A DNA stretch of 57,429 nucleotides, counting the filler, from Sphacelaria rigidula (Eukaryota), in NCBI GenBank assembly GCA_964200075.2. It is 8 parts of 8 records of this genome, joined end to end, with 100 filler letters (N's around TTAATTAATTAA, not from the genome) between each part and the next. Parts side by side here need not be neighbours in the genome. Positions count along the whole stretch, not along the records: positions 43,148 to 50,238 come from CAXNAA020016533.1; 7 more parts are not named here. The stretch is one strand, 5' to 3'. Below are positions 1 through 57,429 of the stretch, one piece after another. Positions within the stretch are counted from its first letter, which is position 1, and each line of letters starts with the position of its first letter. The position numbers and the translations under genes were made by a program. The notes under the pieces were generated by a model. The model saw only the letters and a list, made by a program, of their open reading frames with translations, was not told the origin of the DNA and searched no databases.

Positions 1-473
1 CGGGCTGAAGGACAGTGAGCTTCTTTGGCGGCCCAGCCTGTATAGTAGGCCAATATGGTGCGACACGTTTTCGAAACAGAGGGAAAAGAGGGGGGAAGAT
101 ATAACCAAATATCGTTTGTTCCTACGGGAAAAAAAAAATATGGTGTGTACGTACGAAAAAAAGCCTACCAGAGATTTTGCGACGAACAAAGGTAATATTG
201 ACGGCTCACACACGAGATTTCGTGACGAGCTTTCTCGTACCCGCCCACCCACCTGTTTTTCCGACGGCGCCTTGATATCGGACGTACTAGGCAAGCGTCT
301 GTTGTCTTAGCTTGGATTGCGGGCCGCAAGGTGTCCGACGCAAGTCATCGACGAGGAACTGGAGCGGTAGTAGTGAGTTTCGTTCTCGCGGCTGCGGTAT
401 CGAGCGTCGCAGTTTTTCCCGACAGCCCGTTTGTCGTCGTTCCATCGGTGAGCGATATAAATGAGTTTCTGTA

Positions 474-1087
474 CGAGCTGGGCCAGCTGACAGTTATGTG
501 CGAATGTATGTATCCGGGCCGGGCGGTGGGTAATCCGAAGCGTTGGGCGCTGAACTTTTGACACAATATTTTTATTATCACTACGCACAACCTTCCCGGG
601 GATGCCAAGAAAAAAACAAAACAAAACAAAACAAAAAGTTAGAGCGATTTGAAGTTTCTGCAAAAACTAGAAAAAATATGCTAAAACTCCGTGAAATAAA
701 GAAATACGGGGGCATCCCTAGTGTAGCTGTGCGTCCTCGTGTGGAGGAAATCCTGGCGCAATTTCGGCCAAAAGCAATTCCAGAAATTTGGCGCAGCATC
801 CAACTTTTTGTGTGGCACGGCTGCGCTCCTTTAATCCAAGTGATGCAGTTGACCCCAGTTGTGGAGGTCACGAGTTCGAATCCCAGCGGATTTTTTTTTG
901 TTCCGTCGGTTAGGTAATACATTAAGCAGTGCATTTTTTTTCAAGGTTTCTTTCATTCAGCAGCGGTCCTGTACGTTACCACGTTAGTCTGTAGGTCATA
1001 CCGATATACTCAAGTCGGGCTGATTTCGTAAACTTGATCAGGTATGGTGTGACATGCAAATGAGGGATTTACTGCTGGCCCAGCTCG
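474..1087. mobile_element. Non-autonomous Tc1/mariner-like DNA transposon, 614 bp
   Basis: Perfect 14-bp TIR CGAGCTGGGCCAGC / GCTGGCCCAGCTCG with TA on both flanks (472-473, 1088-1089). A diverged copy lies at about 14570-15203. Confidence 0.8.
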
Positions 1088-1162
1088 TAAAGGAAAAAGG
1101 TTGGTAATATGTGCAACATAATCTTGTTTTCTTTCTTTTTTATATCCCTCCCCACCCTTCCC

Positions 1163-1238
1163 CATCTCGAAAGGGATGCGTGACCAATGGTCAAATCACG
1201 AAGGCAAACGACAAATGAATACCTTTCCCCCCCCCTCC
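1163..1238 (+). mobile_element. C-tract-associated short repeat, subfamily A
   Basis: CATCTCGAAAGGGATGCG...CAATGGTCAAA...AAATGAATAC followed by a C-tract; matches five other copies in this window. Confidence 0.75.
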
Positions 1239-1775
1239 CATTTTGTTTTCTTTTGTTTCGTTTGTTGATTAGCTTGCTGCTGTGTAATTGCTTCCATTTC
1301 CGGTTCACTTTTTTTTTATATACATGTATTTAGTCCCTTTACTTATTTCGTTCTTCTCTGTGTGACTTATCTACCCCCTTCATATGTGTCTCCACAAACA
1401 ATCTCACATCGTGGAGAGAGTCGGATTTTTCCTTCCGTGATGAGTAAGACAGGTTATCGAGGTCCTACCCTGTATGGTGGGGGTGTAGTCGAAAGGGACA
1501 AAGTAGGGGCTAGACAACAAGCCCAGCCATGATTTAACTCTGAGTGACGTACGTATGATGGCATCGTCGCGGCAGCGACCCGTCATGGGTAGTATGCCAC
1601 ATTTTATGCGGGGCAAGAGATTTCTGTTTGTGTAGATGTAGTGGAACTTGGGGGTACCTTGTATTCAAGTTTGCCCGGGGGGCTTACTGCTGCTCTTGCT
1701 GTTGTTGTCTGGAAGTGGTTGTAATGGCGATATTGGTGATAATAGTGATGATGGTGGTGGTGGTGGTGGTGGTTA

Positions 1776-1948
1776 GGCTTTCACTTATTATGCTAGCATG
1801 ACTTCTGTGTGCATGTGACCCATCATTATTCTCAAGATAAATGACTTTTACTTAGTATGCTAGCACGGGTTCTGAAGAAATCGTTTATCTTGAAATAATG
1901 ATGGGTCACATGCACACAGAACCCGTGCTAGCAAAATAAGTAAAAGCC
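1776..1948. mobile_element. Foldback MITE in (GGT/GAT)n microsatellite, copy 1
   Basis: About 70-bp inverted arms GGCTTTCACTTATTATGCTAGCA...TGCTAGCAAAATAAGTAAAAGCC, with TA on both sides. Confidence 0.8.
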
Positions 1949-1960
1949 TAGTGGTAGTGG

Positions 1961-1994
<34 letters not shown>

Positions 1995-2011
1995 GGTGGT
2001 GGTGGTGGTTG

Positions 2012-2186
2012 GGCTTTTACTTATTATGCTAGCATGTGTTCTATGTGCATGTGACCCATCATTATTTTCAAGATAAACGACTTGTACTTATTATGCTAGT
2101 ACGGTGTTCTGAAGAAATCGTTTATCTTGAAAATAATGATGGGTCACATGCACACAGAACCCGTGCTAGCGTAGTAAGCAAAAGCC
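2012..2186. mobile_element. Foldback MITE in (GGT/GAT)n microsatellite, copy 2
   Basis: Direct copy of 1776-1948 with the same inverted arms. Confidence 0.8.
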
Positions 2187-2209
2187 TAGTGGTAGTGGTA
2201 ATGATGATG

Positions 2210-2251
<42 letters not shown>

Positions 2252-2753
2252 ATGACCCTGACGAGTTTCGTGTTTCTGCCCTTTAGAAATCGGTCTTGTT
2301 GTCGTCGTCGTTTTTGCCGTTGTTGTTGTTGTTACGTGTTGCTTTCTCTCCCGTGTTCTTCCCCCCTTATTTGTCGAAAACAGCTCGTCACCTTGGCACT
2401 CATTCTTCCTAGCTTGTGGCGGCACATGGAAATGTATTCTCCAAATGGGTGCGGCAACAACGATGGTGCTGTGGTGAGTCAACGATGCCTTAGATATATA
2501 TTTTTTTCTCCTTTTTTATTTTATAATACAACAGATTTTGATATGTATTTATTTTGTTTTGCGCTGTTGTAGTAGTTCTGATCTTGCCTGTTCATCTACA
2601 GACCACTTCTGGTGGGAACAAAAAAAACACTTTTATTTCGTGTGTTTTTTTCGAGACTCTTTTGATCGGAGAATAACAAAAACAGGAAGTAATATTTCGG
2701 ACGTGCACATTGTGGAAAGATGACATTTTGTTTTTTGTAGCGGCCGAGCTGTA

Positions 2754-2754
<1 letters not shown>

Positions 2755-2811
<57 letters not shown>
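2755..2811. repeat. (GTT)n microsatellite
   Basis: Pure GTT run. Confidence 0.95.
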
Positions 2812-3258
2812 CCAGGGGGATTACAACACACACAGAGTGAATCAGACACGTTGTTTTCAACCCGCAACAGACACCCTACGCAATACTACTGCACAGGCCC
2901 GTTAGATCTGGAAAACAGTTTATGATTCCGCGTCAGTCAATCAAGACACTGTTATTTTTGGGTGAGTTTTTTCTCGACATCTTGAGTGATATAGTTTGTC
3001 ACGTTTTCTCAAGCCACTGTCTTCAGACGTGGGGGTTGATAGCTTCGTGAGATACGGGCGCTAGCCATCACGCTTACCACTGTGCGATCATTCTTCTGTG
3101 TGAACTTTGAGGAAGACACTGGGGAGAGTGAGGATTGGCGCAATTCTGGTGAGTCGTGTTCCTTCTGGGAGCATGACGACAATACTCCGGTGACGGAATA
3201 GACCATAGCGCGAGTTGACGGGATATCTGCGTCAGAGGAATGTATCTGAGTAGTTTAT

Positions 3259-3408
3259 CACACCCTAGATAATGACAAAATATAACATTGTCGACAAGTG
3301 TACTGCATACAGTATGGACTGCTGCGTTTACTGCAATATACAATAGATTCCATACTGCACGCAGTACACTTCTTGACAATGTAATCTGTTGTCATTATCC
3401 AGGGTGTG
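3259..3408. mobile_element. 150-bp foldback/MITE-like element
   Basis: Imperfect arms of about 60 bp: CACACCCTAGATAATGAC... / ...GTCATTATCCAGGGTGTG. Confidence 0.65.
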
Positions 3409-4342
3409 TACTTTTTTGTGGCCCTGATGCTAGGCGTTTCAGATTTTTCATTCTGAAAGGGCGTTGTGATGCAGGCAAAACCCCTCAAAAGAATCCTCGT
3501 GCCCAGAGCTGCAGTTTGTTTCTCCGTGCTGCTAAGCAATCCCTCTACGATCTTTGCCACAGAGGACAGCAACAAAACCAGTCCTGAAGTGAAGGAGAAA
3601 AACGATGGAATATTTGTGCCGTCCCACTCGCCCTTGTAGCAAATCTGAAGCGACAGATAAGAGCGAGGGGGGCTAAGCTTCGCGTTCGCAAACTGGTTCC
3701 TTCGAAATCAGTTTGGGTCCGTGGCGAGAGGAGCTCGCATTCCGCCACAATAATGTACCACAGAGCCGCGTGTGCAAGAGGGAATATAGCACAGTTCCGT
3801 CCGAGGGTAGAACAGTAATCATCATAATCCCGGTGCAAAACCAAGGGAAAAGACGGCTCAATCCCTTGAAACGACGGACCCATCCCGAGGAAGGGAAGGG
3901 ATAAGAGAGTGATATCAGAAAGCGCAAGGAAAAAAAATGTCTGGGATGTGTGTGTGTGTGTGAATAGTATAGTTTTTTTTAAAGGCATTTATAAAGGAGA
4001 CAGTTGGCGGGAAAAAAAAATCTGTATAATGTAATGTAATGGTTTTTTTTTCGTCTAAAGAGAGGAAGTTCAAAACATTTTTAATAAACTAGTTTTTGTT
4101 TGTTTATTTATTCCGTTTTAGGATAAAAGTGTAAGAATAATTTTTTACTTTCTTGTTCATATTGCAAAAGCGTATACTTTAGGGACCTTGAAAAAAACAA
4201 CATATTCAGGACATGAATACGCTTATCCTGGGTACGTACTCACATTTCTGTTTGTTTGTTTGTTCGTTATATCTCGTCCTTGAAGAAAAAAAAAAAACGG
4301 TGTGGTCTTTCTGCGCCGGCTCTTGTATACTCCCACCGGCAG

Positions 4343-5084
4343 GTGTACACGGTGTTGACGGTCTGGGAGGCAGCTCTCGTGGCTTTCGAGTATGCTCCTC
4401 CTCTCGGCCCTTTGCGAGGTACCCGACGCGAGCTACTGCTGGTGTCTGCCACGCTGGTATCCCTGCCCCCCGCCTTGCGTGTCTTGCTTCCCCGCTGGTT
4501 GTTATGTGTTGACCCACTCAATCATAATCATCGTCATCGTCATCATCGTCGCGATCGCCGGCGCGATGATGATCAACATCAAGGACATCATTTTCATGGT
4601 CATGATTCTTGCGGCACGCTTGAAGGTCATGGTCATGACGGTCCCGACGAACGGCGAGGGGCAGCAGTGCCGGGTGGGCATGGACGTCTAGACCCGGTTG
4701 ATGTTGATCTCGATGATAATAGTACTGGTGGTGGTGGTGGTGGGTCTGCTGCTGATGATGATATGTTGATCTCCGGAGAACCGGGGGTTCAAGATTGGCA
4801 GCACGACAAGGATCGGGAGGGGGACCCCGAAGTACGGTTAGGGATGCGGCTTGGGGATAACACGAACCGATCACTTCAGGGTGATGAACTGTCAGATGCT
4901 CCTGGCGTGGCGATAGGGGTGGGCTTAAGGCATGGTTCGTATCTGTCACACCAGAACGAGACGTTGGCCCCAGGAGAAGGAAGGGCACCAGGAGAACCAC
5001 AGCAACAGCCATCTAGCAGCTCTAGCGCGATGTTGTTGCCTTTGTCGACGGCGCTGGAGCTCGAGCGGGGTCACTCACGCAGCG
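4343..5084 (+). CDS. Probable internal exon: hydrophobic segments then a His/Asp/Gly-rich region; unknown protein
   Basis: GC-rich open frame within ORF 4256-5125, bounded by a CAG acceptor ending at 4342 and GTGTGT at 5085, with AT-rich intron-like flanks. Confidence 0.55.
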
Positions 5085-6177
5085 GTGTGTACAGTTATGT
5101 TTTATTTTTTTGTTGTTGTTGCTGACATTTCTTCAACATGGTATGCTTGATGCCCTGCTCCCCCCTCTGTCCTCCTCCCCCACGACAGAGTGTGGCTACA
5201 AATCAGCCCTTCAAGTCTTACTCTTCAATCTTCGATATTTTAATCTTCAATATTTGATCTCCAACGTTTTAATCTTCAACTTTTCAAGCTTACAACTTCC
5301 CGTCATCCTGGACTTTTTTTCGGAAAACCTGTTTACTTCCCTCGGTGTAAGTTCCCTTGAGATACATTCATCATTATTTTCGACAGCTTTGGAAATTCGC
5401 GCTTTGTTCTTCACTGCGTGAGTTCCCTTTCAGATGTGAATATCCCATTATTCCCGACAGTCTTGAAAACACGCTCCTGTTTTTCCCAGCGTCACGCGTT
5501 TTTCACCTGTCGTGAGTGAAAATCGCATGGAATCATCCGAAACTGTACGCTTCCCTCAAGATTTCGCAGCAAATGTTTCCGTTCATTTTGAGGTGGGTAC
5601 GCCTGTGTTATCTTGTGTCCAATGACCACAGCTAGCTGTATTCATAGCAGATCTGTGAATGTGCGAAAATCAATCAACCAATCAAATCGATCGAATCAAT
5701 AAATATTGGATCAGCACTCCCGCAGCCGGCAACTTTCATAGGAATCACTCTCCAACTCGATGCGTTCTCCCTTTGCGGGGGACATGATCCATATAAGGAA
5801 CCCCTCGACATTGATGTATCTCAGCAGTCGAACCCATAGGATCCGCCGAGACTGGCGCGGATGCATCAGTGCGACCAACTATCATGGCGTATCGGCTACA
5901 TCGTTCTAGATTTGTAGGGTGTATATATATTCGGCTGGTTGGTGAAGAGACGTAGATGAAGGCCGATTGATTCACGGTTGTTTTCGTGCCCCTCCCCCCC
6001 CCGGACGGAGTCATGTGTACCTGTACAATATTCGTTTCTTTTTGGCACTCCGTATTGTACAAGATTATCTAAAGCATATGTTCCGGCTGATTTCCTGAGG
6101 AATCGCGAAGGAAGGATAACCGGTAGATCACGGTCGGGTTATTTTTCGTGTTGTTGATTTTGATGGGAGGGCGGTAA

Positions 6178-6995
6178 GGGCCTGTCTCAGCACTTTTCTT
6201 TTCGATTAAAAAAATGGGGCGGTGGGATCGATCTGAGCGAAAATTTCTCGTTTTGATGCAGTTGGGTGCAGATGGATTTCCAAGCTTTCGATCCAAAGAA
6301 GACAGGGAAGAGCGTGAAACGGCACATGGTCACTCGTGTACAGTACAGGCAGTCTGTACTGTCTGCACTGCTTCCAAGCAGGGTGTGTTGAGTGCGTGTG
6401 TGCGTTTCGTGCGGGAAGATATAAAGGAGAAGCAGGCAACGTGCAGTGCAGACAGCCTACGACTATCTGTTCTCTCTGCTTACAATGCGATGTGAAAAGG
6501 ACTTCAGCAACTTGCAGTTTTCTGCATTGTCCATGAGCGTGCACGCAACTCGGTTGCCCACCGTACCACGCAGTTCCGTCCCTGATGCCTACCATGAGAG
6601 AAGATGCGCAAGTTTTCGCCAACAAAAAATAAACAAAACACACCCAACTACTGTAGTGTATCTATCCCTGTGCTCAACTCGTGCTCTATGCTGCAGGGCT
6701 GCGGTGGTAGCTGATAATAAGTTGGATGGAGTTTACATGATCCTGTGAACGGGTGTTATTTGGCGTGGTGGTCTGTAAGATAGGAGTCAAGTGCCGATTC
6801 GTGCCTTTCGACCGCATGTTTGCGATCGAGAACGATAGTTTTTTACCTCGTTGCATTCTTCTCCGCGCGCCGCTAATTATAATTTTGAGTCGAAGCCTTC
6901 AAGGAACATAAATGCGGTGGGCCTATGAGATTGGCAAAAACAAATTCCACCGCACTTTTTCGATCGAAAAAAAAGGCACTATTTAAGACAGGCCC
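6178..6995. mobile_element. Non-autonomous PIF/Harbinger-like element
   Basis: Ends GGGCCTGTCT / AGACAGGCCC, imperfect TIR of about 45 bp, flanks TAA/AAA. Shares TIR with 18628-18816. Confidence 0.6.
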
Positions 6996-7037
6996 AAAGC
7001 AATGAATGATGCGCAAAGGCACACACGCACGCCTCGA

Positions 7038-7092
7038 GGGGGGGGGGGTGTACTCATGATCACGCTTGCCATAGTCATCAGACCATTGACCT
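7038..7092 (-). mobile_element. C-tract-associated short repeat, subfamily B (cut by contig end)
   Basis: Minus strand reads AGGTCAATGGTCTGATGACTATGGC...ATGAGTACA then (C)n. Confidence 0.7.
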
Positions 7093-7192
7093 NNNNNNNN
7101 NNNNNNNNNNNNNNNNNNNNNNNNNNNNNNNNNNNNTTAATTAATTAANNNNNNNNNNNNNNNNNNNNNNNNNNNNNNNNNNNNNNNNNNNN
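7093..7192. other. Artificial contig spacer N44-TTAATTAATTAA-N44
   Basis: Six-frame stop linker. Identical spacers at 14284-14383, 21475-21574, 28666-28765, 35857-35956, 43048-43147 and 50239-50338. Confidence 0.99.
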
Positions 7193-7460
7193 TTTCGATC
7201 GTATCTCTTACTTTTGCCTTGTACCCCGCGTGCTCATCTATGCACAATATTTCGTCTTGGTTTCCGCCTATCTCCTTCCACACTTTCTCGACTTCTTTAT
7301 CCCACCTTATAGCACGCCCTATCGTACTTTTCTTCCATACAGCCTTATCAACTACAGCTGGCAATCTCTTTCTCTGCATGTTCTTTACGCTACATTGACA
7401 TCGCAATTCCCTTATGTTTCTGTTTGTTTTAAGTGAGTACATTTCCAACTTTGCTCTCAA
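7193..7460 (-). mobile_element. Non-LTR retrotransposon (LINE) ORF2 fragment downstream of the RT domain
   Basis: LRAKLEMYSLKTNRNIRELR...KRLPAVVDKAVW...IRWDKEVEKVWKEIG resembles the post-RT region of RTE-type ORF2 (recognised by eye). Confidence 0.6.
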
Positions 7461-8598
7461 AATGAGTACGGTGAGGGGGCAAAGAACCTATGAAGATACG
7501 GAGTACTTTCCGCAAGGAGTGTGTTCAATACTTACCCATGCTATCGATATACATGACATGTTGGAATGATACAGCAACACACTGCAAGCTATTGGCGTGT
7601 TTTACATCGGAAACCTGGTTGCCTAGTTCACGCAATGAGAGGCGTGTTTGACAGCGTCATCGCCAACCGACGCCAACCGCATAGAGGCCGGGGGAGGGGG
7701 CGGGTGGGGAGAAAAAGAGAGTACGTCATAAAAGAAAGTCGAACGGGGTGGCCGCGGGGGTGCTAATGCAATGCTATAAGGTATTAAAGTGCAAGGTACA
7801 TACAGTACATAAACCGCGTGTACCGGGAGCGAGATGAGTTGACCGATGTGTTGACACTACAGACTCGTCACGAGGATAGAGGATGACATAGTACAATCAC
7901 AAATTGAAAATACAGGCATCACCTCAAGTCCTGGTACACTTTCATTGCACATGTACAATCGGCGCTAGGCTACAACACAGGAGGGGAAATACACACAAGG
8001 AGAGCAGGAGCAACAGCAGCAGCAGCAAATACCAACACTCTCCACGATCAACATTCCCAACTGAAATCTACGAGGTAACAGACACATATCATGATGTACA
8101 GGCATGGAGAAAAATATAACACATGACGGCAAGTAAGCCGAAGGGAGTGAAGGGGGGGGGAGGGGGGCACAAACAAAATTGTCTTTCCGGGCAGACAAGC
8201 TGCTGTTGTGCTGCGCATCTCCGTAGCTATTCACCGTCACACTTCGCCGAAATAAAGGAAGCGCTCTTGTAGGGAGCAGGTTTTGACTCAGTCATCTTTA
8301 GTGATATTCATCACTTGAATAAATTGATCTCTGAGTGCAGTAAAATTCACGGTGTCATTTGACACCGGTGGGTACCTTGAATACCACAACCTCGAATACT
8401 CCCTCTGGATGATGACTCTCCTGCGTTCATCTCCGGCACCATCACTGGTACGTTATATGTCATCCCCTATAATCCCGGAATATCAACTCAGCGTGATGGT
8501 GATTACGTTTGTACCAGATAGACCTCCCCTAACGAAAAATCAACCCGCAGATGGTGCATATGCTATACTGCGTGCACAACATGAACCTTGCAGGGTAC

Positions 8599-8748
8599 CT
8601 GAGCGTGACTTCCCTCCTCCAACACCCGCCCTTCCTCCAGTACCACGATCTTGTCCGCGTCCTTAACGGTGGAGAGTCGGTGCGCAATTATGATCGTCGT
8701 TCGGTTGCGACCCAGCGCCGTGAGGTGACTCATAATCTCAATTTCAGT
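8599..8748 (-). CDS. ATM1: ABCB (ATM1/ABCB7-like) transporter, NBD exon with H-loop
   Basis: [59 protein letters not shown]; phase 0/0, in frame with 11443-11580. Confidence 0.9.
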
Positions 8749-8833
8749 CTGCGGCGTGGGCGTGGGCGTGGCGTGACATGGTGTACACAGCGACGGTGAA
8801 AAAAAAAAGGAAAGAAAAAGGAGGAGAATTTGG

Positions 8834-8871
<38 letters not shown>

Positions 8872-9909
8872 CCAACACTTTCAATCGCGCGGGTGGGCGG
8901 GTGGTTCATCTGGGTCTTTGATTCATTTTTCAAGTGAACATGGTACCGATTCAACCCAATAGCCTACTCTGACGGTCAAGGGGTCAATAGGGGGGGTGAA
9001 CGGGACTGTATATGATGATGTCACCAAATCTGACGACAGAGATTTAATTCTACGTTGCTGTTTGCACACACAAAGGTTCCGATTTCGTTTATTTTCTTCG
9101 TCGGGGGCGTGAAACAAGGGCGCGAAAAAAGTTAAAAAAAAAAAAACGAAACAAAAAACTACAGAAATGAAAAATTATCAAACAAAATGCAGAAAATGCA
9201 ACGGGGGAAACAACATAAAAGCAAATAATGGTGTATGAAACGGGTCATGACGATACAACGATATAAAATATTATCAATAGCATACTGTATCTCTTCCCCA
9301 TAGTTCTATACAGGGTGGCGTGAAACGTTTTCGGATACTTTAATCAGCATAAAAATGGTCCGTCGGAATCATTTCTCCGAGGACGCACTTGTCAGCAGGA
9401 GGACGCCATCACTGTCGATCACAACACATGAGCACGCCGAGAGATCACACGGCTTGCAAACGGCGACGTCGCTTCCATGCTTGTTCGTTCAAGAAAAAAC
9501 GTTTTTCGTTGTCTACGAATACTACTTACTGCACACATCCACAGCAGTCCAGTGTTTTTGGCGTCACGAACCACCCTCGCCTAACCAGGTCAAGACACCC
9601 ATCGGGCAACGGGGGTCCGACCTACGTGCGCTGTACAAAAATCTTACATCCCCAACAACGATATAACGAAAAGGCTCGAGTGCTCTGTCATCTTAAAATC
9701 GGGTGGTTGCTCCCGCGTCGGGTTCAAGAGTGGTGTGCGAAAAAAATGAAAAGCGAGTTAGGAAAGAAGGAGGCCTCACCGTATTGTGAACGCGCCAACC
9801 CGGCAGTGCTACATGACTAGAGAATATATCCCTAAGGAGCAAGGGCCAAACTGAGTACAATGGCGTCCCGTCTCTCTCTCTCTCTCTCTTCTAACAAATG
9901 CCGATTCAC

Positions 9910-10081
9910 CCCTTGGCCGCGAGGGTAGTCCATCTGGATCATGCATACTTTTTTTTCAAAGAAAATTCGATGCCGACTCAACAGATGACGCGCGAGACGC
10001 AGGTCACGTGTTGAATCGGCATCAAATTCTCTTGAAAAAAAGTATGCATGATCCAGATGGACTATCCTCGCGGTATAAGGG
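9910..10081. mobile_element. Foldback derivative of the piggyBac-like MITE family
   Basis: About 80-bp inverted arms, both matching the right part of 15088-15185. Confidence 0.7.
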
Positions 10082-10534
10082 TTGCGTGCGCGCAGTAATC
10101 AAATTATGAGGACTGTAGCGGATGCGAATAGAGGGGGTGTTATCCTCCGAAAATTGTCCGGGCTGTCCGACGACATTTTTCCGGCCACAGACAGCTGATC
10201 GTCGTTTCCTTTTTTTCACGTGAATATGCTTGCTTCAAAAAGCGTGGGCAAATCGTGCGTCCACGCGACGCCCTCCCTGCCCAGACGCTGCATACACCTA
10301 CCTCCACACCCCTGACACACATGTCTGGAATCAGTCCTTTTTTTTTATTCCTCTTGAAGCGTTCCCTGGAAACGTGAACCAAAAAAAAAACATCTCGTCT
10401 GCTCTACCGAGCGCGGGAGTTTTCCCGGAGTGGAGCACACAACGCAAAAAGCTGCGCTCGAATCGCACTCATGGCCGACGAGAACTGGAGTGATTTACTC
10501 GGCCTATCGAAGCAGTCTCTCGCGAGGACGGGGG

Positions 10535-10593
10535 TGTACTCGTGATAATTCATGCATGTCATAGTCATGAGACCATTGACCTCGCATCCCGCA
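10535..10593 (-). mobile_element. C-tract-associated short repeat, subfamily B, 5'-truncated, with 12-bp TSD
   Basis: CGAGGACGGGGG direct repeat at 10523-10534 and 10594-10605. Confidence 0.8.
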
Positions 10594-11442
10594 CGAGGAC
10601 GGGGGAGGGAGGGGGCAAACTGGGAGAAGAGGTCTGAGCCGGAGTAACTTTGTGTCGGTGCCTACGAGTTTCAATGTTGTGTTCAATGTATAGTGCACTC
10701 CGACAAATTATGAACAGAAAAGTGGTGCCGCAGCATGTCTATCCAGCCTCACATTGAACCAGATGTAGAGAGCGTGGCGTCCACTGGAACAGACAAACAA
10801 CATCATGGTAACTGTATTATGCTATTATCTTCGTTAGTTGTGCGAAGTCTATCCGTTACCATGTGCGGCGTGCTGTTAGTACTGCACCCGTCCGCTGGGA
10901 GAAGGGCTTTAGTGTTATGTTCGCAATACGTGGAGCGAATATCACAGAGTAGGCGATATGTTGCATTGGGTTGATTTTCAATTGAAAAATGAAGGCAGGA
11001 CCCAGTCCACCCAACCGTGTCGGTCAAAGGATTCACTTTTAGAGCAAGAGGCAGGGCGAGTTCACGCTCTTGAAAAGTTTGTTGTACTCTGACCATTGGT
11101 GACAGCAGTAGAGAAAGGCAAGAAATGCAGCGTGGGGGGGGGAGAAGACAACACTGTACTGTACTGTACCGCACTGCGAAAAGTTAAGCTTTGTCTATGT
11201 ATCAACACACCGGTACTTCAAAAGCAGCCCTTTTCTTCCCCGTTGCTACAAACCGTACCCATTTTGTTTTCTCGGCTATGGCTCACAAAGTCACCATCGA
11301 GCTCACTGCGATATTGATTGATTGAGTGCTTCGATTCGATTCGATCTGATCCAATTGTGGCACATGGCCTGATACGCTACAAATTCAGCCAGGTTGTCAT
11401 GGTAAGCATGCGTCATCATCCGTGCAATAAATCATGACGTAC

Positions 11443-11580
11443 CTTCGTGTCGAGGGAAGACGTGGGCTCGTCACAAAGGAGGATGGGAGCGTCCTTGAGC
11501 ATGGCGCGGGCGATGGCAACACGCTGTTTCTCGCCCCCCGATATCATGAGACCTCGTTCGCCCACCACGGTATCATACCC
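11443..11580 (-). CDS. ATM1: ABCB (ATM1/ABCB7-like) transporter, exon with ABC signature and Walker B
   Basis: [55 protein letters not shown]. Confidence 0.92.
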
Positions 11581-12021
11581 CTGTAGTTGAGGTCGAGTTT
11601 GAGGTTGAGATCAAGGTTAGGTACTTGTGGGTGTGCAATACTGCTGATATGCGCCATAAAACGAAAAGTTGATGAATAACAGCGATAAAACTGAAAACAA
11701 GCACTGATACATGAGTTGAAGACTGAAAATGTGCACACTCTCTCTCGTTGCTAATGCGCCGTTTGAACAAAAACTTGAAATGTATACAACTGCAACATCA
11801 GCAGCAGCAATAATAAGAAAAAATATTGGAAGATGATCATAATACTGTAATGATAAAAGTGGGTCACGGCCACGGTAGGGGTGCATTTTTCAGTCCAGAA
11901 CGTTGCGAAGGCTGCACACTAAGGCCCACATATTTGTCATCGAGAGGCTCTTACAGCAAAGAGCTTCAGGAAAGAAAAACGGTGCACCCCTCCCGTAGCA
12001 TTGCTCATGAGCATGATAACG

Positions 12022-12379
12022 TGTGCGTGTGTTGTCGTCCCATGTATTCTGGACGCCGGTCTACACCCTTCGGTATATGTAGACGCACCAGCCGGGGTCA
12101 CACAGGAGGAAGGTCAACAGAGGAGCTTTTTCTTTTTTCATTCGTTTTCGGTACCCTACCGTCCTCCTGCGGTGCTTGCCTTTCTTTTTATCGCGAAAAG
12201 GGTTCAGCAGTCCCTTTCCCTCGTCGACCGCTAAGTCGAATTTTGTGTATCCACGACATAGCCGCTTTCTACTGTTGGGCATGGTGTGAGAAAAAATCTG
12301 AGATCGCTGCGAGATTTGAACCCACGACCCAAACGTCAGAAGGGGTCGAAGATACCAACTGGGCCACCGGGGCGATCGG
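12022..12379 (-). mobile_element. tRNA-derived SINE, family 1
   Basis: Reverse-complement match to 22882-23255 and 31644-32005, with an A/B-box head. Confidence 0.8.
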
Positions 12380-12711
12380 ATATATGATAATAGTAATAAA
12401 TCAGAATAGTAGTCATATTACCAGCGGTGGTAGCAGTAGTAGTAGCAGCAGCAGCAGCAGTAGTGCGTGGTGGTGGTAGTAAGTGAATGGTGACAAAAAA
12501 TACGGTAAAAGAACCCCCCCCTGCACACATGAAAACGATACAAATACTGCACATCTCTAGTTACTCGATGCTTGTATGTACAACATGATAAACTAACATA
12601 ACAACTTTTTCTTAGAGATTGAAAGCAGAGCGCTGATTGAGAGTGGCTTTGATAATTCTCTGTAACTTGGCTAATTTTTCATCCCGTGTGTGCTCTTCTT
12701 TGCCTCCATCA

Positions 12712-12845
12712 CCCCGGCGTGTGCTTACAGCTACACGTCTATATCCTACTCAGGGATACCGAAAGGGCCTCAGAGGCAAGCTACTACAGAAAGCATATCG
12801 GGCCTCTGGGAGGGGCATTCCGGAACAGAAACGATGCATTCACTA
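12712..12845 (+). repeat. Interspersed repeat fragment
   Basis: CGTGTGCTTACAGCTACACGTCTATATCCTACTCAGGG...CAAGCTACTACAGAAAGC matches about 35560-35682 in reverse. Confidence 0.55.
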
Positions 12846-13065
12846 ATTGAAAGCTTTTCACTCTCAATCGTATCCTCTACTCTCAATCTCACGAAAACAC
12901 TGTTTCATGTACGTCAGCACTACACACAACCCCAAGGTCTTTCCGACCGCCACAACCGTTATTTTGATCATCCCCCATCCCTTCACCACGACTGGAACTG
13001 GTACTACCACCACCACTACCACTACCACCACTATTCCATTTCTTCTCTCCTCCCTTGAACTTCAC

Positions 13066-13270
13066 CTGAGGCATGCGAGCGATGGACGCGTCAAGCTGCG
13101 CCTTCGCCGCCACACCCCGCACCTCCTCATCTGAGGCTTCCAGATTACCGTATCCGATGTTGTACCCTATAGTGTCGTTGAAAAGCACCGTATCTTGCGG
13201 TACAACCCCGACAGCACGCCTCAGGCTAGACAGCGATACCCCCTTGATGTCTTGCCCGGCGATCTTAATG
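13066..13270 (-). CDS. ATM1: ABCB (ATM1/ABCB7-like) transporter, exon with Q-loop
   Basis: TAG|[42 protein letters not shown]...RMPQ|GTGAAG; joins in frame to [10 protein letters not shown]. The 5' exons and last exon were not found in this contig. Confidence 0.92.
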
Positions 13271-14383
13271 CTACGGACGGGTACGTGGACAAAGTCGGGT
13301 AGGGAACACAGACGAGAGGAGGGGGTCGCATACACTAGGGATAGTAAGCTTGATATATTGGGGTTGGGATCAGGGCTAGGGTTTAAAGGTTGGAGTTTTC
13401 TGTTTTGGTCGAGTGTTGATATCATAGACGACTACTGAGGTATGTATCGGCTGATCTAGACAGTTTTTTCTGTGACCGAGAACCAACGCTCGGATGGGTA
13501 GGGTGACTCGTGTACAGAGTCGAGCCGAGGGACATTGAAAGGAGACTTGCTCGGTGAGGAAGACCTTACCTAGTTCAGGACGAGGGATACTTTCGAGTCC
13601 GAGACTTCCTGGGCGGGGGGGTGGGGCACCCTTACCTTGGTTCTCACACGTACACCGGAGCACCTTTATGACTACTCGGCCTTAGATTTAGGTTGGAATG
13701 CGCGGCGAGATTGGGTGCACTCAACTGCGCTGCACGAAATTAGAAATAGCGAAGTGCACCAAGAAGGTTCCTACCTATCTCCTGGGGACGAAAAATATAC
13801 ACATGTATACATGCATTTTGATACATATATACTTCCTCTGGCCGGCATTATAGGTCGGATTTGGACACTATGCGGCGTAGCTTGGCCCCATGGTACTCTT
13901 TTTCCAAACCGTTTTCCTCTTTGCATCTTTTGTACTGGCGCGGCGCATTCAGAACCGCTGTTTTTGAAAGTTCCCTCCAGAAAACCTTGTGTCACCCCAC
14001 CAGAAGTCGCTCGAAATCACCACCCCAACTTTGAGGCCCCGGTCACAAGCCTTCCCGGCTGCTGGTGAAACAAGTCCGCTGCGGGGAGTGCGGACCAGGT
14101 GCAGAAACGCGAGAATTTCAATAACTCCAAAAAAGGTCAAGTGATTCGGGGACCTTCTCGCTGGCAGCAAGAACGGCGTCCCGGTGCCCGGTGCGCAAGC
14201 TGAATTTCACGATTTCCCCCAATCAGGGGACGATAATGAACCACCCCCCCCCCCTCCCCTCGTCTCGTGGTTAGACATCCATGNNNNNNNNNNNNNNNNN
14301 NNNNNNNNNNNNNNNNNNNNNNNNNNNTTAATTAATTAANNNNNNNNNNNNNNNNNNNNNNNNNNNNNNNNNNNNNNNNNNNN

Positions 14384-14548
14384 TCACGTCACACAAACCC
14401 AGTCGACTACTCTGTTTACTCACGTTCTCACGCTTTCCAGGGTGGAAATCATACATTACGAAGAGAAAACCCAACGCATCGGGAATCAAACCCCCGGTCT
14501 CTCCACCCTAATGACAGTCGGGCCATTACACCGCCGGGGCGCGGCGGC
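14384..14548 (-). mobile_element. tRNA-derived SINE, family 2 (5' part)
   Basis: Reverse-complement match to 42355-42530; GGCGGTGTAATGG A-box and GGTTTGATTCCC B-box. Confidence 0.75.
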
Positions 14549-14569
14549 TCGCATGGCTCGATATTAGGA

Positions 14570-15203
14570 GTTGGACGCTGAAATTTTGACAGCAGCTTTT
14601 CAAGATCGAAATGCAGAAGATCACGTGAGCAGCAAAGAAAAAAAGAAAAAAAATTATGAGCATTTGAAATTTCACAAAAACAAGACAATGTCGGAAGTCC
14701 AGGAAAAAAAGGAGAATCTGCAGCTGCTCACGTGAAGTATTATATTAGTTCCTTGGGTGCAGAGGGTCTACCTGAAATTTCAGCTCAAGAGTCGTCGAAT
14801 CGGGCCGTGCGTCCAACATTTTCCGTGACGCTGCTGCACCCCTATAAATCAAGTGATGGGAAGCTCCAATTATGGAGGTCATGAGTTCGAATCCCGACAG
14901 ATTCTCTTTTTTTTCGTCCGTGGTTGAGGTTATACATTATGCAGTCCATTTTTTCAAAAAAAAAATCATTCAGCGGCGGTGCCGTGTCTTACCAGGTTGG
15001 TCTACACTTCACAGTGATATGCTTAGATCGGGTTCATTCGGGAAATTGGGAAAGCTGTGGTGTGAGCAACTTTTTACCCGCTTTTAACCCTTAGACCGCG
15101 AGGTTAGTCTTCTGTTGAATCGGCATCAATTTCAAGTGAAGAAAAGTATGCATGATCCAGAAAGACTAATCTCGCGGTCTAAGGTTTAAGGTGGCCCAGC
15201 TCG
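14570..15203. mobile_element. Diverged copy of the 474-1087 mariner-like element (left end missing)
   Basis: Collinear similarity blocks and right end TGGCCCAGCTCG-TA. Confidence 0.65.
15088..15185. mobile_element. 98-bp piggyBac-like MITE
   Basis: TTAA-CCCTTAGACCGCGAGGTTAGTCTT...AAGACTAATCTCGCGGTCTAAGGT-TTAA; TTAA duplication, absent from the homologous site in 474-1087. Confidence 0.85.
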
Positions 15204-15299
15204 TAGAACGTCTCGACTTTGTCACCATCCGCGTGCCCATGCCCTAGACGACGAGCAGAAGCACTCCGTTCATTGAAAAGCTCATCAATCACCACAAAC

Positions 15300-16960
15300 G
15301 GTAGGTGTGAAACCTCAGCTGCTGCCAGTAGAGTCGCCCGATGGACAGGGTGTTATTCCAGCATGACTGCAGCCCGCGATCACAGGAAACCTCCATAATC
15401 TACCAGCGATATTCCAGTCCCTTGCTGAGTAAAAAGGGCGTTTCAACGACCGCACAATCATCCTAAAGCACCCAGTGATGTGTCCCGACCACCCGTTCGA
15501 TTGCTCAGCTGTTACGGCTTTTCTGCGGTACAGCTGTGCCGAGCGTGCAGTGATGAGGCCCAAATCCTCCGTACGTTACAGACGTGCACTCGTCTCTCAT
15601 TTTCGCTTTCAAACTTTATCGTTGAACGTCCACATTACTCAAAGGGTAGTCTACGGACGGTTCATTGGTCATCCGCATCCCGAGTTTAGTTACTCGTGAA
15701 GGTAATGAGTGGATGATGACGCAACGACGCTGTGTGACATATCCCTATTTGGAACTGTTTCATTCCAATAAGAAACAGCCTTGAGCAAAATTTGAGGCGG
15801 CGGGGGGGGAGGGGGGGGGGGTGCCTCATCTCACTTGGATTTCCGTTCAAGATTCCAACCGACCCACATGATGATGCTTCAATGTTGTCGTGCCTCTCTA
15901 CCGCAACCCGCATTGTGACAGCCCACAATTTCACATACACAGCGACGATTGGAGTCAGATCTCTTGGATGAGTTGCCGACACAATTTCTGGGGCAGCGTA
16001 CCGAGTCTTGGAGTATAGAGTTGACCATGGTCAGCGTGGTGCCGTCGTTGGTGACGGGGTTCACGTATTCGCACCGATATTCTGGGAAAACATATGTTCA
16101 TAAGAGTGGGATGTCGGTAATGATAAGGGGATGTTGCTGTCTTGAATCTGGAATACTTGTAGCAGTTGAGGATCCTGTACTATACAGGCTATACGGTACA
16201 ACTGTACTGTGCAGCTCAGTTTGTGGAGCACCGGGAGCGCGCGGGAAATATTGACAGGTCGCGACTGGACTGAACAGTGCACTACTGTATAATAGTATAC
16301 TGTGGCAGCAAAGCGGAGTTCAGCCGTGTTGTACACACATAATTTAGCTTTGAAGTATGAATCCAAGTGCGACAGCAGTCATGCAGATATCCACTCAGTC
16401 CATCGCTTGTTTGCTTCGCCAGTACTGCACTTTGGTACGGACAGCATCGTGGCTTTGATTCAATGACTTCATTCCTGTGTTGTACGCGGTACTCTGTAGG
16501 AGTCAAAACAGAATAGTACTGCTCCACATCACAGCAGCTGTGAGGGTCGCACACATCCCAAGTGAGGCAGCAAATGGCAGTAGGCGGTAGCAACGGGTTG
16601 AAGGTCGCTCTCCGGACCCTACATTGCTGACCCAGCAAACCTGTTGTACCCGAATCCTCCTCCAAGATTTATGCAACACAATCGAGGGTATCGATATATT
16701 ATTTGCCCTCGAGCAGCACAATTGGGGAGGGGGATACGAACTTAACATAGTAAAACTGCGGAGAAGGTCAGCTCATGTTGATCTCGAAATAGTTCATCCT
16801 GGAGAGGCAATCAAGGACAGCCGTGAATGCCTCGGCCTCAGGGTTGAGGGCAGCGAGGTCACAGCGTACAGAAAAATGTGGTCGTCGCCGAGCTCAGAGC
16901 CCTCAAGGCCTACGCGTTTGCTGCTGGAATTGACCTTTACAAATGTCTCGATCTAAGCTC
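15300..16960 (-). pseudogene. Possible highly degraded Ty1/copia gag-protease-integrase remnant
   Basis: Faint motifs in copia order (ELGDDHIFLYAVTSLPS gag-like; AVTAEQSNG...RLW...ITP integrase-like), with many stops and frameshifts. Confidence 0.25.
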
Positions 16961-18627
16961 ACTGGTGGGCTATGGTTGCTCTTGACGATCTCCGAACACG
17001 TGGAGCTGGCGTTCGCTACGAAAGCACGGACGGGAAGTGGAGGCGTGAAAGTAGGCAGCCGCTGGTCGTGTCGGATCTTGGGGTTGCTGCGCGAAGACTG
17101 GGCATGCCGACTTGTGGAACATCTGGTACCTTATTTGACCTCAAAACGGCAGAAGTCGTCACCGCATGTCTTCGACACTGTACATCGCCCTACCTAGAAA
17201 ATGTTAACACCATTATGTGTCGACTCGCTAGGCTACCAAGTATCGCAAACGATGATTTTTGCCACCGTGCTCATTGAAGATTAGAAAGATGAAAACATGA
17301 TTTGGACGATTTTGCAGAGATCACTTCGGGTCGCAAATATATTCATGCGCGGTTGGATTTTTGGCAGTTGACAAATAGGGAAAAAAACCCAAGGGTCCAG
17401 CGAATCGGAAAAGTAAGTCAGGCTCCTCTCACCGGGGTGATGCATAGTGTCCAAGATAAATGGCAGTGATATATCCTGGTTTGGGGTCGAAGGCAGTGTC
17501 AAGGGTCCAATGACTCAAATGTTTCTACGAAAAAAAAAACGTATCCCTTGACAACCTTTGAACGGAGAAATCACATGCTCGGAATTTTTCCATCGACCGT
17601 TTTCCACTTTCACTGGAAACTTCTGGAATCGCTGGACATTGAAAGGAAGGACAGGTCGTTCATGGGAAATAAAAGCCTTACTTATACTGCCAGGGTAATT
17701 AATATCGGGGTATATAATGGTTTTAGAGGCTGCTCATATTTTGGTCGAAAACAACACAGCATTTCAGCAGTAGCACAACAACCACCTACTGTAAAGGTGG
17801 CGGATACAAGAAAAAAAAAAACGCGTTCCCTGTACCAGTGCCGATTCAAGCGCCACACACCGCATCTCGAGCCGCCCGTGCCGTACGGGAGTAGACTGGA
17901 AACAGCCCGATAATTTCTTCGTATATATTAGCATGTGCTCCACACGTGCGTTGGGTCACGAACTCTGGAACACTCAGTATTTTCTACAGTTGATATGCCA
18001 AGCACTCGGGACTACTGAGTGGTGAACATCCCCTGGATGTACCGAGTACCTGGAGCATCGTACCCTATCCCAAGCCCGTTGAACGTGACTAAAAAAATTG
18101 TCCCACTTGTTTGTTCCCATAAGATGTGGTCTCAGGTGTGTTCTCGGCAAGGAAGCGCAGACCCAAGCGCAGGAAGATGCAGTTAAATAAAATAAAAAAC
18201 TTAAACGGCACCAAAACTGCGGAGCCATAGCTCTGGGTAGAGATCGTTGCCGAAGACGGCTTCTTTCGGGGGATCGGGTTTCCTGTTCCGCTCGTACACG
18301 ACGAAAGGTTAGGAAACATGAAATGTTCCCTGCCTAAGCAGAGAAGACCATGTCAAGCGCCCGTTAACCCTTTTGGAACTCGCGAAAAGCAGTACAACTC
18401 CCATGTGCGAGCTTTCGTCACCGCAAAACGTCACTTCGAGTTCGGTGCGCGAATCTGTCGCAGTAGTACACTTAAACTTAGAGTGGTGCACCGCTTTTGG
18501 TGGGCTGTGTCATCAACAGTTGCATAAAAACAACCATATCTTGCCCAAGGAAAACGTCACGTGTAAATCGTCATTTTTCCATCAACGGTTCAAAAAGGGT
18601 TGGCCTGGAAATTGATACCTTTTGTTG

Positions 18628-18816
18628 GGCCCTGTCTTAGCACATTGGTTTTCGATCGAAATTGTGCGCTGGAAAGCAAAAATCTCGATCTGATAGGTCG
18701 TAATTTCAACCATCGTCGTTAATTTTGAAGATGGTTATAATCATGACCCATCAGATCAGGATTTTTGCTTGCCACCGCACGTTTTCGATCGAAAACTCAT
18801 GTGCTAAGGCAGACCC
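18628..18816. mobile_element. Tourist-like (PIF/Harbinger) MITE, 189 bp
   Basis: Nearly whole-length imperfect palindrome; flanks TTG/TTA. Confidence 0.75.
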
Positions 18817-20843
18817 TTAGTGCACCAATTTGCTTGAATCCGTAAAACCGTCAACATGGTCGTGCAAAACATGTGTTTCGAGCGGCACGATGTTAAATCA
18901 CCGGAAGAGAACACCCGGGTCATAGTACGATTGATACGGTTTTCGACAAGCGTCGGACGAATAATGATGAATCTCGACATTATTTGCTCCAAGTGTGATT
19001 GATTCGTATCGTGCGAATCAGTCCTTTGTTTTGGTTTTCAGCGTCGCACCCCAGGTACGCGCACCCACGGCACGTGGAATAGCGCAAAATTTGCGTAGAA
19101 ACTTTTGTCGACCCGCGGTTAACGTTTATTTTTCACTTTCGAGCGATCAGGCCTCAGATATCGTAGATTTGGTGATTTCAACCAGCGATGATTCGTCTGA
19201 TCCTTGGTCTTCTCCCAGCTACTCCAGAAATCCTTCAATAAACTAGAGTTTTGACAACCTGATCCTTGTAGAAATTCGTCTTCAAAAGAGGTGGAAACTC
19301 AACTCCCCCAGATATACGCTTCTTAAATATTTGCTGCCATAGCAATCTCGTTTATTGTTGCTGCCCCCATGTTCTAACGTGTGCACCCACACCTACTGTT
19401 CCGCATGCCGTGTATCATGCCACCTTATGATGTGTGTCACCGCTCTGGCAGAGGCAACTGGCTTGGGGGCGGTAAGGTACGTCATGGTGAGGTATGTAGC
19501 CTCTCCTCCAATCGCTTACTGTTACAACCGTAGTTCCAACATACAACGTGGTTGCTTGACGCATTGTCTCTCACGAAACGAAGTCGACCCTCACCTCCGT
19601 TCGCTGTGAATTTGTTAGACATGTAGTGCAACGCACATTTCACCGGCGATCATCCGTGAACTTTCGAAAAGCTGAACATCATGACCACGCATATATTGAA
19701 TACAGCCCGTCTAGCTCCGACGTGGTCAACGCTAATAGCAGGTACTCAGACACATAGTTATGGGTTCAGGGTACAGGCGAGAAAAAAAGATGAGACCACG
19801 TCAGCCTCGCAAAGCCCCTGGAGTACACCGAGTACTTCGAGTTTTCGGCCTACACGCACGTTCCGGTCATCAACACATCGCGTGAGCTGCCGGAGGCGTT
19901 GCCTTGTCTTGAGCTGACCGCACTCACCATTGTGCTAATGGAGCGAATGATCTCTCGGGGCATGAGCCTGGCATTAGAGTAGGACCACCAGATGATCTCG
20001 ACACCATTGGCGTGCTTCGAGAAACTGGGACGCATGCGTGTATCGACCGGGGTGTCGGGTTGTGTCAAGGGGGCTAGGCAGGCGCAACTGTTTCTGCGGT
20101 CGATAAACGGTCGACTACCGAGGGAGAAGCGTACGGCACGGCATCCAACTTCCGGCATTACGCAACACGTCTGTGCTGCACACGCCGTGAACTAGGACGA
20201 TGCGAACAAAACATAGGCGTAAATCTACATCTTGGAACCACAGCTGCATTTTGCAGTGTGCGGCTCTTCCAAGGCCAAAAAGTGCGCGGAAATGAAACTA
20301 TTTACGAGTAGCACCGACTGGTAGAACACCGCTGTCTCTGGTGAAGGCCTCATTGAAATATCACCTCACTAGTCGCAGGCGCTCCATCGCTTAAATGTTC
20401 ATCGATTTTTTCCGCGTGTTTTTCATTTTATTTTGAGCAACGGTTGCTGTGCAACCGACAACACGGGCTGGGGCAGAGCACAAGCACATAGCAAAGCACA
20501 TTACGGTACGGCACGGTACAAGAAATAACACTCCACGTACGAAGTGATCAAGCCATGCAGCGGTGACGCATTTCCTAAACGCCAGCGACAAGCATACATC
20601 TCTCGGCTAAACCGTAGAATCTCCTGACAGAAGTTGCATAAAGCTCGATTGAATTGCACAGCAGCCTGCCTGAATGCACTCCCATCCTGTCTGCAGCAAC
20701 GATATGGCCGTCAAATATCGCGATTGTTTACAAGATAAGGCACAGTACAGTGAGTGCAAACAGCTCTAGCCGAGGGGCATTATTAAAGTGATTCATCGAA
20801 TTATGTTCATGTGTGTGTTGGCCATACCGGTCCGTAAATGTTT

Positions 20844-21432
20844 CATACATCAGACGAGCACGAGTGTGACTCGTGGCACTCGCACTCGTTGGGCTGCTTG
20901 TTGGTCGTAAAAATGAATAGGGCGAGCACTCGAGTCATTGCTCATGATGAACGACTTCAGTGGAGGAGTCAGCAATCCGACGAGCGAATCTTGAACCAAG
21001 AATCTTCAAGTTCATATGCATATCTGCACATGTACAGGTGTCAACCGCAAACACGAGTGTCCAAGTACTTGCCTGCGCGAATGGCGGAACTCGACGACTT
21101 GGATGTATCCATCGTCGCGGAAGCCGAAGACGAGAGAAATGTAGTTCCGTCAGAGGCGGATACCCCAGGGGCTGGGGCGGGGGTAGAAGAAGCTAAGATA
21201 TAGACACCTTGACAGATGTCCGTTGGTGGTTATTTTACTGAATGTTTTTTTGGTGGACGGAGCGCTCGAGTCATTGCTCGTTGGGGAAAAAAAAAAATTA
21301 AGGCGAGCACTCGAGTCATTGCTCGTTGTGGAAAAAAGTAATGACTCGAGCACACGAGTCATGTTCGTTGTGTCTTGGAAAAACACCCACGAGTGCACTC
21401 GTCTAAACAACGAATGACTCGTCCGACCTGTG
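20844..21432. mobile_element. Non-autonomous hAT-like element, 589 bp
   Basis: Exact 8-bp TSD AAATGTTT (20836-20843, 21433-21440); imperfect TIR CATACATCAGACGAG / CTCGTCCGACCTGTG; repeated CTCGAGTCATTGCTC subterminal motifs. Confidence 0.8.
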
Positions 21433-21577
21433 AAATGTTTGGTGAAGATTGATACGACAAATGGGGGGGGGGTGNNNNNNNNNNNNNNNNNNNNNNNNNN
21501 NNNNNNNNNNNNNNNNNNTTAATTAATTAANNNNNNNNNNNNNNNNNNNNNNNNNNNNNNNNNNNNNNNNNNNNCTG

Positions 21578-21660
21578 GTCCGGCGAAAACCCGGCGTGCT
21601 CCGTCCCGGCTTTGTAGGGATGCGAGGTCAATGGTCTCATGATTATGAGTACACCCCCTC
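21578..21660 (+). mobile_element. C-tract-associated short repeat, subfamily B
   Basis: GAAAACCCGGCGTGCTCCGTCCCGGCTTTGTAGGGATGCGAGGTCAATGGTCTCATGA...GAGTACACCCCC. Confidence 0.75.
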
Positions 21661-22881
21661 TTCTAAAAACGTGCCCCCCAAATTCCCCTGAATGGGAATT
21701 GTTTTATACACCCCGAACGGCAACATAGATGTACCGTTGACAGGGGTACATGCAAAGGCTCATCACACAAGCCAACACAGCGGCAAAACTGAGAACGTGG
21801 TGCCCCCGCAAACCAAAAACACGAGTCGAGCCATAGCTGCTCATCACCTGAGCATGTTGTGCGTGATCTTGCTCGAATCTGTTCAGAATTCAGTGAGGAA
21901 CGATGACTTGTGTAAGACGCGCGCACTTTACACGCGCAAAAACGGTCATAGCGGAACGATTTCGGTTGTAATTTGAAACGCACGCAGACGCGATGTCTTC
22001 AATACAGAATGGATATAGGCCAAAAAGCGACTGCCGTGTGTAGAATAGCAACGGTTAGCGCTAGAACTAACGCGCGTGAGCGTGGATACCTGTGCGTGTT
22101 TCTCCGGAGCTCGGTGTGTAGGTGTTGTGTTCTCTTGTCGCATGTGAGTTGATCCCCCAGGTAGTCATGATCCAGTCGTGGTCATTATCCACATGATACA
22201 CGTACCCAACATAAAAACGACACATAAATGTCTGCACAAGCAGCAGTACATTATTGGACTAACGATCACTGTCAGGACCGACGCATTTTTTGACTCCCGT
22301 GCAGATCTGAGGTTCGATCTAGACAAAACAGCTCTTCCACCGGATCCGAACTTCGTGGGGCAATCCCCTTTCGAAAGGGGATTTTCGAAAAGGGGATAAT
22401 GCCCTTCGAGAAGAGCCCGCCTAATGGGTGAGAGCCCCCAAATCCTACCGCACCAGCTGCTTGTTGAATAACGCCTCACTTTTCAGTGATCATGTCGAAC
22501 TTATCGTTAGCATGAAATCGAACTGTTTTCGACACGATATCCAACACTTATCCTTGGCGCATGAAACGAAGTGTCGGCGAAGAGTAGAACGTGAATCCTT
22601 CGAAACGCTTCTTTCCAGATTGGAGGTCAGTTCCTCGTTTTCTGCAGTCTTGACTGAAACGACGTATCACGAATATCATGAAATTGCTGCAATTGAAACA
22701 ATGAGGCCCTCACTGTGGGAATAATATGCTGTCCAGTTAGTCATTCCGACAGCATCAAATCCAAATGTAGGTGCTGACTCATAAGCTGACACACACAAAT
22801 AACGCTATATTGCGGCGGTCAACACGATGAGGGAGATGCGTGCTATGTTGTACTTGGATTCCGGGGCGCGCTTCGGAGTAG

Positions 22882-23255
22882 CCAATCGCCCGGTGGCTCA
22901 GTTGGTAATCTTGAAACCTTCTGACGATTTGGTCGTGTGTTTGGATCTCGGTGCAGTCACACGATCTGGGATTTTTTCTCACACAAAGCCCAAGAGTGGG
23001 GGGCGACTTTGTCATGGGTACACAAATTCGACTTCACCGTCGACGAGGGAAAGGCACTGCTTAACCCCTCGCGCGACGAAAAGTAAGGCAAGCACCGCAG
23101 AAGGTGGATAACTACAGTAGAACAAAATAAAGACGAAAAAACTCCTGTGTTGGCCTTCCTCTTGTGTGACCCCAACTAATGCGCCCACATAGACCGAAAG
23201 GTGTAGACTAGCGTCCAGAATAGATGGGATGACAACTCACACACAGCACAGCACA
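22882..23255 (+). mobile_element. tRNA-derived SINE, family 1
   Basis: GGTGGCTCAGTTGGTA A-box head, shared body, CA-rich tail. Confidence 0.8.
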
Positions 23256-24837
23256 GTCCTCATCATGGCAACCCGTCATCCGTGAAGCAGTCCAATGTAG
23301 TGGGGTCATGGGGCTTTCGAATTGACCAATTCCCCACGTCGTCCCCATTCCCTTCGACTCCCCATCAAGAATCGAGGACGTTCTGTACTTTGCTCGCATA
23401 GAGCTATTGGCTGAATCGTCCGTCGGTCATATCTGGAGGTGGGCACCGTCATCCCCACAGAAAATCGGTTACCAGATAGGAGGGGTTGTTCTCATGTTAG
23501 AAAGCCCGGCTAAACCGTATTTTTCCAGCCGGTTTGACATGATGAGCAAAGGGAAATGCCTCTACATCATTGAATCGCAGGTAAGAAAGGTGCTGTTGTG
23601 TGTTTCGTGTGTGGTGGGTGGATGATTGATACAGTACGCTGAAACACACCCACTGTCAGTGACGGCAAGGTTCAATCTCACACCTCCGCACCCGTGCAAC
23701 ATCTGTCGAACGTACAGCACAACACTGGCTGGTGACACCTATTTTAATGCTTCATGGTAAATGATATTGGCGATTACTTGAGCAGCTGCTGTTCGAAACT
23801 TAAAACTCGCACGGACAAATCGACGAGGCATCAAAGGCAGCACGAGAGACTACCTACCCTGTGCGAGGAATGTGAAGAATCTCCGGCGTGAGTATAGCGT
23901 TCAAGCCAACATAGGAGTGCCGAAAGGGAAAACTCTGCACCCCACACCCGGTCCGTCTCTCTACAACTCAATGCCCGAAAATATGAAAATACGAGGGAGT
24001 AGCAGGGGTAATGCTCACCCTCAACTTACACGGAAAAAGCGCAGCACCTTAGACAAACTCTAATGGGAGCCGCTCGAAAATCCTGTCAGCGACAAACAGA
24101 CAACAGACCATCTTCAACGTCAAGCTACTGTAATGCACTGCTGTGCAGTCGCGTGCTTCTGCTAGGATACCACCATTCTGCCAGTCCAACGGGATCATGT
24201 CTACGGTAGAGGGTCGAAGCGCTGCTGGTTCTGCACCTGCTGCATCATCCACCGCCCCAGCTGCCGCTTTCGAGACACCGCTGCAGCATTCGGAAACGCA
24301 GCCGCCTGCAACAGCCCGGTCCCCGGTCCTTGTCCAAGAAATAAAATTCAGTCCCAACCAACCATCCTCAAACAATCTTTGAAGAACAAACTTATCAACT
24401 AATATATAATAATAATTATAAATGAAGCTCCTCATACTTTTTTTATAAGCTTTGAATTATTTTTCAAGCCCCGGTCTGAAGTTTTATAGCGCAAATTAGG
24501 CGCGCTTTATGCGCCTTATTCTCGTTCTTGTTGTGGTGTAACAATAATCAACTGTTTAATCAACTAATCATCATGTACGTGATAATAAATCAAGATGGTA
24601 CACAGTAGCAGAAATCGAGAGCGGTTGAGTTTGTTCTCGAAATGAGAAGATATTTTAATACTTTGGTTATGACGCATGCACCTCTTTTTCATCATTCCAG
24701 ACATGAAATTGATGTCGCACGCAGCTATGCCACGGCGCATGCACGTGCTACACGCAACACTCGTATTCGAATTGGCACCACTTGCGTAGAGTGAAGAACG
24801 AGCAAAACGGAACTAGAGCAATTCCAAGGCACCATGC

Positions 24838-24991
24838 CTCGTCCATTTGAGGCATCTAAGGCATGAAATCGGGTCTAAGGCATCACCTTAAATTTTGCCT
24901 GACCCCGATTTTTCGACTGCGGCGGGCCCTCATTCATTTGCCTTAGAAGTCGGGGTCTAATGTTGATGCCTTAGAATAACAAACGGTCGAG
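24838..24991. mobile_element. Degenerate MITE-like inverted repeat
   Basis: CTCGTCCATTTG...TCTAAGGCAT against ATGCCTTAGA...CAAACGGTCGAG. Confidence 0.4.
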
Positions 24992-25040
24992 TGATGAAAG
25001 AACAGGGGAAGTTATACCAGTATCTTCATCACCAGACCGC

Positions 25041-25562
25041 TGTTACTGAATATGCAAGTTTGGTTAAACTAAACCTTCGGCCGCCTCGGCCAGCGGAAAT
25101 GTAAACTTGCCCTGAAACGGCCTCAACGAGTAGAGCAAATCATGTCAAGGCGTCAACATCCGCCCACCAATGGACCTCGGCGCGAATAAGGAGGAGGGGT
25201 TGCCGTGGCACGCGGGAGTGCTGCAGGGAGCGAAGAGGTTCATGACCTCATGGCACAGAAATGATGAGGAGGCCAGCCGACTGCATGCGAATAGACGGGA
25301 GACCAACGAAGCCCACACAGCACAGCAATGACGACGGTCCAGAGGAGGGGGGTGGGGGGTGAACCCCCCTTATAAGGGGTGTCGTTATGTCTTGCAGTGC
25401 TTGTCTTGATACACCTGGTACGCTTCTACGCATGGCTGTCCCCTCGAAAGAACGAAAGATTGAACCTTACGATTCTTCGTTCTTTGGTTGGCGGTATCTG
25501 GGGCCTAGAGTGTAGCCCGTAGTCGGAACCTATCAACATTTCTGCCTGGCTCGCGCGTCGGG
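25041..25562 (+). mobile_element. Possible LTR (TGTT...AACA, 25041-25538) with PBS-like sequence
   Basis: TG...CA ends, internal CCAAT and TTATAAG, followed after 8 nt by TGGCTCGCGCGTCGGG. No second copy or TSD seen. Confidence 0.35.
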
Positions 25563-26372
25563 TTGGACAGCCGGGCGCCATCCTCTGAAGTTCGAATGGC
25601 CACCTGCGACGCCGGATCTTCTGAGGTCAGCCATATGTCTTCTCTTCTTTATTTTTCATCCTTCTGCTTGTATCGCGTTTTGTGAGTTTGAATCTGGATT
25701 CATCTTGTTTTTTGGTTTTGTTTGATTTCCACATACCTCATTATCGGCGGCTAGCCTGTGACCACGTAAGGCGTCGTCTGCATCAGTGCCCAATAGGAAT
25801 GTACTGCGCAGATATCGGGACTATTTCGATGTGAAGACAAGAACCACATAGCGTGTGACGTGCGGTACGCCATGCTCTTGTTGTCACACTTGGCCGAAAT
25901 TAGACCGGTTTGACCGAATAAAAACTCCAGAATTGTAGAAAGTCGGAACCGGAACCGGTAGAGGGCCGTCAAGTATCTGGGTTCCGACGGGTTATGTCGT
26001 CGTCAGAAACAAATTCTTCAGCAGTGCACGGACAAAAAGGAAGCCCATGCGACCATGTCATCAACGTACACAGCTGGCAACACTAGATTATTAGATAATG
26101 AAACATTTATCGTTACTGTCACGAGATTAGTTCACCCTCCAGTACAGCAGTCACGCGCACGGTCGGCACCACACGTACTGTTCAAATACATTCAACGCAC
26201 CCCCTCGTTCGACAAGCCGGACACGATGTTCGGTGAAACCCCCGCAGGCCCCCTCACCGGCAATGAGCTGTACTTTCGGTTATGGTAGCCGCAAGTCCAT
26301 CTTCGCATGCTTCGGGCAGACCGGATCTTGTATGTATACATATCGAGGCGCATTTTCACCTTGCTGGTGGGT

Positions 26373-26389
26373 GGTGTTGAGTAAACACC
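26373..26389 (-). terminator. Histone mRNA 3' stem-loop (H2B)
   Basis: GGTGTT-TACTC-AACACC then ACCCA, 60 nt after the stop codon. Confidence 0.8.
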
Positions 26390-26448
26390 AGGGTTGTGCA
26401 AGGAGAACTGCGGGGAGCTGTGTCAGACGAAGACCCCCTGCAGATGAT

Positions 26449-26799
26449 CTAGGATGAAGTGAACTTGGTCACGGCTTTCGTGCCCTCGGACACGGCGTGC
26501 TTCGCCAACTCTCCGGGGAGCATCAGGCGTACAGCCGTCTGCACCTCGCGAGAGGACAGGGTCGACTTCTTGTTGTAGCGGGTCAGCTTGCCGGACTCGC
26601 CCGCCACGCGCTCGAACACGTCGTTGATGAACGAGTTCATGATGGACATGCCGCGCTTAGAGATCCCCGTGTCGGGGTGCACCTGCTTGAGCACCTTGTA
26701 GATGTACGACGAGTACGACTCCACTTTCTTGGCCTTCTTCTTCTTGTCTCCGGCCTTCTTGGGGGCCTTGGCAGACTTCTTCGACGGTGTCTTAGCCAT
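26449..26799 (-). CDS. H2B: Histone H2B, 116 aa, intronless
   Basis: MAKTPSKK...[31 protein letters not shown]...[20 protein letters not shown]. The true ATG is at 26799, not the ORF-track start. Confidence 0.98.
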
Positions 26800-27166
26800 A
26801 TTTACTCTTCGTTGTGCGTGTGTTTGAAGTTGGGTATGTTGAGATGTGGTTGTGGTAAGGGGTGGGGTGAGCTTGAGGCGCGCAGTGTGCGACCAGTCGA
26901 AATCAAAATTCAAAATTGGTAGTGGAGGAGGCATGTTTGTTTGATGTTCCCGTTCGTACCTCACACTTGTGTGAGCCAATCAGCGACGTTACTGTACAGC
27001 CGTTGCAATAGGGGCCGCTCTCGAACCTTTTCAAATTTGAATTTGAGTATCAGACAGACCGATCGCTTTGTTGTTTTGCTCCTGTGACCTCCCCCACTGA
27101 CCACACTCCCATCTACCAGCAGAGCACACATCTCCAGCACCTTGAAAATATTTCAACCTATCAATC
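26800..27166. promoter_or_regulatory. Bidirectional H2A/H2B promoter region
   Basis: 367 bp between divergent ATGs; central CCAAT at about 26976; mirrored TTTGAATTT motifs. Confidence 0.75.
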
Positions 27167-27544
27167 ATGTCTGGCAAGGGAAAGGGCGGACGCGGTGAGG
27201 GCAAGAAGTCGGTGACCAGGTCTGCCAAGGCGGGCCTGCAGTTCCCCGTCGGCCGTATTGGCCGTTTCCTGAAGAAGGGCAAGTACGCGTCTCGTGTGGG
27301 CGCCGGTGCCCCGGTGTACCTGGCTGCTGTGCTGGAGTACCTGACTGCCGAGGTGCTGGAGCTGGCTGGCAATGCCGCTCGCGACAACAAGAAGGCCCGT
27401 ATCGTGCCCCGCCACATCCAGCTGGCTGTGCGCAACGACGAGGAGCTGAACAAGCTGCTTGGCGAGGTGACAATCGCCTCAGGTGGCGTGCTGCCCAACA
27501 TCCACGCTGTCCTTTTGCCCAAGAAGGTGGTGAAGAAGGACTGA
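27167..27544 (+). CDS. H2A: Histone H2A, canonical type, 125 aa, intronless
   Basis: [10 protein letters not shown]...[30 protein letters not shown]...[15 protein letters not shown]; no C-terminal SQE(Y/F) motif. Confidence 0.99.
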
Positions 27545-27617
27545 GCTTCCCCGGATTAAGTCTCGACTCTGGCAGAGCTCGTGTGCCCGCCGCAAGGTGG
27601 GGCCAAAACAAACCTCT

Positions 27618-27633
27618 GGTGTTACTCAACACC
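27618..27633 (+). terminator. Histone mRNA 3' stem-loop (H2A)
   Basis: GGTGTT-ACTC-AACACC then ACCC; 6-bp stem and 4-nt loop. Confidence 0.85.
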
Positions 27634-28821
27634 ACCCTTTGAGAAAAGAAAAGATGCGAATCGTTTGACCGGCATGCGCAAAGCACAGATGCGCACCTTG
27701 ACATCGTACACCAGACTGGTGGGAATGATGACTGCAGCATCTGACGAAGTCACTGGGCGAACTGCGACACCAGCACTGCACACCCGACTTTTACAACTTT
27801 CGAAGACGCGACCGTGGACAAGATGTGTGATGTGACGCCAGTTTTCATCTCTCGGCGAACTAACCCTCTTCTCAACCCCGTAACCACCATGCAGGGTAGG
27901 CGATGTGTTGGGACTGGGACGCGATTATTTTGTGGATCGAAGGTCATTTCCTGATGGAGTGGGGTGTCGCTCGGTACAAAATCAAAAAAGAACACCCGAG
28001 GAAAGGGTTGAATGTGTCATACCTACCGTAGTAATACTGTGCTGTCATGCGGTACAGTCCGGCACGGTTACCCCAAGTGCAGTACAGCAGTGGACATGGA
28101 ATAATGGAGCTGGCCACTTCTCAGGGACCAGAGCACGTGTGGACGACCTCGGGAAGAGACATACTTGCAGTGACGGTTCGAAAGGACCAAATTACCGAGG
28201 ACCCTGTGTTGTAATGATACTAGACAACTTGGGGTGATGCCAGGAGGAGCCTGATACCAGGACGATCCAACATCCCCCGAGGAACTGGTCGCCCCAGGCG
28301 AGAACTTTTCGTCTGACCCAACTTCTTGCCCACATATCACAAGAGGAAATCATCGCCCGCCTCGGAGTTCCCTCGGGATCAGGACGACCTATCCCGAGAC
28401 AGCCTCCTCCTTGAGTCTGTCTACCCTAGCAGTACGCCTTTCTCACACACAGACTGGGTGCAGACATGAAGCGACGAAGTTGAGCATTTCATCATTTGAA
28501 TCACCACAACACAACTCAGACATGGATTTGAGCTACAAAAGTCAAGCACTTTTTTTCACTCCAGTACCCAAACACAGCCTGGACATGGAAGTGAAATAGC
28601 GAAACAAACCAATTTTTCACAGGCACCGTAGGTAAGGTACCGTACCGAGCGTACCCCCGGTATTTNNNNNNNNNNNNNNNNNNNNNNNNNNNNNNNNNNN
28701 NNNNNNNNNTTAATTAATTAANNNNNNNNNNNNNNNNNNNNNNNNNNNNNNNNNNNNNNNNNNNNCCACCCCCCCCCCCCCGCGGGGCCCACCCCCCCAC
28801 AAGCGCCGGCGGGGGGGGGCT

Positions 28822-28860
<39 letters not shown>

Positions 28861-29463
28861 ACTCGACATCAAGACTCACGGTCGGGTTCAGGTCGTCTCT
28901 TATTGAGACCATGAAAAAATCACTTTCTCACAATTAGGTTCGCCAGTGATTCGCCGTGGCTAACAACCCCTCCTTCTCCCCCCCCCAAAAAAAAGAAGGA
29001 AAAAGAAGGCATACGCACACTGTGATTTCCCATGTCGGGATGAGCGTGGTAGAAACGATGAATCCACCCCCCCTCCCTTTTGGTGGACCGATTTCTAATA
29101 CCTGAGGAGGGCCTTTTTCTATTCGATGAGTTGAACGAGCTGACAGCCCCTTTTGGTGGCTATATATACCCAGTCTACCGCAGGATGCAACGCGCTGTCA
29201 TCGTTCGATTGTGATACATGAACAATGCATCGCGGCATTAAAGTGTGACGCATGTTGCTCGTGCTTCTTGCATAAATACGGGGATACATGAACGGGAAGA
29301 GAGGACATCAACCCGAAAATGATCGTTGTCGTAGTTTTCGGTGTGCAGTTGATCTAGCCAAGAAAAATTTCCGAAATTTGTTTGAACTCAACAGGTCTCA
29401 CGTAAGATTCAACACCGAACTCTTCACGTCGACAGCAGAGGCACTAAATGCCCTACATCTGAG

Positions 29464-30176
29464 ATTCTCACCTCAAGTTTTGGAGTTGTGCTGTGGAATT
29501 CGCGATGGAGTATCGCAAGGGCCACACAAAAATAAAACGCTCAGAACCTCAAGTTTTTATTTCCATGAGTCAGGGACGTATGTATATAGCAAAAAATGGA
29601 TATTGATTTTGGTCCTTGTCTCATCTCTCAGCTTAGTTTATCGAATTGAAATTTATTATCACAAGGGCATACTAAGAACAAAGCAAGACCGGGCCCTGAT
29701 TTCTCCCCCTGAGTTACGGACATTTTCATAAAAAAGCGATCCTCACTACACTAATACGTCCTCAACTCATGGAAAAACATCTCCATATCCCATTTTTTGT
29801 TTCATTTTGCCATGACAATAACCCACGCAGCACGAGTACCAAAACTGGGCTGTCAACGTAAATGGCCTGCAAAATACTGTTCCGAATCTCGACCAGCCCA
29901 TGCTATAAACCGCTCATCTTCACCTAAATTTTGAGCGTGAGATGTTCGAATCTGATGTGGAAAATCGCCAGGAAAATGATGGAATGAACTCTCTGAGACA
30001 TGAAGATTTGTGGTTCATGAATTAGGGACGTCTAAGTGACACCTACATATTGTTTTTGGAGGTTTACTCGTGAAACAAAAAAACTTACAAGATGTCGAAA
30101 AAAAATTGTTCAGTTTGCCCTAGAGATTCTCCATATCGAATTAGAAAGTCAAACTCCCAAAATTGAGGTGAGAATG
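29464..30176. mobile_element. Old element with long, diverged terminal inverted repeats
   Basis: TTCTCACCTCAAGTTTTGGAGTT...GAATTCGCGATGGAGTATCGCAAGGGC against GCCCTAGAGATTCTCCATATCGAATT...AACTCCCAAAATTGAGGTGAGAA. Confidence 0.5.
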
Positions 30177-31318
30177 GGCCTGCATGCAACCTGCAGATCC
30201 GCTACAAGGGTGAGGGACAAACACGTGCCTGATTTTTGGGCGCATGCTGCAGCCAAGGTACATACACTCGTGCAGCACTAGCTACAGACACGCATAGGCT
30301 CTCCTGTCTACTAAAGTGCGACGCCATTGGGACCAGTGCATTTGGTTCGATATTGGGCTAGCACCAACAATGCGTGCACGCAACTGCGCGCCCTTTCCCA
30401 CACTGTGCGCGATTTCGGCGCCATTCGTGCCGTATCCAGCTGTCGAAAATATGCATCACCACTTCCTTCCTTGGGGCATCGGAGCCGAAACGAACACATC
30501 ACGCGTGGTTGCATAACAGCTACTGTACGTATACCATATGGTCATCAAGCATTGTTGGTTACTCCGTTTGTTGGTTTGTTTGTTTTAACCAAGTTGCCTG
30601 GGAAAAATATGTTTACAATTTCGATTTTCCGGAATGAAGAAGAAATTCCTGTGCGTCTGAAAATAGTTCCCGTACGCGGCGGATTACGAACACGTCCGGG
30701 TGTCGACCCTTGAGCGCCATGCCCCGGAGTTACCGATATTTCGGGGTCCCGTATAAATGTTCAGGACGGAGTGTAACGCATGCAGCCGGTCAGCGCTGGA
30801 ATCGACATAATGTGATTTGATTTCTGTCAGCCAGAATCGGCCTCCATATCGTAACGCTATTTGCAGTTGATTCCGGACAAGAGAGATGGCACATCAAAAG
30901 TCACCTGCGAAATGTGGCTCTTGAGAGAAGACATCCTAATCACCTTGAGTCAAAGAAAGGCAAAAAGAATTTCCGTCGCAAGAAAGGAACCTGGATACTT
31001 ATTTTACAAAACAATAGACCACCAAAGAGAAGAATTGAAGAAAAAAAGAGCACTACTTTTGCCCCGTCAGGCACAAAAAAACGGGTGCAGGCCGAGCAGG
31101 TCGCTAGCAGATAGGAGGGTATGCATGAACCAAACCAGGCTCAGTCCTTTTTTTTATCTCAAAAATAGCCCCGACTCACAGAATAGTCATGTTGGCGCAC
31201 GTGGTACCGCAGCGTCGAAGAGCTCTCGCCCTTGTCAGCTTTCCGTGTGATCGCCCGTTGTCTGTGTCGCTCTCGCTTCGAAGACTGTATAAGGTCGCTA
31301 TGTTGTGTTAAGCCGTGA

Positions 31319-31389
31319 GGGGGAGGGGGGGGTACTCATTTGTTGCTTGCCTTAGTCGTTTGATCATTGACCACGGATCCCTTTCGAGA
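31319..31389 (-). mobile_element. C-tract-associated short repeat, subfamily A
   Basis: Reverse-complement match to 47258-47330. Confidence 0.8.
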
Positions 31390-31643
31390 GGTGAGAGAAA
31401 GACTGGGGTGTCTTGGCTGTCGGAGGACGAATCGATGGTTCTTTTGGAAACCTGTCAGGAACAAGGATCCGTAAGATTGTCCACGCGATTCCGGTGAGAA
31501 AAAGTACGGGAGCGTCGCGTGTGCCTCCTCGTGATGTTCCTCCGTACTGAGGCTTGGGGGGCGAGTGATGCGGACATAAACCATATGTGTCTTATTTCCC
31601 ACAGCTCCCCCTACCTACCGGTATTTTGGCGCAAAAGTTATGA

Positions 31644-32005
31644 CTGGTCGCCCCGGTGGCTCAGTTAGTAACCTCGAAACCTTCTGACGGTTGGGTCGTG
31701 GGTTCGAATTTCGGTGCAGTCACACGATCTGGGATTTTTTCCCACACCATGACCGACAGTGGAGAGCGACCATGTCGTGGGTACACAAAACGTTCGACTT
31801 CGGGGTCGACGAGGGAAAGGGACTGCTGAACCCCTCTCGCGATGAAAATTAAGGCAAGTACCGCAGAAGAAAGGTGGAGCACTAAAACAAAAGAAAAAAA
31901 AAGTTCCTGTGTTGGCCTTCCTCCTGTGTGACCCCGGCTGATGCACCCTTATATACCGAAAGGTCTAGACTAGCGTCCAGGATACATGAGATGACAACAC
32001 ACACA
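31644..32005 (+). mobile_element. tRNA-derived SINE, family 1 (best-preserved copy)
   Basis: A-box TGGCTCAGTTAG, B-box GGTTCGAATT, shared body, (CA)n tail. Confidence 0.85.
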
Positions 32006-32211
32006 AAGATGTTGAGCCAAGTGTTTCGTTCATTTCTGTTCGGTTTCTCCGATGGGATTCATTCTTGTATGCGGTATCTGAAGTGCAAGCCGTGGCGGTC
32101 GATTTGTTTGCGACCGATCGTCCGAGATGATTACACGAGGGGAAGCGGTGGTCTGTGTCGGCGCGGTCAACCATGGGGATTTGAGTCGCTCAAACGTGCT
32201 ATTGTACTAGC

Positions 32212-34365
32212 ATGCGGCAGGTGCACCTGCCGAGCATTGTTGATGCTGTGTTGTGGAATCACCGCCCTCTCCACCATTTCGTACTCTGTATTGCGCTTGT
32301 GCTGATTTCCCCCCCATTCCTCAGGTGGAGTTACATGCTAGATACCATGGTCCTTGGCAGCATTGCCATCGCCGACTCCTGGGCGATGGTTGCATCATCG
32401 TCGCGGGCACCGAATAGTGCTGTTGGCGCTCGGCTATGGCGACCGGGCGTATTCTCCACAAAAAGGCCAATTGTTACCTGCGGGCTGGCCCGCAAAGGCG
32501 CAAGGGGTGATCGTGAGGGCGATCGAGGTCGGGGTGGTCATGAGCGAGGAGGACCACGAGCAGGTGAGAGTGGAAATGGGCAACGGTCATGTGGCGATGG
32601 TCGTGGGGGCGCGAGGGGCCCGGGCATTGTTGGACAAGGTGGACAGCAAGGAGCCAGAAGGGGAAATGGCCAACGTCCACCTAGCGATATCCGAGCCGTT
32701 CAATCCTCCTACATGGGTCGAATAAAGCAAGCGGGGCTTCGGCGAAATTGGAGTATGGTAAAGCAAGTATTGGTAGAAGCTCTGGCTCGTAAAGACTCAC
32801 GATTGGTCGTAAATGTATACATATACGGTACGATCATAGACGTTGCTGCAAAGAGCGGCAATTGGAAACTAGCCATCAACATGCTGACGTACATGCGTCG
32901 GATAGGAGGTGTGGTTCCCAACGAGGTGTGCTACGGCTCGGCCATCAACGCTTGTGGCAATGGCAGGCAATGGGAGCGGGCCCTACTTCTTTTCAGGGAG
33001 ATGAAGGCTGCGGGTATCGTTCCTGGGGTTATAACGTACAACTCGGCCATCAAGGCATGTGGTGGCCAATGGGAACAAGCGCTGTTGCTTTTCAGCGAGA
33101 TGAAGGCCCAGGGTGTCAATCCTAATGTCAAAACCTACAGCTCTGACATAAAGGCGTGCGGGGACGGTGGACAATTGGATCAGGCTTTATCACTTTTGAG
33201 GGAGATGCAGACCGAGGGCATCACTCCCAATGTAATAACCTACAGCTCGGTCATCACGGCATGCGAAGACGGTCGGCGATGGGATCAAGTTTTGTCACTT
33301 TTGAAGGAAATGAAGACCAAGGGTATTAACCCGAATGTCATCACCTACAACGCGGCCATCAAGGCGTGCGGTGAACAGTGGGAGCAGGCTGTGTTGCTTT
33401 TGAGGGAGATGAAGACTGAGGGCATTGCCCCCAACGTCATAAGCTACAATTCAGCCATCAAGGTATGTGGGGATGGCGGAGAGTGGACGGAGGCTTGTTC
33501 GCTCTTGCGAGAGATGAAGGCCGAAGGTATCACCCCTGATGTCATAAGCTACAGTTCGGCCATCACGGCATGCAGTGAGCATTGGGAGCAAGCTTTATTA
33601 CTTTTGCGGGAGATGAAAGCCGAGGGCATCACCCCGAACGTCGTGACGTACAGCTCGGCCATTAAGGCATGCGGGGACAGCGGAAAGTTGGATCAAGCTT
33701 TGCTACTTTTGAGCGAGATGAAGGACGAGGGTATCGCCCCGAATGTCAAAACCTACAGCTCGACCATCAGGGCGTGCGGTGAGCAATGGGAACAGGCTGT
33801 GTTGCTTTTGAGTGAGCTGAAGACCGAGGGTATCGTCCCCAATGTCATAACCTACAATTCAGCCATCAAGACTTGCGGCGACGGCGGAGAGTGGAAGGAG
33901 GCTTGCTCACTTTTCCGGGAGATGAGGGCCGAGGGCATCGCTGCGAATGTCAAAATATACAGCTCGGTCATGAACGCGTGCTGGAACGGTGGGCAGTGGC
34001 AGGAGGCGTTGCTGCTCTTCAGGGAAATGAAGGCCGAGGGTATCGCTCCTAATGTCATGACCTACAACTCGGCCATCAAGGCATGCGGAGGCCGTGGAGA
34101 GTGGAGGCAGGCTTTGTCGTTTTTGAGCGAGATGAAGATCGAGGGTATTGCCCCTGATGTCATAACATACAGCTTAGCCATCACGGCGTGCGGAAATGGT
34201 GGAGAGTGGGAACGGGCTCTGTCGCTTTTGAGGGAAATGAAAACTGGAGGTATCGTCCCTGATGTCATAACATACAGCTTAGCCATCACGGCGTGCAGAA
34301 ATTGTGGAGAGTGGAGAAGCTTTGTCACTGCTAAGGGAGATGAAGACGGAGGGTATCGCCCCTGA
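32212..34365 (+). CDS. P-class pentatricopeptide repeat (PPR) protein, single exon; frameshift near 34318
   Basis: 14 complete tandem motifs of type NVITYNSAIKACGxGGQWEQALxLLREMKxEGIxP; repeats continue in another frame to 34483. Start codon uncertain (32212, 32335 or 32347). Confidence 0.93.
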   Translation: MRQVHLPSIVDAVLWNHRPLHHFVLCIALVLISPPFLRWSYMLDTMVLGSIAIADSWAMVASSSRAPNSAVGARLWRPGVFSTKRPIVTCGLARKGARGDREGDRGRGGHERGGPRAGESGNGQRSCGDGRGGARGPGIVGQGGQQGARRGNGQRPPSDIRAVQSSYMGRIKQAGLRRNWSMVKQVLVEALARKDSRLVVNVYIYGTIIDVAAKSGNWKLAINMLTYMRRIGGVVPNEVCYGSAINACGNGRQWERALLLFREMKAAGIVPGVITYNSAIKACGGQWEQALLLFSEMKAQGVNPNVKTYSSDIKACGDGGQLDQALSLLREMQTEGITPNVITYSSVITACEDGRRWDQVLSLLKEMKTKGINPNVITYNAAIKACGEQWEQAVLLLREMKTEGIAPNVISYNSAIKVCGDGGEWTEACSLLREMKAEGITPDVISYSSAITACSEHWEQALLLLREMKAEGITPNVVTYSSAIKACGDSGKLDQALLLLSEMKDEGIAPNVKTYSSTIRACGEQWEQAVLLLSELKTEGIVPNVITYNSAIKTCGDGGEWKEACSLFREMRAEGIAANVKIYSSVMNACWNGGQWQEALLLFREMKAEGIAPNVMTYNSAIKACGGRGEWRQALSFLSEMKIEGIAPDVITYSLAITACGNGGEWERALSLLREMKTGGIVPDVITYSLAITACRNCGEWRSFVTAKGDEDGGYRP

Positions 34366-36160
34366 TGTCATAACCTACAGCTTGGCCATCAAGACATGCA
34401 GGGACGGCGGACAGGGCGAGCACGCCTTGTCCTTTCTGGGGGAGATGCAAAACGAGGGTATCGCCCCTGACATGTCAACGTGACAGCTCTACCATCGTGG
34501 TACTCGGGGATTGTACACAACGGGACCCAAGCTAGATCTCTCTTGGGGGACATGAAAACGGAGGATGTCACACTGCGACCGCGTAGTCGGTTATTAATGC
34601 ACTGTATGCCGGAGGTGGGTGGGGGCGTGCATTCTTCAAAGAATCCCCCCTCGCGATCAGGGTTATTCGGTCAGATGTGAGAAATCGACGCACACTCTAC
34701 AACAGGAGGTGGGGTTTGGCCCAGGCTAAGCGTCTGCGTAATGGCTACCGGTAGTCGTTGCAGCGCGAGGGTCAAATACCAAGAGTGAGCGGATCCGAGA
34801 AAAAAAAAAAAAGTCAAGGGTCAGGCATGAGGAGTGAATGAGTCGGACAGGCGGACAGACAGGGACATCTTTATTTCCCGTCAGAGACTCCAGTAGATCA
34901 CTCCAGAATTGGTGACCCACTGCCTTCACCTCTAGTTAATCAGGTGTTGTCCCTGCATACATGATGTGCCGTGACATCCACCGGCGCTCCTCGAAGTTGA
35001 TAACGGTAATGCCCCGATCGACCCCTTCAAAGATTGCTGGTAACACCCAGAAAACGCACGTGAACGCTAAGGTCTCACAAACCACAGTATGAACAGTACC
35101 AACTGAGATGGCAGCAGTGATGGTTGCCACAGATTCTCGCCTGTTGCGGAATATCGGGGATGCTGAATTACCAAATATTCTGTTTTGTTGCGGTGAGTCG
35201 GGGCCTTGACCTCAAGTTAGTGTTACCCAATCGTCTGGCGTGCATTATCGCTATTTTTTTAGGCATTTCCAGCCAGTCTTGTTTAGAACACATTTTGTTT
35301 TTTAGAACACGCGCGGAACATTGCGAACCCTTTCGCCAAATTGAATGTCGAGCGTTTGATTGAGGCTGGGAGCCCAAAGAATGGGAAATCCCATTTCATT
35401 TATCCACTGATGCTTCTTGGGGAATATTTCGCTAAGCCAGTCGAGGAGCTACTCGAATGAAAGCTCTTAGCCGTGGGAAGAATCCGATGTGTATTTTTGC
35501 TGCATTGACGTTGTCAATCAGCAGATATCTGGGACTCCAGATTCCCAGCAATGGTCGACGAATGCTTAATGCCTTTACGGCCAAATTTCCCTCCAGGCCT
35601 CATACGCTTTCTGCAGTAGCTTGTCACTGATGCCTCTGGTACCCCTGAGTAAGATATCGACGTATAGGTGTGAGCACACGTTTTTTTCAGCAAGAACGAA
35701 AACACCGTCGAGTCATAGCGAGTCATAGAACTCATTGTCAATCAAATGCTGTACTAGACACTAAATCTGGCGAGAAGGTTTTTGACGATGCATTCCTCCT
35801 ATAACAATAAACTGTGCGAATTGAGGTTTAACTCCGAGATGAGGTTCAAGTCTAAANNNNNNNNNNNNNNNNNNNNNNNNNNNNNNNNNNNNNNNNNNNN
35901 TTAATTAATTAANNNNNNNNNNNNNNNNNNNNNNNNNNNNNNNNNNNNNNNNNNNNGAAGCCTACTGATCATCTTGCATGCGGATAACAGCTTACAATGA
36001 CTTGCTTTATTGTTTGGTATTGCCACTTCCAGAGACAGCCACGGCTTATACACCGCCTCATGGGTGTCTCGCCATGTAAAAACTACGTAGTGCGATCGTC
36101 CCCATTGTGCGGAGTTGAGGTTCTCCCACGCCCCCGCGCATTCGGGGTGGGTGGGTGGGT

Positions 36161-36232
36161 GGGGGGGGGGCGTACTCACTGGTTGCTCGCCTTAGTCGTT
36201 TGACATTGACCACGCATCCCTTTCGAGACGGA
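36161..36232 (-). mobile_element. C-tract-associated short repeat, subfamily A
   Basis: Reverse-complement match to 47258-47330, with G-tracts on both sides. Confidence 0.8.
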
Positions 36233-36415
36233 GCACCCATTCGGGGGGGGGGGGGGGGGGTCCTATATGGCCATGACCCTTTTTTTGGGCTGATACCTTG
36301 GGGAACGTTGGAGTATGTGGTGTCTGCCTTAGTAACGTTATCCCAGGTCTTGTACACACGTAGTCGCTGCGAAAATGACGACAATAAGTAAAACGCGAAT
36401 TGAAGTAGTCATCAC

Positions 36416-36525
36416 CTCAGTGTCCACAATGCGGAGGTCCACCCCTGCACTGTCACCCGGTCGGCCGCAGCCTATGACATTTGTCGTGAGCACTCCGTCG
36501 TCTTTTCCGCCCACGGTTCCCCCCG
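36416..36525 (-). CDS. FAAL-like adenylating enzyme, exon 4 of 4 seen
   Basis: CAG|cg-GGTVGGKDDGVLTTNVIGCGRPGDSAGVDLRIVDTE|GTGATG; phase-1 start matches exon 3. Confidence 0.8.
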
Positions 36526-37280
36526 CTGCATGGACATAAGAAGTAAATAGCAGAGGCGAAAGTACAAGTTCGAAATACAAGAATTGAAATAAAAGCAAAA
36601 ATAACAAAAGCAGAAGCAAAAGAAAGAATAACATGAAAATAAGAAACAAAAGGAAAAACAAAAATTGAAAAAAAATGAAAAAAAATGAACTTGAAAATAG
36701 AAACCAAAATGAATAAAATAAATAAATAATACGGAAATGATGATGATACGAAGTATACACAACAAAACGTCATGATTCATCCAGCAATTACAACAGCAGT
36801 TGCACAGCAGTTGCGCCCTCGTTGACTGCATTGACTCCTACCCCCTCGAGTACAAGAGAGATATTTGTATGCGTGATTGCCCGGGAATCACGTCACCATC
36901 TACGCGAGGATCTGCATAGACGAACGAACGAGGTGGTGTCATTATTGGGAAAAATAAACACAACACGAACGAGAGTAACCCGGGAACCAGAACAGTGTTG
37001 ATTGTATGCGCATCACACAGACCCTTCGACCCACCAACACAAAAACATGCCGCATGGCTCTTTTCCAGGGGGATATACAATGCACAACACACCACCAACG
37101 AACGGAGCCACGTGTGGCGTGTGTGCACCATATGTATGCAGCTCACACGGCTTCAACACACTCGAGAGCACGACGTGACAGGTGTCAACCTTACGGCATC
37201 TCCCCAAAAAATAAAAATACGAAGAGAGACTAAACAGGTTCGTCATTCCCCTCCGGTGAATTGGAATGTACCGGACTGAC

Positions 37281-37329
37281 CTTCCACGCCGTAGGCCCAA
37301 AGCTCCAGCTTGTTTTTGACCAGTCGGAT
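37281..37329 (-). CDS. FAAL-like enzyme, 49-nt exon 3
   Basis: Branch-like TACTGAC, then CAG|IRLVKNKLELWAYGVE-g|GTCAGT; supplies the required phase 0 to 1 bridge. Confidence 0.65.
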
Positions 37330-37635
37330 CTGTGCACACAGTCAGTATTGCGCAGCAAACAGCATGGGCAGCACAGGACGACGCCCCCCAGCGAGACGAG
37401 AAGCAAACACAAGAGTAAATAGAAACAGCGCCGTGAGATCAGAATGTTCTTTCTTCATTTTCGGTCGGACAAAATGATCCCCTTGACAGATCGAGCCATT
37501 TTTTTTTCTTCTGAACAATAGTAACAACAGTATGACCGACTCTTGTGGGAACCGTTCAAATTTGGCATAATTCAAAAAATTTCAACTGGTGCTGGTGGTG
37601 TAATGAGAACCACTTTTACACACGTCGGACGGATC

Positions 37636-38783
37636 AGCTCCCTATAGCTCGAGCTAGCTCTTTTTGAGCGTAGGTCCCTAGTGAGCTGATAGAGCTACGT
37701 GAGCTGCGCATGTTTTTCCTGGGGTGAGCTATGAGAGCTATATGAGCTACGCATGTTTACCGTACATGAGCTATCAACCTGTAGCTCATCAGCTCGTATT
37801 AGCCCTGAGTGAGCCATGGGAGCTGTATGAGCTACGCACATTTGCGATAGGTGAGCCACCAACCCGTAGCTCATCAGCTCAGATTCGTCCTGGGTGAGCT
37901 ATGAGAGCTGCTACGCATGTTTGCCCCGGATGAGCTATGAGAGATGCATGAGCTACACATGTTTGCCCTGGATGAGCTATGAGAGCTACGATTGCTAATC
38001 CCTTTGACCGCGAGGGTAGGAGGTCTCTGAATCGGCATCATTCACACCCAAAAAATCAAGTGAATTATGCTGATTTATCAGATCGTCAACCCTCGCGGTC
38101 AAAGGGCTAACCCCTTGACAGAGAGCATATGTCATCTTTTGAATCAGCTCCAATACTTAGAAAAACGTATGTATAACCAGATGGGCTAGTACCCTCGCGG
38201 CAAACCGATCAAAAGAAATGAATCGGTCGATTATTGTAGACACTGAATATGAATATTTTTTTCAATCATCCGACCAAGCTAACGGGGATATGTTGGTTTA
38301 CTTTCTTCCTATCGCGAAGAGTGAGGCAAAACATCACAACCTCATGATATGTGGCACCATCCGTTCGAACAAGAATGTTGCATCATAAGCGACATGGGGT
38401 GGGTCAGCGACGAGCTAGGGTCAGCGACGAGCTAGGGGCATATGACGTGAATGAACCACGACCATGTGTCCCTGGGGTGAGCTACCGGGCGTAGCTCGTC
38501 CGCTCATGTTTTCCCCGGATGAGCTGTGAGAGCTACATGAGCTGCACATGTTTGCCCTGGCTGAGCTATCAACCCGTAGCTCATCAGCTCGTATTAGCCC
38601 TGAGTGAGCTATGGGAGCTGTATGAGCTACGCACGTTTGCGATAAGTGAGCCACCAAGCCGTAGCTCATCAGCTCAGATTCGTCCTGGGTGAGCTATGAC
38701 AGCTGCATGAGCTACACATGTTTGTCCTGGGTGAGCTAAGCTCAGCGCATGCTTACCTCGTGTTGAGCTATCGGACGCAGCTC
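37636..38783. repeat. AGCT-rich complex tandem repeat, interrupted by MITEs
   Basis: Dozens of GAGCT/TAGCTC motifs; block of about 37745-37910 recurs at about 38540-38705. Confidence 0.8.
38000..38106. mobile_element. piggyBac-like MITE (family of 15088-15185), followed by a degenerate second copy to about 38203
   Basis: Perfect 18-bp TIR CCCTTTGACCGCGAGGGT / ACCCTCGCGGTCAAAGGG; flanks CTAAT/CTAA. Confidence 0.75.
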
Positions 38784-39351
38784 ACATGTACATATTTGAC
38801 TACGTGTGCATTTTCGTCGACGAACAAAATCGTGACGATTTGAACAAAATTGATGTCAAATTTTTCGAACGGGCAAATTTGTTTTAAAAAAGGCGCTCAA
38901 AATCAGGAGACAGTTCAAGATCCTGAATGCTTGAAGACTTGTTCAAAAACTGGCCCAAGAATTAAAAATGGGACATGTCATGTTTTACTATATTACAGCA
39001 CTACACACACGGCTGTGCTACACCCGTCACTGCACTGTGGTGTGATTGGACCTTGCAAAAACTGTCTGGTCTCTGCTGGTATCATTACTCAGGCGTCGAT
39101 TCGCCCCCCATTCTTCCCGGGCTTGTTCTTCTCCGTCGCATCGGCCCTTCAAAAAGGGTTCAGGTCCACGGTCAAAATACTGGCAACAGCCCAACTGCCA
39201 TAATTTTTCTTCAACTGAGGGAACGGAAGCAGTTTGTATGGGGCAGAGTTTTTCAGCGTGCTCCGACAGGTTTTGATTATTTTTGTCGCAATGCACGATG
39301 GACAATAGATGCGTCTGTACAGCACAACAAAACGAAACGGGCCCATCATAC

Positions 39352-39460
39352 CTTCCTTTCTGTTTCCAGCATGATCCTGTCCACATTGAGCCTGCTGCGC
39401 CCATTGGAACACACGTATACCGTGTGCTCCGCCAGCCCGTAAGTCGGGAATATCACCCCC
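39352..39460 (-). CDS. FAAL-like enzyme, exon 2
   Basis: TAG|g-GVIFPTYGLAEHTVYVCSNGRSRLNVDRIMLETERK|GTATGA; YGLAE adenylation motif. Confidence 0.9.
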
Positions 39461-40894
39461 CTATGCAGAATAAAAGAACAAAAGAAAGATCCAAATTAAT
39501 GTAGGCAACATGTGTAGACCTCAAGTGTTCCATATGTTCACCTCTTGTGCTCCATGTGGTGAAACGCGACTGGATTCGTGACGTATCAGTCATGATGCAA
39601 GACATCCAGTCCAGTGCATCATGTGCGGCTGACACACGGAAAACAAGCACACATACTTCAGCTCTGGCCAGTCCCAGACACCCTCCGTACGCATCGAAAA
39701 AAACAGCTCTTAGAACATATTGTGTGGGATGTAGAACCTCGAATCCGCGCAGAGGCGATGATCGGAACACGTGGTTTGTTGAAATGGTGAGACACCCATG
39801 AGGTAGTGGCTGTATCTGAAGGTGGCGACAAAAGAAAATAAAGCAACTCTTTGTAGGCTGTCACCCATGTGCAAGATAATAGAGAGTTTCGGAAACACAG
39901 GTCAGAACTCAGCGATGAGGAAAAACTCAGGGACCATCAAGAAAGTTGGGATTGAAAGCCAGGATATGACGAATTCCCCCAGGTAAACCCCGAAAAATGA
40001 ACCTCGAGAACAGATATGCGCAGCAACTCAGGATAAATTTCAAAATTTTAAAATAAACCCTGAGTTGGTGAACACCCCAAAGGGTTGATGCCACACTCAG
40101 GGGTATGAAACGGAACTCGACACCCTGCCCCATAACGACCAAGCTTACGGAACACAGCCGTACCGTGCGTAGGACAAATATCGTAAGTGAGTCGATGGCG
40201 AATGCCATGAACGCCCGCGACAGCGCTGGTGATGAAATCTCGTTCACGAGGGTGAACCAAGACTACGACGAGCATTTGGAAGCGAACGGAGGAGTCGAGA
40301 CACCAGTCGATCTGGCTTATGATGATGCGAAAGGGCGGGAGTCGGCCGCTCAAGCAGCTGCTACGAGGACTTGACAAAACGGCCACCCAACGTGAAGCTT
40401 GCGTTCGCTCGCGCAGGTACACCACCGTTGTGTGGACATTTTGTCGAGATTCTCGTAGCGTCTGCATGAGTGGCCCACTTGAGCCCTTCCACGTCATCTT
40501 TAGCCAGGTCGACAGGTATCTCTGTTCCCCTGTTCGCCTCCACGCAGCTAGGATTACTGCATATAGTGAACCTTCATCGGGAACTACTGTACTTTCTCAT
40601 AGTATGCAAACGTACACACACGGGCATGCTCACACTTTTACTTTAGACAGTAGTACAGTACACACCACTTCACTTACTACAGGAAGCACACAAAACTGTC
40701 TTTAGACAGCACAGTCAGTGCAACAACAGTACTACAACGGTACAAATCTCAGGTGTCTCAACTCAATAGTGCTGTACGACACACCGACATGTGCAGGACT
40801 TCTGAACGACAAGCGGGCGCCGAGGTGCACTGCCCTTGTACCCAACGCTGTGTAGTGTGTCGGGTTCGTATTCGGAGGCTGTGTTGACGATAAT

Positions 40895-41110
40895 GTGTGT
40901 GAGTTGTTCCACTTATTCTGGACGCCGGTCTACACCTCGCGGTATACGTGGGCGCACCAGCCGGGGTCACACAGGAGGAGGGCCAACACAGTAATTTCTT
41001 CATTTTTTGTTTGTTTTCAGTACTCCACCTTTCTTTTGCGGTGCTTGCCTGTATATTTTATCGCGAGAGGGGTTCATCAGTCCTCTTCTCTCGTCGATCG
41101 TTAAGTCGAA
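40895..41110 (-). mobile_element. SINE family 1, 3' portion
   Basis: CTGGACGCCGGTCTACACC...CCAGCCGGGGTCACACAGGAGGA matches 12050-12240. Confidence 0.75.
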
Positions 41111-41767
41111 TATACTGCTGTCGCGTATTCAACGGTACGGGGACAGCATAAACAACTAAAGTCATGCTAGGATAGGACGGGGGGTATTGTGGGCCGTTGC
41201 TTCCACTAAGTTCAACTTTGAATCGATTTTAGGAGCAACGATCTTCAGAACGGGCGTGTTTCCAAAAAATAACGCTCATTCATACTGCTTGACGCCATTT
41301 TACCCAAATACACGCGCACGGCGAGTGTGTCGGATAGTCCGAAACACTATTGTCTTTTTCCCCTGGAATCAAACACGCAACCTATGGCAGCACGGCTCTT
41401 TATGTACTCTCCTGCGCTGCACGGGTAACACCGCATGGGTGGGCGCAGAATACAAGCGCAGAAAAGCACGCCGCGACTTGTACCTTTTGAACTCATGACA
41501 CCGACCACGTGACATTCGGAACAGAAAATACAAAACCCTGAAAAGTTCCCCACGGTTCACACCCACGTCGTGAAAAAAATAAAAATAAACCTGGGGTTTG
41601 AGCGTAAACAAGTCGTTTCTGACTGTTATCCCTGAGTTCAGATTTTTTTCCCGAAACTCTTCAATCACTAGACTTTGGGTCAAACAATCTCAAGAGGACG
41701 CAGGTTACTCTTCATGCGACTCGCCGACCATCATGGTGCTCTACGCTTGGCGATTGGTTGTAAGCCT

Positions 41768-41880
41768 GGTGCGGTGAAAACCCGGCGTGCTCAGCCCCGG
41801 CTTTGTAGGGAGGCGAGGGCGGTGTTCTCACGACTACCGCATGCAATTTCATGATTAGAGACCCCCCGCCCCCCCCCCCC
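41768..41880 (+). mobile_element. C-tract-associated short repeat, subfamily B
   Basis: GAAAACCCGGCGTGCTC...CGGCTTTGTAGGGA...CATGATTAGAGA then (C)n. Confidence 0.7.
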
Positions 41881-41920
41881 TCGAAAAAACAGGGTACACT
41901 TGTACAAAGTTTTGACCAAC

Positions 41921-42087
41921 CTCTTCAGTCCATGTGCCTCGAACACCGCGTAAAAGCGGTCAATCGATTGAGCATCCACCGGCTCCGCGGCGTTGATCAT
42001 ATGCCGGACGCAAGAGAGGTCAAGCTGCGGCTGTTCGTCGAGAGCCAAGAACTTGCGTGCCGTGAGCCCATACGCGAAGTTGGGAGC
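41921..42087 (-). CDS. FAAL-like enzyme, exon 1 of 4 seen
   Basis: CAG|APNFAYGLTARKFLALDEQPQLDLSCVRHMINAAEPVDAQSIDRFYAVFEAHGLK-ag|GTTGGT; PNFAY, LDLS and AEPV motifs. Confidence 0.9.
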
Positions 42088-42354
42088 CTGCAGTTTTTAT
42101 GCAGCCAAAGAGAGAGGGAGGGGGGGGGGGGGGTCAGGAAAAGGTCGGCATATTTATTCTTGACGCGTCGAAACATGTGCCAGTATTGTTTTTCCCTGGA
42201 CAGGGGCGCGTCCACGCACGTTAATCGTGAGTAATTTTGTATGAGAAAGGAACGTTGGAATCGCACATGGGGATGAGGCAGACAGATTTCACTCAGGTTC
42301 GGCGCAGAAATTCGATTGTTGACAAATAGTTCGCTGTTGTCCAACCCCAACCGC

Positions 42355-42665
42355 GCCACGCCCCGGTGGTGTAATCAATGGTCCGACTTTCGCCATCTGG
42401 GTAAAGAGAACGAGGGTTCGATTCCCGACACGTTGCGTTTTTTCTTTGCAATATCTGATTTCCACCGTGGAAAGCGTGAGAACGTGAATAAACAAAGCAG
42501 TCGACTAGGGTTGTTTGACGGGAGTTGACGCGGTGCGGGAGTGCTGATAGTCATGACCCAATCCGCGAGACCGAAATGCAAGGCGTGTACCGGGGAGAGA
42601 TGGCTTGATCCCCTGAGACCGTTAGACCACGGACTCGTCCCGAGGAAGGGGAGGGGTTTAAAGTG
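42355..42665 (+). mobile_element. tRNA-derived SINE, family 2
   Basis: GCCCCGGTGGTGTAAT..TGG A-box, GGTTCGATTCCC B-box, body shared with 14384-14548. 3' end approximate. Confidence 0.7.
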
Positions 42666-42925
42666 CAACAAAAAATTAAGAAAAAAAAATACTCCGTAGT
42701 AAAATGACCCAAATCCCACACAAGACGGTGATTTTCAGACCCCGACTCTCTTCCATGGTCGAATGGGAAGGAGCAGCCTTGCAGTACATACACACCATCA
42801 GGACACAACGACACGGCTGTCCAATCACCAACACCGAAGCACAGTACTTACTTACACCGACAGAAATCCTTCACGATTCTGTTCAAACATACGGCTCAGT
42901 CCGTTTCATTAGAAACCCGCGAACG

Positions 42926-42973
<48 letters not shown>

Positions 42974-43160
42974 CTCCCCCCCCGTTCCCCCCCCCCCCCC
43001 CCCCCCCTTCCCCCCCCTTCCCCCACCACCGCCCCGCCCCCCCCCCCNNNNNNNNNNNNNNNNNNNNNNNNNNNNNNNNNNNNNNNNNNNNTTAATTAAT
43101 TAANNNNNNNNNNNNNNNNNNNNNNNNNNNNNNNNNNNNNNNNNNNNATACCCTTCTGCA

Positions 43161-43341
43161 AGCTTGTTTTTGCGTCTGGAGGGCCGCGCATCCCTCCGGA
43201 GGCATTTTGCTGTCCCCAAAATTCTCCGGCGGGGTGCGCGGCCCTCCAGGGCGGTAGTCTTTCTTCTCTTCAGAGGGATTGAAGGCCTCCGGAGGCTTGT
43301 TTTGCCTCTCGAGGGCCGCGGATCCCTCCGGAGGCATTTTG
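43161..43341. repeat. Direct repeat of about 48 bp with CTCCGGAGGC motifs
   Basis: GCTTGTTTT..GAGGGCCGCGxATCCCTCCGGAGGCATTTTG occurs twice. Confidence 0.7.
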
Positions 43342-43942
43342 GGGGGTAGCCGAATGGCCGCGTGTGCATGCACCTGTTGGAATGATGTGGGATGAATGTA
43401 AGCAACTGTCAGTCAGCACAAAGCAGCAATGCAAACCTAAGATTGGATGCATATATATATATATATATATATATTCGCTGTGAGATTCGTTGTAAGGAGG
43501 CTTTAAAATCGCAACGGAGTCACATCGCGTGTCAAGTATCCCAAACAGCATTCGCCGCTATAATGGACGCTATTTTCGTGTTCGGACCTCGCCCGCGGCG
43601 TGACCACCACCGCATCGAACGGAGTACAGTACAGACACTAGAGCGGCAGACCTCTACGACGGGTGGGTACATTTGTCTATGCGCGTTTTTAGACGGTTTT
43701 TGGCCGACCACCACAGAGCGACCACCACCGAATGCCAGAAAGCAGCTCTGTTGGATAAAGGCGTCTTCCTCTTCTCCGATTATACGTATTCGTATGCAGA
43801 GTGTACCGCACATCAGCCGCGTTTCACGCAGTATGCGCCGTCTCTGCTCTGCAAACGCGCGACGCGACCTGTTCTCGCGGGGCGGATCTCGGCCATTCTG
43901 TTCGTGAACTTGCGGCGTATGATTGGTTTCTTGTGCTCCCAC

Positions 43943-44210
43943 GAGTAATGCTACGGTAGGGGCGCACAAGTAGTTTCTGAGGTTGGAATTGTTATTTGGA
44001 GCCCTTTAATGTCGTCCAAAACACGACTTAAGAAACATGTGAGAATACGCCACGATTACTGTCCCAATGTGCCATGATAGCGATATCTCGAATGAATTTG
44101 CAAACGGAGAGGCCCTGACCCATGTTCTTGTGCGTCTAGAATCGTGAGGAGCCCCCGAACCAGACGAGAGTTTGCCCAGAAGAAGTCCACCCGTAAACGT
44201 AGCATTGCTC
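43943..44210. mobile_element. 268-bp MITE with GAG...CTC ends and 4-bp TSD (Sola-like)
   Basis: CCAC-GAGTAATGCTACG...CGTAGCATTGCTC-CCAC. Confidence 0.7.
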
Positions 44211-45069
44211 CCACAGGAGATTTGGAGGAGGACCGCACAAGTGCAGGTTTTCGTGTGGGACGTTCAGTGCTGAGTATCCAGATCTAAAAACAACAGCTCT
44301 GTTCGATGCAGGCGTTTTTGTGAACCGAGGCTGGGGGAAAATCCTCAGCGAGTAGCCCAGTAGGGATGCGCCTCGAAACTGGTGAGGCGAACGGACACCG
44401 CGTGGGAGTTGCCGAGACAATCTATTTTGTTTTGCTCACATAGCCTCTGGTCCCTTGATGGGCACCCTCACAGTTCTTGAGGGAGCCAGAAATCTCCGAA
44501 GAGGGGAGGTATACACGAAAAACGATGACCGCCGAAACGTTGGGCAAACTCGCATCGCCTCGCTGTGGTGTAATCTGTCGCACGTGTCTTCGCCTGCGTA
44601 CGGTGGTTCGGTGGTTCGCCTGTCGTCTGCTCAGCATGTGTTTCGCTATATCAGTAAATACACGGGTGGTCGCTGGCACACGTTACGGCACGTTATCCGT
44701 ATTTCGGAACACGTACCTAAGCTGTTGACAAGTTGAACAGCATGCGTACAGCATGAACCGGTTCGCAAAACACACACATATATATATATATACATATATC
44801 CCAGCCTACAGGCAAGGTTTGCTGGGGTTACACAACGTGACAACAACGCGTGCGATAACAGTTCGATTCATGCTGAACACACGTTTTTTTCCAAAATCCA
44901 AAACGTATCATCACCTATGATGGGTTCCGCTTCAAAGTGCGCATAATAACGTGTACCACTCAGGGGCCACCTGTGTAGTTTTTTTCCGCCATGTTCGTTA
45001 CAAGCGCACCACGGTCGTCGCTAACACGCCCCTCAACTCCCACCCATACCCCAACCAAGCGGTTATGCA

Positions 45070-45328
45070 GAGCAATGTTACGGTAGGGGTTCACTTTTGC
45101 GCAAAATGTTGTCTGATGCAGGGGCTCCAAACGGCTTTAGATGCACAAGAATATGGGCCAGGGCATCCCCGTTTGCAAATTCATTCGGGATATTCCTAGC
45201 ACATTGGAATAATAATCTTGGCGTACACTCACATATTTCATAAGTCGTGTTTTTGGATGAGATGAAGGGCTCCCAACAGTCCTACCCTCAGAAAATATTT
45301 GGGCACCCTTAGTATCGTAGCATCACAC
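45070..45328. mobile_element. Second copy of the Sola-like MITE, inverted relative to 43943-44210
   Basis: Reverse-complement similarity over about 200 bp; flanks TGCA/TTCA. Confidence 0.7.
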
Positions 45329-46615
45329 TTCAACCCTCTCCCGCTTACCCAGCTTCCGAAGACGGGCTTGTCAGAGAATACAGAGAGACGTTACACCCTT
45401 CCCTGAATTTCCGGACGAGCAAAACACCGTGCTACGCTTCAATGTTTTCAGAAGGAAACACTCCAGGAGTCGACAGTAGTGTACTTCACTGTGTGACAGG
45501 AAAACGCTTGCCCCCAGTTGACGACGTTGACGGGCTCCGCAAAAGGTTGCACTGCGACGACATCGTGAGGTTTTGTGCAGTTACTGTACTGACTTCAGGA
45601 GGAAATAATTTAAAGGTTTACGATATGCCGCGACGTGCGATTGATTCCCCCCCCCCAAAAAAACGATATGCCAGGATATAAAGGACAAGAACCGCGAGGG
45701 CGTTTCTTTCGATCTAATTTTTGGCCACGTTCGAGACAGTCAACACGCCGAGGCCCTCCGACAGGTGAGGGAAGCACAGCGCCTTCACCAGTCTTCAGCT
45801 GGAGCTTGTACGACGCACAAATTTTTCAAGCATGCAGTAGAGTATCCGGCGGTTGTTACAAGGTATCGGTACAGTACGATGTCAACACCATCAGCAGCAG
45901 TCGCGAGCACGGGTAACCGAAGGCCCGGTGTGCAACGTGCAGGCGACCTTGGATGGTGTGAACAAGAATACAGAAACCCTTTTTCACGATTGTCCCCCGG
46001 ATCGAAGCGCTCTCGGAAAAATCCGCATTATGTTTTCGAGAATCCCCCAAAACAGTTCTCGAAAACTGATCTATGCTTCACCTGAGCATTTTTTGCTCCC
46101 AACCTTGTTAGGCTTCGGGCACCACACCGACTCGTTAACCTTCGAATACGCAACAGATGGCCACCCTCCCGAAAAAACAGCCGTTAGAATGTCAAATTAT
46201 GCAGCAGGAGACGGTAAGATCAGTGAGTGGTTAGACCAGCATCCGCAAAATACAAGAGCAGGCGGTTCATGTGTTGAGCGGGCGTGCCATCGGTCATGGT
46301 AGGAGCAGACATAGCGCGGCACAACGTGCATTGTTTGTGTTGATGGAGGGAGGGCACCAGCAGGCAGCAGAATAGAAGAGAGCACAGCACGCCTGAAACG
46401 AAGCAAACAGGTGAGGCGAGCAGGATTATAAGGCTCATTTTCAAGATTTTTCCCCAGATCAAAACGTAACGGTCTGATTTACTTCGCGGTAAGATAATCT
46501 GATGCCATCGTCACGGGCACCACGTGGTGGTTACAGGGGATTTCACCACTAGACCGAGTAGTCAGCGCTGACGTATACTTCTTTGTACCCCGACCTTGCT
46601 ACATCATCTCTACCG

Positions 46616-47083
46616 TCATGGGCGAAGTCTCGATAGTTCTTCCATGCAGGCCGATGGGAGAGGGGTGTAATCATGATCTTGCATCCCGTAGTCAAAAGAC
46701 CATTGACCTCGTATCTCTACAAAGCCGGGACGGAGCACGCCGGGTTTTCGCCGGGCCAAGCTCGATGGGGGAACGCAAACCAAAGCTGGGCTCTCTCCTT
46801 TTACGTCTTCTGCCAACGAACAAAAATATTCGTCCTCTGCAAGCGCCTCCTCGATCATCAGGTTTGTGCTGCCTCCCGCCTCCGGTTCGGCTGCTGCGGT
46901 GATCAGGTCGGTCATCTCGAATTTTTCCTCAGTCATTCCAGACAGCACTGTTTCCGCTTCCGCTCTTGCCAGCAAGAGATCCTCTGCGGGCGCCAGCAAG
47001 AATTCGTCTACCTCGTCTATCGCGGTTTGTAACCCTTCCCGATCAACTGCCGCTCTTGTCGCACCGCGCGTGCGACCCGCCAT
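46616..47083 (-). CDS. Hypothetical acidic ORF (MAGRTRGATRAA...), possibly transposon-derived
   Basis: Open, protein-like frame from CAAATGGCG; no recognisable domain; carries an in-frame repeat insertion. Confidence 0.35.
   Translation of the reverse strand: MAGRTRGATRAAVDREGLQTAIDEVDEFLLAPAEDLLLARAEAETVLSGMTEEKFEMTDLITAAAEPEAGGSTNLMIEEALAEDEYFCSLAEDVKGESPALVCVPPSSLARRKPGVLRPGFVEIRGQWSFDYGMQDHDYTPLPSACMEELSRLRP
46659..46762 (-). mobile_element. C-tract-associated short repeat, subfamily B, with 7-bp TSD
   Basis: CGATGGG direct repeat at 46652-46658 and 46763-46769. Confidence 0.8.
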
Positions 47084-47155
47084 TTGAGGAGACAGAGACA
47101 ACTCATCGTTGAGCGCACGACGGCGCGGCTCTGTGCTTGAGAGTTCAGGAGCTAC

Positions 47156-47189
<34 letters not shown>

Positions 47190-47257
47190 ACACAGCCCGC
47201 GGTGAAGCGGAAAAAACCAAAAGACAAAAAAAAAAAAAAAAACACCCNNNNNNNNNN

Positions 47258-47330
47258 TCTCGAAAGGGATGCGTGGTCAATGGTCAAACGACTAAGGCAA
47301 GCAACAAATGAGTACGCCCCCCCCTCCCCC
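47258..47330 (+). mobile_element. C-tract-associated short repeat, subfamily A (next to 10-N gap 47248-47257)
   Basis: TCTCGAAAGGGATGCGTGGTCAATGGTCAAACGACTAAGGCAAGCAACAAATGAGTACG then (C)n. Confidence 0.85.
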
Positions 47331-47667
47331 GTCGTTGTGCTTGGGGGTGTCGACGGTTGTCGGCGGCAAGGATGACGGGGTGGTTGACGGTAAGGGTGCC
47401 TGTGAGTGTGGTGTCGGCGGTGTGGGTGACTACTCTGTCGGCGTTGTTAGCGTTTCAGGAGGCGATGGCGTAGGCGACGCTGCTGATGATGGTGTTGCCG
47501 GCGCTGCTGTTGTCGACGTGGATGGTGGTATCGTGGGCGCCACCGACGACGGCGGTATAGGGGGCGCCGAGCCCCGATCATCGATGGGATCTTAAACGGG
47601 GTCTGTGAAATCGTCCCGCCTTCCCCGCCTCCGCAAGTAGACGGTGAAGTCACACATCCCCCCCCCC

Positions 47668-47726
47668 GTCTCGAAAGGGATGCGTGGTTAATGGTCAAAC
47701 GACGAAAGCAAGCAACAAATGAGTCC
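47668..47726 (+). mobile_element. C-tract-associated short repeat, subfamily A
   Basis: Preceded by (C)n; abuts the Gypsy LTR. Confidence 0.8.
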
Positions 47727-50238
47727 TCTAGCTCCTGCCAGACGATCTGGACAAGAGGGTTATTCATTGAGGGACTTCTCCAGAACCCGCTGGCCTCAAG
47801 CTCGATAAAACTTCTCGTAGAGCTTGCGTTCACGAATGAAGCAACAGCAGCCCACTGGCTACACATCAAAGGCTACACGGTGGTGGTCATCATCCACAGT
47901 GTACAATGTCCCATAGTCATCATCCAGTATCCTACGTGATAAGCGCAACGACTTGGCACCATTTTGGGCTACAGCACCCTCAAAGCGAGTTCAAGACAGA
48001 CGAACGAGCTTGACAACCAACAAAAACCAACAAGCCGAATTTTCATGCGCCAAATCACAAAGAAATACCATACTCCAACGCTTATTTACTGGTCAACGCC
48101 CGAGTCAACCGCAGTTTACGCAGTTCCTTGACAACAAATTCAGGCGCCGGAGAATGATTTTTCCGAAGAGACTCCCCCGGACGTTCTTCGGAATCGAAGC
48201 CATCCCAATCGACCAAAACTATGACATTTCCATCATCGTCCTCTGCGATGTGCACCAAAGCATTCATCCGACACTCCCCCTGAGCATACGAATGCTGAAA
48301 AACATCTTTGAGTCCCGCAGTGATGTGTAACTGTGAGTCAGCATAAAAACGTAAACGAGCGACATGAGTCGAGTGGACGGCGCCAGAAACAATATTCTGC
48401 ACCGAATACACGTGAGCGTGATCGGCTCCGATCACTCGCCACGGACCTGTTCATGTGGATATCAGTTTTGGCGTCCCACCTTGCCTACGAGCACGAGCAT
48501 ACAAAACAAAATCACCAACCGCAAATTTGGGCAACACAGCTTGGCCCTGAGCAAGCTTACGTTTAGTTTCTCGGGACACCGCAACAGCTGCTTGCACTTC
48601 TTTGCAAAACCTCACTTGCTCTTCAACGACGTTCTTAACCTTGTCACGCAACGCGTCAGCATTCATGACATCGATTTCCACTCGCCGTCAGTGGCAGAAA
48701 CCAACGCTGAAAACGCGGCACGCGGCGCCCGTCCAAACATCACACAGTATGGAGTGTTGCGGTATCGTTCACGAAAAGACGTATTCAGCGCCCACTGAGC
48801 TGCCGGTAGAACATTAACCCAATCCGACACCGGTCGTCTCTGTTCTGATAAAATAGACCTCAGCGCACGAATAACCTCCTTCACCATACGTTCACATGTA
48901 CCGTTTGACCATGGGGTGTATGCAACAGCAAGTTGTTTCACCTGGAGCGCGTCGCTCAGATGCGCTATCACTCGATTTTTGAAATGCGAAGGTGTATCGC
49001 TCACCCACACCCGTGGCACCCCCAAAGCCTTACACCACTGCAACAAATATTGAGCCATGACCTCGGCTACACAAGCTCCGGTCGGCTCCAGACAAACGAA
49101 ATCAGATAAATCATCCATTATGACTAGTAGGTATCGAAAACCATCGTCCTCAGGTAAACCATAATCACCTTCAGGCCCGCTACTCCCGACGTAGAGAAAG
49201 TCAAAGTGAACCACCTCACCTGGCGCAGTACCAGGCACAGTATCGCCAAACGGACGAGGTACAATTTCACCAGCACAAGTGTCTACACAGTGTAAACACT
49301 GGCGAACAAACTCGCGAACCTGAGAATCCATGTGAGGCCACACACAGTATTCTTTCAGACGAAACAAAGTCGGCGTCACACCACGGTGCCCAGCCGATCT
49401 CATGTGAGCGCACACCATCAGGCGATTTTGCAGAGTCTTATCCTCTGGCGGAATCCACAAAACATCACGACTGCCAACATGCACCCGAAACACACCATCA
49501 TCAGCCAAGGTAGCTTGACCGAAGTTCGTGGGAGAAGAAGTAACACCGTCGCCGACTGTTTTCCGCTGCGCATTGCGAATGACATCTAACGAGGGCAGCG
49601 AATCATCAGCATCATACGGGGTGTACACAGCAACGGAACGAATAGGTACGGTAGGGACCTGTACCCAACGAGACATCAAATCTCCCCAACCATTTTGTTT
49701 CTCCCGGGATGTGTTCAATTGCGTATCGGTACTGACCTAGCACACCTTCCCAATTCTCCAGTCTCTGTGCCATGGCTTTTGTGACCGAGGTGACACACTC
49801 CTCAGGGTTGAAAATGTACTTCAGATTCCGATGATCAGTGAAGATACGAACACCACACCAGAGCAAATACTCGAGTCTACGGAATGTGTTTACAATCGCG
49901 AAACCTTCCTCATTCACTGTCGCCCACCGCAACTGTGAACCCTTGAAACTACCACTCAGAAACCCCAAAGGTTCGTGTGACATATTTTCCAACGCCATGC
50001 CACTATTAAACTCTGTGACAGGCACCTGTGTCAGGAAAGACCCCCAGTGAAGGTCACTTGCATCGGGGAACATTAACACAACGCACCCAGGACGAGGATG
50101 ATACAGTGGGGCCGCTTGCGCCACCAAATCCTGCGCTGCACGCCATGCCCGCACCCGATCCTCCGTCCAGGCGTCCTCCGGAATGACACGATTTCGCGCC
50201 ACCCGCTTGGTCCTACGCGACGCCCCTGCCATCAGTTG
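47727..50238 (-). mobile_element. Degenerate Ty3/Gypsy LTR retrotransposon with chromodomain: RNase H, integrase, chromodomain, 3' LTR (47727-47973)
   Basis: FPDAS...FLSGSF...IFTDHRNL (RNase H); HMRSAGHRG...CLHC zinc finger; HFDF, VSD and SNGTCER (DDE); LVDWDGFDSEE (chromodomain). Several frameshifts; truncated by the spacer. Confidence 0.93.
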
Positions 50239-50338
50239 NNNNNNNNNNNNNNNNNNNNNNNNNNNNNNNNNNNNNNNNNNNNTTAATTAATTAANNNNNN
50301 NNNNNNNNNNNNNNNNNNNNNNNNNNNNNNNNNNNNNN

Positions 50339-50506
50339 CAGGGCATCCCCGTTTGCAGATCTATTCGGGATATCCCCAGCACATTGGAATAGTAATCCCG
50401 GCGTACTCTCGCATATTTTTATGAAGTCGTGTTCTGGATGAGATAAAGGGATCCTAACAAATCTAACCTCAGAAAATATTTGTGTACGCCTACCGTAGCA
50501 TCACTC
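50339..50506. mobile_element. Third (partial) copy of the Sola-like MITE
   Basis: Matches 45158-45328 and ends CGTAGCATCACTC. Confidence 0.7.
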
Positions 50507-51075
50507 TCTTATTCCATTTTGGTTTTGCTCTTTTTTTGTTGTTTTGGGTCGGCCATCTATCTCTGTATGTGCTTTGTTTTTATTTACTTTTTAATTTCAT
50601 TTTTTTTAACGTATGAGTCTACTTTATCGTTCTGTTCGACTTTTTTTTTTCTGTTCCTTCTTTTCTTGAGCGAGTCTTTCAGTTTTGCTTTTCTTGGGTA
50701 CGTCTACTATGCGACCACGGCTTGACCCCTGGGGAGTCAGTGAAACTGCGACGATAAATCAAATCAATCGATCAATCACATACGCGATGGTTTGCAACGC
50801 ACATTTGGAGGGTTCGGGTGAACACCGTTCAAACCCTGAGTCCATACTTGCGTTTAGCAGTGGCAACACGTTCACTCGTAATGGAAAATAGTTGACAACG
50901 CAAAATAACGCTTCCGTGCCTCCACCTGCCACACGAAGCAACGTCGAAGTAGAGTGACCCTATGTAATGGGTTCCCTTCCAGATTCGCCCTTCTCGCACG
51001 TGTGTCGGTTGCCTGAATAGATGTCATTGATCAACTGAATGGTGTATGCCATCTTTCATCCTGTCGAAGCATTAC

Positions 51076-51362
51076 CTGGCCCTCTGTAGGTCCGTCGGAG
51101 CCCTGCCCCACCTCAGCTTCAAGATCCATGTGGCTCATCGCACCACTCCGAGTTGCCCCTGCATCATCACTGTTTGCTATTGCCATATCGGGCTGTTCAT
51201 GGGGTCTGCTCTTCGATAGCCTGTAGTATTTCTCCTCGCTAGCTGCCAGGGTTAAGACTTCGGCATCAGTAAATATGCCACGGGCATACCCTACCTCAAC
51301 AAGATCTGCCAACGTCCGCAAGCCGACGTTCCCATTGACAGCGCCCCACAAGTTGGCCGCTC
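51076..51362 (-). CDS. Orphan multi-exon gene, exon
   Basis: CAG|ga-AANLWGAVNGNVGLRTLADL...PTEGQ|GTAATG; phase matches 51948-52209. Confidence 0.6.
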
Positions 51363-51581
51363 CTGGCGTACGGTGCGGAAGGGATACAAGCACAGCGTTT
51401 TGCGCGAGCGCGTATCTCTGTTGACGTGAAGGGCGATACGAAATCGATACCCTAGAGAAAACCCTACATACAACTGAAATTCTGGCTACACCGTTGAAAT
51501 AGAAGATCAACGTCAATCGAACACGTGGACGACGTTTGAGTGATGACAAAGACACAAAAAGTGATGCACTTCAGACGATTT

Positions 51582-51814
51582 TTACGATAGCCCCCCCCCA
51601 AAACCAGCTCAAAAGTGTCACGAAAAACATGGTCATACAGCGCCTGATGTTTGGGTTCAGGCTGCATGTAGCGCCTCATATGGGCAACATTGGGGAGAAC
51701 GAACCTAAGCGTGGGAATTCCCAGCCGCTCGTTGTCCTCGGCGTTTTCCATTTCAATTCACGTGAAGATTTTGCCTCCCCAAACGAGGCACTTTTCTGGA
51801 GGGGGCTATCGTAG
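51582..51814. mobile_element. MITE of about 233 bp, CGATAGCCCCC TIR, copy 1
   Basis: TACGATAGCCCCC / GGGGGCTATCGTA; homologous to 55393-55626. Confidence 0.75.
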
Positions 51815-51947
51815 AAAGTGTCTTCACCACTGTCAGGAGAACCGCCATCAATTCTCTCTGTTGAAATGTGCCCCGTGAGCGCGCAATAGCACATCCTCTT
51901 AATTCATATCGTATAAAATAACTGGATTACTGCTCCCGTAGGGGTAC

Positions 51948-52209
51948 CTTTAACGAGAAGCACGGTCTTGGTTGCGACTAAAGGAGAAACACGAACGAAT
52001 GCATCGGCCATTTCGCGACCTCCGCCGGACTTCGACTCGGTCGAAGCTGTTCCAGGATTTAGTCTCAACCCGCTTCCGTCCTCTCCTTCCTCGAGAAAGG
52101 GTGCTTGCTCCCCTCGTGCCATGCAGTTCAGAACGGCATGTCGAACGACGGCCTTGAAGGAAAATGCTGAAGCTTCTTTGGGCAGAGAAGCTCCTGGAGA
52201 GCACTCAAT
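51948..52209 (-). CDS. Orphan multi-exon gene, exon
   Basis: TTCCAG|IECSPGASLPKEASAFSFKAVVRHAVLNC...KTVLLVK-g|GTACCC. Confidence 0.6.
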
Positions 52210-52596
52210 CTGGAACGAAGTATATATCAAGCAAAGCGCATCTAAGGACGTTACCTACTCATCTCTGGAATTATGAGTCGGGTATACTTTGGTAAAAGGG
52301 TTTGCCGCGGGTAGGCATTCTGAAACATGCTGCTATACATAATATGATGAGATGAAGTGTTGGTACCTTGGTTGAGGAACGTGACCTCGTGCCTGCGCCT
52401 GAAATATACATTATTACATATATCTGTATATATCTCGATACAGTTCAGCTGAGATAGACCACGGTACGATGACACATTTAAGACCTCTGTACAGTCCGAA
52501 CGTGTGCTGCTATTTTCCAACTCGCGTCGGTGCACGAATCCGGAGGTTTGTGAGAAAATGGACCGCAACCACATCAGGCGCTGGCACGGTAAATAC

Positions 52597-52887
52597 CTTC
52601 GCGCACATACGCGTAGCGCCGGCTTCCATCACGACTAAACCAACGCCTTCCAAAGCACACGCCAATTGGAATGAAGATTCCGGACCGCCTGATCCGTTTA
52701 ATAAAGAGAGACGAATAGAGAGCCTGGGCATTCTGTCGTGCAATTGCGTAACATTTTCCCCACCGGAACCTACGCTTGGATTAACGGTCGTAGACGGAAT
52801 AATTACACGAATGGTACGTGAACTGGAAGAAGCTGCATTGCTGCCTTTGCTTTCTGTCGCGATCAAACCATTGATGAACATTTCGGG
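52597..52887 (-). CDS. Orphan multi-exon gene, exon segment downstream of the LTR insertion
   Basis: PEMFINGLIAT...AGATRMCAK|GTATTT, phase 0 into 52209. Confidence 0.5.
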
Positions 52888-52888
52888 C

Positions 52889-53184
52889 TGTAGCCTCTGC
52901 CAGACGATCTGGACAAGAGGGCTGTCCACGAGAGACTCCTCCAGTAGCACTGGCCTCGTGCTCGACAAGTCCTTTCTTCACACTTGTTATTATCACGGAG
53001 TGATACAGAAACAGACCGCACCATGAGCCAGACAGCGAGGGGCCGCACAGATCAGGGCCATCAATCCAGAATCCCCTGTCCCCTGCCTTTGCTTCAATCA
53101 CCCATGCGATTATCCTGAAACCTACTGCTTGGTTTTCGGCTACTGCACCCTCAAAGCGAGTTCAAGACAAACGATTCGGCTACA
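52889..53184 (-). mobile_element. Internally deleted Gypsy derivative: 10 nt of 5' LTR, pre-LTR segment, full 3' LTR
   Basis: TGTAGCC / GGCTACA termini; LTR homologous to 47727-47973 and 56039-56295. Confidence 0.8.
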
Positions 53185-53348
53185 GGACACAGCCCTTCGA
53201 GGGGAAATGTCCATGCTCCCATAGCGTGCCGATGTGCTTCAAATATGTCTATATCGCTTGCACGAAACGAGGAACGAAACAACCGACTCGTGCGCGGAAA
53301 CACCACCCAGAACGAAACGTCCGGGGGGATGTCGTACCCTTCTTGCCC
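53184..53348 (-). CDS. Orphan multi-exon gene, exon segment upstream of the LTR insertion
   Basis: CAG|GQEGYDIPPDVSFWVVFPRTSRLFRSSF...WTFPLEGLCP. Confidence 0.45.
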
Positions 53349-54280
53349 CTGACCCACAGAAGTGAGGCAATACAGCTGCTACGCACTCTTGTCATGGCTT
53401 TGTATTCTGCAATTTTGCGTCTGCTGTTGTGCCCCTAGTTGCCAAGTTACACTGTGCATTGTGTCCTCATTGCGGTGCTACCGTACAGGGTCTTGCACCT
53501 GCACATTAAAGTTGACTGTACAAACGGATTATTTTCACCGTTTCTTTTCTCCACGATTCCCGGTGTTTGGGATCTGTTCCCTCGATCTACCTAACATAAT
53601 ACGCTACGCACAGTTATGGTCATTCACGATAGGTGCCGGAAAGAGCTTACCCTCTCGGAGCATGCCACGACACTCTGAACGAAGTACCACCAGGGGGTTA
53701 CAAGGCAGAGACAGCTGCCTCAAGAACTGCGGTTTCGTGTGTGCAGTAGCGGAGGGGGGAGAAGAACGCGCGCGTGTGTCCATCGGTGCCATTCACGAAC
53801 GTCCGCCGCATGTCAGCGAGGTTAATATGCAGTCGATACGGTCAACTTTGACAGCTATTTTCGATGATTACGCTTAACTCGGCGTTGGTACAGCAACCGT
53901 TCAAACACTGTGAGCGTAGTACTGTCTCACGGTGTATAACCTTAACGTTTGGCCACGATTTCGGCGCAGTGAATCATGAGCCCACAAGCTATGGACGCGC
54001 TCGCCGGCTGTTTTGTGGCACTGTGGTGCGCCGTGCAGTAGCACTGGCAATTGTAAAAACACAGGCCAGGTGAGCGCGGCGTTAATGGAAACTGCCAAGG
54101 TTATGTTGTGTCGGGTATACCCGGAAGCGGGAGATTGATTGGCATGCTAAACCATACCATCAAGTGTATAGAACGTCCCGGTCTGGTTCGACATAGTGTC
54201 GAGCCCTGTTCCGAACATTCAGGTATGGTCCGGAATGGTATTCGCCGATAAAATGATCGCTTTTATACTGCTGTAAAACA

Positions 54281-54556
54281 ACCAAATCTTCGAAGTATGC
54301 TCCCATTTCTTCACTTGCTGATAGCTATTGACAACTACTACACGCCATACAAATTTGGACTTCGATAACCGAAATATCGGGGTCCTATGTGAAAAACCAA
54401 TTTCGGGGGATTTCAGGTGTCCGATCGGACCCCAAATTGGTTTTTCACATAGGACCCCGATATTTCGGTTATCGAAGTCCAAATTTGTATGGCGTGTAGT
54501 CGTTTTCAATAGCTATCAGCAAGTGAAGAAATGGGAGCATACTTCGAAGGTTTGGT
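54281..54556. repeat. Near-perfect 276-bp palindrome
   Basis: Arms of about 122 bp with 3 mismatches by eye; loop of about 32 nt. Confidence 0.95.
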
Positions 54557-54802
54557 GTGGATACGAAGATTTTATATCTTCGGGTTCTCATCCCCAATAG
54601 AAGATCCATCCCCAATTTGTAAAACCCTGTGTTCATACCCAATTTTTCAGCCGATATACCCTGCAGAAACACCCTTGAGAACTACAATGTGTGGCTGCTG
54701 AAGACAAGGAGCACAAAAATATCTCGATTCAGCAAATAGTCCATCAGTGCACATCAAGTACGCGTTCGTGCAGCTTGTTTATGGACAAACTTCGAGTCTC
54801 AC

Positions 54803-54931
54803 CTTGCAAACGTTTGTGACGTCCTGCGAGGTGACCAGTGGCAGCGAACCAGGTGTGGCCGGCCACGACAATTTCAAAGAGCCAATCGCTCGAGAAAAGT
54901 GTTTTGCGACAGCAGCGGGAGAAAACATATC
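54803..54931 (-). CDS. Probable exon, possibly of the same orphan gene
   Basis: CTCAG|DMFSPAAVAKHFSRAIGSLKLSWPATPGSLPLVTSQDVTNVCK|GTGAGA; 129 nt, phase 0/0. Confidence 0.5.
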
Positions 54932-55254
54932 CTGAGTGAGCCAAGAGTCCGCCCCCGAAACGTTAGAGATTTGAGCGGCAAGGCGATAGGGGAGGTGGGT
55001 TGCTGTCTTAATCACATCGGTACGTAGGCTCCTGGGCAACTGCAGTCAGCGGGCTTGAGCATACACGGCATCATATTTCTATAGTAATCCTTGGGAGAGG
55101 ATATCCTCAAAGGGGGGCCTGAGTACGATAAATCTCGACGACATATCGAAGTAAAAATCTTGAAGATTCTAACTTCTGCACACGTGCAAGAGGAAATGTA
55201 GACGCCATGCCTCTGTAGTATCCCCTTCCGCAAGAGTCGTCTCGGTGCTCCTAT

Positions 55255-55378
55255 TATCTTATTTCCCAATATGGTTTTGAAATTCAGCCCCTGTCCTAGT
55301 GTCTTATCCTCCAACACGGTTTGGATTTCAGCCCCTGTCCTAGCGTCTTATCTCCCAATATGATTTGGAAATTCAGCT
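55255..55378. repeat. Minisatellite of about 45 bp, about 2.5 copies
   Basis: TTCAGCCCCTGTCCTAGxGTCTTATC repeated. Confidence 0.8.
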
Positions 55379-55392
55379 ACTTAGGACTGGTG

Positions 55393-55626
55393 CCGCGATA
55401 GCTCCCCCTCCAAAACCAGCCCGAATACTGTCGCAAAAAAATGATCATACAGCGGATGATTGCTGGTTTCAGATTGCATGTAGCGCCTCATACGAGCGAC
55501 ATTGGCTAAAATGATCCCATGCATGGGAGTTTCCAGCTGCTCGCTGTGCTCAGTTTTTGCCATTTTTATTCGCCTGTGGACTTTGCCACTTCAAACCCGC
55601 CGATTTTCTCGAGGGGGCTATCGCGG
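55393..55626. mobile_element. MITE of about 233 bp, copy 2
   Basis: CCGCGATAGC / GCTATCGCGG; flanks TG/TA. Confidence 0.75.
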
Positions 55627-56038
55627 TATCACTCCTGGCGGGGTCTTCACTTTTTCCGTTGTATCACCTTCGTGTCGAGGAGAACTCCGTGTGCAACCAT
55701 CATCCGCGCCTTACCAGCTGTTGCCCCACTGCGTTCTCTGTTCATATCCGGTTGCTCTTCCTCAACCGAGCAGACCTGCTCATGGTCATTGTTGCGCGAA
55801 GTTGATACTTTGGGCGTCATCATTTTTAAACGAGTGGCGGATACTTTGTAACAGAAGGTGCATTTGCAGGGCATTAGCGCCCGTAGGATCAAACGCTATC
55901 GCATCCCAAACACACCGACTGCGACATCATTTCAAACAGCATGTGATTAGGTCGACTTCACTTCGAATGTGCACCAGGCAGACGACATGCACTCAATACT
56001 CCTTTTCCACGCCCGGCTGCGACTGTCACGCAGAGACC

Positions 56039-56625
56039 TATTGCCTCTGCCAGACGATCTGGACAAGATAACTATTTACGAGGGACTCCTCCAGTAGCAC
56101 TGGCCTCGTGCTCGACAAGTCCTTTCTTCTCACTTGCTATTATCGCGGAGTGATCTTCAACAGACCACGTCACAAGCCAGCAGCAAGGGGCCACACAGAT
56201 AAGGGTAATCAATCCAGGATCCCCTACCCCCTGCGACTGCTCCAATCGTGCATGCGATTATACTGAAACCTACGGCGTGGTATCATTTGGCTACAGCACC
56301 CCTAAGCGAGTTCAAGACGGACGAACGAGCTTGACAACCAACACAAACCAAGGCGAAATCGCATTCGCTAGATCACAAAGAAATACCATACTCCGACGCT
56401 AAGTTACTGGTCAGCGCCCGAGTCAACCGCGTTTTACGCAGTTCCTTCAAAACAAATTCAGGCGCAGAAGAATCTTGCGAAGAGACTCTCACGTATGTTC
56501 TTCAGCACCGAACCCTTCCCAATCGACTAAAACAATGACATCACCATTGTGATCCTCAGCGACGTGCACCAAAGCATTCATTCGACATTCACCTTGAGCA
56601 TACGAATGCTGAAATACATATTTTA
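56039..56625 (-). mobile_element. Gypsy 3' end: chromodomain fragment plus LTR (56039-56295)
   Basis: VFQHSYAQGECRMNALVHVAED...VLVDWEGFGAEEHT, homologous to 48082-48310. Confidence 0.85.
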
Positions 56626-57386
56626 CCACTACTTCGGAGACATGTACACACAAGGACGGTCGGGCTATGACCTCCGATGAATTGCTTGATGCTGTGAAGC
56701 AGCACGCCGGGTATACTACAACCGGTGGAAAGCATGACGCTACGCGGGCTGCAGCAGACCTCTCCATCACATGGCTTCGGTGAAAAAGGTCTCGCGCAAA
56801 AACTACACTCCTACCCAATCACCCAAAGCAAAAAGCCCAGGAAACAGATTGCTGCTCATCTATTTCGACCTCACTAGAGTATGACCACTTTCACATCGAA
56901 ATCACGAATACCGTTGCCTGCTACAGTAGCAATAGTCCGACGTTGCGCTTCCCAGTGCTCCACTCTCACAAGTTCGAGCTGAAGGGTGGAGGCTCGACCC
57001 CAAAGTCAAAGGTGTAAGCTAAGGTTTTTCTTATAACGCGAACCTCTGACTTACTGCCAACGTGGAACCTCAGCATTTGACTAGACATTTCGATCCGACA
57101 CGTGAATTCCCCTCTTGTATTTTAGGTTGAACTTAGAGGTCTTATGAGTTGTCGTACGGTGGAGGGGGGGCGAGGGGGTATTTTTGTGGCATTTTGTTTC
57201 ATCAAATTCCACTTCATATTGTTGAAAGCAGCAACGGTTGTTCGAACGAGCTTGTTACCGACGAGCATCGCTTATTCATACTACTTGACACTGTTTTTTC
57301 CCTGATAAAAACGCACCGCGAGTGTGCTAGGTCGTCAGACACATATATGAGCCTTCTTTTTCGTAAAATCACCCCCCCCCCCCTCC

Positions 57387-57429
57387 GTCTCGAAAGGGAT
57401 GCGTGGTCAATGGTCAAATGACTAAGGCA
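57387..57429 (+). mobile_element. C-tract-associated short repeat, subfamily A (cut by window end)
   Basis: (C)n-GTCTCGAAAGGGATGCGTGGTCAATGGTCAAATGACTAAGGCA. Confidence 0.8.

Follow-up and report, generated by a model that had tools for sequence, protein, structure and literature searches.

The closest described counterparts of the repeats analysed here come from another brown alga. In the entries tabulated for Ectocarpus, RTEX-1_Ec32 is given as 'single EN-RT ORF; (C)n 3′', with a length of 5.5-5.9 kb and a C-rich target-site duplication (TSD); RTEX-N1_Ec32 measures 604-607 bp, is characterised by '60 bp 3′ end 83%' relative to RTEX-1/RTEX-2, has an unknown head, may be tandem and again has a C-rich TSD; and RTEX-N2_Ec32 is non-autonomous and 188 bp long (PMC12477816). 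Since this anatomy is tabulated there, a C-tailed LINE together with its partner is already described. An RTEX-1 LINE is also reported in the brown alga Saccharina japonica, where the likeness is that of an RTEX LINE in a brown alga, at the level of description rather than of compared sequences, and the passage that names it gives no terminal structure (PMC4421812). A second point of comparison is provided by stringent LINE/SINE pairs with a 3′ stem-loop, as set out for ZfL2-1/ZfL2-2 and for plant RTE/TS SINE (PMC4176376, PMC3747384).

The window, the whole stretch of 57,429 nucleotides that was analysed, consists of eight contigs of a fragmented brown-algal assembly (G000; 244 Mb in 27,214 contigs) joined by N44-TTAATTAATTAA-N44 spacers. 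A first-pass annotation had claimed eleven copies of a tiny structured repeat, in two subfamilies A and B, in seven of the eight contigs, and every one was found where it had been placed (Table 1). Genome-wide, an 18-mer of subfamily A has 2,736 exact matches in G000 and a subfamily B pattern has 2,237, both lower bounds, with zero matches to either reversed control. The junction survey covered the window and 140 loci, which together gave 218 distinct copies, 12 of them with no scorable 3′ end. In all probability the A copies are 5′-truncated insertions of an RTE-X-type LINE of brown algae, and the B copies those of the ~570-nt non-autonomous element that accompanies it. The significance of this is mainly one of annotation, in that repeats flanked by C-tracts, which number in the thousands in this brown-algal genome, become a described LINE and its partner.

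Table 1. Features of the window, with sampled loci where given (positions count along the whole window)
Feature	Position or loci	Strand	Remarks
Subfamily A copy (starting finding)	47258..47316	+	LINE 3′ end; tblastn to P0005 residues 1344-1360, 94%
C-tract at 3′ junction of 47258 copy	47317..47330	+	read from sequence
P2a/P2 stem-loop GTC..TGGTC-AAAC-GACTA..GGC	47277..47298	+	part of putative recognition module, within coding sequence
Subfamily A copy, ~61 nt, 5′ C-run	47666..47724	+	without 3′ C-tract
Subfamily A copy, diverged, both flanks C-rich	1162..1222	+	
Subfamily A copy, 58 nt, 3′ C-tract	31332..31389	-	
Subfamily A copy, ~67 nt, extends to GTGCTC closing stem, C-runs on either flank	36171..36237	-	
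Subfamily A copy, contig end cuts 3′ end	57383..57429	+	
Subfamily B 3′ end, contig end cuts 5′ side	7050..7092	-	
Subfamily B 3′ end, ~55 nt, 12-bp TSD CCCCCGTCCTCG	10536..10590	-	
Subfamily B 3′ end, deletion close to its end; contig start at 5′ side	21575..21652	+	
Subfamily B copy, ~195 nt, diverged	41663..41857	+	41768 copy of the first-pass annotation
Subfamily B copy, ~97 nt, 7-bp TSD CCCATCG	46667..46762	-	
Internal ORF fragment of the LINE, post-RT region, contig start	7193..7463	-	55% to P0005 residues 1078-1168, E 2.5e-25
B-element body fragment, directly behind C-tract of 36171 A copy	35957..36129	-	
B-element body fragment	39716..39880	+	
B 5′ region fragment	7608..7687	-	
Head-to-tail stacks	L012, L015, L035, L044, L045, L053, L060, L122		
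B copies behind the 92-99-nt cluster	L032, L041, L053, L072, L117, L131, L138; window 46667-46762		sampled copies only

Subfamily A comprises the ~18 terminal codons, the stop codon and the 4-5 nt beyond it of a ~5.6-kb LINE with a single ORF for an APE endonuclease and a reverse transcriptase (RT). The starting copy reads SRKGCVVNGQTTKASNK at 47258-47308, followed by the stop codon TGA at 47309-47311 and then GTACG, its 5′ side being cut by an N gap. The first-pass annotation had supposed an unidentified RT and proposed looking for long copies with a 5′ extension coding for RT or endonuclease; A copies do continue 5′ into an EN-RT ORF, aligning over up to 4.1 kb, and the supposed 'core' is the C-terminus encoded by that same element. 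Endonuclease (PF14529, E 3e-7) and RT (PF00078, E 8e-12) domains were found in natural frames, with a Pfam match in 3 of the 7 fragments scanned, so that an APE endonuclease plus RT lie in the element's own ORF as in APE-type LINEs. P0005, an intact database relative of 1360 aa with EN and RT, covers L079, L080 and L061 in tiles from one end to the other; the window copies correspond to its last 17-19 residues, which identifies the core as the ORF end. By arithmetic from alignments, L061 spans about 5.6 kb once an interruption and a duplication are subtracted. About eight 63-nt monomers in tandem make up its 5′ region (L061:422-936), which is a candidate for an internal promoter. The named homologs of the ORF are Ectocarpus proteins, and two of these, P0010 and P0012, share its terminal peptide motif. 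Measured against unnamed Ectocarpus proteins, identity is 37-72%, a proxy for comparison with the RTEX consensus. The 3′ end is fixed, 5′ truncation varies (109 A copies measure 22-2162 nt) and TSDs differ in length, which completes the hallmarks of a non-LTR element. Four of the eleven window ends are assembly edges (the N gap at 47258 and the contig ends at 7092, 21575 and 57429) and so say nothing about truncation.

Long copies are old. Over 1,297 alignments among 50 loci the best pairwise identity is 87.6% and the median 82%, so no young long copy is present among them, and every one of the best 30 ORF matches carries stops (77 of 12,082 candidates scored). Eukaryote-type LINE copies L168-L198 sit in records titled bacterial or archaeal MAGs, and one such record has 59 matches to its LINE 3′ motif, a pattern suggestive of host sequence placed in a prokaryotic bin. 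A search of a viral contig collection found no relative.

Tandem and nested copies are common here and Penelope-like Chlamys elements, which are 5′-truncated, tandem and microsatellite-biased, are present in Ectocarpus, so the repeats could in principle be pseudo-LTR ends of such elements. We consider this extremely improbable: the 3′ end of Ectocarpus Chlamys-1 is given as (A)n in its tabulated entry (PMC12477816), and a Chlamys/Naiad assignment was rejected because the endonuclease is of the APE type (PF14529) and not GIY-YIG, and because, among solved structures, the proteins nearest to the LINE protein are L1 ORF2p (the nearest) and R2.

The view that this is not a described family does not stand, in that the anatomy matches Ectocarpus RTEX-1/2_Ec32 and RTEX-N1_Ec32 as tabulated, a match of descriptions and not of aligned consensus sequences (PMC12477816). 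Subfamily A has the anatomy of RTEX-1/2_Ec32: a single recognised ORF, for EN and RT, a length of ~5.6 against 5.5-5.9 kb, a (C)n 3′ end, a C-rich TSD, thousands of copies and, in Ectocarpus proteins, the same terminal peptide. It differs in belonging to another brown-algal genome, in which the long copies have decayed, and in the overlap of ORF and tail, the structure and the 65-nt peak seen here, which are not among the features described for RTEX-1/2_Ec32 in those entries. The RTE-X label itself is provisional, being taken from this source (PMC12477816) and from anatomy, and not from alignment or an RT tree.

Subfamily B corresponds to the 3′ end of a non-autonomous element of ~570 nt, the partner of the LINE. 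Five full-length copies measure 563-572 nt, and what they have in common with the LINE is confined to the last ~66-72 nt, from GTGCTC on; the head opens with a ~50-nt duplicate of B's own 3′ region. B thereby resembles RTEX-N1_Ec32 (about 600 bp, a ~60-70-nt LINE-shared 3′ end only, an unrecognised head, tandem copies and a C-rich TSD), from which, compared by tabulated description, it differs by a length gap of ~35 nt and by the duplicated head. The earlier remark that there are no visible Pol III boxes agrees with our searches, which found no tRNA (ARAGORN, 9 loci) and no Rfam match (6 loci), nor an exact B box in four full-length B copies, three of which have internal T-runs of 5-8; on these grounds B fails a strict SINE test. 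The 5′ ends of B form a loose cluster at 92-99 nt, which coincides with the motif that recurs at the 5′ end of B itself. In another assembly, a more distant LINE (52% protein identity) has a B-like element immediately within its C-tract (L146:2709-2805), and B-type partners are therefore not confined to G000. Hammerhead- and HDV-like cores, looked for by eye, were rejected; the B head has a possible 7-bp HDV-type P1, the other HDV features being missing.

The 3′ end of the core had been said to run into a C-tract rather than poly(A), and this holds for 149 of 206 scorable copies, with CCCC starting at most 4 nt from the 3′ end in 91/114 A and 58/92 B copies (random control 1.8%) and AAAA in none; it fails for the 47668 copy, which has no 3′ C-tract. 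Both TSDs reported earlier, of 12 bp at the 10535 copy and 7 bp at the 46659 copy, are present. When at least 10 nt with at least 4 non-C bases were demanded, 12 of 166 copies had a TSD, against 0.65 in flank swaps, which leaves 154 of 166 without a clean one; under a looser criterion, the short class described below gave 17/43 against 0.33 in the control (79 of 87 seed copies kept). Tabulation of TSDs and 3′ junctions, as suggested in the first-pass annotation, thus shows both to be enriched over controls, and its proposal of target-primed retroposition into C-tracts by an element with a structured 3′ end is supported by TSDs, C-run junctions and the covariation described below. A C-run lies directly 5′ of the insertion in 40 of 43 short copies, TSD starts lie in this run, and the 3′ run is often not longer than the 5′ one. 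From the C-tract junctions and the TSDs that start in C-runs, we conclude that the tract is largely target DNA, and the presumed poly(C) 'tail' of the element is largely duplicated target; an added tail need not be invoked, and may nonetheless occur. Head-to-tail stacks of A and B copies are frequent, with every copy lying in the C-tract of the one before it, so insertions seed new targets.

These junctions and TSDs are genuine, and no Rfam or tRNA match was obtained; they could also be read as those of a new SINE-like system with a C tail, one that has no kinship with described families, is moved by an RT yet to be identified and receives an added poly(C) tail. We regard it as very unlikely, given that the RT is encoded in cis with the core as its coding end, that the same anatomy appears in the Ectocarpus entries (PMC12477816), and that C-runs pre-exist 5′ of nearly all short copies.

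The tail of the LINE is an RNA module that overlaps the end of the ORF and, by analogy with stringent LINEs, is the predicted recognition site of the ORF protein. Between the G000 majority and the intact relative L141, the third positions of the final 22 codons agree at 22/22 sites, against 270/365 (74%) upstream; between L142 and L141 the figures are 22/22 and 391/619. Relatives fetched by protein search keep hairpin P1, the CG(U/A)GGUCAA linker, hairpin P2 and the final UGAG. This holds down to about 40% protein identity, and also in relatives that have (ATT)n-type tails. In a set of nine sequences (eight families plus one window copy), P2 with its extension P2a is 94% paired with 9 two-sided changes, above 500/500 shuffles and all slides, the structure having been drawn from these same nine sequences; covariation favours the stems, with that dependence. 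The pairs of P1 vary consistently, among G.U, G-C and A-U and between U-A and C-G, and the swap of G.U to A-U noted earlier in the 1163 copy is present. P1 itself (CGTCTC-GAAA-GGGATG, at 47667-47682 in the 47668 copy) had been seen as an addition of subfamily A; it is there, but B also has a stem, CGTCCC/GGGATG, with a larger loop. A further closing stem, GTGCTC/GAGTAC, absent from the first-pass annotation, has 6 bp in A and B and can close the module; in relatives it has 3-5 bp in four and is broken in two (L144 and L145). In A only, an upstream GGAGTA (L141:3700-3716) can pair with the closing stem's TGCTCC, and the loop of this alternative hairpin ends at the −65 hotspot discussed below.

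A purely protein-level explanation would make the stems incidental to conservation of the C-terminal peptide. The core is coding, and fold stability exceeded shuffles in none of 8 sequences (z −1.16 to +0.74), the minimum-energy fold showing the closing stem in one of the eight (L062) and not in L141. Within G000, moreover, the module stems decay like other columns, and the 4-nt loop, said earlier to vary freely, lies within A (20/176) barely above the stem (60/704) and other columns (94/1056). As decay among these copies is neutral, being equal at all codon positions, their covariation is uninformative. Incidental stems are nonetheless unlikely, because synonymous positions are frozen, non-coding B keeps the module, and the pairs covary across families that have diverged widely in protein. 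A and B thus share a covarying 3′ structure of the stringent type, read with the derivation of the structure and the folding z-scores in mind. As in the stringent pairs, to the extent that they are described in the sources cited above, autonomous and non-autonomous elements share a 3′ tail with conserved stems, variable loops and covariation; in contrast to those pairs, the module lies within the last codons and not in the 3′ UTR, comprises two hairpins and a possible closing stem, and is shared with a partner without a Pol III head. No Rfam match was found for the 11 window copies at E up to 1. For the study of retrotransposons, the interest is that a predicted RNA recognition signal overlaps a protein's last ~20 codons, with a predicted fold that persists in distant relatives whose tails are of another type.

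L1 primes from a T-run on poly(A), and the C/G-run priming proposed here would be its counterpart. By analogy with stringent LINEs, the ORF protein would bind the ~66-nt structured 3′ module encoded by the last codons, and the APE endonuclease would nick a (C)n/(G)n run on its G-rich strand, leaving a G-ended primer that could anneal to the Cs immediately downstream of the module. Those Cs would come from read-through into the copy's own TSD, which would make a poly(C) polymerase dispensable. Reverse transcription would mostly halt early and leave 5′-truncated copies, and the 65-66-nt class would belong to a more recent A lineage, with RNA that either was trimmed back to the closing stem of the module or served as template no further than that stem. 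Because this natural class maps the minimal cis-signal to the nucleotide, the model of recognition and G-run priming is directly testable.

The 5′ ends of A pile up at −65/−66, the edge of the closing stem. Patterns reaching −64, −65, −66 and −67 have exact genome counts of 3,976, 3,587, 2,254 and 1,595 (retention 0.90, 0.63 and 0.71), from which a model estimates that about 40% (35-43%) of A copies reaching −65 stop there. At the equivalent step B goes from 2,243 to 2,091 (retention 0.93), with no such peak although the module is the same, and of 31 copies in a distant family no more than one has its end near the module edge (30 of 59 matches fetched). The description of the family as tiny is borne out in part, by this sharp genome-wide class of A, a form shorter than every family in the Ectocarpus entries (PMC12477816). 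Short copies have no common 5′ flank beyond C-runs, and their TSDs adjoin the 5′ end. They are less diverged, with a median of 1 substitution per 47 nt against 4 in long copies (p 8e-5; 42 short copies compared with 22 long ones, after removal of one long copy), and are enriched for allele T at −27 (18/55 copies of 69 nt or less against 0/17 over 150 nt; p 0.004). Loose C-rich ends at L079:5129 occur in 42 and 40 contigs of two sequencing runs of one study.

With its fixed 5′ end, lack of common upstream sequence, abutting TSDs, lower divergence, allele skew and same-base loose ends in two runs, the 65-66-nt form could be a headless retroposon in its own right, the bare recognition module of the LINE existing beside the LINE and B; excised from read-through RNA at the base of the closing stem, it would reach C-runs by copying in trans, still at work after the long elements had decayed. 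If true, this would show what minimal RNA signal a homopolymer-targeting LINE needs in its cargo, a signal written within the last codons of an ORF and conserved in distant relatives with other tails. We hold this to be possible but doubtful. An assembly of 27,214 contigs may lose young long repeats and keep short ones, so that the age gap, and with it the skew, may be partly an artefact; the 70-150-nt class also has perfect copies (3/9); and L209, which is 87 nt long, carries allele T with 0 substitutions and includes LINE sequence, shows that a young template longer than 65 nt existed. Allele T is, besides, the state of the intact LINE relatives L141 and L168, the two runs may come from the same organism or sample, and no promoter or processing signal came to light. 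A truncation hotspot of a younger LINE lineage is the reading that we favour, by a modest preference. In the open literature that was searched, as distinct from subscription journals, Repbase and Dfam, we found no paper on the structure of RTE-X 3′ ends, on truncation hotspots or on headless elements made of a LINE tail; the ORF-overlapping module, the closing stem and the −65 stop are all absent from the texts so covered.

Several other features of the window were noted. A 726-aa open frame at 32185-34365 (+) contains ~35-aa tandem repeats, and we take it to be a candidate PPR-like protein. Long inverted repeats of 150-276 nt (1714-2245, 3259-3408, 9917-10073, 18632-18812 and 54281-54556) are probably MITE-like; the one at 1714-2245 is duplicated, and in Rfam the inverted repeats gave only sub-threshold miRNA-precursor scores. 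Dispersed repeats include a ~360-nt family, 76-82% identical, in four contigs (12022-12382, 22879-23246, 31648-32008 and 40889-41111), another that starts at the 3′ end of the 47668 copy in place of a C-tract (47721-48309, with 52888-53174 and 56033-56623), and a further one at 43943-44210, 45070-45329 and 50339-50507. An array of 42/85-nt tandem units occupies 37681-38739.
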